From Candidatus Latescibacterota bacterium (GTDB lineage Bacteria; Latescibacterota; UBA2968; UBA8231): a DNA stretch of 64,000 nt. Below, in pieces: positions 1 through 64,000 of this stretch; positions within the stretch are counted from its first letter, which is position 1, and every line of letters starts with the position of its first letter. The notes beneath the pieces are model-generated. The model saw only the letters and a program-made list of their open reading frames with translations, ran no database searches and had not been told where the DNA came from. The stretch spans positions 6,688,001 to 6,752,000 of the forward strand of contig OZ242214.1 in assembly GCA_965206595.1 (NCBI GenBank), in the 5' to 3' direction. A program made the translations under genes and the position numbers.

Positions 1-1028
1 CGACCCATCCATACCCCGGAAAGCACCAGGACGGCCATGGCCCCCATGGCCTGGTGCGCCAGGAACGGCCCGCTGTGGTTGGCAAACCGACTCAACGTCT
101 CTGTGCTGGCGACGCCAAATACGTTGAAGGCTCCTCGCTGGACCACTGCCAGCAGGCAGAACATCCATAAGCCCAGGGCAATGTCGCGGCTCAGCAGGTA
201 GGCGAAACCGATAAGCCCGAAATTCAGCATTACGACCAGGGTGGTGGTCCCGCGGAACACCGGGAAGGAAGTGATCAACGGGCCCTGCCCGTCCGACGTG
301 GTCATCGGCGGAAGTGCCGGAAAATACTCGTGCAGGGAGTGGTAGGAACCGAGCAGGAAGGGGACCGCAAAACCTATCCACATCACCGGGTTCCGGAAGA
401 AGGGTTTGAGAACCGAGTCGCCTTCGTCGCGGATCATTTCGAAAGGCACCTGAACCAGGGGATAGAGCAGCTTCTCGCGGTCCATCCACTGCCGGCGCAC
501 GATGACCATGGCGCATGCGGAGGTCCGGTATACTGCGAGGATCAAGACCACCCACCAGAAAACCGGCTCCACCCAGACCTCCCAGGGAATCGGCATGCCG
601 GAAGGCAGACCTTCGTAGAATTGGCGGACCGCCTCCTCCCCTTGGGGCACAGCCCAGCCTGGTAGGAAGGAATGGAAAGTGTCGTACCAGGCGTTTTCGG
701 TAGTCGCGTAATAGGAGTACTCCGCGATGATTGGCAGCAGGTACTCGGAAAACCCGATCGTGGGAATCACGGCGGCGATCATCGCCATGATATAGATCGT
801 CGCCAGTTCGCCGCGGGTAAAACCCAAACTGCACCTGATCGCTCTGGTCAGGGTATGGACGAATCCGACGAACAGGAAGAAAACGAACAGCGCTGCCGGC
901 GCATTGTGGTTGTGTGCCAGCAGGCCCCCCTTGATGATCATGTTGGTGTACGGAAGCGACACACCGATGAACAATGCCAGTCCCCCACCGACGAGTAGCG
1001 CTCGCAGACTTACACCGCGCCTGTCCAT
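1..1028 (-). CDS. Multi-pass membrane protein, DUF6785-like putative transporter (runs off window start)
   Basis: Manual translation MDRRGVSLRALLVGGGLALFIG...RGELATIYIMAM...RRQWMDREKLLYPLVQVP; many hydrophobic helices; absent from the ORF track because the stop is outside the window. Confidence 0.7.
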   Translation of the reverse strand, partial: MDRRGVSLRALLVGGGLALFIGVSLPYTNMIIKGGLLAHNHNAPAALFVFFLFVGFVHTLTRAIRCSLGFTRGELATIYIMAMIAAVIPTIGFSEYLLPIIAEYSYYATTENAWYDTFHSFLPGWAVPQGEEAVRQFYEGLPSGMPIPWEVWVEPVFWWVVLILAVYRTSACAMVIVRRQWMDREKLLYPLVQVPFEMIRDEGDSVLKPFFRNPVMWIGFAVPFLLGSYHSLHEYFPALPPMTTSDGQGPLITSFPVFRGTTTLVVMLNFGLIGFAYLLSRDIALGLWMFCLLAVVQRGAFNVFGVASTETLSRFANHSGPFLAHQAMGAMAVLVLSGVWMG

Positions 1029-1368
1029 TTCACCCCGATCCGCGGCTTCTGCGACTGGCATGGTGGCAAGGATTCCTTTTTTTGCGGACGCAAACCCCTT
1101 CGCGCTTGCCCACCCGAATTAAGTTCTCGGCACAACGGCAACGGGTACGGAGGCCGGGGCCATCAGACACCTGCTGCGGGAAACCAGCACCGACGATGTC
1201 CTCGGTCGCATGATCCTGGTCCCGGTACTCAACACACGTATCCGACAGATTGGACTTCGGCGCCGAAGCTGCCCTGGGTGATGTGAGGTTTTCCGCTCTC
1301 CAGGAACGGGCGCCCAAGTCGTCATACGGGCCCGGAACAGTTCCGGCGCAAGCCGTCCTTTGTTGAGG

Positions 1369-1500
1369 CCCCGTCACTACCTGCAGTTCAAGGTGGATTT
1401 CATCCCCAAGGAGGAGTCAGGAGGAGAGCTCCGGTATTTTGAAGTGCGCGCCTCGATGCCGCCGGTGGCTTCGAGAGCAGTAGGCGAATCCATCCGCGCC
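1369..1500 (+). pseudogene. Internal fragment of a secreted-protein gene
   Basis: PRHYLQFKVDF...GGELRYFEVRASMPPVASRAVGE resembles, from memory, a segment of Latescibacterota FlgD-domain proteins; no credible start or continuation. Confidence 0.35.
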
Positions 1501-1625
1501 AAGCCGATGTCGGAGAGACCACCCGCTTCACCGCTCCCTGAAACCGACCTTGGAGGCGGCCAGATTCGGCCGGATGAGGACCTTGCCCCTTCCCCCGGAT
1601 CTGCAGAATCCCCTCCGTGTGGCCT

Positions 1626-3218
1626 TCAGGAGACCTTGCGCTCCCAGGGGCCCAGATCGGCGTCGACGAAGTCCCGGTGGAAACTCTTCCCCTTCAAGTA
1701 CTTGATCTCGATCTCGACGTCGCGGACGCTCGCTTCCGGTATCACCTCCGGATCCCTGCGCACCAGGGTCACTTCCAGGACGTTCCTGCCCCGGACCGGC
1801 CAATGCTCCCGGTCGAGCCGGAAAATGAACCAGTACCCGGTCGCCCGGTACCGCGGCGCCGACATGACGTACATCTGGTTCAGCCGGCGCAGCCGCCGCT
1901 CCGGCAGGACCCTGCCGTTGAGGGCGAACTCGATGCGGTCCAGCTCCGTGGCCTGCGCCACCCGCACCCGCAGAAGCACCTCGTGCACCCTGCCGGCACC
2001 GTCCCAGCGCGGCAGGTCGTCGCTCGCGGCGAACTCCAGCCGCACGAGCGCCCCTTCCCGTAGCGCCGCGGGCAACGGGTCGGGAGTCTGCGGCGGCACC
2101 ACCGGCTTGGGCGGCGCTTCGGTCGCCGTCGGTATGCGGTAGAACTTGTCCTTGGGCGCCATCACCTCCGGGTCGGCGATCTCGCGCAGCTTCTCGTAGA
2201 ACTCTGCCTCGTACGGCCAGCTCCCGAACCAGTGCGCCAGGTAGAGTCCGTCGATCCCCTGGGCCCAGAAGTTGCATGCCCCCGCCCTCATCATCTCGAT
2301 GGTGCCCTCCCCTATGCGGTCGGAATTGACCCGGTTCTGAATGGCGGCGATCACCCGGCAGGAGGTGCCGCGCGCCGCCTCGACGAAGGGAGTTAGATCG
2401 GCTGACGGGTCCGCCATGCCCGAGGCTTCGGGGATCACTGCGTCGACGGTACCCCGGCGCATCCACTCCAGCGGCTCGAGGCCGACGGCGAGCCCCCCTT
2501 CGATGTCCGCAGGCACGTGCACCACCAGCTCCCGTTCGCGACCGCCGGCCCTGACCGCCTCGTGCACCTGTCCAATCCACTCCCCCATGATCCGCCTCCC
2601 CTCTTCTGTCTCGTCAGGGTGGAAGTACCAGGGGGTGTAGTTCAGCTGCAGCTCCAGACCGTCCACCGGGTAGCTCGCCAGGACCTCTTCGACAACGGCC
2701 AGGGTGCGGGCGCGCACCTCCGGGTGCGCGAAGTCCGGACATCGATACCCCGGCCAATCGCTCTTTACCCCGCCCTTGGAGCCTACGTCGAGTGGATGCA
2801 GCCTGAACTGCCAGTCGTCCGCTGAAAAATCTTCCTCCTCCCAGCTTTTCAGCATGCGTTCCCTCGGCCCCTGCTGGGCAAGCAGGGTGGCGTAGAGCTG
2901 CATCCCCTTGGCGTGCGCGCGTTCGCACAGCACCCGCAGAGGGTCGTTCCCCTCGACAATCAGGGATGCGAAGTTCTGGTTGGCCCTCCGCCAGATCAGG
3001 TGCGGCCATTTCTCGACGTCCCTGCCCCAGAGCTCTCCCGCTTCCGAATCGTAGAGGAGGCTGCGGATGTCCCCCAGGGTCAGCATCAGCGCCTCTACGG
3101 GAGTGCCGACCAGCTCGTCCACCGCGGCCTCCAGCTCCTCTCTTCGTATCGGAGGCTCGTACATGTAGATGAGGGGATGCCGCCCGTCGTGGTCGAACAT
3201 GATGCGCGGTTTCGCCAT
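1626..3218 (-). CDS. Glycoside hydrolase-like TIM-barrel protein (GHL10-like)
   Basis: 530 aa; DPLRVLCERAHAKGM, DFAHPEVR, YPVDGLEL, GIDGLYL motifs. Confidence 0.6.
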   Translation of the reverse strand: MAKPRIMFDHDGRHPLIYMYEPPIRREELEAAVDELVGTPVEALMLTLGDIRSLLYDSEAGELWGRDVEKWPHLIWRRANQNFASLIVEGNDPLRVLCERAHAKGMQLYATLLAQQGPRERMLKSWEEEDFSADDWQFRLHPLDVGSKGGVKSDWPGYRCPDFAHPEVRARTLAVVEEVLASYPVDGLELQLNYTPWYFHPDETEEGRRIMGEWIGQVHEAVRAGGRERELVVHVPADIEGGLAVGLEPLEWMRRGTVDAVIPEASGMADPSADLTPFVEAARGTSCRVIAAIQNRVNSDRIGEGTIEMMRAGACNFWAQGIDGLYLAHWFGSWPYEAEFYEKLREIADPEVMAPKDKFYRIPTATEAPPKPVVPPQTPDPLPAALREGALVRLEFAASDDLPRWDGAGRVHEVLLRVRVAQATELDRIEFALNGRVLPERRLRRLNQMYVMSAPRYRATGYWFIFRLDREHWPVRGRNVLEVTLVRRDPEVIPEASVRDVEIEIKYLKGKSFHRDFVDADLGPWERKVS

Positions 3219-3378
3219 GGTTCCCGTGTCCTTTATCGGTTGGCGACGAAGTTTCCGACCGTTGCCCGGTGGTGGGACGGCAAGCCATCTTGTCTCTTCC
3301 CTCCTGCGCGGAGGTCGGCAAACGAGCTCGATCTACCGCGGCCTGCCCGCTCCAGCCCTTTCCGACGGCGACCAAACT

Positions 3379-4620
3379 ATGCAGAAAATCACCGTCTCCC
3401 GAAACGACGATATCTACGAGGCCTTCGCCGACGTCGCCCGGGCGGCCGACGGCACCCTGGTCTGCACCTATCGCGAAAGCATGTGCCACAGCCAGCGCCC
3501 CTTCTCGCGCGTCGTCGTCAGGCGCAGTGGCGACCGGGGTCTGACCTGGGGGCCGCGCCAGGTGATCTGCGAGTGCACGCGCGAAGAGACCGCCGCCGGC
3601 AAGGGCCGCTACAACTGCTCCCGCATCGCTGCCTGCGCCGACGGCACCCTGTTGCTGGTCGTCGACGAGCTTCACGTGCAGGCCTGGGAGGAGTATCTCG
3701 AGCCGGCTCCCTGCAGGAACCTCCTGTTCCGCAGCCGCGACGCCGGGCTCACCTGGGAAGGGCCGGAGGATACCGGCATCACCGCGGGGATCGTGCCCTC
3801 GATCAAGGAGCTGGCCAACGGCGACCTCCTGATCGGAGTCACCGAGCAGTTCGAAGGGGACGACCCCGGCCGGGGGTTTTCGGAAGCCCAGACGGTCTAC
3901 CGTTCCGGCGACGGCGGCGCCACCTGGGAAGGACCGGCGAGGGTGCCCAACCCCCCGGGGCTCACCGTCAGCGGCGAGAAGTGGCGCCTCAACGAGGGGG
4001 ACTTCGCCGAGATGGACGACGGCCGCGTCGTCCTCTACATGCGCGAGGACGGGGAGCGTCTCAGCGCCTGGAAGAGCCTGTCGGAAGACGGCGGCCGCAC
4101 CTGGTCGGAGCCGCTGCGCTCGCAGATCCCGTACTGCCACGGCCGCCCCTCGGTCGGGCGCCTGCGTTCCGGCGAGGTGGCCGTCACCTACCGCATGTCC
4201 ATCGGCCGCTCGACCTCCCTCGCCCTGTACGTCGAGTCCGCGGCGGAGGCGGTGCGCGGACTCCCCGGGGCCGGGGCCCGCGACATGGAGGATTACACGA
4301 GCACCGCGGAGGCGCGCTTCGCCGTGCTCGACAACGACCGCTCCGCGTGGGCGGACAGCGGCTACTCCGGCTGGGTGCAGCTCGACAGCGGCGACCTCTA
4401 CGTCGTCAACTACGTCAACGACGACGCCCCCCGCGCCTTCGTCCGCGGCTACCTGGTCGGCAGGGAGGACTGGTACCTGTTTCCCGAGGGCCGCATACTG
4501 GCCGAGTTGCCCTACGACTGGGAGGGGGAGTACGTCGCCGGGATGCAGGACCTGGCCCGGGAACAGCAGGCATGGGCCGATGCCCGGGACTGGTCGAGCA
4601 GGGTGCCGACGCAGAAGTAG
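3379..4620 (+). CDS. Sialidase-like BNR/Asp-box beta-propeller protein
   Basis: Asp-boxes SGDRGLTW, SRDAGLTW, SGDGGATW, SEDGGRTW; DSGYS near C-terminus; start MQKITVS. Confidence 0.8.
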   Translation: MQKITVSRNDDIYEAFADVARAADGTLVCTYRESMCHSQRPFSRVVVRRSGDRGLTWGPRQVICECTREETAAGKGRYNCSRIAACADGTLLLVVDELHVQAWEEYLEPAPCRNLLFRSRDAGLTWEGPEDTGITAGIVPSIKELANGDLLIGVTEQFEGDDPGRGFSEAQTVYRSGDGGATWEGPARVPNPPGLTVSGEKWRLNEGDFAEMDDGRVVLYMREDGERLSAWKSLSEDGGRTWSEPLRSQIPYCHGRPSVGRLRSGEVAVTYRMSIGRSTSLALYVESAAEAVRGLPGAGARDMEDYTSTAEARFAVLDNDRSAWADSGYSGWVQLDSGDLYVVNYVNDDAPRAFVRGYLVGREDWYLFPEGRILAELPYDWEGEYVAGMQDLAREQQAWADARDWSSRVPTQK

Positions 4621-4780
4621 GGCGTGGGGCAAACCTGGCGGCGGGCCAGCTGCGGGGGATCAGGCGAGGGCGTCGTCGACCAGGGCGCTCCCGGCCCTCG
4701 TCCTGCCATTGCCGGTGCGAACGGTATTGTCGTGCCGGCCTGCTATACTCTTTCCCTGATTCTCACGGTGGAGGATTGAC

Positions 4781-5769
4781 ATGAAATTCATTCTGGCAGC
4801 TGTTCTCGGCGTCGCTCTGGCGGCGACCGCTTCTGCCCATGAACCCCCAGGGATTTTCAGCCTTGCCTGGCCGTGGCCGACCGGCTATGAGCCGACCCTG
4901 GACGGAGACCTTTCGGAATGGGACATCGTCCGGACGAATTCCGCATTCCCTTCTCCTCAGAGGACTCCCACTACAGCGATCCTGAAGGCAACCGGCCGAC
5001 CGACTTCAACGATCTCAACTCCGAAATCATCGTCAGCTGGAGCGAATGCGAGAACAAGCTCTACGTGATGGAGAAGCGCTACGACGATTTCTACGACCGC
5101 AACGGTATCGGCACGGCCTATGGCGGAGACGACTTCCTCGAGATGCATCTCGACGGCGATCACGGCGGCGAACCGTTCTGGTTCAGCGACGAGGACTACC
5201 CGGATCCGGACGAACGCGCCCTCAACATGGGCCGCCGGGCCCAGACCTTCCACACCCGTTTCCCCGACCTGCCCGGCAGCACCGGTATGGGTCTTGAGAG
5301 CTGGGCCTGGTTCTGGGTCAGCCAGTCGACCTGGCATGACCAGCCGCAGTACATGGACCGTCGCTTCAAGATCGACGGCCAGCCGAATCAGGGTGAGGCC
5401 ACCCTCTACATCGAGTTCAGCACTGTGATGTGGGACGAGTTCATCTGGAACGATCCGGATGCCTCGGTTCAGACCGACCTCGAAGAGAACAACATCATCG
5501 GCCTGGGCTGGATTTACGGCGACCATGACCGCTCGGATTGGGACGCGGAGCTCCCTGGAGAGTGGTGGATCCTGTCCGGGGCCAGCGATGCCTGGAAGAC
5601 CTCGGCTGCGGCTTCGGACTTCCTTCTAGATCCGGTCCGCTCTGGTTGTTCCGAGGGGATCTGGTGCGGGCCGAAAAACCTTGGGAAGTGGCCCGATTGC
5701 GCCGAAGATTTCGAAACGGCTGTCGAAAAGCGGTCCTGGGGGCGCATCAAGGAAGCGTTCATACGGTAG
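4781..5769 (+). pseudogene. Secreted CBM9/DOMON-like protein with C-terminal SWGRIK motif; 1-nt frameshift at ~4930
   Basis: Signal peptide and PTLDGDLSEW in ORF 4781, continuing (P)DEFRIP...LDGDHGG...TAVEKRSWGRIKEAFIR in ORF 4918; one added C at 4930-4931 joins them (could be a sequence error). Confidence 0.75.
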
Positions 5770-6012
5770 CATCCGCCGTCCCGGAGCCCGACCCCCTCGA
5801 CCCGGGATTCTGGTTGGGCCGAAAGGGATGGACTATTCTACAACCTCGCTCCCCAGTCCCCAGTCCTTGCCGCAGGTGATCGGACGGGCACAGGCCGTGC
5901 CAATTCAAAACCCCGAACACTTCCTGATTTCCTGCTACTTACCAACCACCTCCCACAACCATTTTTTCCGCGAGTCCCGCCTCCGGGACAGCAGTTCGAG
6001 AGGAAACCACCA

Positions 6013-6790
6013 ATGCGAGAGAAGCGCATCCTGATCGGAGATTTCACCCGCAAAGAGTTCAGGGAAATGCTGGCGGCCGGCACCATCGAGGCCGCGGTGG
6101 TTCCGACCGGCACCATCGAGCGGCACCATCGAGCAGCACCTCGAGCATCTCGAAATGTGCCACGACAGCGCCGCAGTCACCCACGTGGCGCATCAGGCCG
6201 CCCTCGCCCTGCACCCGAAGGTGGTGGTGGCGCCGACGGTGCAGGTCGGGGTGTCCGAGCATCACATGCCCCACCCGGGAACCCTGACGACCCGCGTCGG
6301 CACCTTTCTCGACTACGTTTTCGACATCTGCGAAAGCATAACCCGCGCCGGCATCGGCAACGTTCTCGTCCTCAACGGCCACGGCGGCCACATGCACGCC
6401 CTTGGCAAGGAGATGATCCGCTACCGCCAACTCCTGAGGGCGAACGTGGTCTGCATCTCCTACTGGGACCTGTACACGGAAGAGGAGGCGCATGCGCTCA
6501 TGGACAGCAAGCGCCTCCCCGGGCATGCCAACGAGTTCGAAACCTCCTTTGCCCTCGCCGCCTTCCCGGAACGCGTCCACGTCGAGGACATCGACGACGC
6601 CGACACCAAGCTCGCCACCGCGGAGAAGGGGCGGCGCGCCATCGATATCGTGGTGCCGCGCGTTACCGAGGTACTCGAGCGCATCTCGCAAGGGGAGACT
6701 CCCGCGATCGAGGCGCGCACCTTCACCCCCGACGGCGTTGTCACCGGGGCGGAGAAGTATTCCTACCAGGCGGGAAGGACGGAGGCGTAG
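6013..6790 (+). pseudogene. Creatininase/mycofactocin peptidase family protein, frameshifted by a 13-bp tandem duplication
   Basis: Removing the extra cggcaccatcgag (6121-6133) gives PTGTIEQHLEHL...D; SEHHMPHPGT, NGHGG, GHANEFETS motifs. Confidence 0.8.
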
Positions 6791-6913
6791 CCGTTTCCAC
6801 CGTCCTTCACCTTGAATCCCCGCGGGCGGCGTATTCGCAACCCCACGGCCGTCCTAGTGGGAGCCCCGGGGAACTGCTCCCCTGCCGGGCGCCGCGCCCC
6901 TCGTCTGCCGGAC

Positions 6914-7795
6914 TCAGCGCGAAGGCTGCTCCCCCCTCCACGCAAGATCGATGCTGGTGTACCCGTCCACGTATCGGTGCAGGTGCGGCGGAAGGTCGGC
7001 GAGGAACCGCTGCCCGCTCTCCGGTATTTCCCAGGGGACGTCGATGCGGTGATTGCGGTCGCGGAAACCGATGGCACAGGACAGCCGGACTTCATCGAGG
7101 TTGTTGGCGAAGGCCCCGTGATAGGTGCGGTGGGCGAAGACGATCATGTCCCCCGGATCCGTGAACAAGGGGACGAGCCCCGGGATCTCGAAGCCGTCGT
7201 AGTTCGCTTCCTCTTCTCCTTGCGGGTAGAACGAGCGGCGGTCGCGAGTCAGGGCGAACCCTTCCGGGCCCTCCCAGCCTTCGAGATGCGAATCTGCGAT
7301 GACGCAGAGACCTCCGTGCACCGGCCGCGACCCGGTGATGTAGAACCACTTCCCCGAAGGCCACGGCCCGCGGTTGAGGACCTCGCCGGAGTTCTTCGGC
7401 GGCCCCTCCGCGAACCCGCACCAGTCGCTGTGCCAGCGTACCGGAGCCGACCCCGGCATGCGGATAATGGCAGCGGAGCGGTGAACGGTCAGCTCGTCCG
7501 TCCCGATCAGGTGGCGGTGGATCTCCATGAACGGCTCGGACTCCAGCAGCGACCACGCCCTCGGTCCCGACTCGATCCAGGCGTGGCGCGTCCGCGACTC
7601 CCCGGGCCCCAGGGTGCGGTCCGGGTCCGTGCCGTCCCATACGGCCTTCCTGAGTCCGGCGACGATGTCGTCGGGAAGCACATCCTTGATGATCGCGAAG
7701 CCGTGTGCTTCCAGGCAGGCCGACACCAGGTCGAGCTCCCCGGTGGAGAACTCGTACCGGCACCCGGGATCCGGTTTCTCGATCGCCTCGGTCAT
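6914..7795 (-). CDS. Phytanoyl-CoA dioxygenase (PhyH) family 2OG-Fe(II) oxygenase
   Basis: HGFAIIKDVL, WHSD, GGLCVIADSH, PGDMIVF...YHG. Confidence 0.8.
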   Translation of the reverse strand: MTEAIEKPDPGCRYEFSTGELDLVSACLEAHGFAIIKDVLPDDIVAGLRKAVWDGTDPDRTLGPGESRTRHAWIESGPRAWSLLESEPFMEIHRHLIGTDELTVHRSAAIIRMPGSAPVRWHSDWCGFAEGPPKNSGEVLNRGPWPSGKWFYITGSRPVHGGLCVIADSHLEGWEGPEGFALTRDRRSFYPQGEEEANYDGFEIPGLVPLFTDPGDMIVFAHRTYHGAFANNLDEVRLSCAIGFRDRNHRIDVPWEIPESGQRFLADLPPHLHRYVDGYTSIDLAWRGEQPSR

Positions 7796-7991
7796 CCTTG
7801 CAACCCTCCTGTCATTTCATCGCGCCCATGGCTCGCGCCGGTTTCTCTGCTGCTCGGGATGGCAGATGCTCGGGAATGGCTGCCGGGCACGTGGATACGG
7901 AACGGGACCGGCATGCCGTACCCCGGCCGCGCCCGCAGCCATGCAGGTGCTGCCCAGACCGAAACGCATCCTCCCTCCAGGCCCGAAAAAG

Positions 7992-9083
7992 TCAGGTGCT
8001 CACCCTGAATTCGGTCAGGTAGATGTCGCACTCCGAGCGCTTGCGCAGGTAGGCGTCGAAGTGCCTCGGAGCGACCATCCCCGACCAGTAGGCGACGTCT
8101 GAGTAGTAGGACATGGCGAGGCGATCCGGGGCGAGGGATATCAGCCCTGGATAGGAGCTGTCCCCGCCGGCAGGCATCGAGAGTACCCGTTGCGCCCGGC
8201 CGCGCTCCAGCCGGTACACTCCGGTGGTGCCGTGGGGATTCCCCTCCGCCGCGACGCGGCCCGCCAGGTAGACCTGGTCCCCCGAGGCGCAGATCGCCGG
8301 GGCGTCGCAGCGCACCCCGAGATCGACGTTTCCCTCCCAGCTCTCGTACGGAGGGTGCGACCAGTACATCAGGGCCGGTCCGTGGGAGCGCACGATGCAC
8401 CAACACTCGCCGCCGGGAGACCAGTACAGGTCGGACTCCTCGGTGAAGCGGCGCGGATGGCCGGCAGCTATGCGCGCATGGCGGTGCCAGTCCACCCCGT
8501 CGTCGCTGGCGATCAGGTCGAAGGGCCCTTCTTCCTGCTCGAGGTAGCAGATCGCCGAGTAGAACCGGCCCTCGTGCAGGCGCACGCGCCACGTGTACGG
8601 GTAGTAGTCCCCGAGCCGCAGCACTTCGGGGGGCGACCAGCTCTGCCCGTCCTCGGTGTGGGACATGTAGATGCGCGACGGCTTGCCGCTGTCGCCGGGG
8701 AACTGCACCGGGAAGAACAGGAACAGCCGGTCCTCGTCCTGGGTGAAGTGCCCGGCGGCGATGCCGCGGCCGTCGACGATGCCGCCCGGGGGCTCGAAGC
8801 GCTGCACCCGTTGCCAGCGGCGCAGGTCGTTCGAGCGCAGCAGGATGACCGAGCTGTTGCCGCGGACGCAGCTGTGCCCGGTGCCGCGCCGGTACGAGAG
8901 CCAGTAGTAGCCGCGCCACCGGGTCAGGTCGGTGGGCATGTTGTACCAGCCGTCCCGGACCACCGTGCGCACCGCGGCGACGTCCGCGGGCGCCGGTCGG
9001 GCGCAGGCGAGAAACATCGTGTCGTCCCCTTCCCGGTGCGGGACTCCCCCGGGAACCGCATTCTCTGAACCGCTTGCCGTCAT
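7992..9083 (-). CDS. BNR-repeat/sialidase-like beta-propeller protein (start may be downstream)
   Basis: SNDLRRW, TEDGQSW, SDDGVDW, GGDSSYPG...MSYYS. Confidence 0.65.
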   Translation of the reverse strand: MTASGSENAVPGGVPHREGDDTMFLACARPAPADVAAVRTVVRDGWYNMPTDLTRWRGYYWLSYRRGTGHSCVRGNSSVILLRSNDLRRWQRVQRFEPPGGIVDGRGIAAGHFTQDEDRLFLFFPVQFPGDSGKPSRIYMSHTEDGQSWSPPEVLRLGDYYPYTWRVRLHEGRFYSAICYLEQEEGPFDLIASDDGVDWHRHARIAAGHPRRFTEESDLYWSPGGECWCIVRSHGPALMYWSHPPYESWEGNVDLGVRCDAPAICASGDQVYLAGRVAAEGNPHGTTGVYRLERGRAQRVLSMPAGGDSSYPGLISLAPDRLAMSYYSDVAYWSGMVAPRHFDAYLRKRSECDIYLTEFRVST

Positions 9084-9183
9084 TGTTGTTTATCCAGGCC
9101 TGGTGTGGCGGCGGCAATAATCCATTACAGTAGAGCGAACAGGGCTTCGGGCGTTCGAGCTGCCGTCCGTTTCCGCTTCGTCC

Positions 9184-10032
9184 TCACCTCGCAGCTGCAG
9201 CGCGCTTGAACACCGGGGCGGCTGGGGTCGACTCCGGCTCGCTGAACTCGTACCCGCCGGCGTCGAAGCCGCGCAGGTCTTCCGCTTCCCTCACGTCGTT
9301 GTCGACGAGCCAGCGCGCCATCAGTCCGCGCGCGTACTTGGCGAACATTCCCAGGACCTTGAACTCCCCCTTCGATTCGTCCTTGAAGACCGGGTGCACC
9401 ACCGGACAGGGCAGCTCCTTTTCGCGCACCGACCGGTAGTACTCCTGGCTGGCCAGGTTGCAGACCCAGGCGGGATCCTCCTCGGCGAGCCCCTCGGTGA
9501 TGGCGCCGCCCCAGAACTGGTACAGGTCCCTGCCCTTCGGGGTCTCGAGCTTCGTTCCCATCTCGAGCCGGTAGGGCAGCATCAGGTCGAGGGGCCTGAG
9601 AAACCCGTACAGTCCGGACAGGATGCGGATCCGTTCCTGGGCGCGGCCGATCCCCCTGGACTTCAGGGACCCGGCGTCGAACCCCTGGTACACGTCCCCG
9701 GTGAAGGCCCACAGCGCCTGCTTGGCCGGCAGCGGGGAGGCTTCCTTGCCGGCTTTCTGGCTTGCCTGCTTCTCGATAACGGCCGGATCGAAGCTCTGGT
9801 AGCGCTGGAAGTTCAGCTCCGACAACCTCCCGCTCAGGCTCATCAGGTCCGCGAGCTCGACCGCGGATTTCTCCTTCAGCAGGCCTGCCAGCTCCGCGGT
9901 CTGCTGCGTCAGGAAGTGCGGGACCCCGGCCTTTCCGGTAGGGGCAGGAGTCTCGAAGTCGAGCGATTTGGCCGGGGACAACAGGATCAGCTGCGGTTTC
10001 CTTCCCTTGCTGCGGGATTTCGAAGTGGCCAT
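9184..10032 (-). CDS. yaaA: Peroxide stress protein YaaA (DUF328)
   Basis: LSPAKSLD, ILSGLYGFLRPLDLMLPYRLEMGTKL, NLASQEY, AKYARGLMA. Confidence 0.93.
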   Translation of the reverse strand: MATSKSRSKGRKPQLILLSPAKSLDFETPAPTGKAGVPHFLTQQTAELAGLLKEKSAVELADLMSLSGRLSELNFQRYQSFDPAVIEKQASQKAGKEASPLPAKQALWAFTGDVYQGFDAGSLKSRGIGRAQERIRILSGLYGFLRPLDLMLPYRLEMGTKLETPKGRDLYQFWGGAITEGLAEEDPAWVCNLASQEYYRSVREKELPCPVVHPVFKDESKGEFKVLGMFAKYARGLMARWLVDNDVREAEDLRGFDAGGYEFSEPESTPAAPVFKRAAAAR

Positions 10033-10458
10033 TTCTCTCTCCAGGGTATGGTCTTTGGGTTGCCGGCCTGCGTACCGAGCAGCTCAGCCATGGGCTTTTT
10101 CCGGGCGTACCGAGACTGGCCGGACGCACGGGATCTGCAGGTCGAGCATCGACTTGATGTCTGCATGTGGGCGTCTGCTTCCGGCGAATTTCAGCCGATC
10201 CTTTCAGCATCGCAAACGCGGATTGCGTTGGGGGGAATGTATCCCGCGCCCGGTCCGGTGGGCACGAATCCAATGCCGTGCCAAGGGGCGGGATCCCGCG
10301 CCGAGACAAAGTGCCCGCGGCAGTGGCTTCTGCTCGCTGCAGACCCGCGAACCTCGACTTGCCGATCTCCTGACACGGGTTGGACCCCGCTGAAAAGCGG
10401 CTGTAAAGTAGAAACGTGCGATAAATCCAATCCACGAAATCCGGGAGCAACCCCCCTC

Positions 10459-11862
10459 ATGTCGGATCGACCCAACATCCTGTGGATCTGCACCGACCAG
10501 CAGCGCTGGGACACCATCCGCTGCCTCGGAAACGACAGGATCAATACCCCCAACCTCGACCGCCTCGCGGCGGCAGGGGTCGCCTTCACCCACGCCTTCG
10601 CCCAGTGCCCGGTCTGCACCCCGAGCCGGGCAAGCTTTCTCACCGGAATGTACCCGGGCAGCGTGCGCGCCTGCATGAACGGCAACGGCCACTGGGCCGG
10701 AGCCGCGCCGCTGCTACCCAGGCTGCTCGCCGACGCCGGCTACGACTGCGGCCTCTCGGGAAAGCTCCATCTCGCCGGCGCCCAGGGGCGCATCGAGCCC
10801 CGCGGCGACGACGGCTACCGCGTGTTCCACTGGAGCCACGACTCCATCGACCGCTGGGAGGAGGGCCACGAGTACGCCGACTGGCTGAAACGGCAAGGGC
10901 ACGACCTCGGCGCCTTCAACGACGCGCCCGAGACCATGCCCCCGGAGCTGCACCAGACGACGTGGTGCGCAGACACGGCCATCGATTTCATCCGGGAAGA
11001 GCGGGACGGGCCGTGGCTTTTCAGCGTCAACCCCTTCGATCCCCACCCGCCGTTCGACCCTCCGGGGGAGTACCTGCGCCGCTACGATCCCGACAGCCTG
11101 CCGGAGCCGCTGTGGCGGGACTCCGATGTCGACGCCCACCGGCCGTTCGCCGGGGTGGACGGATTCGCCGGACCGCCGCTGCCGCCCGCGGAGTTGGGAG
11201 GCCGTCGGATCAAGGCGGCCTACTACGCCATGATCGAGCTGATCGACCACAACGTCGGGCGCCTGCTGGACGCCCTCGAGGCCGCCGGTCAGCGCGACGA
11301 CACCATCGTCATCTTCACCTCCGACCACGGGGAGCTGCTCGGCGACCACGGCTTCCACACCAACAAGGGGTGCGCCTTCTTCGAAGCCTCGGTGCGGGTG
11401 CCGCTGATCCTCTCCTGGCCGGGGCACTTCAACGGCGGCCGGGGCAGCGACGCTCTCGTCGAGCTGATCGACCTGGCACCGACCCTGCTCGAGCATGCAG
11501 GGGTGGCGCGGCCGCCGCGCATGCAGGGGATCTCGCTGAACGGGCTGCTCGAAGGGACCGCCGCCGAGCACCGCGACCGGGTGCACTGCGAGTACTTCCG
11601 CGACCAGACCCTGTCGCCGCACCTGCGTCCCACCTTCGAGGGCAGTTATGCTACAATGGTCCGCGACCGGCGCTACAAGCTGATCGTGCACCACAACCGC
11701 AACAGCGGCCGCCTCTACGACCTGCAGGAGGACCCCGGGGAGTTCGACAACCGCTGGGACGATCCCCGGCTCGCCGGCGTCAAGGGGCAGCTGATGCTCG
11801 CAAGCTTCAACAGGCTCGCCCTATCCGTCGACGTCGGCCCTGAACCGACGACCGGGTTTTAG
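10459..11862 (+). CDS. Formylglycine-dependent sulfatase
   Basis: PNILWICTDQQR, CTPSRASFLTG (CxPxR), GKLH, FTSDHGE, LYDLQEDPGE. Confidence 0.93.
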   Translation: MSDRPNILWICTDQQRWDTIRCLGNDRINTPNLDRLAAAGVAFTHAFAQCPVCTPSRASFLTGMYPGSVRACMNGNGHWAGAAPLLPRLLADAGYDCGLSGKLHLAGAQGRIEPRGDDGYRVFHWSHDSIDRWEEGHEYADWLKRQGHDLGAFNDAPETMPPELHQTTWCADTAIDFIREERDGPWLFSVNPFDPHPPFDPPGEYLRRYDPDSLPEPLWRDSDVDAHRPFAGVDGFAGPPLPPAELGGRRIKAAYYAMIELIDHNVGRLLDALEAAGQRDDTIVIFTSDHGELLGDHGFHTNKGCAFFEASVRVPLILSWPGHFNGGRGSDALVELIDLAPTLLEHAGVARPPRMQGISLNGLLEGTAAEHRDRVHCEYFRDQTLSPHLRPTFEGSYATMVRDRRYKLIVHHNRNSGRLYDLQEDPGEFDNRWDDPRLAGVKGQLMLASFNRLALSVDVGPEPTTGF

Positions 11863-11887
11863 ACCGCCAGGTACTCCCTCAATCGGG
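11860..11887 (+). repeat. Left copy of 28-bp direct repeat (duplicate of livF 3' end)
   Basis: tagaccgccaggtactccctcaatcggg; 27/28 identical to 25700-25727. Confidence 0.9.
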
Positions 11888-11925
11888 CGCGTTTCGCCGT
11901 TTCACGCACATGACTCCAATAAACC

Positions 11926-13929
11926 CTTGACTCCCTCGTAACAACCCCGTTTTCAAGACAGAGGTTTTTTTCTTGAAACTTTAGTTTCACCAACATGAAA
12001 AAGAATCGGGAATGCGCCGCTATGTAAGCAGCTTCAGCGCCATATCGTCCGATGGCCTCGAATCGGGCTTATAAAGCCTTTTGCGGCGCCGAAAGGAACT
12101 TCCGTTCCCTTTTTCAGCCCATCGCCGGAGCTATGGCTTCGGGTTTGGGCGTAAGCGCCCGCAGCATTCTCTTGAAATTGCAAGCCAGGGCTTTGAGGTA
12201 AACGGCCAGCTCCACGCGCCAACGCCCGCGCACGCGCAGGGCGCCCAGCCCGTGTCTTCGTTTCAGTTCCGAGACCGTGGCCTCGATGCCGGCGCGAATG
12301 CGATAGCGCTCCCGGAAGGCGCCGCTGGCCATGGCGCGGCGGCGACGTTCGAGGTTGACGGCTTTCAGGTCCACGGTCACGGCGTAGCCGTCCCCGTCCT
12401 GGTTCGGCCGCACCGGGCAGAGGGGAAACAGGGCGCAGGTCTGGCAGCTTCGGCGCTCGAAGGTCAGCACCACGTGGTGCTTCTTCTTCTCATACGACGT
12501 TTGCTCGCGGGCCAGGTGTCCGGCCGGGCAGATGGCCGGATCCCGGAGACGGGCCTCGACGAGGAAGTCGGCCTCGGTCACCGTATCGGGCCGCTCCTCG
12601 ACGTCGACCTGGGGGCCTTTGACCGGGCTGACCAACTCGGTGCCGAGGCGTTCGGCGTGGATGGCATGGTCGCCGGAGCCGAAGGCGGTGTCGGCGACCA
12701 GCTCGTCGGGTCGCTGCCCGCGCTCTTCGAGGGCCTCCAGCACCGGCATCGTCGCGTGCTCGTCACTGGCGCAGGCATCGGTCACCGCTACGTGGGTGAT
12801 CATGTTCACGGTGTCGGTCTGGTCGTCGTCGGTCTGGTCGTCGTCAGTCTCGACGCAGGTCTCGGCGATCTGCACCTCATACCCCTTTGCCCTTGCGGCC
12901 GTGGTAGGTGGCCTCGGCATCATAGGGGCTTTGCAGCGAGTCGCTGCCGACGTGCTCCGGCGCCTTCAGCGCCACCGGCACGCCGCCTTCGCCGGCGTCG
13001 TCGTCCTCGGTCGAGGGGCGCTGCTTGTCCGCGACCACGTCGCACTGCTCCCACAGCAGGCGCTGCAGCAGCGCCCAGGACTCCAGGCCCTCGGCCGCCG
13101 TGCCCGCACACAGCTGATGGAGACGGTAGAGGTCGCGGGCGCACACCGGCAGCCGCCTCTTGCCCGTGCCGGAGGGCGCGTCCTGGTAGGCCGTGGCGCT
13201 GCCGTCCTCCTTCAGGTAGCGCTCGCGCAGGCGCTTCGACACCCGCCCGTACAGGCGCGGATGCTCCGCCGCCAGGGTTTTCAGAAAGTGACGGAGGGTC
13301 TCACACAACAGCCCCAGACGCGACAACACCGCGATGTTGCTGAGCACGTGGGTGGAGTCCAGGCGTTGCCGGGTGACCTTCGTACCCAACGCTTGCAGAA
13401 TGCCATCCGTAGTCGCCTCGAACGCCTGCCGGCCGCGGTCATGGGCCAGCAAGCGGGCGCGGAAGTTGTGCAGCGTCAGGACGTTGTTAGTCCTCGTCTT
13501 CTGCGCCAGGTGGGCCTCCTCCGGGGTCAGCTCCAGGGCGTGCTGCCACAACAGGCTGAACTCCAGCTGCTCCAGCGCCTCGGCGTCGGTCAGAGCGAAC
13601 ATCTCCTTGAGCAGAAGCACGCCCAAGACCGTCGCCACCGGCTGGTTGGGACGACCGTTGTCGTCGCAATACAAGGACGCAAACTGCGCTTCATCGATCA
13701 GCGGCAAGGCACGCGTGCGAAAGGTCTCCGCCCAGCTCGCCTGCAGGCGCTGCCGCTTGGCCGCAGGCACCAGGTTGCGGCTCTCGAACAGGGTGCGTTG
13801 CGAATCCTTCGTACGAAACATCAGCCCCATCCACTAGAGAGGAAGTGTGTGACGGATTGGTATACCCAATATACCAAGAATCCCTGATTATCGGGGCTGT
13901 GAGAGAGGGGTTTTTACGAGAGAATCAAG
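11926..13929 (-). mobile_element. IS1182/IS5-like insertion sequence
   Basis: 23-bp terminal inverted repeats cttgactccctcgtaacaacccc (11926-11948) and ggggtttttacgagagaatcaag (13907-13929), 20/23 match; encloses a DDE transposase. Confidence 0.85.
12114..13830 (-). pseudogene. DDE transposase (DUF772 + DDE_Tnp_1_6-like), +1 frameshift at C4 run 12882-12885
   Basis: GRPNQPV, LHNFR, RLDSTH, LQSPYDAEATY..KGK|GYEVQ, ADTAFG, CPAG, C..C.LFPLC, YRIRAGIEATVSELKR. Confidence 0.85.
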
Positions 13930-14063
13930 GCTTTGTTCGTCAAGGCCATTCTACAACAGCGATAGGTCGAATTTCCTGAATCGCACCAATATATCTCATC
14001 TTAAAATGATTTTTCATTGCCATAAGCCCTGAACACGGAGCTTGTCGAAGTGTGTCGAAGGGC

Positions 14064-14142
14064 ACACCGCGGCGGCGATTTCCCCTTCCGTCAGTCGGTA
14101 GAGTGTATAGACCAGCCGATCTATCTCCGCTTCCAATGTTTC
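14064..14142 (-). pseudogene. C-terminal remnant of a type IIG/Eco57I-like restriction-modification protein
   Basis: Manual translation ETLEAEIDRLVYTLYRLTEGEIAAAV matches the recalled LExEIDxLVYxLYxLTxxEI tail. Confidence 0.6.
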
Positions 14143-14179
14143 TACCACGCATACTCATTGATATGCTGGCACCATGGGT

Positions 14180-17100
14180 TCACGGCGTGTTGTTCGTCAC
14201 CGTCGTCGTCGTAAGAGGCTGCACCCAAAAGCCCCAGGAGGGCTCGTTATTGGGGCGGTTCCGATTATAATAGCCATACTCGTCCCTGAGATCTTTACCG
14301 TTTCTAAGGTGGACGTATGCCACCGTCACCGCGTCGGTCGCCGCTACCGCCGACTCCAGAGTCAGCGTTACCTCTACCCCGCTCACGGCAACGCTGCTGA
14401 CTGTTCGGGCCGCGCCTTCAACCATCACCGTAAAGGCACTTGGTGAGGCGACGTAACGCTCATCTAATTTCACCTCTGAGTTAAGTGTCAGCGTTGCGCC
14501 ATCCACCTCTGCCGACTCCGGCAGGAATACCGGCCAGATGCGGAAGCGTTCCAGGTCAGGCGCCCGGTTCCCCAACAGGTCCCTGAGCCCCTTCACTAAG
14601 CCCCCAATAGGCCGGTTGTATGCCACCGCCACCCCGGCCGCTGTTACCGCCAAATCGAGGGTCAGTATCACCTCTTTCCCGCTCACGGTAACGCTGCGGA
14701 CCCTTCGCACCCCAGCCACAGACCCCTCCCTCACCTTGAAGGAATTTTCCGGTACGATGTCCATGTCCTCGTTCAGGGCCTCGCTAAAGACAAGTGTCAG
14801 CGTTACGCTGCCATCCGCCTCCGCCCTTATCTCCGACAGCGTCGGAGGTATAGTGTCTATTGATCGCACCTGGTATGGAAGGGAGACAGAACCTGCACCA
14901 TTCGCATTGACCGCCCGCAGCTCGAACAAGTAATAAGTCCTGTTAGTCAAGCCGGTCACGGTGTACTTCATCGCGTGGACCTCACCGGGGGCGCTCATGG
15001 CGATCGGCGTCCAGGTGTCGGGAAACGTGTCGTCTGACCCGAAGTCCGACTCCTTCTTGCGGAATTCATAGCCGGTGATGGAGCTGCCGCCATCCGCCGG
15101 CGCGGTCCAACTCAGCTCCACCTCACTACCGGTTTTTAAGTTTCTCGCCGACAGCCCCGGCACACCCGGCACGTCAGGGGTGCTGGTATGGAGCAGCGCC
15201 ACCGCAACCGTATTATCAGCTGCCGGCAGGGCAAAGCCGGAGGGAATTTCCCATTGATAGGAGGAACCAAAGTCGGTGAATTTTACGTCGGCATCGCCGA
15301 GATCAAACTCCGTTGTGCCTACGACTAAAATCAGATTTGTGCGATCGGGAATAGCAAAAGTGTCGAATCCAAGAATCATTTTGGATTGATAAGTCCTCAG
15401 ATCGCTTGCTACATAATTTCTGCCTGCAAACTCGAAATCCGTATCAGAGAGTTCACCAATCCAACCATCGGAATACCCAACAGCGCCAAATGACGCCCCC
15501 ACCGTCAGTGTGGCAGACCAGGCCAGGCTGGTCCCCTCTTCAAGCGTAGCCCCGCTTCCCGATGCGGACCAAGTGCTCTCACCTTCGTCATTCTCCGCCC
15601 GCACCTGCACTTCGCAGTTCCTGTCCGGGGTCAAACCCGTAAGGGTCGTGGTCAAGTCCGTGCCAGTGTATTCCGCATCCGTGAAGTCGCCGCTGCTGCC
15701 GATTCGATACTGCACATCGTAGTCCGTGATCACCGGCCCGGTGTTATCCGGCTCTGTCCAGGTCACCGTCAGGCTGGTGGATGAGGCCGCCATCACCTTC
15801 GGCGCATCGGCCCTGTCCGGCGGTTCAGCTACATCTTTCACGTTGATCGTCACGGCGATGGTCGCGCTGCCGCCGTGCTCGTTCTCGGCGGTCACCGTCA
15901 CCGAGTAGCTGTCCTTCGTCTCATGGTCGTACGTCTCCTCATCGTTAGTCCGAAGCTGACCGCTGGTCTCAACGATGGTGAAACTTCCCGCATTCGTACC
16001 TCCGAGGCTGTAGGTCAGTGCGCTCGTCTCCTCGTCGGTCGCGCTCACCGCATCCCCGATGTTCCGTGTCCCTGTCGTGTTCTCTTCCAGGTGGCGCGTC
16101 GCGCTCGTACCATCGCTGAAGGTCGGCACCTGATTGACACTGGTCGTCTCATTAACCAATGGCGACCAGTCACCTGGACCTTCGTCGTTGGTCGCCCGCA
16201 CCTGCATCTGATAGGTCGTGGCCGGGGTCAAGCTCATAATGGTCGTGGTCAGTGCCGTGCCCTCGTGAGTTACAGAAATAAACGAGCCGCCGCTCTCACG
16301 GTATTGCACGTCGTAGTCCGTAATCGCCGGCCCGGTGTTATCCGGCTCTGTCCAGATAACCGTCAGGCTATTCAACGTCACGGCCGTCACTGTTGGCGTC
16401 GCTGGAGCCGCTGGCGGTTCGATCTCATCGTTCAGGGTGATCCTCACGACAATGGTCGCACTGCCGCTGTGCTCGTCTTCGGCTGTCACCGTCACTACAT
16501 ACGAGCTCTTCGTCTCATGGTCGTACGTCACACCAGTCTTGGTCTGAAGCTGACCGCTGGTCTCAACGATGGTGAAACTCCCCGCATCGTTACCTCCGAG
16601 GCTGTAGGTCAGTGCGCTCGTCTCCTCGTCGGTCGCGCTCACCGCATCCCCGATGTTCTCTCCCGCCACCGCGTTCTCGGCAAAGCTGCGCGCCGGCGAT
16701 GCCTCGCTGAACGTCGGCAGCTGATTGGCGCGGGTCGTCCTGCTGCCCGAATCAGACCATGGGCTCCTCCCCTCGGCATTGATCGCCTGCACTTGCACCT
16801 CGTAGGTCGTGCCCGGGGTCAAGTCCGTAATGGCCGTGGTCAGCGCCGTGCCCTCGTGAGTCACACCCGTGAACGCACCGCTGCTGCCCTGGCGGTATTG
16901 CACATCGTAGTCGGTGATCGCCGGCCCGGTGTTCGCAGGGGCGGTCCAGATCACCGTCAGGCTGGTGGAGGATGTCGCCGTCACGGTCGGCGCAGTCGGC
17001 TTGTCCGGCGCCTCGCCAGTCACATCGGTCAAGGCGATCGTCACGTTGATGGTCGCGCTGCCGCCGTACTGGTCCTCTGCCCGCACCATTACCGAGTAGC

Positions 17101-19678
17101 TATTCTTCGTCTCATAGTTGTAGTCAATGCCTGTCCTGGTTTGAAGCTGACCAGTGCCCGAGACGATGCTGAAATTCTCCGCCTCCGTGCCCTGGAGGCT
17201 GTAGCTCAGTGTGCCGCCATCGCCGTCCGGGTCGGTCGCGCTCACCGGATTCCCGATGTTCTGTCCCGCCGCCGTGTTCTCGGCAAAGCTGCGCGTCGTG
17301 CTCGTACCATCGCTGAACGTCGGTGCTTGATTGGCCCTGGTCGTCCCATCAACCAATGGCGACCACGCACTCTCTCCTTCGTCATTCTCCGCCCGCACTT
17401 GCACCTGGTAGCTCCTGTCCGGAGTCAAGTGCGTAATGGTCGTGGTCCGTGCCGTGCCCTCGTGAGTCACATCCGTGAACGCGCCGCTGCTGCCCTGACG
17501 GTATTGCACATCGTAGTCGGTGATCTCAGGCCCGGTGTTCGCAGGGGCGGTCCAGATCACGGTCAGGCTGTTCAATGTCGAGACCGACACCGTGGGCTTG
17601 GCCGGAGCCGCTGGCGGTTCGTCCACATCGGTCAAGGTGATCGTCACGGCGATGGTCGCACTGCCGCCATGCTCATCCACGGCTTTCACCGTCACCAGAT
17701 ACGTGCTCTGCGTCTCATGGTCGTACGTCACTTCATCGTTAGTCTGAAGCTGACCGCTGGTCTCAGCGATGGTGAAACTCGCCGCATCCCCGCCTTCGAG
17801 GCTGTAGGCCAGTGTGCCGCCATCGCCGTCCGGGTCGGTCGCGCTCACCGGATTCCCGATGTTCTGTCCCGCCGCCGTGTTCTCGGCAAAGCTGCGCGTC
17901 GTGCTCGTACCATCGCTGAACGTCGGTGCTTGATTGGCTCTGGTCGTCCCATCAACCAATGGCGACCACACACTCTCTCCTTCGTCATTCTCCGCCCGCA
18001 CTTGCACCTGGTAGCTCCTGTCCGGAGTCAAGTGCGTAATGGTCGTGGTCCGTGCCGTGCCCTCGTGAGTCACATCCGTGAACGCGCCGCCGCTGCCCTG
18101 ACGGTATTGCACATCGTAGTCGGTGATCGCGGGCCCGGTGTTCGCAGGGGCGGTCCAGATCACGGTCAGGCTGGTGGACGATACATTCCTCACCGTCGGC
18201 GCATCGGGTCTGCCCGGCGGTTCTTTCACATTGTTCACTTCAATCGTCACACTGATGGTGGCATGTCCGCCATGCTCGTCCTCTACCCTCACCCTCACGG
18301 AATAACTTATCGTCGCTCCCTCATAGTCGTACGTCACACCAGCCTCAGTTTGAAGCTGACCGCTGGTCTCATCGATGGTGAAACTCGCCGCATCCCTGCC
18401 TTCGAGGCTGTAGGTCAGTGTGCCGGTGTCCGTGTCGTCGGTCGCGATCACCGGATTCCCGATGTTCTCTCCCGCCGCCGTGTGCTCGTCGAATCGGCGC
18501 GTGGCGCGCGTGCCCTCGGTGAACTCCGGCCACTGATTGTCACTGGTCCTCTCGCTGCCCGATGGCGACCAGTCACCTGTACTTTCGGCATTGGTCGCCC
18601 TCACTTGCACTTCGTAACGTGTGCCCGGGGTCAAGCCCGGAATGGTCGTGGTCAGGTCCGTGCCATCGTATCCTGCATCCGTGAAGGTGCCACTGCTGCC
18701 GATTCGATACTGCACATCGTAGTCCGTGATCGCCGGCCCGGTGTTATCCGGCTCTGTCCAGATCACCCTCAGACTGGTGGATGAGGCCACCTCCACTCTC
18801 GGTGTATTGGGTCTCTCCGGTACTGGTGCCACGACGACTGTGAAGGTCGCTTGCACGCTATTGCCCTGACTCTCATGTGCTGTCAGGGTGATGGTTGCAT
18901 TTCCTTCCTCCCCGGAGGTGATCGTCACCGTCGAACCCGAGATGCTCACCGCTGCCACATTCGGGTTCGACGAAGAAACCTCATACCTCAGACTGGCTGA
19001 AGAACTGATGATGTTCGACACATCCACAGACTTCTGGCTGCCATCCGGAGACAGCGTCTGCGTGTCAATGGAACCGACGACCTCTATCGGCCTGCCAAGG
19101 CTGCTGAGCAGCCCAACCCCAACTGTATGATTAACGGGCGGCAGGGCAAAGCCGGAGGAGACTGTCCAGACATAGGTGGAACCATAATCGGTTTCTCTTT
19201 CTTCGGCCTCGCCCAGATTAAACTTCGTTGTGCCTACGACCAAAGTCAGAGGTGTGCGATCAGAAATAGTTTTTTCGGCGACATCAAGAATCATTTTGGA
19301 TTGATAAGTCCTCAGTGCCGTTAGTTCATAACTTGTGCTTGCAAACACAAAATCCGTATCAGAGAGTTTACCAGCCAAATCGGAATACCCCGAACTGCCA
19401 AATGTCTCCCCCACCGTCAGTATGGCAGACCAGATCAGGCTGGTCCCCAACTCAATCGTAGCCCCCATGCCCGATGCGGACCAAGTGCTCTTCCCTCTGG
19501 TATTGATCGCCCGCACTTGCACCTCGTAGCTCGTGCCCGGGGTCAAGCCCGTGATCGTCGTGCTCAGGTCCGTGCCATCGTGAGTCACAGGGATAAACGC
19601 GCCGCTGCTGCCCTCACGGTATTGCACATCGTAGTCAGTGATGGCGGGTCTGGCGTTCGCAGGGGCGGTCCATGTCAC
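14180..19678 (-). CDS. Giant adhesin-like protein, distal part: 8 fibronectin type III, 5 cadherin-like, 1 Ig-like, 2 unnamed WSAxLTVG domains, 2 C-terminal SwmB-like repeats
   Basis: 7x ITDYDVQYR plus ITGYEFR; 5x NQxPxF...ATD...YSL.G....F.I...SGQL; frame stays open upstream to the poly-G at 19740. Confidence 0.85.
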   Translation of the reverse strand: MTWTAPANARPAITDYDVQYREGSSGAFIPVTHDGTDLSTTITGLTPGTSYEVQVRAINTRGKSTWSASGMGATIELGTSLIWSAILTVGETFGSSGYSDLAGKLSDTDFVFASTSYELTALRTYQSKMILDVAEKTISDRTPLTLVVGTTKFNLGEAEERETDYGSTYVWTVSSGFALPPVNHTVGVGLLSSLGRPIEVVGSIDTQTLSPDGSQKSVDVSNIISSSASLRYEVSSSNPNVAAVSISGSTVTITSGEEGNATITLTAHESQGNSVQATFTVVVAPVPERPNTPRVEVASSTSLRVIWTEPDNTGPAITDYDVQYRIGSSGTFTDAGYDGTDLTTTIPGLTPGTRYEVQVRATNAESTGDWSPSGSERTSDNQWPEFTEGTRATRRFDEHTAAGENIGNPVIATDDTDTGTLTYSLEGRDAASFTIDETSGQLQTEAGVTYDYEGATISYSVRVRVEDEHGGHATISVTIEVNNVKEPPGRPDAPTVRNVSSTSLTVIWTAPANTGPAITDYDVQYRQGSGGAFTDVTHEGTARTTTITHLTPDRSYQVQVRAENDEGESVWSPLVDGTTRANQAPTFSDGTSTTRSFAENTAAGQNIGNPVSATDPDGDGGTLAYSLEGGDAASFTIAETSGQLQTNDEVTYDHETQSTYLVTVKAVDEHGGSATIAVTITLTDVDEPPAAPAKPTVSVSTLNSLTVIWTAPANTGPEITDYDVQYRQGSSGAFTDVTHEGTARTTTITHLTPDRSYQVQVRAENDEGESAWSPLVDGTTRANQAPTFSDGTSTTRSFAENTAAGQNIGNPVSATDPDGDGGTLSYSLQGTEAENFSIVSGTGQLQTRTGIDYNYETKNSYSVMVRAEDQYGGSATINVTIALTDVTGEAPDKPTAPTVTATSSTSLTVIWTAPANTGPAITDYDVQYRQGSSGAFTGVTHEGTALTTAITDLTPGTTYEVQVQAINAEGRSPWSDSGSRTTRANQLPTFSEASPARSFAENAVAGENIGDAVSATDEETSALTYSLGGNDAGSFTIVETSGQLQTKTGVTYDHETKSSYVVTVTAEDEHSGSATIVVRITLNDEIEPPAAPATPTVTAVTLNSLTVIWTEPDNTGPAITDYDVQYRESGGSFISVTHEGTALTTTIMSLTPATTYQMQVRATNDEGPGDWSPLVNETTSVNQVPTFSDGTSATRHLEENTTGTRNIGDAVSATDEETSALTYSLGGTNAGSFTIVETSGQLRTNDEETYDHETKDSYSVTVTAENEHGGSATIAVTINVKDVAEPPDRADAPKVMAASSTSLTVTWTEPDNTGPVITDYDVQYRIGSSGDFTDAEYTGTDLTTTLTGLTPDRNCEVQVRAENDEGESTWSASGSGATLEEGTSLAWSATLTVGASFGAVGYSDGWIGELSDTDFEFAGRNYVASDLRTYQSKMILGFDTFAIPDRTNLILVVGTTEFDLGDADVKFTDFGSSYQWEIPSGFALPAADNTVAVALLHTSTPDVPGVPGLSARNLKTGSEVELSWTAPADGGSSITGYEFRKKESDFGSDDTFPDTWTPIAMSAPGEVHAMKYTVTGLTNRTYYLFELRAVNANGAGSVSLPYQVRSIDTIPPTLSEIRAEADGSVTLTLVFSEALNEDMDIVPENSFKVREGSVAGVRRVRSVTVSGKEVILTLDLAVTAAGVAVAYNRPIGGLVKGLRDLLGNRAPDLERFRIWPVFLPESAEVDGATLTLNSEVKLDERYVASPSAFTVMVEGAARTVSSVAVSGVEVTLTLESAVAATDAVTVAYVHLRNGKDLRDEYGYYNRNRPNNEPSWGFWVQPLTTTTVTNNTP

Positions 19679-19704
19679 CTTCAGGCTGGTAGATGATGCC
19701 GGAG

Positions 19705-22700
19705 CTACTGCCGGCGCATTGGGTCTGGTCGGTGGTGGTGGGGGGGGGGCGGGGGGGTTACCGACCCACCATCACCATCACCACTGCTCGAGCCGGGCGG
19801 GGTCCGGGGCGGCCTGGGGGGCGGCTTGGGCTCGACGGTGAGGTTGAAGCTCAGCGACGCCTCCAATCCCTTCGGGTCGCGGGCGGTCACCGAGATCCGG
19901 GTCTGCCCGGTTTTCCTGGGGGTGATCAGCAGGCCGGTCCCCTCGACGGCCGCGGTGGCCACCGCTTCGTTGCTCGAGGTGGCGGTGTAGGTCAGGACGT
20001 CTTCTTCGTCCGGGTCGGTGAAGGCGCTCGACAGCTCGACCCGTGCCGGGCTGCCGATGCGGATCTTGCGGTTGGCCAGTGCTTTGGCCTCCGGGGGGCG
20101 GTTGGACGGGTACACGGTCACGGCCACCGGCAGGGTGGCAGCCCGGCCCCCTTCGTCGCGGGCGGTCACCGAGACCGTCACCTCGCCCGGGGCGACCGGG
20201 GCGATGGTCACCGTCGAGTCGGCCAGACTCGCGGCGGCGACCGCCTCGTCGCTGGAAGTCGCGGTGAGGGTCAGGGGGCCCCCTTCCGGGTCGCCGAAGC
20301 GGCCGGTCAGGTTCAGGGTCGCCGAGGCCCCCTCTACTTTCAGGATCTGCGCCGGCAGCCCGGCCCCCAGGGTCAGGCCGTAGGGCTCCTTCAGGCCGGT
20401 GGTGACCAGGTCTTCCACGTCGCTGCCGTCGAGATTCGCCCGCTGGATCTTGTCGGTGCCGTAGTCGGTCCAGTACATCCTGCCCTCTACAAGGTCGAGG
20501 GCGATCGCCTGGGAGGTCTGCAGGCCCTCGGTGACCAGGTCTTCCACACCGGAGCCGTCGAGATAAGCCCGCTGGATCTTGTCCGTGCCCCAGTCGGGCC
20601 AGTACATGCGGCCCTCTCCCAGGTCGAGGGCGATCCCTCGGGGCTGGTTGAGGCCGGTGACCAGGTCCTCGACCTGGGAGCCGTCGAGATTGGCCCGCTG
20701 AATCCGGTCGCTGCCCCAGTCGGTCCAGTAGATCTTGCCGCCGTCCCGATCGAGGGCGAGACCGTAGGGCTCGTTGAGGCCGGTAGTGACGAGGTCTTCG
20801 ATTTCGGAGCCGTCGAGGTGGGACCGCTGAATCTTGTCGGTGCCCCAGTCGGTCCAGTAGATCTTCCCTCCGGCCAGGTCGAGGGCGAGGCCGAACGGCT
20901 CCTGCAAGCCCTCGGTTACCAGGTCTTCGACCTTTGAGCCGTCGAGGTGGGACCGCTGGATCTTGTCGGCGCCGCTGTCGGTCCAGTACATGCGGCCCCC
21001 GTCCCGGTCGAGAGCGAGGTCCCGGGGCTGCATGAGTCCGGTGACCAGGGTGTGGATGCCGCTGCCGTCGAGCTCGGCGCGCTGGATGCGGTCGCTGCGG
21101 GCGTCGGTCCAGTAGAGCCAGGGCACGGCTACCGGGGGCTCGTTGGAAGCCTGCACGGTGACGGTGAAGGTTCGGGTTGCCTGCAGTCCCCCCGGGTCGC
21201 GGGCGGTCACGGTGATGGCGGTCTGGCCTACGGCCAGCAGACGCAGGGTCACCAGGGAATCGGCTACTTCTACTGACGCCACCGCTTCGTCGCCGGAGGA
21301 GGCCGTGTAGGTCAGGGCGTCGCCGTCCGGGTCGCTGCCGAAAAGCTCGAGGGTCAGCGAGTCGCCGGTTGCCGCGGTGCGGTCGGCCAGCGGCTCCAGG
21401 GAGGGGGCCTGGTTGTCGGCGGCCGCGGTCCGAACCAGGGCCAGGCCCCGCGGGCTCAGCAAGCCCTCGGTCACCAGGTCTTCCACCTCGCTGCCGTCGA
21501 GGTTGGACCGCTGGATGCGGTCGGTGCTGCTGTCGGCCCAGTAGAGCTTGCCCGCAGAAACGTCGAGGGCCAGGCCCCGGGGCGTGCCCAGACCGGTGGT
21601 GACGAGGTCCTCGACTTCCGTGCCGTCGAGGTTGGACCGCTGGATGCGGTCGCTGCCGCTGTCGGCCCAGTAGAGCTTGCCCGCGGCCGTATCCAGGGCC
21701 AGCCCCCGGGGGATCCGCAGGCCGGTAGCGACCAGATCCTCGATCCCGCTGCCGTCGAGGTTGGCCCGCTGGATCTTGTCGGCGCCGCTGTCGGTCCAGT
21801 AGAGCTTGCCGCCGGCCGCGTCCAGGGCCAGCCCCAACGGGGTCCGCAGGCCGGTGACGAGGTCTTCCACTTGAGAGCCGTCGAGGTTGGACCGCTGAAT
21901 CCGGTCGGTGCCGTTGTCCGTCCAGTAGAGCTTGCCCGCGGCCGCGTCCAGGGCCAGCCCCAGGGGAATCTGCAGGTCGGTGGTGACCAGGTCCTCCACC
22001 TCGGAGCCGTCGAGGTTGGACCGCTGGATGCGGTCGCTGCCGTAGTCGGTCCAGTAGAGCTTGCCGGCGGCCTCGTCCACGGCCAGCCCGCGCGGATTGA
22101 CCAGGCCGCTGTCGATCACGTCCTCCACCCCCGTGCCGTCGAGGTGGGACCGCCGGATCCGGTCCGCCTCCGCGTCCGTCCAGTAGAGCCGGACGACGGT
22201 CCCGGGGCCCCCGGCTCCGACGAGGACGGCGAAGCGCTGCACGGCCTCCAGGCCCTCCGGGTCGCGGGCGGTCGCGGTGATCGTGGCCCGGCCCATCGAC
22301 AGCGCGTAGACCGTCAGCAGGGAGTCGGTCACCTCGACCCGGGCTACCGCCTCGTCGCTCGATGAAGCCGTGTAGGTCAGGGCGTCGCCGTCCGGGTCGC
22401 TGGCGGCCGCCGCCAGGGTCAGGGTGTCGCCGGCCGCCGCGGCCCGGTCGGCCAGTGGCGCCAAGGTGGGGGGCCGGTTGCCGACCGTCTCTGCAGTCCG
22501 GGCCAGGGCCAGCCCCCGCGGACTCAGCAGGCCCTCGGTCACCAGGTCTTCGATTTCAGAGCCGTCGAGATTCGCCCGCTGGATCTTGCCGGTGCCGCTG
22601 TCCGTCCAATAGAGCTTGCCCCCCTCCGCGTCGAGGGCCAGGCCCCGGGGGGTGTGCAAGCCGGTGCTTACCAGCTCTTCCACCTCGGAGCCGTCGAGGT

Positions 22701-24312
22701 TGGCCCGCTGAATCTGGTCGCTGCCGTTGTCCGTCCAGTAGAGCTTGCCCCCGGCTGCGTCCACGGCCAGCCCCCGGGGAAGGTCCAGGCCGGTGGCGAC
22801 CAGGTCCTCGATTTCGGAGCCGTCGAGGTTGGACCGCTGGATCTTGTCGGCGCCGCTGTCGGTCCAGTAGAGCTGGCCGCCGGCTGCATCCAGGGCCAGG
22901 CTCAGCGGCGTCTGCAGGCCGGTGACCACATCCTCGACTTGAGAGCCGTCGAGGTTGGACCGCTGGATCTTGTCGCTGCCGTAGTCGGTCCAGTAGAGTT
23001 TGCCCGTTCCCGCGTCGAGGGCCAGGCCCAGGGGGATGCGCAGACCGGTGGTGACGAGGTCCTCGACTTGAGAGCCGTCGAGGTTGGACCGCTGAATCCG
23101 GTCGCTGCCGTAGTCGGTCCAGTAGAGCTGGCCGGCGGCTGAGTCCACGGCCAGGCCGCGCGGGTTGACCAGGCCGCTGTCGATTACGTCCTCGACCCCG
23201 GAGCCGTCCAGGCGGGAGCGCTGAATGCGGTCGCCGTCCGCGTCCGTCCAGTAGAGCCAGGTCGTATCCCCGCCGGCCGCCAAGGACCCGATCCCTTCCG
23301 GCAGCGACGGGTCGGACGGGTCGGCGTGGTAGGCCTCGATGAGCCGGGCGTCGTCCAGGTCGACCTGCCCGTCCCGGTTGACGTCGCCGAGAGAAATGTC
23401 GCCGGTGGGCAGGGACAGGGTCGGGTCCTCGCTGTAGGAGGCGATCAGCAGGGCGTCGGCGAGATCGACCCGGCCGTTGCCGTCGACGTCCCCCAGCAGG
23501 CCGCCTGCAACCGCCGCCTTGCCCCGAGGCAGGTCCGCCAGCGTTTGAACCTGGATCTCGACCCGCCCGGCCCCCACCCGGAAGGCCGGGTCGACCCAGG
23601 GAACCAGCCCCGATCCCGAGACCGTCAGCCCGTAGAGCTGACCCTCGCCGTGGACCGAAGCCCTCGCCCCATCCGAAACCGCTCCACCCGCCGGGACCAC
23701 CGGGCCGTCCAGCAGCACCATCGACCGCGTCAGGCGCTCCCCGCCGCCCAGCAGACGGTACAGGTACACCCCCGAAGCCACGCCTCGCCCGGAGGCGTCG
23801 GTCGCGTTCCAGGTTGCGGTGTGAAAGCCGGCCGGCCGCGCCCCGTCGACCAGGGTCGTCACCCGCTGCCCCAGGATGTTGAACACCTCCAGGCGCACCC
23901 GCGCCGGGGCCGGCAGCTGATACGGAATGATCGTCGAGGGATTGAACGGGTTGGGGTAGTTCTGACCCAGCTGCAGGCGCGCCGGCAGGGGCGCCGCCCG
24001 GTGCAGCGCCTTCAGGGGCAGGGCGAAATAGCCGCTCTCATCCGCGGTGGCGCCCAGCGAGCGCCCCAGCTCGGCGAACAGCCGCACCCGCGCCCCGGCT
24101 GCCGGGGCGCCCGAAGACAGAAGCACCCGACCCTCCAGCAGCGGCTCGGCGCCGGCGGCGGCCCCGGCGCCTGATCCCGGTCCCGCGAGGCAGCCGAGCA
24201 CCGCCAGCAGCCATCCAAAACCGCCGGCACCCGGGAAAGAGGCCGAGGAGCGCCGGGCGGCCAGGGTGCGGGGCGTATCGATGGGGTTCTCCAGTCGTAA
24301 GGTCGGCCGCAT
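19705..24312 (-). CDS. Giant adhesin-like protein, proximal part: signal peptide, FlgD-Ig/T9SS-CTD-like domain, dockerin-like pair, three 6-bladed LDL-receptor YWTD propellers, Ig-like spacers
   Basis: QNYPNPFNPST; GDVDGNGRVDLAD and GDVNRDGQVDLDD; 18 YWxD repeats in three groups of six; ends in a Pro-rich hinge. Confidence 0.88.
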   Translation of the reverse strand: MRPTLRLENPIDTPRTLAARRSSASFPGAGGFGWLLAVLGCLAGPGSGAGAAAGAEPLLEGRVLLSSGAPAAGARVRLFAELGRSLGATADESGYFALPLKALHRAAPLPARLQLGQNYPNPFNPSTIIPYQLPAPARVRLEVFNILGQRVTTLVDGARPAGFHTATWNATDASGRGVASGVYLYRLLGGGERLTRSMVLLDGPVVPAGGAVSDGARASVHGEGQLYGLTVSGSGLVPWVDPAFRVGAGRVEIQVQTLADLPRGKAAVAGGLLGDVDGNGRVDLADALLIASYSEDPTLSLPTGDISLGDVNRDGQVDLDDARLIEAYHADPSDPSLPEGIGSLAAGGDTTWLYWTDADGDRIQRSRLDGSGVEDVIDSGLVNPRGLAVDSAAGQLYWTDYGSDRIQRSNLDGSQVEDLVTTGLRIPLGLALDAGTGKLYWTDYGSDKIQRSNLDGSQVEDVVTGLQTPLSLALDAAGGQLYWTDSGADKIQRSNLDGSEIEDLVATGLDLPRGLAVDAAGGKLYWTDNGSDQIQRANLDGSEVEELVSTGLHTPRGLALDAEGGKLYWTDSGTGKIQRANLDGSEIEDLVTEGLLSPRGLALARTAETVGNRPPTLAPLADRAAAAGDTLTLAAAASDPDGDALTYTASSSDEAVARVEVTDSLLTVYALSMGRATITATARDPEGLEAVQRFAVLVGAGGPGTVVRLYWTDAEADRIRRSHLDGTGVEDVIDSGLVNPRGLAVDEAAGKLYWTDYGSDRIQRSNLDGSEVEDLVTTDLQIPLGLALDAAAGKLYWTDNGTDRIQRSNLDGSQVEDLVTGLRTPLGLALDAAGGKLYWTDSGADKIQRANLDGSGIEDLVATGLRIPRGLALDTAAGKLYWADSGSDRIQRSNLDGTEVEDLVTTGLGTPRGLALDVSAGKLYWADSSTDRIQRSNLDGSEVEDLVTEGLLSPRGLALVRTAAADNQAPSLEPLADRTAATGDSLTLELFGSDPDGDALTYTASSGDEAVASVEVADSLVTLRLLAVGQTAITVTARDPGGLQATRTFTVTVQASNEPPVAVPWLYWTDARSDRIQRAELDGSGIHTLVTGLMQPRDLALDRDGGRMYWTDSGADKIQRSHLDGSKVEDLVTEGLQEPFGLALDLAGGKIYWTDWGTDKIQRSHLDGSEIEDLVTTGLNEPYGLALDRDGGKIYWTDWGSDRIQRANLDGSQVEDLVTGLNQPRGIALDLGEGRMYWPDWGTDKIQRAYLDGSGVEDLVTEGLQTSQAIALDLVEGRMYWTDYGTDKIQRANLDGSDVEDLVTTGLKEPYGLTLGAGLPAQILKVEGASATLNLTGRFGDPEGGPLTLTATSSDEAVAAASLADSTVTIAPVAPGEVTVSVTARDEGGRAATLPVAVTVYPSNRPPEAKALANRKIRIGSPARVELSSAFTDPDEEDVLTYTATSSNEAVATAAVEGTGLLITPRKTGQTRISVTARDPKGLEASLSFNLTVEPKPPPRPPRTPPGSSSGDGDGGSVTPPPPPHHHRPDPMRRQ
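19740..19757 (+). repeat. G10-C-G7 homopolymer tract at the frameshift between the two adhesin ORFs
   Basis: G11 (or G8) would fuse ...GSVTPPPPP to PPPPTRPNAPAVAPASSTSLKVTWTAP. Confidence 0.85.
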
Positions 24313-24381
24313 ACAGGACCGGGGTTGCCGAAGCCGCGGCAGGAACGCAGGGGCCCTGCGCGTTTGGATCCTGTATGGGCG

Positions 24382-24397
24382 TGCAAAGACTGTTCCA
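24382..24397 (-). promoter_or_regulatory. Sigma54 (-24/-12) promoter of the adhesin gene
   Basis: Minus strand TGGAACAGTCTTTGCA = GG-N10-GC, about 70 bp upstream of the ATG at 24312. Confidence 0.7.
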
Positions 24398-24476
24398 TCT
24401 TCGAAGAAATGGAGCTAACTACTTGCAGATAAAGGGGTTAATCCATATGGGGAGAAGCCGAGGAAAAAGGGGGAAG

Positions 24477-24630
24477 TGTCGCATTTTGAAATATTCCTGC
24501 GCTGCCCCGGGGGTTGCCTGAAGGGGGTTCACCTTGTTCAATCAACTGTTTATAAACGGGTTATAAAAAACCAGGGGAGGCAGGGAGGCCCATATGTAGC
24601 AATATGCGACACCTGTCTCAATTTGCGACA
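24477..24630. promoter_or_regulatory. Enhancer-binding-protein sites plus IHF site
   Basis: tgtcgcattttgaaata 24477-24493, tgtagcaatatgcgaca 24595-24611, tgtctcaatttgcgaca 24614-24630; aatcaactgttta 24540-24552 fits WATCAANNNNTTR. Confidence 0.65.
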
Positions 24631-24711
24631 GAAAAGGGAAGACTGGAAAGGGGCCGTGCGGTCGGATCTCAGCGGGGATCCGCAGCCCGCGGACAGGCAG
24701 AATGCCCGGCT

Positions 24712-24878
24712 AGGTCTTCGACCTGGCTGCCGTCGGGGTTGGCCCGCTGGATCTTGTCGGTGCCGTAGTCGGTCCAGTACATCCTGCCCTCGCCCAGATC
24801 GAGGGCGATCGCCTGGGAGGTCTGCAGGCCCTCGGTGACCAGATCCTCGATTTCGGAGCCGTCGAGGCGGGCGCGCTG
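24712..24878 (-). pseudogene. Orphan YWTD-repeat fragment, paralogous to the last blade of propeller 3
   Basis: QRARLDGSEIEDLVTEGLQTSQAIALDLGEGRMYWTDYGTDKIQRANPDGSQVEDL; close to the ~20410-20570 segment. Confidence 0.8.
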
Positions 24879-25186
24879 CGCGTGCGCGGACGCTGGCGCG
24901 TGGAGCTGGCCGTCTACCTCAAAGCGCTGGCCTGCAATATCAAGAGAATGGTGCGGGCGCTTACGCCCAAACCCGAAGCCATAGCTCCGGCGATGGGCTG
25001 AAAAAGGGAACGGAGGTCCCTTTCGGTGCCGGAAAAAGGCCTGATAAGCCCGATTCGAGGCCATCGGACGATAGAGCGCTGAAGCCGCTAAACTGCGGCG
25101 CATTCTCGATTCTTTTCATGTGGGTGAAACTAAAGTTTCAAGAAAAAATCTCTGTCTTGAAAACGGGGTTGTTACGAGGGAGTCAA
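24868..25186 (+). mobile_element. 3' remnant of a second, inverted copy of the IS1182-like element
   Basis: GALRVRGRWRVELAVYLKALACN...PKPEAIAPAMG* followed by TIR ggggttgttacgagggagtcaa; diverged reverse complement of 11927-12245. Confidence 0.88.
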
Positions 25187-25188
25187 TC

Positions 25189-25343
25189 TTGATTCTCTCG
25201 TAAAAACCCTACGTCGCTCAGAATGCCCGGTTTATCACACAACATATAGTGTATGCCTTGTCTTTGTTGGCCAATATATAGTGGCGATCTAATGTGCTGA
25301 ATCGCTGAACATCCTCAAAATGGGGTTTATACGAAGAAGTCAA
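25189..25343. mobile_element. MITE-like mini-element 1 with IS1182-like ends
   Basis: Starts ttgattctctcgtaaaaaccc (same as IS 5' TIR), ends ggggtttatacgaagaagtcaa; no meaningful ORF. Confidence 0.8.
25237..25284. promoter_or_regulatory. Tandem NrdR-box-like operator pair in mini-element 1
   Basis: acacaacatatagtgt (25237-25252) and ggccaatatatagtgg (25269-25284) versus consensus acaCwAtATaTwGtgt; 32-bp spacing. Confidence 0.65.
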
Positions 25344-25345
25344 TG

Positions 25346-25499
25346 TTGATTCTCTCGTAACAACCATACGTCGCTCAGAACACCGGTTTTTTATACAACA
25401 TATAGTGTATGCTTTGTCTTGGTTGGCCAATATATAGTGGCGCTCAAATGTGCTGAATCGCTGAACACCCTCAAAATGGGGTTTATACGAAGAAGTCAA
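25346..25499. mobile_element. MITE-like mini-element 2 (diverged tandem copy)
   Basis: ttgattctctcgtaacaacc...ggggtttatacgaagaagtcaa; 2 bp from copy 1. Confidence 0.8.
25393..25440. promoter_or_regulatory. Tandem NrdR-box-like operator pair in mini-element 2
   Basis: atacaacatatagtgt (25393-25408) and ggccaatatatagtgg (25425-25440); 32-bp spacing. Confidence 0.65.
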
Positions 25500-25702
25500 T
25501 GTTGGTATTCGATGTCGACGATCCTCAGGGAGATGGTGGACCTGATGGAATTTATACTATCCCGCCTGTGGACCCCGACCCCGAGTCCAGCCAGGGGCCG
25601 GATTTTTTCGGGGACGGACTGCTTGTGCCCGTTGGTGGAACGGAGGACAGCGCCGTGGAGTCCGTCTCGTGGGGGCGCATCAAGGCCTCACTCCAGCCCT
25701 AG
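25499..25702 (+). pseudogene. 3' remnant of a secreted SWGRIK-motif protein, paralog of 36866-37759
   Basis: GPDFFGDGLLVPVGGTEDSAVESVSWGRIKASLQP; 5' part replaced by MITEs/IS. Confidence 0.8.
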
Positions 25703-26397
25703 ACCGCCAGGTACTCCCTCAACCGGGAGTCGTCTTCCTTCAGCTCCTCCGCGGTCGCCGAAAAACGGATCGCGCCCCGCTCCATCACGTGCACCCGGTC
25801 GCTCAGGGCGAGCGCGAACTGCGGGTTCTGCTCGGCCAGCAGGATGGAAAGTCCGGTCTCCCTCAGGGCGGCGAGCTGCTCCTGCATCGACCTGACGACC
25901 AGCGGCGCCAACCCCTCCGACGGCTCGTCGAGCAGCAGCAGCTTCGGGCTCCCGACGAGGCTGCGGGCGATCGCCAGCAACTGCTGCTGCCCGCCGCTGA
26001 GCACTCCGCCGAGCCTTTTTGCGAGCGGGCCCAAATCCGGGAAGAGGTCGTACACGAAACGCTCGTCCCGCTGCCTTTTCCCGGGCCGTCTCGCGATCTG
26101 CAGGTTCTCCTCCACGCTCAGTCCCGGGAATATCCGCCGCTCCTCCGGCACGTAGCCGATCCCCAGGCGGGCGATCTTGTGAGTCGGGGCCGCGGTGACG
26201 TTCCTGCCGTTCCACTCGACCCGCCCGCGCCGCGCCGGGGTCAGGCCCATGATGCTGCGCAGGGTCGTGGTCTTGCCGGCGCCATTGCGCCCCATCAGGG
26301 CCACCACTTCCCCTTCGCCGACTTCGAAGCTCACCCCCGACAGAACGCGGCTGAGGCCGTAGGAGACATGCAGGTCGGTTACCTGGAGCCGGGTCAC
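25699..26397 (-). CDS. livF: Branched-chain amino acid-type ABC transporter ATPase
   Basis: GRNGAGKTT, LSGGQQQ, LLLDEPSEGLAP. Confidence 0.92.
   Translation of the reverse strand: MTRLQVTDLHVSYGLSRVLSGVSFEVGEGEVVALMGRNGAGKTTTLRSIMGLTPARRGRVEWNGRNVTAAPTHKIARLGIGYVPEERRIFPGLSVEENLQIARRPGKRQRDERFVYDLFPDLGPLAKRLGGVLSGGQQQLLAIARSLVGSPKLLLLDEPSEGLAPLVVRSMQEQLAALRETGLSILLAEQNPQFALALSDRVHVMERGAIRFSATAEELKEDDSRLREYLAV
25700..25727 (+). repeat. Right copy of 28-bp direct repeat (livF 3' end)
   Basis: tagaccgccaggtactccctcaaccggg. Confidence 0.9.
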
Positions 26398-27128
26398 TCT
26401 TCTTCTCCCAGGTACACCTGCCTGACCTTCGGATTGCCCCGGATCTCCCGCGGCGTGCCCGAGGCGATCAGCTCGCCGTGGTGCAGCACCGATATGCGGT
26501 CGGCGATGCCGAACACCACCTCCATGTCGTGCTCGGTGAACAGCAGGCTGAGCCCGCGCGCCTCCTGGATGCGCTTGATCAGCCCGGTAGTCCGCCTCGT
26601 CTCCTCCGCGGACATGCCGGCCGTCGGCTCGTCGAGAAGCAGCAGGTGCGGTTCCAGGGCGAGGGCGAGGGCCAGCTCGAGCTGCTTCTGCTGTCCGTAG
26701 GCAAGCTCCCCGGCGACGCGGCCGCTTTCGCCTCCCAGGCCCACGACCGACAGCAACTCCTCGGCGAGGGCTCCAGCCTTTCTCCTGGTCCCGAACAGGC
26801 GCAGCTGCCGGCGCTGCTGCGCGATCACCGCGGCCTCGACGTTGGCGGCGACCGTCAGCCGCGGAAAGATGTTGATGCGCTGAAACGAACGCGCGACGCC
26901 GAGGCGCACGATCTCGTGGGGCGGCAACCCGGTGAGCGGCTGCCCGTAGAAGCTCACCCTCCCACCGTCCGGTTTCAGGTGGCCGGTGACGAGGTTGAAC
27001 AGCGTCGTCTTGCCGGCTCCGTTCGGTCCGATGACGGCGTGGGTTTCCCGCGGCGCGACCGTCAGGCTGACCTCCCCGACCGCGGCGAAGCCGTCGAAGC
27101 TCTTGTGGAGATTCTCGATCTCGAGCAC
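26394..27128 (-). CDS. livG: Branched-chain amino acid-type ABC transporter ATPase
   Basis: GPNGAGKTT, RSFQ, LLLDEPTAGMS, EHDM, VRQVYLG. Confidence 0.92.
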   Translation of the reverse strand: MLEIENLHKSFDGFAAVGEVSLTVAPRETHAVIGPNGAGKTTLFNLVTGHLKPDGGRVSFYGQPLTGLPPHEIVRLGVARSFQRINIFPRLTVAANVEAAVIAQQRRQLRLFGTRRKAGALAEELLSVVGLGGESGRVAGELAYGQQKQLELALALALEPHLLLLDEPTAGMSAEETRRTTGLIKRIQEARGLSLLFTEHDMEVVFGIADRISVLHHGELIASGTPREIRGNPKVRQVYLGEEE

Positions 27129-27132
27129 CGCT

Positions 27133-28050
27133 TCAGTCTCCTCCGCGGCGGCGCCGGCGGCGCGCCAGCCCGGCGAGCCCCTCGGGGGCGGCGAGCACGA
27201 CCGCGAGCAGAATGACCCCGAGAACCGCGGGCCAGTACTCGGTGACCTGGTTGGCGAACTGCTCGAGCAGGTAGAGGACCGCGGCCCCGAGGGCCGGCCC
27301 GAAGAAGGAGTACATGCCGCCCAGCAGCACCATGATCAGTACCTGCGCCGACTCCGGCCAGAACGCCGATTCGACGTACATGCCGCGGTTGTACATCGCG
27401 AACAGAGCCCCGGCCAGACCGGCGAAGGTCCCGGCAACTACGAAGGCCGCCCATCTCATCAGGCGGGTGTCGACCCCGAGGAACTCGGCGCGGCCGCGGT
27501 TCTCGCGGATCGCGGTCAGCACGCGGCCGAACGGAGAGCGGCAGATCCCCCACAGGGCGGCGACCGACCCCCAGACCAGGAGCTGGCAGAAGTAGTAGAA
27601 AAACGTTCGCGAGGTCAGCGCCTGGGGCAGGGTGACGCCGACGAAGCCGTCGTCCCCCCCGGTCAGGGAGCGCCACTTGAAGGCGACCGACCAGACCAGC
27701 ATGGCGAAGGCCAGGGTCAGCATGGCGAAGTAGATGTCGGTGAGCCGCACGCAGAAGAACCCGACGGCCGCGGCGCAGAGGGCGCAGAAGAGGATCGCGG
27801 CAGGCAGGCTGGCATAGAGGGGCCAGTCGCAGGTGGTCAGCAGGATGGCGCAGCTGTACCCGCCGAGGGCGAAGTAGGCGGCGTGGCCGAACGAGACGTT
27901 GCCGGCGTACCCCACGAGCACGTTCAGGCTGGTGGCGAAGAGGATGTATATGGCGATTTCCGTCGTCAGGTCTACGAGGTAGTCCGACCCGGTCAGGGGG
28001 ACGCAGGCGAGCGCCAGCGCCGCGGCGGCGAGGAGGAGGGCGCGCCTCAT
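27133..28050 (-). CDS. livM: Branched-chain amino acid-type ABC permease
   Basis: GYAGNVSFGHAAYF, YFAMLTLAF, TGGDDG, AIREN; start MRRALLL. Confidence 0.9.
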   Translation of the reverse strand: MRRALLLAAAALALACVPLTGSDYLVDLTTEIAIYILFATSLNVLVGYAGNVSFGHAAYFALGGYSCAILLTTCDWPLYASLPAAILFCALCAAAVGFFCVRLTDIYFAMLTLAFAMLVWSVAFKWRSLTGGDDGFVGVTLPQALTSRTFFYYFCQLLVWGSVAALWGICRSPFGRVLTAIRENRGRAEFLGVDTRLMRWAAFVVAGTFAGLAGALFAMYNRGMYVESAFWPESAQVLIMVLLGGMYSFFGPALGAAVLYLLEQFANQVTEYWPAVLGVILLAVVLAAPEGLAGLARRRRRRGGD

Positions 28051-28940
28051 CCGCCTTCCTCCGGTCTGCCGAAGATCCCGTGCGGCCGCCACAGCAGGAT
28101 TCCCAGCATCAGCACGTACGGAAGCATCAGCTCGACCTCGGGGGCGACCACGGTCCCGAAGGCGATGACGAACCCGAGGACGAGGGCGCCGATGAAGCTG
28201 CCGCGAAGCGAGCCCAGCCCGCCGATGATGACGATGATGAAGCACTCGACGATCAGGGTCGCTTCCATGCCCGGGGCGACGGCGATTCGGGGGGCGGCGA
28301 GGGCGCCGCCGATCCCGGCCAGCGCCGAGCCCGCGGCGAACACCAGGGTGTACACGAGGGGCACGTTGACGCCGAGGGCGGACAGCATCTCGCGGTCGTG
28401 GGCTGCCGCCTTGATCAGCCGGCCCCAGGGGCTGCGCTCGACCAGCAGCCACAGCATCCCGGCAACCGCCGGCCCCGCGGCGCACAGGAAGAGCAGGTAC
28501 GACGGGTAGCGGGTGATGCCGAGGTCGACGGCTCCGTCCAGTCCGGGGGGATACGAGACGCTGTGCTGACCGGTGCCCCAGATCATCTTGACGGCGTCGC
28601 CGGCGAGCAGCACCAAGGCGAAGGTGAACAGCAGCTGCATCAGCGGCTCGTGCCCGTAGAGATGGCGCAGCAGCAGGCGTTCGACGGCAACCGCCAGCAG
28701 CGCCAGCACCGCGGCCGCGGCGGCGACGCCGATCCAGAAGGCGCCCGGAGTCGAGGTTGCCTGCGCCACCACGGCGTAGCAGACGTAGGCCCCGACCATG
28801 AAGAAGGCGCCGTGGGCGAAGTTGACGATCCGCAGCACGCCGAAGATCAGCGACAGTCCCGAGGCGATGATGAACAGGTTCATCCCCAGGGACAGGGAGT
28901 TGAGAAGCTGGATCAGCAGGAAGGCGGGGTTGGTGAGCAT
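28047..28940 (-). CDS. livH: Branched-chain amino acid-type ABC permease
   Basis: ASGLSLIFGVLRIVNFAHG, IIGGLGS. Confidence 0.9.
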   Translation of the reverse strand: MLTNPAFLLIQLLNSLSLGMNLFIIASGLSLIFGVLRIVNFAHGAFFMVGAYVCYAVVAQATSTPGAFWIGVAAAAAVLALLAVAVERLLLRHLYGHEPLMQLLFTFALVLLAGDAVKMIWGTGQHSVSYPPGLDGAVDLGITRYPSYLLFLCAAGPAVAGMLWLLVERSPWGRLIKAAAHDREMLSALGVNVPLVYTLVFAAGSALAGIGGALAAPRIAVAPGMEATLIVECFIIVIIGGLGSLRGSFIGALVLGFVIAFGTVVAPEVELMLPYVLMLGILLWRPHGIFGRPEEGG

Positions 28941-28956
28941 CCCGGCAGCCGTGAGC

Positions 28957-30141
28957 TCAGTCGCCGGGGATGTAGGTGACCGGGTCCATCATCCGGAAAC
29001 CGTGCTTCGATTGCTTCATGGGGCCCCAGAACTGCCCGGTGTCGGCCTGGTGGGTCTCCGGGTCGATCCGGCGGGGCCCCACCGGCGTCTCTATGGCGAG
29101 CCCCTTGAAGGCCGCCGACAGCGCCTCCGGATCGGTCGAGCCGGCCTTCTCGATGGCCGCGGCAACGAACTGGACGCCGACGTACCCGAGGGTAGGCCAG
29201 CTCGGGGTGTGCGGGGTGCCGAAGCGCTCGGCGAGCTTCTGCTGGTAGGCCTCGTGCAGCGGCGAGTTGTGGTGGTACCACAGCTCGTAGGCGTTGCTCC
29301 AGACGTTGTCGGGATAGTCCCCCTTCAGCTCGGCGGCGATCTCCGGGGAGGCGATCTCGCCGCCCGACACGTACTTCACCTGCTCGAACAGTCCGAACGG
29401 CCTGCCCTGCTGGGCGATGTTTATGAAGGACGATCCCCACAGCCCGCTGGCGACGCAGTCGCATCCGGAACCAATCACCTGGGCGATGTAGGAATTGAAG
29501 TCGGTGGTCCCCAGCTTGATCTTGAGATCGAGGACGATCTCGGCCCCGGGGGCTTCTTGCGGCAGCGCCTTCATCACCCCCGCCCCCAGGTCGTGGCCGT
29601 AGGCGTAGTCGAACTGCAGGTGGCAGACCCGCCGGGCGCCCACCATGCCGAGGACGCGGGCGATGCCGCGCCCCTCGCTGTCGGTGTTGGCGGCGGTGCG
29701 AAAGACGTAGTCGTGTTTCCTTGTCGTGGAAAGCTGGATCGTCTTGGCGATCGTGGCGACGAAGATCACCTTCTCCCGGCGCGCCACCTCGGCGAGCGCC
29801 AGTCCGACCGCCGAGCTCAGGGACCCGAGGAGAATGGAGACCCCCTCCTTGGTTATCAGCTCCTTGGCCGCGGCCACCGCGGCTGCAGGCTTGAGCTTCG
29901 TGTCGCGAGCCTCGGTTTCGAGGCGGCGGCCGAGAACTCCCCCGGCGGCGTTTATCTCTTCCACGGCCATCTCGTGGCCGTCCAGCGCCGGCGAGCCGAA
30001 AACCGCGGCGCTTCCCGAGGTCGGGTAGAGCGCCCCGATGCGGATCGGTTCCGGTTCCTGTCCCCAGGCGGAGGTCGCCGCCCAGGCAAGGCAGAACAGC
30101 AGCATTTTCGATTGCGGGAAGTGCAAGGCGCGTCGTTTCAC
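28957..30141 (-). CDS. LivK-like ABC substrate-binding protein (start uncertain)
   Basis: Signal peptide, IRIGALYPTSG, EINAAGGVLGR, YVFR, DYAYG. Confidence 0.85.
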   Translation of the reverse strand: MKRRALHFPQSKMLLFCLAWAATSAWGQEPEPIRIGALYPTSGSAAVFGSPALDGHEMAVEEINAAGGVLGRRLETEARDTKLKPAAAVAAAKELITKEGVSILLGSLSSAVGLALAEVARREKVIFVATIAKTIQLSTTRKHDYVFRTAANTDSEGRGIARVLGMVGARRVCHLQFDYAYGHDLGAGVMKALPQEAPGAEIVLDLKIKLGTTDFNSYIAQVIGSGCDCVASGLWGSSFINIAQQGRPFGLFEQVKYVSGGEIASPEIAAELKGDYPDNVWSNAYELWYHHNSPLHEAYQQKLAERFGTPHTPSWPTLGYVGVQFVAAAIEKAGSTDPEALSAAFKGLAIETPVGPRRIDPETHQADTGQFWGPMKQSKHGFRMMDPVTYIPGD

Positions 30142-30303
30142 GAGGGCGCCGAATATATCCCAGGCAGTGGCCGATCTCAAACGACCGCGGCCCCGCTTGT
30201 CGGCTGCTTTTCTCATCCCCTACCTTCCGTCCGACAAATGGGCTCCCTGGGACCGGCAGGTCGACCGTGAGCGGGAGCGGCACTCTCACCAGGAGAAAGC
30301 AGG

Positions 30304-30702
30304 ATGGACAAACGCGCCTTGATCGCCATGGTCGCCGTGTTCGTGGCCTTTACGATCCTCGACTTCATCATCCACAATCTCATCCTCATGGACGCCTACG
30401 CCTCGACTGCGGATCTCTGGCGTCCCCAGGAAGAGATGAAGCTCTCCCTGATTTATCTGGCGACAGGGATCTCCGCGGTCGTCTTCGTTTACGTGTACAC
30501 CCGCTTCTTCGGTGAAAAAAACCTCGGGAACGGGCTCAGGTACGGGTTCTTCATCGGCCTGGCATGGGGAGTCGGAATGGGCTATGGCACCTACGCCGTC
30601 ATGCCCCTGCCCTACGCGCTGGCCCTGGGCTGGTTTCTCGGAACCCTGGTCGAATTCATCGTCGCCGGCCTCCTGGTCGGCCTGATCGTCAAGGACGAGT
30701 AG
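30304..30702 (+). CDS. Small four-helix membrane protein (DUF1761-like)
   Basis: 132 aa, hydrophobic, GLRYGFFIGL; RBS aggag upstream. Confidence 0.65.
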   Translation: MDKRALIAMVAVFVAFTILDFIIHNLILMDAYASTADLWRPQEEMKLSLIYLATGISAVVFVYVYTRFFGEKNLGNGLRYGFFIGLAWGVGMGYGTYAVMPLPYALALGWFLGTLVEFIVAGLLVGLIVKDE

Positions 30703-30915
30703 GCGGCCGGAGGACAGGGTGCCGAAGGACGGAGCCGCACGGGGTAGCTGGTGAATGAATTCCATCGCAATCGGGGGAGGAAGCACCGGTGCCCTGCGCG
30801 CAAGTCCGGGAAGGGATCGAAGCGAGGATACGCCGGGCAAGCAAGGCTCCTGAACGAGTCGTACGTAACGAGGCCGGCGGGGAAACGAACGCGGAATTGC
30901 GCACCTGGGCGCTGA

Positions 30916-31365
30916 GTGGAAACCCTGTCAATCGAAACTGAGCGGTACCTGCACGACAAGATTCCGCTCTCGAAGAGCATGCAGGTTTCCGTCGTTTCCA
31001 TCGACGAGACCGGTGTGCTCCTGGCGGCGCCGCTGGCCCCCAACGTCAATCACCGCGGCACCGTCTTCGGCGGCAGCGCCTCCGCCCTGGCGATAATCGC
31101 CGGCTGGACGCTCATCCACCTGCGGCTGCGCCGCCTCCCCTGTGAGACGGCGCTCGTCATCAGGCGCAACTCGGTGGAGTACTTCGCCCCCCTGCCGGCG
31201 GACTTCGAAGCTTTCGCCGCGGTCCCTGACCAGGACAGCTGGAGCGGCTTTCTCGCGGCCCTGGCGGAAGAAGGCAAGGGGCGCCTCGACCTGAGCGCAG
31301 ACATCCGCTGCAAAGGGGAGTCGGCCGGCCGCTTCACCGGGGAGTACGTCGCCCGGAAGGTTTGA
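30916..31365 (+). CDS. YiiD C-terminal-like hotdog thioesterase
   Basis: YLHDKIPLS, APLAPNVNHRGTVFGGS. Confidence 0.8.
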   Translation: METLSIETERYLHDKIPLSKSMQVSVVSIDETGVLLAAPLAPNVNHRGTVFGGSASALAIIAGWTLIHLRLRRLPCETALVIRRNSVEYFAPLPADFEAFAAVPDQDSWSGFLAALAEEGKGRLDLSADIRCKGESAGRFTGEYVARKV

Positions 31366-31502
31366 CGCCCCTGCCCGTCGGCGGAGGCTCCCGTAGAGGA
31401 CGATCGCTCCCTCACCGGCCGCAGCATCGGTTCCGGACATTTCCATAACCGCTGTGTTTGCCCGAGGATGTGTGCGCTTAAGCCAGGGACAGGGCTGCAC
31501 GG

Positions 31503-32666
31503 TCAGCCACGGCGACAGTCCGCCCGGGCCCTTCTCCTGCGGACGTAGGGGGTCGGGATGCCGTGCTTGCGGCAAAGGCGGGCGAAGGATCGCGGGTGAA
31601 TGCCGAGTGCGGCGCTCGCCTCCTTGTTGGACTTGTACAGACGCGCGACTCTTTCGAGATCCTCGACACTGACTGGCTTCATCCTTTCGCTCCATCGGTG
31701 CGGTGATTCAGGACCTGAGGTTTCTGCGATGTCGGCGAACGCGGACTTCGCGGCCAATTTCGACTCCGGTGTCAGGTCGCCCCTGACCGCGGCTGCGAAC
31801 CGCTCCTCGTCTCCGGATGAGGCCCCGAGCTCGGCGATGATTGCCCCCACCTCGCGCAGCAGGAACTCGCGCGCCCTGGGGGCATTGCTTTCGAGATGGG
31901 CCTCGATTTCCCGTTCCACCCGGAGCCGGGACTCGGTTAGCATTCCTCCCCCGGCGAAGTGCAGCTTGCGGAAATCCCGCAACGCAGCCTTGTCCATCTC
32001 CAGCGTTTCCGCGGACATGGCGACAGCCGCTACCAGCCGCCTGAGGATGGGGTCGAAATCGGCGAGGCCTTGCGCCCGCGCCGACTGCATGGCGGCATGC
32101 GGCAGCGAGCAGACCAACCGCAGGCGAGCGGCGGTTTCCTCGAAGAGGGCGTAATCCACGCGCGGGTCGACGTCGACCGCGCACCCGTCGACATCTGACG
32201 AGACAAAGGTTTCGGGTGTGATCCGTTTCCAGGTCTCGAGCCGGGCGGCGAACTCCGGGAGCAGCTCGGAATGCGGCAGGCCGCACAGGGCATCGGACTC
32301 GCGGCGCATCTCCCGCAACCGCCGAAAGGCGGTTTCGTACCCCTTCCTGCAGAGCCCCGGAAAGTCGGGTTCGGCGAGCAGTTCGACGGCGCGCTCGACG
32401 TCGGCACCCGACTCCTGCTCCAGCCCGAGGTCGAAGCAGGTGAAGGCGTGCTCGATACCCTTGCGGATCCCATCCCGTCCGAGGGAGATACCGGTGCGTT
32501 GGCGCCCTGCGAACTCCATGCTGCGCAGGCGCAGGAAGGCGGCGAGGGTATCGGCGAAACGGGCGGGCAGGCGGCCGAAACGCCACCCTAACTCGACGGC
32601 GCGCGCGGCGAAACAGGTGCGATCCCGCAGCAGGGCGTTGAGATCGGGGTGGGCGAGCTGCGTCAC
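31503..32666 (-). CDS. Hypothetical protein with C-terminal helix-turn-helix-like module
   Basis: GTG start overlaps upstream stop; ends ERVARLYKSNKEASAALGIHPRSFARLCRKHGIPTP. Confidence 0.6.
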   Translation of the reverse strand: MTQLAHPDLNALLRDRTCFAARAVELGWRFGRLPARFADTLAAFLRLRSMEFAGRQRTGISLGRDGIRKGIEHAFTCFDLGLEQESGADVERAVELLAEPDFPGLCRKGYETAFRRLREMRRESDALCGLPHSELLPEFAARLETWKRITPETFVSSDVDGCAVDVDPRVDYALFEETAARLRLVCSLPHAAMQSARAQGLADFDPILRRLVAAVAMSAETLEMDKAALRDFRKLHFAGGGMLTESRLRVEREIEAHLESNAPRAREFLLREVGAIIAELGASSGDEERFAAAVRGDLTPESKLAAKSAFADIAETSGPESPHRWSERMKPVSVEDLERVARLYKSNKEASAALGIHPRSFARLCRKHGIPTPYVRRRRARADCRRG

Positions 32667-33415
32667 GACGGCGTTGCCCCGGCGCGTTCCCAGGCGTTGC
32701 GGATGGCGCGGGCAAGCAGCCCAGGCGCGGCGGCGTGCAGGGCGTGAATCACCTCCTCCTTTTGGGGGTCGTCGATCTCCGGAAGCACCAGACCCCCACC
32801 CGATTCGGACACGGTTCTGAAAGCGGACACCCCGGGGTATACCGCCTCGTTCATGGCAAAGCGGTCGACGTGGGGAAGCAGCGCGTCCTCGAGAACCTCT
32901 TCGTCCACGGACTCGAGCAGAGAGGCGATCCGGTCGACGTCCGGCAGGGCGGCGACGATCTCGAGCCATTCCCAGGAAACCGCGCCGCGATGGCCGTGGA
33001 AGTAGACCGGATCCAGGGTGTCGGCCACCGTTCGCCGGAAGGTCTCCTCCGACATCGCCGCCAGCAGCCCGGTATTGAAGCGGCCCCATTTGGCGTCGCG
33101 GGGAACCAGCAGCTCGGTCAGTAGGGAGGAGGGCAGTCTGTCCACGACTTCGGCCAGGTACCCGGGGCGGCCCTCCTCGTCCATCGCCGTCAGCGACAGG
33201 ATCTCCTCCGGGTCGGCGTCCACCGCTACCACGGCGACCAGCTCCTCCCGGGACAGCGACCTCAACATCTCCCGCGCCTGCGAGAGGCGGCCGTCCCCGA
33301 GCAGTCCGCGCAGCCGCGCCGACACGGCGACAACCTCCCCGACGTCGGCTGACCAATCGCCGACTACAACCCGGCCTTCGCGGACTGCAAGGGTTTCCCG
33401 ATCCGGATTCTCCAT
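32663..33415 (-). CDS. Hypothetical acidic helical protein (possibly DUF6178 N-terminal-like)
   Basis: 250-aa ORF with RBS ggag; coupled to downstream ORF. Confidence 0.6.
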   Translation of the reverse strand: MENPDRETLAVREGRVVVGDWSADVGEVVAVSARLRGLLGDGRLSQAREMLRSLSREELVAVVAVDADPEEILSLTAMDEEGRPGYLAEVVDRLPSSLLTELLVPRDAKWGRFNTGLLAAMSEETFRRTVADTLDPVYFHGHRGAVSWEWLEIVAALPDVDRIASLLESVDEEVLEDALLPHVDRFAMNEAVYPGVSAFRTVSESGGGLVLPEIDDPQKEEVIHALHAAAPGLLARAIRNAWERAGATPS

Positions 33416-33544
33416 GCCGGCGATTCCTCTCCTGGCTGGCGGACAACGTTTTCTGTGGACGGGACTACGCTATCGGGCAAGGTGTAACACTGTCAACGAA
33501 AAAATTCATAACACGTTAAACTACAGATAGTTACGCATTTTTTC

Positions 33545-33620
33545 TTGACATTGTGCAGGCTTCGGCTGTACATTGGATTCCACGATCAGAAGGCCCCGAT
33601 GCCACCCGGGGCCTTCTTTG
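33545..33620 (+). promoter_or_regulatory. Sigma70-like promoter followed by a strong leader hairpin
   Basis: TTGACA(33545)-N18-TACATT(33569); stem agaaggccccg 33588-33598 / cggggccttct 33607-33617. Confidence 0.5.
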
Positions 33621-33848
33621 TATCCACCCCTCCGGAGGCGTTCCGGTACCTGGTTTCCCCAGACCGCCTGGCGGTCCGGCTCCTCCCCCGAAACTCGAAG
33701 ATTCCCAGGCCCACTCGAAGCAGTCCTGCGGTGCGCCCGAAATCCCGGACTCGCCTCGGCCCCGGTTTGGCGGTAACCGGGACCGAGGGCTATATTGGCG
33801 CCCTTACGCACCTCCACCTACCCACCCGCTTCCCTGCAGGCAAACCTG

Positions 33849-34115
33849 ATGCGGATAACCGTCAACAACCTCGCCTCCGAGGCGCACGAAGAGGACCTGC
33901 GCACCCTCTTCGAGCTTTTTGGCCGCGTCTCATCGGTGGAGATTCGCAAGACCCAGGGACGGGCCTTCGTCGAGATGCCGAGCAAATCCGCGGGCAAGGA
34001 GGCCATCTCCGGCCTCCACGGTCAGAACCTGCTCGGCTTCGAAATCGAGGTGGCGGAAGCGCACAAGCCTGGCGGCAAGAAGGGGTTTCGCCGCCGCGGC
34101 GGCCGGCGGAGATAG
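33849..34115 (+). CDS. RRM RNA-binding protein
   Basis: MRITVNNL...EEDLRTLFELFGRV...GRAFVEM...AISGLHG; Arg/Gly-rich tail. Confidence 0.88.
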   Translation: MRITVNNLASEAHEEDLRTLFELFGRVSSVEIRKTQGRAFVEMPSKSAGKEAISGLHGQNLLGFEIEVAEAHKPGGKKGFRRRGGRRR

Positions 34116-34299
34116 CTTCCCCGGCCTTTCCGCAACCCCGTCCTCGACGGGGCGGCCTTCCGCAGTTCGCGCAGGCCACCGACATTCAGCAACCACCCCA
34201 TTCACACCGGCAGGCCGAACCTCCCCCCTGTTGGCGCGTCGCAAACTCCGCAACACCCTCGACCACCGAAGCCCGGCTCCATACTTGGCGGTCGGCCCC

Positions 34300-35715
34300 C
34301 TATCGGCCGGGCGCGGACTCCCCGAGAAGGGCGTTCCAGCGCTCGGCATACCGCCCGAGGGCGGGATCGTCGAAGGGGTCGACGCGGACCAGGCTCAGCG
34401 GCCACGTCGCGGTTTCCTCCTCCCAGACAGCCAGCATGCCGGCGCCGACCGCGGTGCCTTCGGTCTGGTGGTTGGCGAAACAGCTTTCGCAGCCTGCCAG
34501 GGCGGCGAGCAGGCGGCAGTAGAGCTCGTTGTTTACGAAGCCGCCGTCGATGACGAGGTCTCCGTCCGCCTCGAGCAGGCACAGACTGGTCGCCGTCATC
34601 AGCGCCGCGTACAGGGTCGCCCGCGCGATGATCTCGCCGTCCGTCTGCGGCTCCGGTCCCCAGGTCGTACCGGCGCGCCCCATGAACGGGCCCCCCGGCG
34701 CGAACGAGGGCAGCAGGAAGCTCCCCCCGGCGAGCACCCTGCGCAGATCGGCCTCGGTGCAGGACCTGCTCCCGGTTCCGGCGCTCAGGATCTCGAACTC
34801 GCGCCCCCCCATGTAGCGGGCCGCTGGGACCGGGCGCCCCATCAGGTCGACGAGGGCGAGGGTGTCGCGCCCTTCGTCCAGCCTGTCCAGGGGAAGGCGC
34901 GGGCTGAACATCACCACCCAGGTTCCGGTCGAGACCAGGCTGAAGGGCCGGGAACGGCCGCGCAGGTAGAGGCTGTACGCGGCGTTGCTGTCGTGGATGC
35001 CGCAGTGGACGCGGCAGTGCGTCGATAGTCCGGTGCGCCGCGCGATCCCGGGGCGAATCTGCCCCAGGGCCGCGTGCGCCGGCCGGATGGGGGGAAGCAG
35101 CCTCTCCCATCCTTGCCGCTGCACGAGGGAGGAATAGCGCCGCTCCCGGGGATTCCACAGGTGGCCGTGGCAGCCGATCGAGGTCAGCTCGCTCGCCGAA
35201 ACCCCGGACAGCCGCCAGGACCAGTACTGCGGGTAGGCGAGGACGCGGTCGGCGCGGGCGAACTCCCGTGGGAAAGCGCGCTGCAGCCAGAACAGCTGGC
35301 GGCCGAGGTTCATCCCCGCCGGCAGGGTTGGGCAGCAGGTCTCGGCGAACGCGGGAGCGGCCTCGGCGAAGGCTTTGGCGGTCGCCTCCGGCGGCTCGGC
35401 CTCGTAGTCGAGAATCGGCAGGGCGAGCCGGTCGCCGTTCATGAGGGCGGCGGTACAGCCATGGGTCGTCGGCACGATGGCGTCGATCTCGTAGCTCGCC
35501 GAGAACCCGGCCGCGGCCTGCAACAGCCAACTCCAGACCTTTTCGGTGTCGAGATGGGGAAAGGGCGGACCGTCGAGACTGCGGTTTTCGAGCCGCTCCA
35601 CGGCGAGAATCTCCCCGCCCTTTGCCATCACCAGGAGCTTGACGTTGGTCTTGCCCACGTCGAGAACAAGCGTTGCGGAGGGTTTGTGGGATCGCACTTC
35701 GATCGCAGCCGGCAT
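34300..35715 (-). CDS. FGGY-family carbohydrate kinase (fuculose/rhamnulose kinase-like)
   Basis: LDVGKTNVK, TTHG, CGIHDSNA, STGTW, ARYMGGRE. Confidence 0.88.
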   Translation of the reverse strand: MPAAIEVRSHKPSATLVLDVGKTNVKLLVMAKGGEILAVERLENRSLDGPPFPHLDTEKVWSWLLQAAAGFSASYEIDAIVPTTHGCTAALMNGDRLALPILDYEAEPPEATAKAFAEAAPAFAETCCPTLPAGMNLGRQLFWLQRAFPREFARADRVLAYPQYWSWRLSGVSASELTSIGCHGHLWNPRERRYSSLVQRQGWERLLPPIRPAHAALGQIRPGIARRTGLSTHCRVHCGIHDSNAAYSLYLRGRSRPFSLVSTGTWVVMFSPRLPLDRLDEGRDTLALVDLMGRPVPAARYMGGREFEILSAGTGSRSCTEADLRRVLAGGSFLLPSFAPGGPFMGRAGTTWGPEPQTDGEIIARATLYAALMTATSLCLLEADGDLVIDGGFVNNELYCRLLAALAGCESCFANHQTEGTAVGAGMLAVWEEETATWPLSLVRVDPFDDPALGRYAERWNALLGESAPGR

Positions 35716-35765
35716 GGCGGCAGATTAAAGGGGATCGGTTACCGGGCAATCAAGCGGAATGAGCG

Positions 35766-36644
35766 CTACTGCGCCGTGGCGATCAGCATGGCGCCGGCGA
35801 AGATTACGATCGACGCCGCCAGGCGGATTCCCTGGAAACGCTCGCCGAGCAGCTTCCCGCCCATCACCACCGCCATGACGACGCTGATCTGCCTGAGGCC
35901 GACGATGTAGCTGACCCGTTCCAGCTGAAAGGCATAGAGGATGAGCACGTAGCTGGTCAGCCCGAACATACCGTTGAGAATCACCGCACGCCGGTTCTGC
36001 CGCCACTCGTTCCCGATGGCGCTCCTGTCCTTGGTGAAGGCGACGTACCCGCTCAGCATGAGGACGGTGACCAGGAAGTAGCTGCAGATGAAAACCACCG
36101 GGTGGATGATGGCAACGGCGAGCTTGTCGACGATGGAATAGGCGGCGACGGTCAGCATCGTCAGAACCGCCAACTGCAGGTGTCTCTCCTTCCAGTGCGC
36201 GGCCACAGGCTCGATGAAGGCGGACGGACTGATCCCCTTCAAGTTGATCGAATACGCTCCCAGCACCACCAGGGCGATGCCGACCCCGCCCCGCCAGGAG
36301 ACGTATTCCCCGAGGAAGAAGATGGCGACCAGCAGGACGAGCGCCGGGGCCGAGCGCATGATCGGGTAGACCTGGGAAAAATCGCCCCCTTCGTACGCCT
36401 TGGTGTAGAAGATGACGTAGAAGAAGTGGATGACACCGGAGAGAGTGCCGTAGAGCAGGACCGCGGCGACATCTACATCGGTGTAGATCGATAGGTACGC
36501 CGCTGCCGGAAGGTAAAGCGTCATACCGACGAGCAGTCCCAGCCAGGCGAAGATCTGCTTGTCGATCGCCCGCTTTACCAGGAGGTTCCGCAGGGCGTGA
36601 AGAAACGCCGACCCCAGTGCCAGCGCGACCGCGAGGAGTTCCAT
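35766..36644 (-). CDS. EamA/DMT family transporter
   Basis: About 10 TM helices; SAFLHALRNLLVK, GDFSQVYPIMR. Confidence 0.88.
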   Translation of the reverse strand: MELLAVALALGSAFLHALRNLLVKRAIDKQIFAWLGLLVGMTLYLPAAAYLSIYTDVDVAAVLLYGTLSGVIHFFYVIFYTKAYEGGDFSQVYPIMRSAPALVLLVAIFFLGEYVSWRGGVGIALVVLGAYSINLKGISPSAFIEPVAAHWKERHLQLAVLTMLTVAAYSIVDKLAVAIIHPVVFICSYFLVTVLMLSGYVAFTKDRSAIGNEWRQNRRAVILNGMFGLTSYVLILYAFQLERVSYIVGLRQISVVMAVVMGGKLLGERFQGIRLAASIVIFAGAMLIATAQ

Positions 36645-36865
36645 CTATTTATTCTCCTTCTCCCTGGAATTTACAGCGCGGCATATCGGCTGCCCGGCAC
36701 TTTTTTGAAAAAACGGGATCTGGGAATCCTTGACAGACGGGGACGAACCATGAGGCCGAACCGAAGCTCTCTCTCAGGTGCGGTCAAAACGCATGCCATG
36801 AAACAAGACTCGGGTACGCAGGCTGCGGATGCCCATTCGGGGGGATCACAATGCGGAATATATAG

Positions 36866-37759
36866 ATGACAATCGGTCTGCTTGCAGTCAATGCATCCTT
36901 GTGTTCAGCACACGTCGGGGACCGCGTCGTGCCCGTATTCGAGATTTCGGACACGGCGCTCTCCGAGATAGACATTCATGACGGAGAGATAGGCGACTGG
37001 CTCGCCGTGATTGGCGAACCTTCCCTGACAGGCCTCGACCTGACCGCAGATGTCAGCTATGGAGAGGAGTACGATCCAAGCGACCTCGACTTCCGCATAT
37101 GGTTGGCGTGGCACCAAGGGCTCAACCGGATCTATATAGCGGCGGAAGGAGTCGACGATGTAATGGTGGACCGGGATGATGATGGTGAATGGTATTGGGA
37201 CGGCGTGATCGGATTGGAGATCGACGGCGATCATTCCGGGGGAATCTATGTTTTCAAAGATGGAGACGAGAGCCAGTGGCAGGGGGTCCAGCATTTTGTT
37301 GGCGGGCCCCTCGGCTACTTGGAAACCGCCGTAAACACACCATCCACGGTGCGGCCCGAGTACTGTACAATTGGCAGCCCCGACATCACGTGTTGGTTCA
37401 CAGTGCCTCCCTTTGCCGACGTGGGCGGGGCAACCTATGGCGAAAACCCGACTGTCTGGATGACGGAGATGTACGTTACCCCTTTCGACTGGTTGGTTGA
37501 CGACGACAGGGACGAAACGGTGATCTCGGAACTGCGGCCGGATGGTATAGTCATATCAGGGTTAAGGGTGGCGGTGCACGATGACGATGACCCTCAGAAC
37601 CGGGGTGGTGACGCAGCCTTTCTTTTCCCGGCCATAGACCACGATTCCGCGCATGGGCCGGATCAGTTCGCCGACGGCCTGCTTGTGCCTGTTGGTGGAA
37701 GGGATAGCGCCAAAGAGTCCGTCTCGTGGGGACGCATCAAAGCGTCGCTACAGCCCTGA
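36866..37759 (+). CDS. Secreted CBM9/DOMON-like acidic protein with C-terminal SWGRIK motif
   Basis: IDIHDGEIGDW, DLDFRIWLAW, IDGDHSGG, DSAKESVSWGRIKASLQP. Confidence 0.75.
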   Translation: MTIGLLAVNASLCSAHVGDRVVPVFEISDTALSEIDIHDGEIGDWLAVIGEPSLTGLDLTADVSYGEEYDPSDLDFRIWLAWHQGLNRIYIAAEGVDDVMVDRDDDGEWYWDGVIGLEIDGDHSGGIYVFKDGDESQWQGVQHFVGGPLGYLETAVNTPSTVRPEYCTIGSPDITCWFTVPPFADVGGATYGENPTVWMTEMYVTPFDWLVDDDRDETVISELRPDGIVISGLRVAVHDDDDPQNRGGDAAFLFPAIDHDSAHGPDQFADGLLVPVGGRDSAKESVSWGRIKASLQP

Positions 37760-37935
37760 CACTACAACCCTCGCGTCCCCTTAGCGTCTGGTTGGTTGGC
37801 CCGCAGGAACAGTTCGGAAGGCCCCACTGCTTCTCATCCCACCAGCCCAGGCATCGATCCCCACCAAATCGTTTTCAGCCCTTGGGAGGCGTCTCGCTCC
37901 TGAAGCTTGCGGCCGCCTGTGGACCCATTGGGTAC

Positions 37936-37968
37936 AAAAAGAAAGGAGGCCCTTGAAAGGACCTCCTC
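37936..37968 (-). terminator. Intrinsic terminator downstream of tRNA-Asp
   Basis: Minus strand aggaggtcct-ttca-agggcctcct followed by ttcttttt. Confidence 0.7.
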
Positions 37969-37973
37969 GAAAC

Positions 37974-38052
37974 TGGCGGGATCGACGGGACTCGAACCCG
38001 CGACCTCCGGCGTGACAGGCCGGCGTTCTAAACCAAACTGAACTACGATCCC
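37974..38052 (-). tRNA. tRNA-Asp (GTC)
   Basis: Reverse complement gggatcgtagttcagtttggtttagaacgccggcctGTCacgccggaggtcgcgggttcgagtcccgtcgatcccgcca; cloverleaf with TTCGA loop and CCA. Confidence 0.97.
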
Positions 38053-38111
38053 GTTATATTCTTGCGTGACCTCCGAAAGCTACGGGAGGGGTCGGAGGTT
38101 GTCAATTTCGC

Positions 38112-38648
38112 TCAACCCCCTGCCGCATGCTCCCGGTCCCACGCCTCCCCTTCCTTCCTGATCCGCTTCAGGGCCCCGCGCAAGAGGTTGCGTTTGAGCG
38201 CCGGCAGGTAGTCGATGAACAGCTTGCCGTCGAGGTGGTCTATCTCGTGTTGCAGCACGCGGGCGTAGAACCCCCCGGCCTCGAACCGGTAGGGCTCGCC
38301 GTTGACGTCGATGCTGTCGATCTCGACCTCGGTGTAACGGGAAACGTCGCCGTAGAGCTCCGGTATGCTCAGGCACCCCTCCTCGGCGACGGCCTCGCCG
38401 GAGGCCTCGACGATGGCGGGGTTGATCAGCGCCAGGGGGGGCTTGTCGGGCTCCACCGCGGAAACGTTGACGACGATCACGCGCCTCGAAACCCCGATCT
38501 GCGGGGCGGCCAGCCCGACCCCTTCTGCTTCCGCAAGCGAGTCGAACAAGTCCTGAACGAGACCGGCGACCTCGCTGTCGACCGCCGCTACCGGGGCCGC
38601 GGCGCGGCGCAGGACCTTGGCGCCGAACTTGACGATCTCGCGCTTCAC
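38112..38648 (-). CDS. def: Peptide deformylase
   Basis: GVGLAAPQIG, EGCLS, QHEIDH. Confidence 0.97.
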   Translation of the reverse strand: MKREIVKFGAKVLRRAAAPVAAVDSEVAGLVQDLFDSLAEAEGVGLAAPQIGVSRRVIVVNVSAVEPDKPPLALINPAIVEASGEAVAEEGCLSIPELYGDVSRYTEVEIDSIDVNGEPYRFEAGGFYARVLQHEIDHLDGKLFIDYLPALKRNLLRGALKRIRKEGEAWDREHAAGG

Positions 38649-39712
38649 TCGGGGAGAGGATCCAGGTCGACGGAGACGTAGCGGGCGCCGGCAACTTCCA
38701 GCTGCCCGACAAAGGCGGAACGCGCACCCTCCGCGGCGAAGCGGCCGGCGCCGGATGCGCTCATGCGCACCAGGGTGACCTCCCGGTGCACCTCCACCTG
38801 CCCCACCCCGATTCCGGCCTGCGCCAGGGCCGTACCTGCCGCTCCGGCCAGGCCACTGCCCCCGGGGGCGAGGCCGCCTTTCTTCTTCAACACCTCGTTG
38901 AGGCTGCCGGAGCGGAAGCCGCGCAGGTCCGCAGCCGCGGACCGGTAGCCGATCCCGGTGAGGGCGCCATGAATCCTTGCGCGAAGCTGTGCGTCGGCGA
39001 GCAGCCGGTCGAGGTCGGCCGCGGGCAGCTCGATGCGGGCGACCTCGGTGTGGTGGCGCACGCGCAGCTGCTCGAATCCGAGCCCGCGCAGAAAGGCCTC
39101 GGCGCGGTCGACCATGCGCAGGCCGTCAGCGGTGACCGGGGTGCCGTAGGGAAAGCGGGAGGAAAGACAGGCCATGGCCGGCCGGTCCCAGACCGGCAGC
39201 CCCCACGCCCTGGCGAGGTCGCGGACGTCCTGCTTGCCGAAGCCCGCCTCCTGCAGCGGAGCTCGCACTCCGTACTCCCGGGCGGCCTGCGCTCCGGGAC
39301 GGAAGTCACCGACGTCGTCCCTGTTCTGCCCGTAGATAATGGCGTCGGCCTCGAGCTCTTCCGCCATGCGCCGCATATGGGTGAAGAGCTCCTGCTTGCA
39401 GAAGTAACAGCGGTTGACCGGGTTGCTCGCGTAGTCGGGGTTCTGCAGCTCGCCGGTGCGCACCACCTCGTGACGGATGCCGAGGTCGCGCATCAGCTCG
39501 CTGGCCGCCTCGAGCTCCCCGCTCGCGTAGCTCTCGGAATCGGCGGTTACCGCGATGGCGTTCTCCCCCAGGACGCGGTGCGCGGCGACGGCGAGAACGG
39601 CGCTGTCGACGCCGCCGGAATAGCCGACCAGCACCCTGCCCAAGGGGCGAAGAACGGCCTCCAGCGCCTCCTGCTTCTGCTCGATGGTGCGGGCGGTTTC
39701 TATCTCGATCAT
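38645..39712 (-). CDS. larE: ATP-dependent sulfur transferase LarE
   Basis: PP-loop YSGGVDS, RCYFCK, DFRPG, ACLSSRFPYG, RVRHH. Confidence 0.92.
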   Translation of the reverse strand: MIEIETARTIEQKQEALEAVLRPLGRVLVGYSGGVDSAVLAVAAHRVLGENAIAVTADSESYASGELEAASELMRDLGIRHEVVRTGELQNPDYASNPVNRCYFCKQELFTHMRRMAEELEADAIIYGQNRDDVGDFRPGAQAAREYGVRAPLQEAGFGKQDVRDLARAWGLPVWDRPAMACLSSRFPYGTPVTADGLRMVDRAEAFLRGLGFEQLRVRHHTEVARIELPAADLDRLLADAQLRARIHGALTGIGYRSAAADLRGFRSGSLNEVLKKKGGLAPGGSGLAGAAGTALAQAGIGVGQVEVHREVTLVRMSASGAGRFAAEGARSAFVGQLEVAGARYVSVDLDPLPE

Positions 39713-39825
39713 GTCGGAAGCAACGGATCGTCAGCGGTGGCTGTGCGTGGCGTGTAAAGTCGCCTTGCCGCCGCGGACGGGCAATGAGGGCCGGCGGCGG
39801 TGCGGTCCCGTGTGGACTTCCACGG

Positions 39826-41259
39826 CTAGCCTTCGCGCACGGCGCACGGCACCAGCACCGCGTCGACCATGCCGTGCAGAACCTTCTTGTCGGCCGGGCA
39901 GACCAGCGCCTGGATGCCGCCCAGCCTGGTCTCTTCCTCGCCGGTGACGAAGTAGTACGGGCGCAGCAGCACGCGGCCGTGCATGTGGCGGAGCTCGCCG
40001 GCGGAGAAGTCGTAGTAGCTCGCCTCGAGCCGCGCGCCCTTGTGGAACTCCTGCAGGATGCACGGGTTCGTGTCGAAGCGCTCGAGCGCGACGGCGACGG
40101 CTGCGGACCACTCCTCTTCGGGCAGGTCGTGGCCGATGGAAACACCGCGGCTGCCGTAGGCGTCGGGGGCAAATCCGGAAGGTTTCACGACCAGCTCCCG
40201 CTCCTTCTTCGTCAGCGTCCCGAGCTCCTCCCAGCTGCTGACCTGACGGCCCCCGATCTGCATGCCGGAGACCGTGGCGTGCGGAGGAATCGGCGCCGGA
40301 TCGAGGATCCAGGTGCGCGGAACCAGCTCGCGCAGGGTGTCGTGGCCGCCGCCTCCGAGCTCGCGGGTCCAGAACCCCTCCAGACCGGGATAGTGCAGGA
40401 AGGCCATCCACATCTTCTCTTCGAGGAAGGCCTTCAGGGGCGGGGTGATGCGCACGGCGTTCTTCTTGCCGTGATAGGTGATCAGCTCCGCCTTGGGAAT
40501 GTTGGGCAGGTCGAACAGCTCGAAGAACCGGTAGACGACGTCGATGCGGCGGTCGCGGCCGTCGCGGGGGAGCAGCAGCCCCTCGTCGTCGACGGAAAGC
40601 TCCCTCGGATGGCAGCAGTACACCGGCCTGCCGGAGCGCTCCAGGGACTCGGCGAGAAAGCACATCTCCTCGCGGTACTCCTCCGACTCGTCCGACACGA
40701 CGACGGCGATGGTGGGATCCTCCCGTTCCGACGTCGCCGCGACCGCCTCGTAGAATCCCTTGATCAGACCGTGGGGGCCGCCGATGAGATCGTACCCTTC
40801 CCCGGCGTAGAGGGCGTGGATCTGCCCGGTGAAGCCGATGCCCCCGGGGACGGAGTCGAGCTCGGTTATACGCACCCCGTCCGCGGTGAGGACGAGATCG
40901 GGGCGGATGACGACGGGCAGCTGCGTCCGCGAGCGGTTCATGCGGCCAAAGTCGACGACGCGCTCCGGCTTGCCGCGGTCGAGGTAGCGGTGCAGCCAGG
41001 AGGGCTGCAGCCCCTTGACGCTCTGGTGATACAGCAGGTTGCAGGCTTTCTGAAACTTCAGGAGCTGGGGGCCGAGGGACTCGAGGAACTGGTGCTGGCC
41101 GCGGGTGAGCCAGAACGGTTCCGGCGAGATGCGCCACGGCAGCCTGCTGTCGGGATGCAGCTTCGTCCGGTCGCCCTCGAAAAGCCCTCCGCGCGGAGAG
41201 CTTTCGTTGATGCGCAGACAGATCGCCTTGGGGGATGACTCGGTCGAGGTGACAGCCAT
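39826..41259 (-). CDS. Conserved hypothetical protein, ATP-grasp/glutathionylspermidine synthase-like
   Basis: IRPDLVLT...ITELDSVPGGIG, VYRFFELFD, LVVKPSGF, ILQEF. Confidence 0.6.
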   Translation of the reverse strand: MAVTSTESSPKAICLRINESSPRGGLFEGDRTKLHPDSRLPWRISPEPFWLTRGQHQFLESLGPQLLKFQKACNLLYHQSVKGLQPSWLHRYLDRGKPERVVDFGRMNRSRTQLPVVIRPDLVLTADGVRITELDSVPGGIGFTGQIHALYAGEGYDLIGGPHGLIKGFYEAVAATSEREDPTIAVVVSDESEEYREEMCFLAESLERSGRPVYCCHPRELSVDDEGLLLPRDGRDRRIDVVYRFFELFDLPNIPKAELITYHGKKNAVRITPPLKAFLEEKMWMAFLHYPGLEGFWTRELGGGGHDTLRELVPRTWILDPAPIPPHATVSGMQIGGRQVSSWEELGTLTKKERELVVKPSGFAPDAYGSRGVSIGHDLPEEEWSAAVAVALERFDTNPCILQEFHKGARLEASYYDFSAGELRHMHGRVLLRPYYFVTGEEETRLGGIQALVCPADKKVLHGMVDAVLVPCAVREG

Positions 41260-41737
41260 GGAGGGGGGTGTCGCGGCGTGTGACAAAAGGGTGAAATATC
41301 GGGCACCGCGACGAGCAGTCAAACCCGGATGGGGCCGGTTTTCCAGACCGATGGGGCCGCCGTACCTGGGGAAACCGCGGCTGCGAAGAGGTTCGTGCCC
41401 TCACGGGAGCAGGGAAGCGGCCACCCCATCGACGATGAGCAACCGAGAAATAGCGCCTGCCCAGGCCGGCGATCCTTGGAAGGCACGCCTGCCGAAAGGG
41501 CTCCGATGAAGTCCTCGGGCGCCAGGAAAGCCCAGCTTGGGGAAGGTTCGCGTGAAAAGGCTGGAGGTTGTCCGAACCAACAGAGCAGCGGACCGCACAC
41601 CGCCCCGGATGCCGCAGTTATCGCCTCGAAGGCCGGCTCCTTCTGCAGTACCTTGGCCTGGTCAGATTGACCGCCGACACGGTCCTCGAGATTCCCGACG
41701 GCCCTGCACTGCCTCCCGTTTCCACAGGTATCCTACC

Positions 41738-44700
41738 ATGGCGCCATTCTTCCGCTGCCGCTTCCTGCTCGCAGTCGCGCTCCCCGCAATCGCCGCCCTC
41801 CCGTCGAACGCCGGCGGCAATACCTACCTCGAGATGATGACGGTTCATCTCGATGCCCCGGTGACGCGGCTGCCGCCTCCCGCGGACGCCGGGGCGCGCA
41901 GAGAGACGTTCTCCCGGCGCCACTCCCCCGAACAGGCCGAGCAGCTCGCCCACCGGCTGTTCGCGCTCTGGGACCGGGAGCAACGGCGCAGCAGCCCCCT
42001 GCCGGTCACGCGGCGGCTCGACGCGCGCAAGGCCGCGGTCGTCGAGCTGTACGAGCAGGGGAAGTACCAGGAGGCCCTCGACGCCTTCCGCGCCTACTTC
42101 TTCGCCAAGGTGCTGCTGCTGTGGAACGACGAGAAGGGCCTGGTTTCGAGGGAGTTCGAAATGCGTTTCGCCCGCGACTGGGCTACCCGGAACTTCGAGG
42201 ACAACGTCACCCTGCTGATGGAGAACACCTACCAGGCGCGCACCACCAAGGAGACCGTGCACCTCGGTGAGATGGGGGCCCTGCGCTGGGACTGGCAGCC
42301 CGAGGGATTGCAGAACCCCTGGTACACTCCGCTGGTGTTCGAGTACTTCGCCTCGGAGCACAACCTCCGCACGCTCTGGTGGAAGTTCGTCGACACCGGG
42401 GACCGCAGGTACCTCGACAAGTACCTCGAGTACTACGACGACTACACGATGAACTGCCGCGTCCAGGAAAACCTCAACCCCCTCAACCTCGACTACGGCA
42501 AGCAGGGACACGGCAACTGCGAGCATTTCATTCACGCGCTCTCGGAAATCGCCCGCGTGCTGCCCCCCGGAGGGGAGGGTTTCCCCTCGACGACCCTGGC
42601 GCGCATACTGGTCCGGCAGCTGACCGTCCTGCTGCCGCAGTCGCTCTACTACAACCGCGAGCAAAGCGGCAACCACTCCTGCGGGGCCGTCCACGTGCAG
42701 CAGTTCCTCAGCTATTTTCTCTACGACTTCAGGATCGCCAGGCTGCTCGAGAACGAGTCGCGCCGCCAGTTCGAGATCTACAACGCCCTCATCGACCTGC
42801 CGGACGGCTCCATGTACGGACGCATGGCCGGGTACAGCCGCCACGAGCTCACCGAGAACTCCGTCTACCTCGACAGGATCAGGGAAGCCGACCCCGAGTG
42901 GCTCACCCCCAGCCGGGAGCTGGAGTACGAGGACCGCCTCGCCGAACGCGTGTTCTGGTACCTCAACCTCTTCGAAGCCGGCGGCGAGGTGCTGAACGGC
43001 GTATCGACCGACCGCCGCAACGCCGACTTCAGCACCCGGGTGAACCTCGTCGCCCGCTCCCAGCCCCGGGCCCTGATGGATCCTTCCCTGCAGGCCATCG
43101 CCGCGACCATCCTGCGCAACCAGACCGGTCCCGACTGGCGCGGAACCACCTGGACCGATGCGGACAATCCCCTGCTCAAGGGGGGCCTGTTCGCCGGCGA
43201 GGCTCCGCCCTACACCTCGATCAGCTTTCCCTACAACCACATCAGCATCATGCGCTCCGGGTGGGACGCCCGCCGAGACCAGGCCGGCTTGTTCCTGCAC
43301 TCGAGCGGCCGCGGCCTCGACGGCGGCCTGTTCCTGCGGGCCAAGAACTGCAACTCCCTCACCCTCAGCGCCTTCGACCAGACGCTGCTCGTCCAGGGCA
43401 TCCCCTACGCCTACCACTACGTGCGCAGCCCGATTCAGGTCGACGGCCAGGACCAGTTCGCCCGCGCCGGCATCACCGGACACGGACGCAAGGGAGAGCA
43501 CCAGCCCGGGCTGGCGCCTCTCTCCCCCTGGCGCACCCATCACAGCGCCGCCTTCGACCTCGCCGAGGGGAAGTACGACGGGATCTACAGCGACTCTCCC
43601 GATCACGAGCCCATGCTCTACCACTACGACGTCAACCTCGAGATCCTCGCCGGCGCCCTCGAAGGGGAGATCTCCCACCACCGCATCGTCCAGTTCGCCA
43701 AGGAGCAGGGGGTCTGGTTCCTCCTCGACATCATGGAAGCGGACCGGGCGCGGAGCTACCGGCAGCAATGGTGGATGCCGAAGCTGACGGAGAAGAACCC
43801 GGAGGGGTACGAGAAGGAGTGGGTCTCCGCCGATCCCGGCAGAGGCATGTTCCATTCCCATGCCGGAGAAAAACCGAACCTGTCGATGTACCACGCCGGC
43901 CCCGTGCTGCTGGAAACCGGCGAGAAGCAGGCCCTGAGCTACAACCCGGTGAAGACCTACACCCTGCAGGAGGAGTGGTACAAGGGGTACCGCGCCGACC
44001 GCAGGCCGGGAGGGGAGTTCCTCCACCTCGCCGCTGACTGGGAGAGCGGGCCCGGCAGGAGTCAGCTCATCACCGTCATCCACCCGCGGCCGCAGGGGCA
44101 GTCCGAAAAGGAGCTGCGGGTCGAGCGGAGCCACGGCGGCAAGGGAGTCTCCGTGGTATTGGAGAACGGCGACCGCATCGATTTCGTCGCCGACGGCCTC
44201 GAGTCGAGCCTGACCGTGCGCAAAGCCGGAGAAGAAACCGAACGCGGCCTGGTACTCGGGGAAGAGGAGAGCTACGAGTTCGCGCGGGACGGCCATGCCG
44301 AGGAGCGCTTCCCCATCCTTCGCGCCATCGGCGAGCTGGCGATCCGGCCGGACATATCCGCCTTCGCCGAGGAAGTCACCGTGACCATCGCCTGCCCGGA
44401 CGAGGACGTCGACATCCGCTACACCACCGACGGCAGCGATCCCACCCTCGCGTCCGACCTGTACACGGGAGGACTCACCTTTTCGGAATCTCTTACCCTG
44501 AAGGCGCGCGCATTCAGGAACTGGCTGACGGAGATGCCGGCGAACCGGGCCGGCAACACCTTGATGAGCCGCGTCTACCGGGCAGTGTACGTCAGGGAGT
44601 CGCCGCACGAGCCCCTGCCGGATTCACTGGCGGAAAGCCTCGAGCCCGGGCTCAGGTACAGCTACTACGAAGACCAGTGGCCGAAGCTGTTGTTCGGGGC

Positions 44701-45220
44701 GCCCCTGACCGAGGCGGCGAAAACCGGGACGGTAGGTTCCGCTTTCGACACGGGGCCCCGCTCAGGCAGAGAGAAGCAGGCTTTCGCCTTTCGCTACAAG
44801 GGGTTCTTCAGGGCCCCCGAGGACGGGATCTACACCCTGTTCGCACCGGAGGAGTTCGTCAGGTACGCGCCGCTGGCCGGGTACGATCTCGACGTCCGCC
44901 TCGGGTACGAGAACAGGTGGGAGGGTGGTTCAAAGGCAGAGGTCGGGCCGGGGTCGCCCCTGCAGCAGTGGTATCCGGGCACGCGGCGGCACGCCCTCGG
45001 CAACTGGTCGATTTATCTGAAGGAGGGGTACCACCCGATCGAAATCTATTTCGCGGACATCCGCCCCGGGGGGTACCTCGAATACATGCAGTTCGACTAC
45101 GACGGCGTCAACGTCCCGGGGCTGATCGAGCGCTACTGGACCGGGGAGGTTCCGGAACTCGAGATCGCCGGCCCCGGAATCGAGCGGCAGCCGATTATGG
45201 CGGACCTGCTGTATCACTGA
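41738..45220 (+). CDS. Large secreted heparinase II/III-like protein with Fn3-associated and PA14-like domains
   Basis: Signal peptide; PDGSMY, SIMRSGWD, HHRIVQF; IRYTTDGSDPT; PGLRYSYYE, GFFRAPEDGIYT, LKEGYHPI. Confidence 0.72.
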   Translation: MAPFFRCRFLLAVALPAIAALPSNAGGNTYLEMMTVHLDAPVTRLPPPADAGARRETFSRRHSPEQAEQLAHRLFALWDREQRRSSPLPVTRRLDARKAAVVELYEQGKYQEALDAFRAYFFAKVLLLWNDEKGLVSREFEMRFARDWATRNFEDNVTLLMENTYQARTTKETVHLGEMGALRWDWQPEGLQNPWYTPLVFEYFASEHNLRTLWWKFVDTGDRRYLDKYLEYYDDYTMNCRVQENLNPLNLDYGKQGHGNCEHFIHALSEIARVLPPGGEGFPSTTLARILVRQLTVLLPQSLYYNREQSGNHSCGAVHVQQFLSYFLYDFRIARLLENESRRQFEIYNALIDLPDGSMYGRMAGYSRHELTENSVYLDRIREADPEWLTPSRELEYEDRLAERVFWYLNLFEAGGEVLNGVSTDRRNADFSTRVNLVARSQPRALMDPSLQAIAATILRNQTGPDWRGTTWTDADNPLLKGGLFAGEAPPYTSISFPYNHISIMRSGWDARRDQAGLFLHSSGRGLDGGLFLRAKNCNSLTLSAFDQTLLVQGIPYAYHYVRSPIQVDGQDQFARAGITGHGRKGEHQPGLAPLSPWRTHHSAAFDLAEGKYDGIYSDSPDHEPMLYHYDVNLEILAGALEGEISHHRIVQFAKEQGVWFLLDIMEADRARSYRQQWWMPKLTEKNPEGYEKEWVSADPGRGMFHSHAGEKPNLSMYHAGPVLLETGEKQALSYNPVKTYTLQEEWYKGYRADRRPGGEFLHLAADWESGPGRSQLITVIHPRPQGQSEKELRVERSHGGKGVSVVLENGDRIDFVADGLESSLTVRKAGEETERGLVLGEEESYEFARDGHAEERFPILRAIGELAIRPDISAFAEEVTVTIACPDEDVDIRYTTDGSDPTLASDLYTGGLTFSESLTLKARAFRNWLTEMPANRAGNTLMSRVYRAVYVRESPHEPLPDSLAESLEPGLRYSYYEDQWPKLLFGAPLTEAAKTGTVGSAFDTGPRSGREKQAFAFRYKGFFRAPEDGIYTLFAPEEFVRYAPLAGYDLDVRLGYENRWEGGSKAEVGPGSPLQQWYPGTRRHALGNWSIYLKEGYHPIEIYFADIRPGGYLEYMQFDYDGVNVPGLIERYWTGEVPELEIAGPGIERQPIMADLLYH

Positions 45221-45571
45221 TCGGAGGAGCCCTCCCATACCTCGGGGAAGCATGGGCAATACCCGGTTCGTTCCTGGCGGGAGACCCCGTCGAGCTTGGA
45301 GAGCACCCGGCCCCGAGGGATCATCTTCCGCCTCAACACCAACGGCGAGAAGGGGCCGGGACCGGATCAGCGTTTGCGCGGTTCAACCAGGAGTGGCTGA
45401 CCGGGACCGATGAGCTGTGAGCGCCGCGAACGGGCGCTGGAAAGACGGAACAGAAGGGGCAGGGATGAGCCGGTGCCTTTCCCGGGCATGAAGGTACCTG
45501 GGGTACCCCCATTACAACCCCCCGCAGCGATGATCGCGACCGCCCCGTTGGGCGGCGCTGGCATTTTCCTC

Positions 45572-46523
45572 CTACTTGAGGCAGAGCAGCTTCCGGGACT
45601 GCACTCCATCGGGGTAGTACAGACGTATCAGGTAGACCCCTGCCGCCACCGCGGCCCCCCGCTGGTCAAGGGCGTCCCAGTGGACCTGGTAGAAGCCGGC
45701 GGCCTGGACTTGATCTATCAGCGTGCGCACAGGCTGGCCCAAGGCATTGTAGATCTCCAGCCGCACCGGGCCGGGAGTGGCCAGGCGATAGGCGATCTGA
45801 GTTGTGCTGTTGAAGGGGTTGGGGAAATTGGGCGACAGACCGCTGACGGCTGGTCCCTCCGACGCCGCCCCTTCCTTTGCCGCGTCCAGCCGTTCGACGG
45901 CAACCATCCGTACATCGCCGCCCAATGTCAGTTCCAGGATCTGGCGCCGGTTGCGGTTAAGAGGGATGCTGTTCCATTGGCTCACGATCTCGCCGGCCGG
46001 GTTGCGGGCGCGGGCGCGGTAGAAGCCGCTGACGCCGGGCGGTGCCGGGCTGGTGATGGACAGGGCCGCGCGGCCGGCCGAGTCGGTGACCGCGCTCCAT
46101 GCGTAGTCGGGTCGGCGACCGGAGATGGCGCGGGAAAACTCGACGGTCAAGCTCTCGACCGCGTCGCCCAGGATCGTGGCTTCCACTTCCGTGCGGGAAA
46201 GGGGCGTCGAATCGGGGGTAGCCACCGGTGGGGTTGTGATGTAAGGCGACATGTCCCACAGTAGAACCGTGCCGTCCCAACTCCACTGGCCAGGGTGGTC
46301 CCATCCGGCGAGAAAGCCACCGAAATGACCGCATGCGTATGCCCTTGGAAGGTGGCCTTCTCCTGCCCGCTAGCCAGCTCCCACAACACAACAGTTCTGT
46401 CGTCACTGGCACTGGCCAGGGTGGTCCCGTCCGGCGAGAAAGCCACCGACTCGACAGACGACGTATGCCCTTGTAGGGTGGCCTTCTCCTGCCCGCTGGC
46501 CACATCCCACAACCGAACCGTAT
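45572..46523 (-). pseudogene. C-terminal half of interrupted WD40 protein (2 WD40 repeats, lineage-specific domain, FlgD/T9SS-like CTD); extra frameshift at ~46282
   Basis: TVRLWDVASGQEKATLQGHT...; NFPNPFNSTTQIAY...YNALGQPVRTL. Confidence 0.85.
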
Positions 46524-46777
46524 GGAAACCCCCCCTCATCCACTTCCCAGGAGCTTCCAACTCTCTGGGGCCATTCTTCCTGGAAGGGGAAGGCAAGGAA
46601 ACCCTGCCACAACCGCTCCCTCGATCTGGGCCGTAAACACGCGGTGGAGGGCAATCGGAAGGAGGCAGAGTCAGCCTTAGATACGAAAAGGCAGTAGTAG
46701 TCTCAATAACAACGAGGTAGTTAAAGGAGCCCATTTGGAACTACCGTACAACGTCCCTGTGCAACGGTTACCTATCA

Positions 46778-47170
46778 TCATGGCAACAAGGTTCTGTATC
46801 TGATCCCCAGCATCAGACCCGCTTCGCACAAGCGGTGGGTAAGAGAGATGTCGTCATTGCTGAGGGCAGGGTCACCGCTGGGGTGATTGTGGGCAAGGAT
46901 AATACCGTTAGCGCCCTTGAGAATCGGGGCCTTGAACGCTTCCCGAGGGTGCACGATGGAGGCCGCTTGACTGCCGATAGACGTACCTTCGTGCGCTACG
47001 ACCCTGTTCCTTGCATCGAGGTGGAGAACGATAAAAACCTCCCTGTCACAGTTCCGGAAGTCTTCCAGGCTGTTCAGGTAGGTGATGACTTCTCCAGGAC
47101 TGGTAAGGGCTTCGCTGCACACGTCTTGCCATATCTGTCTGATCTTGACTTCGGTCAATTCGAGCTTCAC
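46778..47170 (-). CDS. RadC-like JAB-domain protein (C-terminal LDH segment missing)
   Basis: DREVFIVLHLDARNRVV, VHPREAFK, LAHNHPSGDP.LS.DD. Confidence 0.85.
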   Translation of the reverse strand: MKLELTEVKIRQIWQDVCSEALTSPGEVITYLNSLEDFRNCDREVFIVLHLDARNRVVAHEGTSIGSQAASIVHPREAFKAPILKGANGIILAHNHPSGDPALSNDDISLTHRLCEAGLMLGIRYRTLLP

Positions 47171-47178
47171 GGTAGTTC

Positions 47179-47230
47179 CTTTCTGGTTAATTGTGGGTAC
47201 TACTCTTTCTGGTTAATTGTGGGTACTACT
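47179..47230 (+). repeat. 26-bp perfect tandem duplication
   Basis: ctttctggttaattgtgggtactact x2. Confidence 0.9.
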
Positions 47231-47372
47231 GTAGTACTACTCTTAACTGCAGTACAGATATCTCCCCCTCCCAACAGATACCCTCCCCCTCTTGCCCTGC
47301 CGAAAGGGAGTTCGTACCTTGCCCAATTCCAACAATACAAGCGGGTGGTGGATTCCCCCGGAAAGGACTTCT

Positions 47373-49342
47373 ATGGCTCTAAAGAAGCTCGGAAACAGCT
47401 ACCTCGTCGGTGCCAGCGATAGCGCACAGGCATCATTCGACGAAGACATCAATTACCGGGGGTGGAAGGATTTCCTCGTGTGGGTACCTTCGTACGACTC
47501 CGATCAGCAGGCCGTGATTACCGGGTATTCCGACAACCCGGATTCCTGGATAGATGCCTCCCTCTACCGCTGCAGCAATCTCCTGGATGATCCAGGGACG
47601 TTTGTGGACGATGAATCCGTACGATCCCTGACACGGGCAGCAGGAGGAGGGTCCATGACGTTTGAGTTCGGCCCGGAACCAGCTCGCCTTTCCGGGCTGT
47701 TCCGTCTCCGAATCAAGCCAAGAGACAATGATTCGATGTTCACGGTGAACTTTCAGAACCTTCCCTGGTATGCCCTGGAGTGCTGGGAGCCGCGCAATAA
47801 TTTCTACATATTCGGTATCTCCGGTGGCGCTCCCATCGAACAGTATTTCTTCATTCCAAGGCTGACCGAGGATGACGATTATGTTCGGGTGCGGTTGCAG
47901 ACCGGGAACAACATCGAAAACGCACGGCTCGACATATACACGGAAACCGGGGAAGATCCAATTGCTACGGCGATATGCAAAGGTATAAATGCAGCAGGTG
48001 ACGATCACCCCTGGTACGATACCGCCCGGATCGATGGAGACGACCTTCCCTCAGAGTATCCAGGAGGGATATATCGTTTCCGTCTTACGGAAGCTTTAGA
48101 TGATATCGAACAACCTTCCGGAAATACCTGGGTGCGGTTTTCCAAGAACGTAGTTCCGTACTTTTCGGGTAGTGCCGAGCGGTTGATTTATCCGATTCTC
48201 CATCAGAGGATCGATCCGGTTTCATATGTCGATGAGCCGCAGTCTCACCGGCTATACCTGACAGTTCCCCGGACCGTCCCTTCGGGAGAGACGGCTATAA
48301 TTCCCGAAGCCAGTGAACTGAAGTTGAAAACGGGAACGTCGCCGGAATCGGACACGACAACGGGCTTTTCCGTTATCACGACGCTGACCTTGGATTCACC
48401 CCAGAAGATCGAAAGAGGAGCTGATTTTGTCGCGCAACTCCTGGATGGGGATACGGTAGTCGCGGACAGCACCGACAAGGTCGATACTCTTTACGGCATT
48501 CGGGAGCCTGTATACGACAGCGACTTTCCCGAGAAGCTGATACCCGCTTGGGATAACGGGAACGGCAGATATACCTCCCAGGACATGAGTGCCGGACATA
48601 TAAACACGATACAGACGAGTGACGAAACATCCATACCGAACATTGTTGACATATAAACACGATACAGACGAGTGACGAAACATCCATACCGAACATTGTT
48701 GCAACATCCTGGGGTGCTCTGTACACACCTCCAGAGCAATGCAATCCTACAATAAAGGCTTGGTTCAAGACAGAGGTCGAAGGAGAATACCCGAATGCAA
48801 ACAGCGAGAATGTTCGCTTTTGGGCCATCCGAGACGAACCCGACAGCGGCCCTGGGTATTACCGGGCTTCTGGAAAGGTCTATCCGGTAACTGCTCTCAA
48901 GGACTTGTATGATGCGTTTCTATGCTATACGGGTTATACAAGCAAGCCCTTTCAAATCACCATCCAGCACACCATTTTCATCGAGGAATTCAGCCGAGCG
49001 TGCGACATTATTGGCAGCGATCCCTACGTCTGTGCAGTGAAGCATACCGAGAATTACAGGCGAGTGCGGGACTGCGTAGCGGAGCTGACGTACAATCAAA
49101 AGGCTCAACAAAAGCGAATGATTATCATGTGGTGGTGGGACCCGAAAGTAGGGGCGGGAACAGCCGTTGAAGTATCCCTTTTCGAAGACGCATTCGAAGA
49201 AGCAACGGGTATGGAGAGCATAGGCGGATGGAACTTTTCCGCTGGAGGGTATCCGGTGGAGAACCCGCTGAACACTGGTGATCCTGATTTATGGACGGCG
49301 ATAACAAACAAGAACAACGACTGGATCAATCCGACAGAGTAA
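47373..49342 (+). pseudogene. Hypothetical protein with C-terminal clan GH-A-like domain, broken by a 53-bp tandem duplication
   Basis: RBS gaaagga and MALKKLG; 48595-48647 = 48648-48700; removing one copy reads through FWAIRDEPD...DIIGSDPY to the stop at 49342. Confidence 0.7.
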
Positions 49343-49344
49343 GA

Positions 49345-50355
49345 ATGGGGAAGTTTATTCTGGCCGGTGTATTTCTGTTTCTGTCGATTTTCCCGGCAAA
49401 AAGCCAGACGAGCTTGATTACTTGGAAAGGGTGCGGGGGGCTTTGTGCGATGGACCCCGATAAGCGCGGTGCCTCTCCGGCTCCCCTTTTCCTTGGGTTA
49501 GGTCTCGAAGGGTCTATTGCGCAACACGATTGGTCTCTGGATGGAGAAAAAGTCGCGTTTACCGTTTATTCCGGAACGGCACCCAATAGCGATGTATGGA
49601 GCATCCGGACAGACGGAACGAATCTCAAGCAGCTCGTGCGGCAGCGGCGCAAGTGTCCGTTTGGGGGGAAATACGACGGTGGAAATAATGGTTTATGCGT
49701 CCCCGTTTTCAGTGATGGACTTTCCTGGTCTCCCGATGGGTCTGAAATTGCCCTCCTACATGGAAACGGAATCACCTATTTCATACAACCGGAAGAATTC
49801 CAGATAGAGGAACCGTCTGATTTCGCTACGAGGTTCCTTTATTCGAGACAGGCAGGAGAGATAAGGTTCAGCGCATTTCAAATCGACTGGGCTCCCGATG
49901 GTCGTATATACATCGGTAAACATAATGAAGAATGGGAAATATTGTCTTTCAATCGAGACGGATCTGGGGAGGAATTACATGTCCGAAATGGTATATTTCC
50001 GGCAGTTTCTCCAAATGGAGAAAGGCTTGCGTTCCATTGGGCCGGAGGGCGATCCTACCTTAGGAAGGACAGCCTTTTCGTAGCGGACATTGACGGCAGA
50101 AATATTCGGTATCTGACAGAAGGAAGCAGACCTTCCTGGTCTCCTGATTCTCAGCGCATTGTTTTCCTTGAATTCTTAGGAAAAGGACGAGGCGAGGGAC
50201 GAATCGGAATAATTAATGAAGATGGAACCGGCCTGGATATCTTGCATGAGTTTTCGATTTGGCTTGATGATGTTGACTGGTCTCCCTGGCTGAACACACC
50301 GACAGGGGTCTCCCCAGCTTCCTGGGGAGAAGTGAAGCGGGAGTTTTCGGAATGA
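49345..50355 (+). CDS. Secreted TolB-like (PD40) beta-propeller with C-terminal SWGEVK motif
   Basis: Signal peptide; WSLDG, WSPDG, WAPDG, VSPNG, WSPDS; PTGVSPASWGEVKREF. Confidence 0.82.
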   Translation: MGKFILAGVFLFLSIFPAKSQTSLITWKGCGGLCAMDPDKRGASPAPLFLGLGLEGSIAQHDWSLDGEKVAFTVYSGTAPNSDVWSIRTDGTNLKQLVRQRRKCPFGGKYDGGNNGLCVPVFSDGLSWSPDGSEIALLHGNGITYFIQPEEFQIEEPSDFATRFLYSRQAGEIRFSAFQIDWAPDGRIYIGKHNEEWEILSFNRDGSGEELHVRNGIFPAVSPNGERLAFHWAGGRSYLRKDSLFVADIDGRNIRYLTEGSRPSWSPDSQRIVFLEFLGKGRGEGRIGIINEDGTGLDILHEFSIWLDDVDWSPWLNTPTGVSPASWGEVKREFSE

Positions 50356-50552
50356 ATAGGATCTTCAAAGCTCTTTTGATCGCCATTGGAGTTTTTATTT
50401 TCCTCCTGATCATGTGGGCTATTCCATGAGCATCGCCCTGGCTGTTATTGCTGTAACCTCTGTCCTGGTAATTCGTCGTCATTAGTCATCCTCTGGATTC
50501 GATTCATTGGGAGGTGGAAAGGGAGGGGAAGTAGGTTTCCCCTCCCTCACTT

Positions 50553-50846
50553 ATGATCTTCAGAGACAGACTTACAGAAACTCTCCTGAACATCGGCGAA
50601 GCTCAAATTGAGAAAGGGAAGTTCAACTCCCTGGCCGACAGCTTTCTCGTGCGCGAACTGATCCGTCTGGGCCTGGTTCTGTCCAAGGGTCTCAAGGAGG
50701 AAAAATACCGCGACCTGCGGCTTACCAGGCGCGGCAAGGAGTTGTATGTCCGGGAGACGATGAAGAGCCCGGAAACCCTTAGAGGGCGATCAGAGGAAGC
50801 ACTGAGAAAGCTGATCTATCTCGACTTCGAGGAGGAGAATCCGTGA
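50553..50846 (+). CDS. Small hypothetical protein, possibly winged-helix-like
   Basis: 97-aa ORF; LIRLGLV...LRLTRRGKEL. Confidence 0.45.
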   Translation: MIFRDRLTETLLNIGEAQIEKGKFNSLADSFLVRELIRLGLVLSKGLKEEKYRDLRLTRRGKELYVRETMKSPETLRGRSEEALRKLIYLDFEEENP

Positions 50847-51039
50847 CTCGATTTATTGGTTTCATAGCCATGGCAGTCCTGGTTGCTTGCTCGGGGGACA
50901 AGGTGTTGAGCCCTCAGGCTGCTCCCAAGCGCGTCTCAAGCGGTATCATCTTCGGCAACGAAGGACTTGCGAATCCCTAATTCAGGTGTGGAGAATTGAC
51001 GCTCCCCTATGATTCTGCGGGAGCGTCGTCACTGCACTT

Positions 51040-51285
51040 CTACACCCTCCTTCCCGTTGAAGTGACGTGAAGCTTGACCGCTCGGGTAAGCTCGAACATG
51101 GAAACCTTGTTTCAATCCACCAGGGCGCGAAGCGCGGCATCCGTATGGATGTACGGGGCTTCCCCTTCCAGACCATTCTCGATGATGTAATCCCCCACCA
51201 GCTCGATGATCTTTACCCAGGACAGCGGCACGTCTCCGACAATGACAGACAGCTCGGGGGAGGGTTGGTACAACTCTGAGGGCAT
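51040..51285 (-). pseudogene. SWIB/MDM2-domain protein with in-frame TGA at 51112-51114
   Basis: Manual translation MPSELYQPSPELSVIVGDVPLSWVKIIELVGDYIIENGL...IHTDAALRALVD*NKVSMFELTRAVKLHV; RBS gaaaggga. Confidence 0.75.
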
Positions 51286-52282
51286 TAGGGGCTCCCTTTC
51301 TGTTGGTTATTTTTTTGCATTGATCCTGACTGTCCCTGCACAGGCATGGCTATCCTGGTCGCCACAGGGGGATCGATTTGTGTATTCCACAGGGTCAGCA
51401 CAGTGGGGAGTGCCGGAAGGAGAAGTGTTTGTAGTTAACGCCTACACGAAGCAGTCTGTTGCACTCGGACCCGGGGTAAAGCCCGATTGGTCTCCCGTCG
51501 ATGACATTATTATTCTTCAACGCTTCGATGAGATATCCACCGTAAAGACAGACGGCTCAGGCTTACAGAAGATTGCCGAAACAAGCGGAGATCTAATAGG
51601 CTGGTCTCCAGATGGAAGCCGCTTTGCCTGGTGGAAGGGAAGTCTTGGGAAAGGCGTTTCTGTTTACATCAAGGAAACTGACAGAGACAGTATCCAGGTT
51701 ATTGAGCTTGACGACACCCGCATAGGAATCGGTTCTTGGGAGCCTTCTGGAATAGTCGTCTATAGCAATTCAGGCTGGGGACAACGAGAATCCGAACTGA
51801 CCTATGTGTCGATTTTGGATGTAGAGACCGGGCCAGCGGTATTGATAGACGGACTGAGGTTGTGCACCGAGGGAACCTCGGACTGGACTTCAGATGGCCG
51901 TCCGGCATGTTCATGGTGGGGATACATGGCAGGCGATTATACAGGATGGATCAACGCAGTAACCTTCTACGGGAAAACAATAACCGTTGTGGAAGGCTTG
52001 CTTCGTCCCTCCCATCCCTCCTGGTCTCCTGATGGCAGGAGGCTTGCATTCGACCTGGAGCTCCCTGATTCCACAAACGAGATTTTCATTGCCGAAGGAG
52101 AAGGTCTTGAGGAAATCCGACAAATAACCTTTGATGGACAGGGGAATTACCACCCCAAGTGGAGCCCTGATGGAGACGTTATTGTTTACCAGACTGACTC
52201 GTCTCTTGCGTTCATATCTCCGGAAACGCCTTCAAATGTTGGGCTAATTAGCTGGGGAGAGGTCAAACGCAAAGGAGAGTAG
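51206..52282 (+). CDS. TolB-like (PD40) beta-propeller with C-terminal SWGEVK motif (true start probably after 51290; 5' end may be truncated)
   Basis: WSPQG, WSPVD, WSPDG x3; PSNVGLISWGEVKRKGE. Confidence 0.78.
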   Translation: MIFTQDSGTSPTMTDSSGEGWYNSEGIRGSLSVGYFFALILTVPAQAWLSWSPQGDRFVYSTGSAQWGVPEGEVFVVNAYTKQSVALGPGVKPDWSPVDDIIILQRFDEISTVKTDGSGLQKIAETSGDLIGWSPDGSRFAWWKGSLGKGVSVYIKETDRDSIQVIELDDTRIGIGSWEPSGIVVYSNSGWGQRESELTYVSILDVETGPAVLIDGLRLCTEGTSDWTSDGRPACSWWGYMAGDYTGWINAVTFYGKTITVVEGLLRPSHPSWSPDGRRLAFDLELPDSTNEIFIAEGEGLEEIRQITFDGQGNYHPKWSPDGDVIVYQTDSSLAFISPETPSNVGLISWGEVKRKGE

Positions 52283-52772
52283 TAATGCGTCTTGCTCACA
52301 AACCTGCTTGCCTGAAGGGACAGACTTCTCCCGCGCATCAGTGAACGCTGGATGCAATTCCCAGGCTGTTTCCGCCTGCCTCCTGGCAGAGAACGAGGGT
52401 CGTGCCGTTTCAACTGACCTGCGGCTCCATAGATAGGGTCCCCCCGCTTCAGAGCGCTGCCTTTTTTTTCTGCAGTAATTGAAGTCCCACCCCCCGCTAC
52501 CGCCTTTCTCCAACTAAAGTTTCAGGCCATTTTGGTTTTAGTTTCAACCGGTTATAATAAAAGGTAGAAGGAGGCAGGCAGCATCCGCTGCGGCTTCCCT
52601 GTCCCTTCTGTCGGCGGACACCGACGGAGTCACTATCCCTCTGAAACCGAAAGGAATTATATGGGAGCGTGAATCACAATATTTATTTGAGAGCCCCTGG
52701 TATTCAAGTACGGTATTCCACGGCTCGAAGATAATCCAGATCATTTTCGATCCCTTTTGAAGGTGTATAGCA

Positions 52773-53708
52773 ATGACAGCTACTCCGAAGACACAATATT
52801 TAAACACCCCGTCTGAACAGTCACAACCTTCCATACTCGGACCTCCCGTCCCGAACACCCTGTCCCTGGACGAATTCTACAGCATCTTCCCCGACGAGAT
52901 ATCAGCAGAGAGGTGGTTTGAGGATCTACGATGGAGCAACGGCATTACCTGCCACAGGTGCGGAGATAACAGGTTTACAGAAACTAAATCCGAAAGTCGC
53001 TCCGCTGTGGTGCCGTACTGGTGCTACACCTGCCGCAAACGCTTCAGCGTTCGCACTGGAACCCGCCTTCAAGGCACCAACCTTCCTCTGAAAAAATGGG
53101 CCTTGAGCATTTACCTGTCCGTCAACGGACCGATAAGCTCCACAGGTCTAAGCGGCTATCTCGGAACGGAGGCGCATACAGCATGGTCCGCCTTGCAAAA
53201 TATCCGCCAAGCCTGGGGAGATCCTGAACCGCTCCACGCCACCGTCGCAGAAATAGACGAAACCCCCTTCGGAAAGGTGCGAGGCGCTTCAGGACAGATA
53301 ATCGTCCTGGGAATGAAAGACCGGAACACCGGAAAAATCGCGGCAAAAGTCATCCCCAAAAAAGACCTGGCCACCATAGAACCCTTCGTCCAACTCCACA
53401 TGCAGGATAACCAGGGCACCCTCTACAGCGACGGGGCCAAGGTCTACAGGGCGGTAAGGTGCGTCGCAGACCACCAGTATGTCGTTCACAGCAAGGGGCA
53501 ATACGTCAATGGCAAGGTGCACACTAATGGAATTGATTCATTCTGGTCCTCTCTGAAGGAAGCATATCTTCACACCTATAGACAGAACATATCCGCAAAA
53601 TACTTTCCTCTGTACGTAAACGAGATCGTCGGACGACATAATATCCAGGACAAGGATACAATGGGGAAAATGAAATGGCTCGCCTCCAGGTTGCTGGAAC
53701 CGAAATAG
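52773..53708 (+). CDS. IS1595-family (ISXO2-like) transposase
   Basis: RWSNGITCHRC...CYTCRKRFSVRTGT zinc ribbon; EIDET, YSDG..VY, VHTNGIDSFWS, YVNE...RHN. Confidence 0.93.
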   Translation: MTATPKTQYLNTPSEQSQPSILGPPVPNTLSLDEFYSIFPDEISAERWFEDLRWSNGITCHRCGDNRFTETKSESRSAVVPYWCYTCRKRFSVRTGTRLQGTNLPLKKWALSIYLSVNGPISSTGLSGYLGTEAHTAWSALQNIRQAWGDPEPLHATVAEIDETPFGKVRGASGQIIVLGMKDRNTGKIAAKVIPKKDLATIEPFVQLHMQDNQGTLYSDGAKVYRAVRCVADHQYVVHSKGQYVNGKVHTNGIDSFWSSLKEAYLHTYRQNISAKYFPLYVNEIVGRHNIQDKDTMGKMKWLASRLLEPK

Positions 53709-54197
53709 ACAGGGTCGGGACGCAAGCAGCCGGTCCTCCGGGAGGCTGGAATGAGGCCAGGAAGAAAGGTGCCGACTGGCTCCCCGTCCCTCCTCGAAGT
53801 CGTGCAGATAGACCCTCGTAAAGCCCCATAGACGCTCGACGAAGCCTTGTCCCTCCCTACCCTCCACCCCCCGGGGCCTGCTCCCCTGCAGCCCGGTCTG
53901 AGCACGATCTATGAATCTCTCAGAGGATTGAAAGGGAAGGTGGAGCCGGTGAGATTCCGGTCTGCCTATGTATTACGGGATGATCTCGAAGAATAATCTT
54001 CCAGTTCTGAATCTCCTTCCATCTCCCGGGTAAACAGTGGACGACGAGGGGTGTCCATTTCTCTGTATTCTTTATCATATAGTTATACCATAATTTCTTG
54101 AAATTCGCGGGAAAGTCTCTCCTTGATCGACGTAAGGAATCCCTGGGGAAGACAAGGCGACTCTTCGGCAGCCCCCCCGAAAACAGGGAGAAATTCT

Positions 54198-54740
54198 ATG
54201 CCAAGGACAGCTTGTCTGATTGCCCTCTTACTCGCCGCTCCTCTACAGGCAAGAGAGTGGAGCTTAGGCGTGGATCTTCCATTGGATCAGGGTGGCACGA
54301 GCTTATGGAATACAGGGGAACAGGGAGGCTACGTATGCCCCTTGGAGGACCTACAATTAATACCTTCGCTTCAGGGTCCTCTCACGCTACAAAGGTGGGG
54401 GAACAATGTTCTTCCCCGGAGAGATGAGATGAGACCCGGAGCTGGCATTTCCAGAGGGTATAAAGATTTCGGAGTTTTCCTATCCTATGAGTTTGGATAT
54501 GAAGGATGGGATGGAGATGGCATATACGAGAGAGTAGGACTGGACGCTTACCCCCGAGAGTAGTTGTCTACTGGACCCTCCGATGAGTCCAAGGTTCTTG
54601 ATCTCGATCCTCCCCTTGAAATGCGTTATGCGCTCGTGGTATCCAGCGAAGGACTCACTGAGTTCCCCAGGACCGTCGAGAATGACCTTGCTGTTGGTTG
54701 GAAGAATACTGTCAGGTGTCGAATAACTCCTCCTGCCATT
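54198..54740 (+). pseudogene. 5' remnant of a secreted-protein gene with in-frame TAG at 54561-54563
   Basis: RBS and signal peptide MPRTACLIALLLAAPLQAREW; same frame continues after the stop. Confidence 0.45.
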
Positions 54741-54850
54741 CCATCGCGTAACCTGTTACGGGAGGGTGTCCCTAAGGTGATGTCTTTTCGAGGGATACAT
54801 CGAACTTTATATTTCTCATCAGTTTTTGCGCAGTATTCGATATAAGTCCC

Positions 54851-55951
54851 AACCGTATTGTCCCAACTTCCACTGGCCAGGGTGGTCCCATCCGGCGAGA
54901 ACGCCACCGAACGGACCCAAGATGTATGCCCTCGGAGGGTGGCCTTCTCCTGCCCGCTGGCCACATCCCACAACCGAACCGTTTCGTCATAACTCACACT
55001 GGCAAGGGTGGTCCCATCCGGCGAAAACGCCACCGAAGTGAGCCCGGTCGTATGCCGGAGGGTGGCTGTCTCCTGCCCGCTAGCCACCTCCCACAACACA
55101 ACCGTGCCGTCCCGACTCCCACTGGCCAGGGTGGCCCCATCCGGCGAGAACGCCACCGAATAGACCACATATATATGCCCTTGGAGGGTGGCCGTCTCCT
55201 GCCCGCTCGCCACATCCCACAACACAACCGTGCCGTCTCGACTCCCACCACTAGCCAGGGTGGTCCCATCCGGCGAGAACGCCACCGAACGAGCCCAATC
55301 CGTATTCCCTTGGAGGGTGGCCTTCTCCTGCCCGCTGGTCACCTCCCACAACACAACCGCATAGTCCGGCCAACCTACACTACTGGCCAGAGTGGTCCCA
55401 TCCGGGGAGAACGCCACCGAAAGGACCCTCCCCGTATGCCGGAGAGTGGCCTTCTCCTGCCCGCTGGCCACATCCCACAACCGAACCGTTCTGTCCTCAC
55501 TTGAACTGGCCAGGGTGGTCCCATCCGGCGAAAACGCCACCGAAAGGACCCCATCCGTATGCGCTTGGAGGGCCGCCTTCTTCTGTCCGCTGGCCACATC
55601 CCACAGCACAACTGTGGAGTCGAAACTACCACTGGCCAGAGTGGTCCCATCCGGGGAGAACGCCACCGCACGGACAAACCTTGTATGCCCCGTGAACAAG
55701 GCGATTTCAGCACCGGTGCCAGCATTGTAGAGCCAGATACCGATGCCACTTGCCACGGCCAGCCGTATGCCATCGGGGGAATAGGCCACCGCTCGGTCCC
55801 CACCACCGATGCCGCCTTTGCCCAGACGGGCGAGGGCCCCTTCGGGCAGATTCCAGCGGGGATAGTCCTGGGCACGGCCTTCCCGCACCAACAGGACACA
55901 GGCCAACAAGAAGGCGACATTGAATATTCGGGGCTGTTTCATCTGATTCAT
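54851..55951 (-). pseudogene. N-terminal half of interrupted secreted WD40-repeat protein
   Basis: Signal peptide, WNLPEGALARLGKG, 7x VAFSPDGxTLAS repeats ending at the target duplication. Confidence 0.9.
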
Positions 55952-56016
55952 TGATTCATGTCTTTTCTTAGGAAGGGATGGGCGGCCCGGCCCAGGCGGC
56001 GCAACTCGGGTGAGAG

Positions 56017-56346
56017 TCAGTCTTCGGCCACGGCCCTCTCCAGGATCTCCTGGAGATAGGCGTTCATGCTCAGCCGATGGCGGGCGGCCTGCAGGGCGAC
56101 CCTCCGATGGAGGTCGGGCGTCGTGCGCAGCATCATCTTCCCGGAAAAAGGCTTCTCCGGCGGACGATCCTGCTCCCGGCAGAAAGCCAGGTACTCCTCG
56201 ACTGATCGACGCATCTCCCGGCGCAACTCGGCCACCGAGGAGCCGTAGAAGGAGATGACGTCGTTCGTGTTGACCACGGTCCCGTGAAACGAGCCGGTAT
56301 CGGGCTCGAAATCGAAGACACCGAGAAAGCCCTTGTACTCGATCAT
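56017..56346 (-). CDS. hicB: HicB-family antitoxin
   Basis: MIEYKGF...FHGTV...YLAFC...PEKPFSGK..LR..PDLHR...SMNAY. Confidence 0.93.
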   Translation of the reverse strand: MIEYKGFLGVFDFEPDTGSFHGTVVNTNDVISFYGSSVAELRREMRRSVEEYLAFCREQDRPPEKPFSGKMMLRTTPDLHRRVALQAARHRLSMNAYLQEILERAVAED

Positions 56347-56594
56347 GGTGTCACCCCCGCATTCTCCAGGAATCGGCGCAGGTCCCTCACCGCCCCCCTG
56401 CTCATCTCGGGGCCCGGATGGGGCCGGTGGAAGACCGCGACTCGATCGTTCAGCAGAATCGCCACTCTGGAGCCCGCTCGTTCGCTTACGATCCCGCCAA
56501 GCCCCTTGAGCATGAACTCCACATCCCGCCAACGAACGGCGCCGGGCGGATGGGCGAAGATCGCCTCGAGCGTTCTGCGATGGCGCCGGTTCAT
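56343..56594 (-). CDS. hicA: HicA-family mRNA interferase toxin
   Basis: HRRTLEAIF...WRDVE...GSRV...FHRPHP. Confidence 0.93.
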   Translation of the reverse strand: MNRRHRRTLEAIFAHPPGAVRWRDVEFMLKGLGGIVSERAGSRVAILLNDRVAVFHRPHPGPEMSRGAVRDLRRFLENAGVTP

Positions 56595-56629
56595 TCGCTG
56601 ATGATATCATTCTATGATAGCAAAGTCAA
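56590..56629. promoter_or_regulatory. Overlapping divergent promoters with palindromic operator between hicA and hen1
   Basis: Minus strand TTGACT-N17-TATCAT ending 6 nt before hicA ATG; plus strand TTCATT-N17-TATGAT; palindrome tgatatcat-tct-atgatagca 56602-56622. Confidence 0.6.
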
Positions 56630-56645
56630 TCGGAAGCTGTGACCC

Positions 56646-58046
56646 ATGCTGCTGACGATCGCGACCACTTCAAAGCCGGCTACCGATCTCGGGTACCTGC
56701 TGGTGAAGAACCCCGCCCGCTGCCAGTCGTTCCCCCTGCCGTTCGGACAGGCGCACGTCTTCTACCCGGTGGCCCGCGAAGACCGCTGCGAAGCGGCGCT
56801 GCTGCTCGACCTCGATCCGGTCGGTCTCGTGCGCGGCCCCCGGGGCGCCAACCCCGGCGACGGCGGGGCCCTGAAGCAGTACGTCAACGACCGCCCCTAC
56901 GTCGCCTCCTCCTTCCTCAGCGTCGCCATCGCCCGCGTCTTCGGCTCGGCTCTCAAGGGCAGCAGCAAGGACCGGCCCGAGCTCGCGGACACGCCGCTCC
57001 CCTTCGAGGCGGAGGTCGCCGTGCTCCCCTGCCGCGGGGGCGAGCCGTTCCTGCGGCGCCTCTTCGAGCCGCTCGGGTACGCGGTCGAGGCCCGGCGCCT
57101 CCCTCTCGACAGCAACTTCCCCGAATGGGGGGAGAGCCCGTACTACCGGGTGCGGCTGGCCGGAACCTGCCGGCTCCGCGACCTCCTCTCCCACCTCTAC
57201 GTCCTGCTTCCGGTGCTCGACGACGACAAGCATTACTGGGTAGGGCAGGAGGAGCTCGACAAGCTGCTGGCCCGGGGGGAAGGCTGGCTCTCCTCGCACC
57301 CGGAGCGGGAGCAGATCGCCCGCCGCTACCTCAAGCACCAGCGCTACCTGGCGAAGGAGGCGCTCGCCCGGCTCGTCGCCGAGGAAGACCCGGACGCCGA
57401 TGGCGAACCGGCGCATGAGCAGGAGGAGGAGGGTCTCGAGCGCGCGCTCAGTCTGAACGACCAGCGCCTCGCAGCGGTCAGGGGGGCGCTCCGGGAGGCG
57501 GGCGCGCGCAGCGTCATCGATCTCGGCTGCGGCGAGGGCAAGCTTCTCAAGGCCCTGCTCGACGACGGGGAGTGCGGCCGCATCGCCGGCATGGACGTCT
57601 CCCACCGCGCCCTCGAGATCGCCGGGGAGCGCCTCGGCCTCGAGCGCCTCCCGGCCGGACGGCGGCAGCGCCTCGAGCTCTTCCAGGGCTCCCTCACCTA
57701 CCGGGACGAGCGCCTCTCCGGGTACGACGCCGCCTGCGCCGTGGAGGTGATCGAGCATATCGATCCGCCGCGGCTGCCGGCGTTCGAGCGCGTCCTCTTC
57801 GAGTTCGCGCGGCCGGCGACGGTGATCGCGACCACGCCGAACGCCGACTACAACAGCCGCTTCGAGTCCCTTCCCGCCGGCCGCTTCCGCCACCGCGACC
57901 ACCGCTTCGAATGGACGCGGAAGCAGTTCCGCGACTGGGCGCAGGCCGCGGCCGGCCGCTTCGGGTACTCCGTCCGCTTCCTGCCGGTCGGCGAAGAGGA
58001 TCCGGAGCTCGGCCCGCCGACGCAGATGGCGGTGTTCTCGTTATGA
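56646..58046 (+). CDS. hen1: RNA 3'-terminal 2'-O-methyltransferase Hen1
   Basis: ATDLGYLLVKNP, YVNDRPYVASS, LPVLDDDKHYWV, DLGCGEG, EVIEH, TTPN..YN, RHRDHRFEWTR. Confidence 0.96.
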   Translation: MLLTIATTSKPATDLGYLLVKNPARCQSFPLPFGQAHVFYPVAREDRCEAALLLDLDPVGLVRGPRGANPGDGGALKQYVNDRPYVASSFLSVAIARVFGSALKGSSKDRPELADTPLPFEAEVAVLPCRGGEPFLRRLFEPLGYAVEARRLPLDSNFPEWGESPYYRVRLAGTCRLRDLLSHLYVLLPVLDDDKHYWVGQEELDKLLARGEGWLSSHPEREQIARRYLKHQRYLAKEALARLVAEEDPDADGEPAHEQEEEGLERALSLNDQRLAAVRGALREAGARSVIDLGCGEGKLLKALLDDGECGRIAGMDVSHRALEIAGERLGLERLPAGRRQRLELFQGSLTYRDERLSGYDAACAVEVIEHIDPPRLPAFERVLFEFARPATVIATTPNADYNSRFESLPAGRFRHRDHRFEWTRKQFRDWAQAAAGRFGYSVRFLPVGEEDPELGPPTQMAVFSL

Positions 58047-60589
58047 AGCTGACCGTTCCCGAGCCCTCGCTGGTCGTTCTCGCCGGCCCTTCGGGGAGCG
58101 GCAAGACGACCTTTGCGCGCCGGCACTTCCGGCCCACCGAGGTGATCTCTTCCGACTACTGCCGCGGCCTCGTCGCCGACGACGAGAACGACCTGTCCGC
58201 CACCGGCGACGCCTTCGATCTCCTTCACTACATCGCCGGCAAACGGCTCGCCGGCCGCAGGCTCACCGTGATCGACGCGACGAGCGTGAAGCCGGAGGAC
58301 CGCGCCAGGCTGATCGCCCTGGCCCGCGAGTTCCACCTCCTCGCCGCGGCCATCGTCTTCGACCTGCCGCCGCAGCTCTGCCAGCGGCGCAACGAGGAGC
58401 GCGCCGACCGCGACATCGACCCCCACGTGGTGCGCCGGCAGAGCCGCTCCCTGCGCCGCTCCCTGCGCGGCCTCAGGCGGGAGGGCTTCCACTCCGTCAC
58501 CGTGTTCGGCAGCCCGGAAGAAGCGGATGCCGCCTCCATCGAGCGCCAGCCGCTGTGGCCGGACCGGCGCGGCGAGCGCGGGCCCTTCGATATCATCGGC
58601 GACGTCCACGGCTGCTTCGACGAGCTCTCCGAATTGCTCGGCTCCCTCGGCTGGGAGGTCGGCTCCGGGTCCGCGGGGCCGGTGGCGCGCCACCCGGAAG
58701 GGCGCAAGGCGGTCTTCCTCGGGGATCTCGTCGACCGCGGCCCCCGCTCTCCGGAGGTGCTGCGCCTGGTCATGGGGATGGTCGAGGCGGGAACGGCTCT
58801 CTGCATTCCGGGCAACCACGACGTCAAGCTCCTGCGCAAGCTGCAGGGCAGGGATGTGAAGATCTCCCACGGCCTCGCCGAGACCCTGGAGCAGCTCGAG
58901 CGCGAGCCGGCCGAATTCTCCGACGAGGCCGCGGCCTTCATCGGCCGCCTGGTCAGCCATTACGTGCTCGACGGCGGCGAGCTCGTCGTCGCCCACGCCG
59001 GCCTCGAGGAGGCCCTCCAGGGACGGGCGTCGGGCCGGGTGCGCGAGTTCGCCCTCTACGGCGAGACCACCGGTGAGACCGACGAGTTCGGGCTGCCGCT
59101 CCGCTGCGACTGGGCCGCGGCCTACCGCGGCGGAGCGACGGTTGTATACGGCCACACCCCGGTGCCGGAGCCGGAGTGGGTGAACCGCACCGTCAACATC
59201 GACACCGGGTGCGTCTTCGGGGGCAAGCTGACGGCGCTGCGCTATCCGGAAAGGGAGATCGTCCAGGTCCCGGCGCGGCAGGTCTACTGCGAGCCGGTGC
59301 GGCCGCTGCCGTCCTCCGGAGAGGCGGAAGGATCACGGCCGTACGGGGACCTGCTCGACATCGGCGACGTGCTCGGAAAGCGGCTCATCCCCACGCGACT
59401 GAACCGCGGCGTCGCCATCCGCAAGGAGAACGCCGCGGCCGCTCTCGAGGTGATGAGCCGCTTCGCCGTCGACCCGCGCTGGCTCGTCTACCTGCCGCCG
59501 ACCATGGCCCCGTCCGACACCGCCGCGGAGGGAGAGTACCTCGAGCACCCGCGCGAGACCTTCGCCCATTTCCGGGGCCAGGGGATTTCCCGGGTGATCT
59601 GCCAGGAGAAGCACATGGGGTCGCGGGCGGTAATCCTGCTCTGCCGGGACGAAGCCGCGGCGCAGCGCAGGTTCGGAGCCGGCCGCGGCGAGGCCGGAGT
59701 GGTCTACACCCGCACCGGGCGCCCCTTCTTCAGCGACCCGGAGCGCGGCTCCGAGGTCGTGGCGAGACTGCGCGCCGCGGTCGAGCGCGCCGGGTTCTGG
59801 CAGCGGTTCGACAGCGACTGGGTCTGCCTCGACGCCGAGATCATGCCCTGGTCGGAGAAGGCGCAGGAGCTGCTGCGCAGCCAGTACGCCCCGGCGGGGT
59901 CCGCGGCAGGGGCCGCCTTCGAGGCCGCCCTCGCCGCCCTGGGGCAGGCCGCGGAAAGAGGAGGCGGCAACGAAGAGCTGGAGGCCCACCTGCGGCAGCG
60001 GCAGGGCTGCATCTCCCGCTACGTCGACGCCTACCGTCGCTACTGCTGGCCGGTCAACAGCCTCTCGGATCTCCGGGTCGCCCCCTTCCACCTGCTGGCG
60101 ACCGAGGGCCGCGTCCACGTCGACCAGGACCACCTCTGGCACATGGAGACCCTCGCCGGGCTGTGCCGGGCGGACGCAGAGCTGCTGCTCGAGACGCGGT
60201 ATCTCCTCGTCGACACGGGGGATCCGGACAGCGAGGAACAGGGAACCCGCTGGTGGCTGGAGCTCACCGAAAGCGGCGGCGAGGGCATGGTGGTCAAGCC
60301 CCTGGACTGGCTCGCCCGGGGCAAGCGGGGGCCGGCGCAGCCGGCGCTCAAGTGCCGGGGGCGGGAGTACCTGCGCATCATCTACGGCCCCGAGTACACC
60401 CTCCCCGGGCAGATCGAGCGCCTGCGCCAGCGCCGGTTGTCTGTCAAGCGCTCGCTGGCGCTGCGGGAGTTCGCCCTCGGCATGGAGGCCCTGCACCGCT
60501 TCGTCGAGGGGGAGCCCCTCTACCGCGTGCACGAGTGCGTCTTCGGAGTGCTCGCCCTGGAGAGCGAGCCGGTCGACCCGAGGCTGTGA
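58043..60589 (+). CDS. pnkp: Polynucleotide kinase/phosphatase/ligase Pnkp (RNA repair)
   Basis: GPSGSGKTT kinase; GDVHG, GDLVDRG, GNHD phosphoesterase; EKHMGSR, EGMVVKP ligase; ends ESEPVDPRL; ATGA overlap with hen1. Confidence 0.96.
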   Translation: MKLTVPEPSLVVLAGPSGSGKTTFARRHFRPTEVISSDYCRGLVADDENDLSATGDAFDLLHYIAGKRLAGRRLTVIDATSVKPEDRARLIALAREFHLLAAAIVFDLPPQLCQRRNEERADRDIDPHVVRRQSRSLRRSLRGLRREGFHSVTVFGSPEEADAASIERQPLWPDRRGERGPFDIIGDVHGCFDELSELLGSLGWEVGSGSAGPVARHPEGRKAVFLGDLVDRGPRSPEVLRLVMGMVEAGTALCIPGNHDVKLLRKLQGRDVKISHGLAETLEQLEREPAEFSDEAAAFIGRLVSHYVLDGGELVVAHAGLEEALQGRASGRVREFALYGETTGETDEFGLPLRCDWAAAYRGGATVVYGHTPVPEPEWVNRTVNIDTGCVFGGKLTALRYPEREIVQVPARQVYCEPVRPLPSSGEAEGSRPYGDLLDIGDVLGKRLIPTRLNRGVAIRKENAAAALEVMSRFAVDPRWLVYLPPTMAPSDTAAEGEYLEHPRETFAHFRGQGISRVICQEKHMGSRAVILLCRDEAAAQRRFGAGRGEAGVVYTRTGRPFFSDPERGSEVVARLRAAVERAGFWQRFDSDWVCLDAEIMPWSEKAQELLRSQYAPAGSAAGAAFEAALAALGQAAERGGGNEELEAHLRQRQGCISRYVDAYRRYCWPVNSLSDLRVAPFHLLATEGRVHVDQDHLWHMETLAGLCRADAELLLETRYLLVDTGDPDSEEQGTRWWLELTESGGEGMVVKPLDWLARGKRGPAQPALKCRGREYLRIIYGPEYTLPGQIERLRQRRLSVKRSLALREFALGMEALHRFVEGEPLYRVHECVFGVLALESEPVDPRL

Positions 60590-60888
60590 TGGGCCGCCAC
60601 AGCCTGGCCGGCCGCTGACAATCTTCGCCGGCTCGATGACACTACTCGACGTCGACTGTCTGAAGGGGAAGTTTCAGCCGGTGAAGCCGGAATTGGTCAG
60701 ATGGGCATCGGGCGAAACTGGTAGGGGCTTGGCCATGGCTCGGCCTGCAACGGAGAGCGGCCGAGGACAAAGCGGCCCTGGTATGTGGAGACGAAATCGT
60801 GGTCGGCGAACTTGCGGGATTGTGTAACGCGATCCCGGTGAGACCGGACACCCATGCGCACGCGCCGGCGTTCGCACGCAAACCGGGA

Positions 60889-61725
60889 TCAGAGTGTCTG
60901 ACGGACCTGCTCGGCGTCCTTGAACAGGATTTCGCGCACCGCGGTGGTCGCCTGCTCGTGAAACTCGACAGCGACCGGATCGTAGTCGGTCCCGGGCCGC
61001 GGGGTATGTTTGAAGTGACCGTATCGGTCAGTGCCGCGAACGAGCGCGGCGCTGTCCCATTCGCCGACGATCTGCCGGGTGCTCGTCGGCATGAAATGCA
61101 GCGACAGGCCGATGCGGCGGTCATGCGACTGGTTGGGACTCGATGCGTGCGCGAGGCGCACGTTGTGGAGTGAGATTTCACCCGGTTGCAGCGGCATGTC
61201 CACCGCATCCGCTTCGTCCACGTCGACGGAAATCTCCTGACCCCGGGTGAGCATGTTGTTCTGTTGGTACTCGTCGCTGTGGGGCAGGAGGTCGCCGACG
61301 TGACTGCCGGGCAGGACGCGCATGCAGCCGGTTTCGGGTGTCGCCGGCGAAAGAGCCAACCAGACGGTCACCAGGTCGCCGCTGTCGAGGCCCCAGTAGC
61401 GGAGGTCCTGATGCCACGAGACGAAAGTTTCGCTCCGGGGTTCCTTGATCCAGAAGAAGGTATTCCAGCACAGGATGTCGGGACCGATCAGGTCCTCGAC
61501 TGCATCGAGGATGCGATCGTGGCGCATAAGGTCGTCGATCCAGGTGAACAAGAGATGGGACTTGCTGCGCTGTGCCCCTTCGATCGGATGACCCTGAGAA
61601 GCCTCGAAGGTCTCGAGCAACTTCCGGTTGGCGGCGACTTCGCCGTCGTCGAGCATGCGGACCGGGAAATAGTACCCGTCTCGCTTGTACTGGGCGATGG
61701 CCTCTTCGCTCAGGATTTTTTGCAT
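60889..61725 (-). CDS. PhyH-family 2OG-Fe(II) oxygenase
   Basis: YKRDGY, WHQDLRYW, GCMRVLPGSH, HASSPNQS..RRIG. Confidence 0.88.
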   Translation of the reverse strand: MQKILSEEAIAQYKRDGYYFPVRMLDDGEVAANRKLLETFEASQGHPIEGAQRSKSHLLFTWIDDLMRHDRILDAVEDLIGPDILCWNTFFWIKEPRSETFVSWHQDLRYWGLDSGDLVTVWLALSPATPETGCMRVLPGSHVGDLLPHSDEYQQNNMLTRGQEISVDVDEADAVDMPLQPGEISLHNVRLAHASSPNQSHDRRIGLSLHFMPTSTRQIVGEWDSAALVRGTDRYGHFKHTPRPGTDYDPVAVEFHEQATTAVREILFKDAEQVRQTL

Positions 61726-62177
61726 GGTCGGCCTCCGGGTCGATTACGGGGACAGGTGCAGAAAAGCGCGGAAGCTGTACTTCATTTCTTCATCCATCGA
61801 TTCGTCGGAAGCAACTTCAGTGATCAGGATGTCGATGTCCATCCTCCCCAACCCACTTGCCCGGCAGCGATGGGCAACCCAGGACCGCCGCTTTTCACCC
61901 GGAGGTCAACCCGGCGGCCGGGCTCGCGCCTCGCGACCGGCCATCTTCTCCTCACTGGACGAGATGCTGCGATTTACTTTGTCGAGCGCAGCCACCGGTC
62001 GCGGTCGTAACACCCGGGAAACCCCCCGGCCAAATTTCCTCGAGCGGCCGAAGCCTTTTATTGCCTTGCCGATGGAGAGCCGCTGTATTTCGAGAACGAG
62101 TGCGTCTCCCGAGCCCTGGCTCTGGAGAGCGAGCCGCGGCCCGAGGCTGCAAGCGCACTCGAGAAAAGGCGAGAGAG

Positions 62178-63137
62178 ATGGAAAAACGGATCCTGGGACG
62201 CACCGGGTACGAGGTCACGCGCATCGCACTGGGCACGTACCGGTTCACCAGCGAGTTCGGCGTCCCGCGCGCCGACGCCCTGGCCCTGCTCGAGCGCGCC
62301 GTGGACCTCGGCATCAACTACATGGACACCGCCCCGTCGTACGGCTGCGGCGAAAGCGAGGAGCTGATCGGCCGGGTGCTCGCCCGCCGCCCGGAAAGCC
62401 GGGTCTTCGTCAGCTCGAAGATCGGGCAGCTGCAGCGGTCGATCGTCCCCTACCTCGGGGCCGAGGCGTACCGCAGCGAGGACTGCATCCGCCGCGTCGT
62501 CGACCACACCCTCTGGCTGCTGCGGAGGGACCGCCTCGACATGCTGTTCATCCACGAGCCGGAGGAGGAGACCTGGGGATGGGACGACAACCTCGAGGCC
62601 CCCGTGCTCCGGGTTCTCGAGAAGCTCCGGGAGGAGGGGGTCATCGGCGCTATCGGGATCGGCAGCAACCGTGCGGAGTTTCCCGCGCGCCTCGCCGAGA
62701 CCGGCCGCTTCGACGTCGTCGAGATCGCCAACGGCTACACCCTGCTGCAGCAGCCGATAGCCGAGCGGCTGCTGCCGGCCGCGGCCGCCCACGACATCGG
62801 CATCGTCGCCGGAGGCCCCTTCTGCAACGGCATGCTGTCCGCGGTGCAGCGCGCCCGCCTGGAAGAGCTGAAGAAGAGCCCGGGAGTCCCCGGCAGCCTG
62901 CTCGACTCGCGCGCCCTGGAGCTGATCGGCCGGTTCTACCGGCTCAGCGAGGAGACCGGCATCCCGATGAACGAGCTGGGCCTGCGCTACATCCTCTCCA
63001 ATCCCGCCATCCACACCGTCATTCCCGGGGCGCAGAACCCCGGGGAAGTGGAGGCTAACTTCCGGGCCGGCCTGAAAGGGCCGCTGCCCGGCGACATCCT
63101 CGGAGTGATCCGGAAAATTCAGGAATCGGTGGGGTGA
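62178..63137 (+). CDS. Aldo/keto reductase
   Basis: LGRTG, GINYMDTAPSYG..ESE, SSK, LFIH, VIPGA. Confidence 0.92.
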   Translation: MEKRILGRTGYEVTRIALGTYRFTSEFGVPRADALALLERAVDLGINYMDTAPSYGCGESEELIGRVLARRPESRVFVSSKIGQLQRSIVPYLGAEAYRSEDCIRRVVDHTLWLLRRDRLDMLFIHEPEEETWGWDDNLEAPVLRVLEKLREEGVIGAIGIGSNRAEFPARLAETGRFDVVEIANGYTLLQQPIAERLLPAAAAHDIGIVAGGPFCNGMLSAVQRARLEELKKSPGVPGSLLDSRALELIGRFYRLSEETGIPMNELGLRYILSNPAIHTVIPGAQNPGEVEANFRAGLKGPLPGDILGVIRKIQESVG

Positions 63138-63328
63138 TGGTCCGGTGCGGGGCACTGGCAGGTCCTCCGGTGATCTTCCCCCACGCCGGGGAGGGGGCCG
63201 AAATTCCATCTCCCTTCCTTCACCGCGCCGCCGTTTCGAACACGGAATTGCCCCCTGAGCCGTTGAATTACCGGACACTTGCCACCCAACGAAAAAAAAC
63301 GGAATGAAGCGGGAACTGCGGTTGTCCA

Positions 63329-63904
63329 ATGGGTGCGGAACTGCCGTCTGACCTCGACCTGACGAGGCGTGCACGCGACGGCGACGACGGGGCCTTTCGC
63401 ATGTTGGTCGAGCGCTACGAATCGCTGGTCGCCGCGACCGCAGTCGGCATGCTGGGACCGGGACCGGATGCCGAGGACGTCGGCCAGGAGACGTTCATCC
63501 GCTTTCACGCCGCTCTCGGACGCTTTCGCGGCGAGTCGGCGGTCGGCACCTATCTTACCCGGATCGCCATCAACCTGTCGCTGAACGCCTCGAAGAGCCG
63601 GCAGCGGTCCCGGTGGCGATTCTGGAGCCTGGACAGCGACGAAGACCCGGCTCCCGCCCCGTCGACGGACGGAGCGGCGCTTCGGGACCAGGCCGACACC
63701 AGGGCGGAAGTGCAGAGGGCGCTGCAACAGCTCAAACCGGATCATCGCGCCGTCGTGGTGCTGCGCATGATCCAGGAGTACTCGACCCGGGAGACCGCGG
63801 AGGCCCTGAACATACCCGAAGGAACCGTGCTGTCGCGCCTGTCGCGCGGCATGGCGAACTTGAAGCGGATTTTGCAGCGGAGATTGGACCATGAAGAAGA
63901 GTGA
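63329..63904 (+). CDS. ECF RNA polymerase sigma factor
   Basis: DAEDVGQETF, FRGES..TYLTRIAIN, ETAEALNIPEGTVLSRLSR. Confidence 0.92.
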   Translation: MGAELPSDLDLTRRARDGDDGAFRMLVERYESLVAATAVGMLGPGPDAEDVGQETFIRFHAALGRFRGESAVGTYLTRIAINLSLNASKSRQRSRWRFWSLDSDEDPAPAPSTDGAALRDQADTRAEVQRALQQLKPDHRAVVVLRMIQEYSTRETAEALNIPEGTVLSRLSRGMANLKRILQRRLDHEEE

Positions 63905-64000
63905 ACGCGAACGCCTGCTGGCGCTCGCCCTCGGCGGCGAGCTTGGAGAAACGGATAAGGCCCGTTTCGAGTGCCTGCTGTCGTCGGACCAAGGTTTCCG
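63891..64000 (+). CDS. Probable anti-sigma factor, N-terminus (runs off window end)
   Basis: MKKSERERLLALALGGELGETDKARFECLL overlapping the sigma factor stop. Confidence 0.6.
   Translation, partial: MKKSERERLLALALGGELGETDKARFECLLSSDQGF

Follow-up and report, generated by a model that had tools for sequence, protein, structure and literature searches.

A MITE mobilised with IS1182-family ends carries a predicted NrdR operator at its centre

NrdR is described as a dedicated repressor of ribonucleotide reductase genes that has one to three sites in each genome. The literature places the nrdR gene in 77% of bacterial genomes. In the available sections of PMC13584703, the NrdR site is described as two 16-bp boxes, both of them required, held apart by a linker of 15-16 bp whose own sequence is free. 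Mutagenesis reported there singles out six highly conserved positions in the boxes (C4, A6, A8, T9, T11 and G13), C4 and G13 being critical, and at least 63% AT is needed between these two. A linker of 15-16 bp places an integer number of helical turns between the box centres (PMC13584703 and PMC12051234, in their available parts), and the DNA bound by NrdR makes two sharp 90-degree kinks, one per box (same part of PMC12051234, citing a structure of 2022). These sites work by overlapping the binding sites of RNA polymerase, and NrdR proteins bind heterologous sites as well (PMC13584703, same sections).

The closest precedent for a host-protein site inside a miniature element is the Correia element: its IHF site is the only MITE-borne binding site for a host protein listed in the available part of a 2024 review of prokaryotic MITEs, and a 2007 review, also available in part, says of this element that IHF 'might facilitate transposition'. 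A term search of the same part of the 2024 review found the words repressor, operator and transcription factor absent. The initial annotation of the locus described here knew of no MITE with NrdR boxes. We found no paper containing NrdR and MITE together as whole words, in a search whose coverage leaves aside about 1.7 million PMC articles and the subscription journals, and a wider literature search on the MITE/NrdR theme returned nothing relevant. Among the papers listed for NrdR with Chloroflexi or Dehalococcoides, none contains NrdR, and the available part of the PMC9110341 supplement has 0 occurrences of Latescibacter, Chloroflex or Dehalococc.

The locus lies in the window, the whole 64,000-nucleotide stretch of Candidatus Latescibacterota DNA that we analysed. 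Here, Tandem Repeats Finder reports a repeat of period 156 at 25160-25504, with 2.2 copies and 89% matches. A base-level reading resolves it, from left to right, into an IS remnant, AATCTT, unit 1, AATGTT, unit 2 and a final AATGTT. The remnant (24869-25186, plus strand, 318 bp) is the 3' part of a second copy of an IS1182-family IS and matches the right end of the full-length copy described below at 91.6% identity (321 aligned columns). It retains the last ~39 transposase codons, the 3' untranslated part and the right terminal repeat; its 5' side is lost and unit 1 adjoins it. The features that follow are all on the plus strand: a 6-bp target copy at the remnant/unit 1 junction (AATCTT, 25185-25190), MITE copy 1 (25191-25341, 151 bp), a target copy common to units 1 and 2 (AATGTT, 25342-25347), MITE copy 2 (25348-25497, 150 bp) and a last target copy to its right (AATGTT, 25498-25503). 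The three target copies are readings of the sequence under the target model set out below, and the limits of the elements were set from the target duplications in 97 copies. Copy 1 is 95.5% identical to a solitary copy at another locus (L053), and copy 2 is flanked by a perfect AATGTT/AATGTT duplication. Units 1 and 2 are identical in 144 of 158 alignment columns and differ in 14.

The array region has a G+C content of 41%, against 64% across the window. Gene remnants surround it: a minus-strand fragment of an LDL-repeat protein lies on its left, and on its right an orphan C-terminal piece of 67 codons is followed by a convergent liv-type ABC transporter. No Rfam family matches 24300-25800 at E-values up to 1, and distant blastn searches of plasmid and phage collections gave no match to either unit. 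A promoter scan found no sigma-70-type promoter in the window units or in one Dehalococcoidia copy; we therefore dropped the weak -35/-10 candidates that had been picked by hand. A separate low-G+C region at 24313-24660, upstream of the gene for a 1,535-aa LDL-repeat surface protein, contains an inverted repeat (24476-24488 and 24600-24612) and three TGCGACA motifs, and may be a regulator site. Elsewhere in the window, a Hen1-like methyltransferase stands beside a Pnkp-type kinase/phosphatase/ligase (56646-60586), a bacterial RNA repair pair that adjoins a HicB-family antitoxin (56020-56610).

The full-length IS1182-family IS, a minus-strand copy at 11927-13928, is 2,002 bp long with the TT/AA beside its ends included; it was delimited by its terminal repeats and open reading frames. 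Its transposase is encoded in two overlapping frames, 13830-12877 and 12923-12114, with the Pfam domains DUF772 and DDE_Tnp_1_6. The best NCBIfam model is transpos_IS1182, which the two pieces match at 55.5 and 124.2 bits; these scores stay under the cut-off of 270 bits, set for the whole protein, because the protein is split in two frames. The break between the frames (12877-12923) adjoins an A/G run and may reflect either a true frameshift or a mistake in the assembly; the relatives in Dehalococcoidia are single-frame. An inverted repeat, TTGGTATA-N5-TATACCAA, lies at 13857-13877 between the left end of the IS and the start of the transposase, possibly as an operator of the IS itself that is unrelated to the NrdR-type boxes. 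Other transposase genes are also present: an IS1595/ISXO2-like gene in the window (52773-53705), and a DDE_3 fragment beside the MITE copy at L053 (positions 2510-2878 of that locus).

The mini-elements, whose ends match the terminal repeats of this IS, probably obtain their transposase from it. The initial annotation had described units of ~155 bp with IS1182-like ends. The ends do match, whereas the elements proper measure 151 and 150 bp and share only about 20-21 bp with the IS on the left and ~32 bp on the right. The MITE core, about 100 bp, is without counterpart in the IS. Thus, the interior is not a deletion product of the parent, as only the ends are common to both. Nor did consensus searches, core searches and reading of the sequence find any NrdR-type box in the IS itself, and for this reason we rejected the idea that the boxes are transposase binding sites. 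An internal-deletion derivative of this kind of IS does occur at positions 290-321 of another locus of a Latescibacterota MAG (L107), where the transposase gene is fused straight to the right terminal repeat.

How widespread is the element? Searching genome contigs with a degenerate terminal-repeat pattern yielded at least 124 loci (L001-L124), among which Dehalococcoidia copies dominate; the Latescibacterota census is incomplete and all MITE copy numbers given here are lower bounds. Three of the listed loci (L053, L100 and L107) come from one Candidatus Latescibacterota MAG, CBDCXV01, and are 92-95% identical to the MITE or IS of the window, which makes the source of the window, with moderate confidence, a relative of this MAG. 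L053 and L100 carry one solitary MITE copy each, 95.5% and 94.0% identical to unit 1. Among the other 121 listed loci, 116 are from Dehalococcoidia or Chloroflexota MAGs and contain either the left end of a related IS or a 161-bp MITE. The terminal repeat of these elements is that of the window IS with one mismatch, the transposase is ~60% identical to that of the window in its N-terminal part and ~48% in its C-terminal part, and the 161-bp MITE aligns end to end with the window unit at 65% identity (E = 8e-13). These data show a MITE family spread over two phyla. MITE copies are found at 89 loci at least, in addition to the window, and 97 complete copies could be extracted (93 from Dehalococcoidia, 4 of Latescibacterota type). 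The copies with these ends that the initial annotation had proposed to look for are therefore at hand, both as the solitary copies at L053 and L100 and in the Dehalococcoidia MAG CBDAOG01, where at least 46 complete ones were counted from a locus-to-assembly table compiled by hand.

The 161-bp MITE, which is very abundant, and the related IS occur in Dehalococcoidia MAGs such as CBDAOG01, CBDEFX01 and CAXXWW01, and 13 listed loci of the assembly pair CAXXFI01/OY761986 have IS ends only and no MITE. Some members are rearranged: in one variant about 50 bp around box 1 are repeated (L098), and another is 185 bp long with an internal duplication (L052). The Dehalococcoidia copies also contain a hairpin with a 6-bp stem, GTACCC...GGGTAC, and a T-rich run after it (on the minus strand of L004 at 1898-1921, and at the corresponding position of other copies). 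The hairpin overlaps box 1 at its start; the stem is kept, while the loop is among the most variable spots of the element. The Latescibacterota-type element lacks the hairpin and is 10 bp shorter there.

The complete copies reveal how the element inserts. A perfect 6-bp target duplication flanks 82 of the 97, and 7 more have it with one mismatch; several duplications are of 7 bp. Together, the targets give the consensus (C)AANNTT(G). We had also considered a 2-bp duplication with TTGA...TCAA ends, which fits 62 of 72 copies, and replaced it by the 6-bp model because the latter also accounts for copies with ATGGTT or the like at their flanks. The clearest insertion is at L053, where the MITE sits inside a D-2-hydroxyacid dehydrogenase gene. 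The frames on either side match positions 2-104 and 105-178 of the Pfam domain 2-Hacid_dh_C. When the empty site is rebuilt, the two halves of the domain abut at profile positions 104/105, and the frame offset equals the 157 bp of element plus duplication.

Head-to-tail arrays with one target copy in common occur both in the window and at L090, where the array has three members and the middle one belongs to another subfamily than both its neighbours. We rejected tandem duplication of one unit as their origin because each unit has its own target copies, because the window units differ at 14 of 158 columns and because the L090 array mixes subfamilies. The window tandem instead arose by successive insertions beside a resident end: an element already in place offers a target in its own flank, and this explains the head-to-tail arrangement. 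Target duplications, a clean in-gene insertion and many copies at different loci thus confirm that the units are independent insertions of a true IS-mobilised MITE, and the mobility put forward in the initial annotation stands. As for where the element lands, 57% of insertion sites lie in frames of at least 600 nt, against 77% of random positions. The median spanning frame is 702 nt at 61 insertion sites and 934 nt at 1,220 random positions (p = 0.005); in DNA this rich in G+C, the measure is a rough one.

What does the core contain? Each window unit has two 16-bp boxes whose starts are 32 bp apart, just as first annotated, which leaves a linker of 16 bp. All are on the plus strand: ACACAACATATAGTGT (25237-25252) and GGCCAATATATAGTGG (25269-25284) in copy 1, ATACAACATATAGTGT (25393-25408) and again GGCCAATATATAGTGG (25425-25440) in copy 2. 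Each of the four boxes has all six conserved positions, C4, A6, A8, T9, T11 and G13, and AT accounts for 7 of the 8 bases between C4 and G13 in box 1 and for 8 of 8 in box 2 (88-100%). Set against the available sections of PMC13584703, the boxes have every sequence property listed there. Outside the units, matches in the window do not exceed chance. With up to 3 mismatches to the consensus of the initial annotation, ACACWATATATWGTGT, only the two copies of box 1 match in 64 kb (0.02 expected; 0 of 100 shuffles reach 2), and the core CWATATATWG with up to 1 mismatch matches 5 times in the window, 4 of them in the units (0.53 expected). All four Latescibacterota-type copies have 12 of the 12 conserved positions of a box pair and a 16-bp linker. 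Within the 409 kb formed by the window and the loci, there is no other 12/12 pair, and every 11/12 pair belongs to a member of the MITE family.

The Dehalococcoidia lineages carry their two boxes at the equivalent place of the element, with 10/12 and 11/12 conserved positions and a 15-bp linker, so that both types of linker fall within the 15-16 bp of known sites. Boxes of the main Dehalococcoidia lineage keep C4, A6, A8, T9 and G13 and have C for T at position 11 in both boxes; at L049 (OZ240240.1), box 1 has 6/6 positions and box 2 has 5/6, with C at position 11. When A6 is changed to G in both boxes of an NrdR site, binding in vitro becomes 4- to 10-fold weaker (PMC13584703, available sections). 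As this change mirrors T11C, the C at position 11 should weaken binding in Dehalococcoidia. Judged by its sequence, we read the MITE box pair as a complete, predicted NrdR operator. It does not sit in a ribonucleotide reductase promoter, since there is no nrd gene and no promoter call, and the L053 copy lies in a dehydrogenase gene. Indeed, Pfam finds no nrd gene, ATP-cone or nrdR among the 132 window open reading frames scanned, in agreement with the initial reading that the window lacks nrd genes, and neither nrdR nor any nrd gene was seen in the window or at any listed locus. A Zn-ribbon motif for nrdR has 0 matches in the 409 kb of window plus loci, a result of little weight.

Are the boxes more conserved than the rest of the unit? 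This check had been suggested at the outset, and it came out positive in two sets of copies. Among 91 Dehalococcoidia copies of 161 bp (37 of them unique), a minor allele reaches at least 3 copies in 1 of 32 box columns, in 20 of 93 columns of the remaining interior and in 1 of 36 terminal-repeat columns (boxes against other interior, Fisher one-sided p = 0.011). Per column, minor-allele copies average 0.44 in the boxes and 8.7 in the linker. The second set compares three lineages that are 65-76% identical: the Latescibacterota type, the main Dehalococcoidia type and L049. L049 is 76% identical to the main Dehalococcoidia type, and the linkers of these two differ at most positions. Across the three lineages, 10 of 12 NrdR-critical positions are invariant, against 6 of 20 other box positions (p = 0.0046). 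The corresponding counts are 5 of 16 for the linker, 31 of 91 for the remaining interior and 30 of 36 for the terminal repeats. Conservation is not confined to the boxes, for the lineages also agree well in a right-hand interior block (26 of 39); and since there are only three lineages and the copies within a genome are recent relatives, these statistics rest on few independent events. With this reservation, the constraint inside the boxes follows the NrdR pattern, at a strength equal to that on the ends that the transposase needs, and the predicted operator is an ancestral, constrained part of the MITE family.

The geometry is also regular. In L049, as in 89 of 92 Dehalococcoidia copies, the 47-bp site has an arm of 57 bp on each side; in 3 of the 4 Latescibacterota-type copies, the arms measure 46 and 57 bp, a difference of 11 bp or about one helical turn. 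To explain these results, we propose that the MITE would be moved in trans by the transposase of the window's IS1182-family IS, with duplication of its 6-bp target. The central NrdR-type operator, with its 16-bp boxes three helical turns apart and a sequence that does not derive from the IS, would be bound by a host NrdR tetramer loaded with dATP/ATP, which would kink the DNA at both boxes. This kinking may fold the short, stiff element so that the transposase can pair both ends, in a role comparable to that supposed for IHF in the Neisseria Correia element, and movement of the MITE would be tied to high dNTP supply. In addition, each copy would act as an NrdR decoy and could occlude nearby promoters, as side effects rather than as the reason why the site is retained.

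Two considerations lead to this proposal. In a MITE family, the features held constant between subfamilies are those that copying needs, and the boxes are so held, which suggests a role in cis in the element's own movement; and the two kinks, the central site and a 2-kb IS without such a site together suggest an architectural role for NrdR. The same IS can also be turned against the proposal, because it moves without the site, which counts against a role in end pairing. Looping costs little for an IS of 2 kb. We infer NrdR binding and a role in transposition, while end pairing itself is conjecture, and taken as a whole we hold the explanation to be evenly balanced between right and wrong. A bolder version is doubtful in our eyes: a MITE family that crosses phyla would have recruited NrdR as an architectural factor, its 151-161 bp folded like a hairpin, its transposition gated by the dNTP state and its copies forming a decoy sink that shifts dNTP homeostasis, so that NrdR would no longer be dedicated to nrd genes.

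The boxes might also have no role at all. A fragment of an nrd promoter could once have been caught between two IS ends and carried along since, its conservation reflecting the youth of the copies. Such passive cargo would fit a core that is foreign to the IS, copies that are near-identical within genomes (37 unique of 91) and window copies that lie among gene remnants with nothing to regulate. But lineages only 65-76% identical nevertheless hold 10 of 12 critical positions invariant, against 5 of 16 in the linker and 6 of 20 elsewhere in the boxes. Critical positions that stay fixed while the others drift point to selection on binding, not to youth, and the exact 57/57-bp centring is unexpected for neutral cargo. 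We therefore find it unlikely that the operator is a mere passenger. If binding is selected, is the bound protein NrdR? Another protein, a structural motif in DNA or RNA, or parts of an outward promoter could have produced the likeness by convergence, and the C at position 11 in the Dehalococcoidia boxes, the TATA-like hexamers within the boxes and the Dehalococcoidia-specific hairpin over box 1 can all be cited for it. Convergence would however have to produce all 12 critical positions and the right linker length in 4 of 4 Latescibacterota-type copies and nowhere else in 409 kb, and the positions kept across lineages are those of NrdR (C4, A6, A8, T9 and G13 in both boxes). The Rfam search of 24300-25800 and the promoter scan, both negative, also argue against a structural motif or promoter, and we regard a convergent likeness as improbable.

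Selection could finally act at the level of the host, if copies are kept for dNTP-dependent repression of their neighbours or if they soak up NrdR and raise ribonucleotide reductase expression. With at least 46 complete copies, one Dehalococcoidia MAG would have enough sites for a low-abundance repressor, and NrdR sites do overlap those of RNA polymerase (PMC13584703, available sections). Against this, the promoter scan of the units was negative for sigma-70-type sequences, the L053 copy interrupts a coding gene, long open frames show only a mild deficit of insertions (57% against 77% at random) and selection at single loci would not hold the boxes as uniform across subfamilies as the terminal repeats are. 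Rewiring or titration as the reason for the site thus seems quite unlikely to us. The initial annotation had offered three functions: placing new genes under dNTP control, titrating NrdR and coupling transposition to nucleotide status. The evidence leans against the first, given the missing promoter, the copy in coding sequence, the window copies among remnants and the mild frame depletion. It leans towards the third, as the boxes are central and conserved like the ends, and this is the link to transposition that our proposal develops.

If the proposal is true, this would be the first bacterial MITE found to spread the operator of a specific metabolite-sensing regulator, as far as the literature search above extends, and a natural system for the effects of decoy sites on dNTP control and for the sensing of nucleotide supply by a transposon. 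In practice, genome-wide searches for NrdR boxes will return repeat-borne sites in some phyla.

How, then, does the element compare with known systems? Like the NrdR operators of S. coelicolor nrdRJ and E. coli nrdHIEF, the MITE site has two partially palindromic 16-bp boxes with the six positions in both, a 16-bp linker and an AT-rich stretch between C4 and G13 (88-100% in the MITE). Unlike them, it is a predicted site that lies neither upstream of an nrd gene nor at a recognisable promoter, within a multicopy mobile element. With IS1182-family ISs and their MITE derivatives it shares the terminal repeats of a resident IS, a small non-coding body and target duplications, and it departs from simple internal-deletion derivatives such as that at L107 by its ~100-bp core without IS counterpart. 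Finally, like the Correia or NEMIS element of Neisseria in its 155-bp form, it is short, has terminal inverted repeats and contains an internal site for a DNA-bending host protein, IHF in Neisseria and, by prediction, NrdR here. The two elements differ in parent IS family, in hosts and in sequence, and the candidate protein here is a specific nucleotide-sensing repressor rather than a general nucleoid protein.
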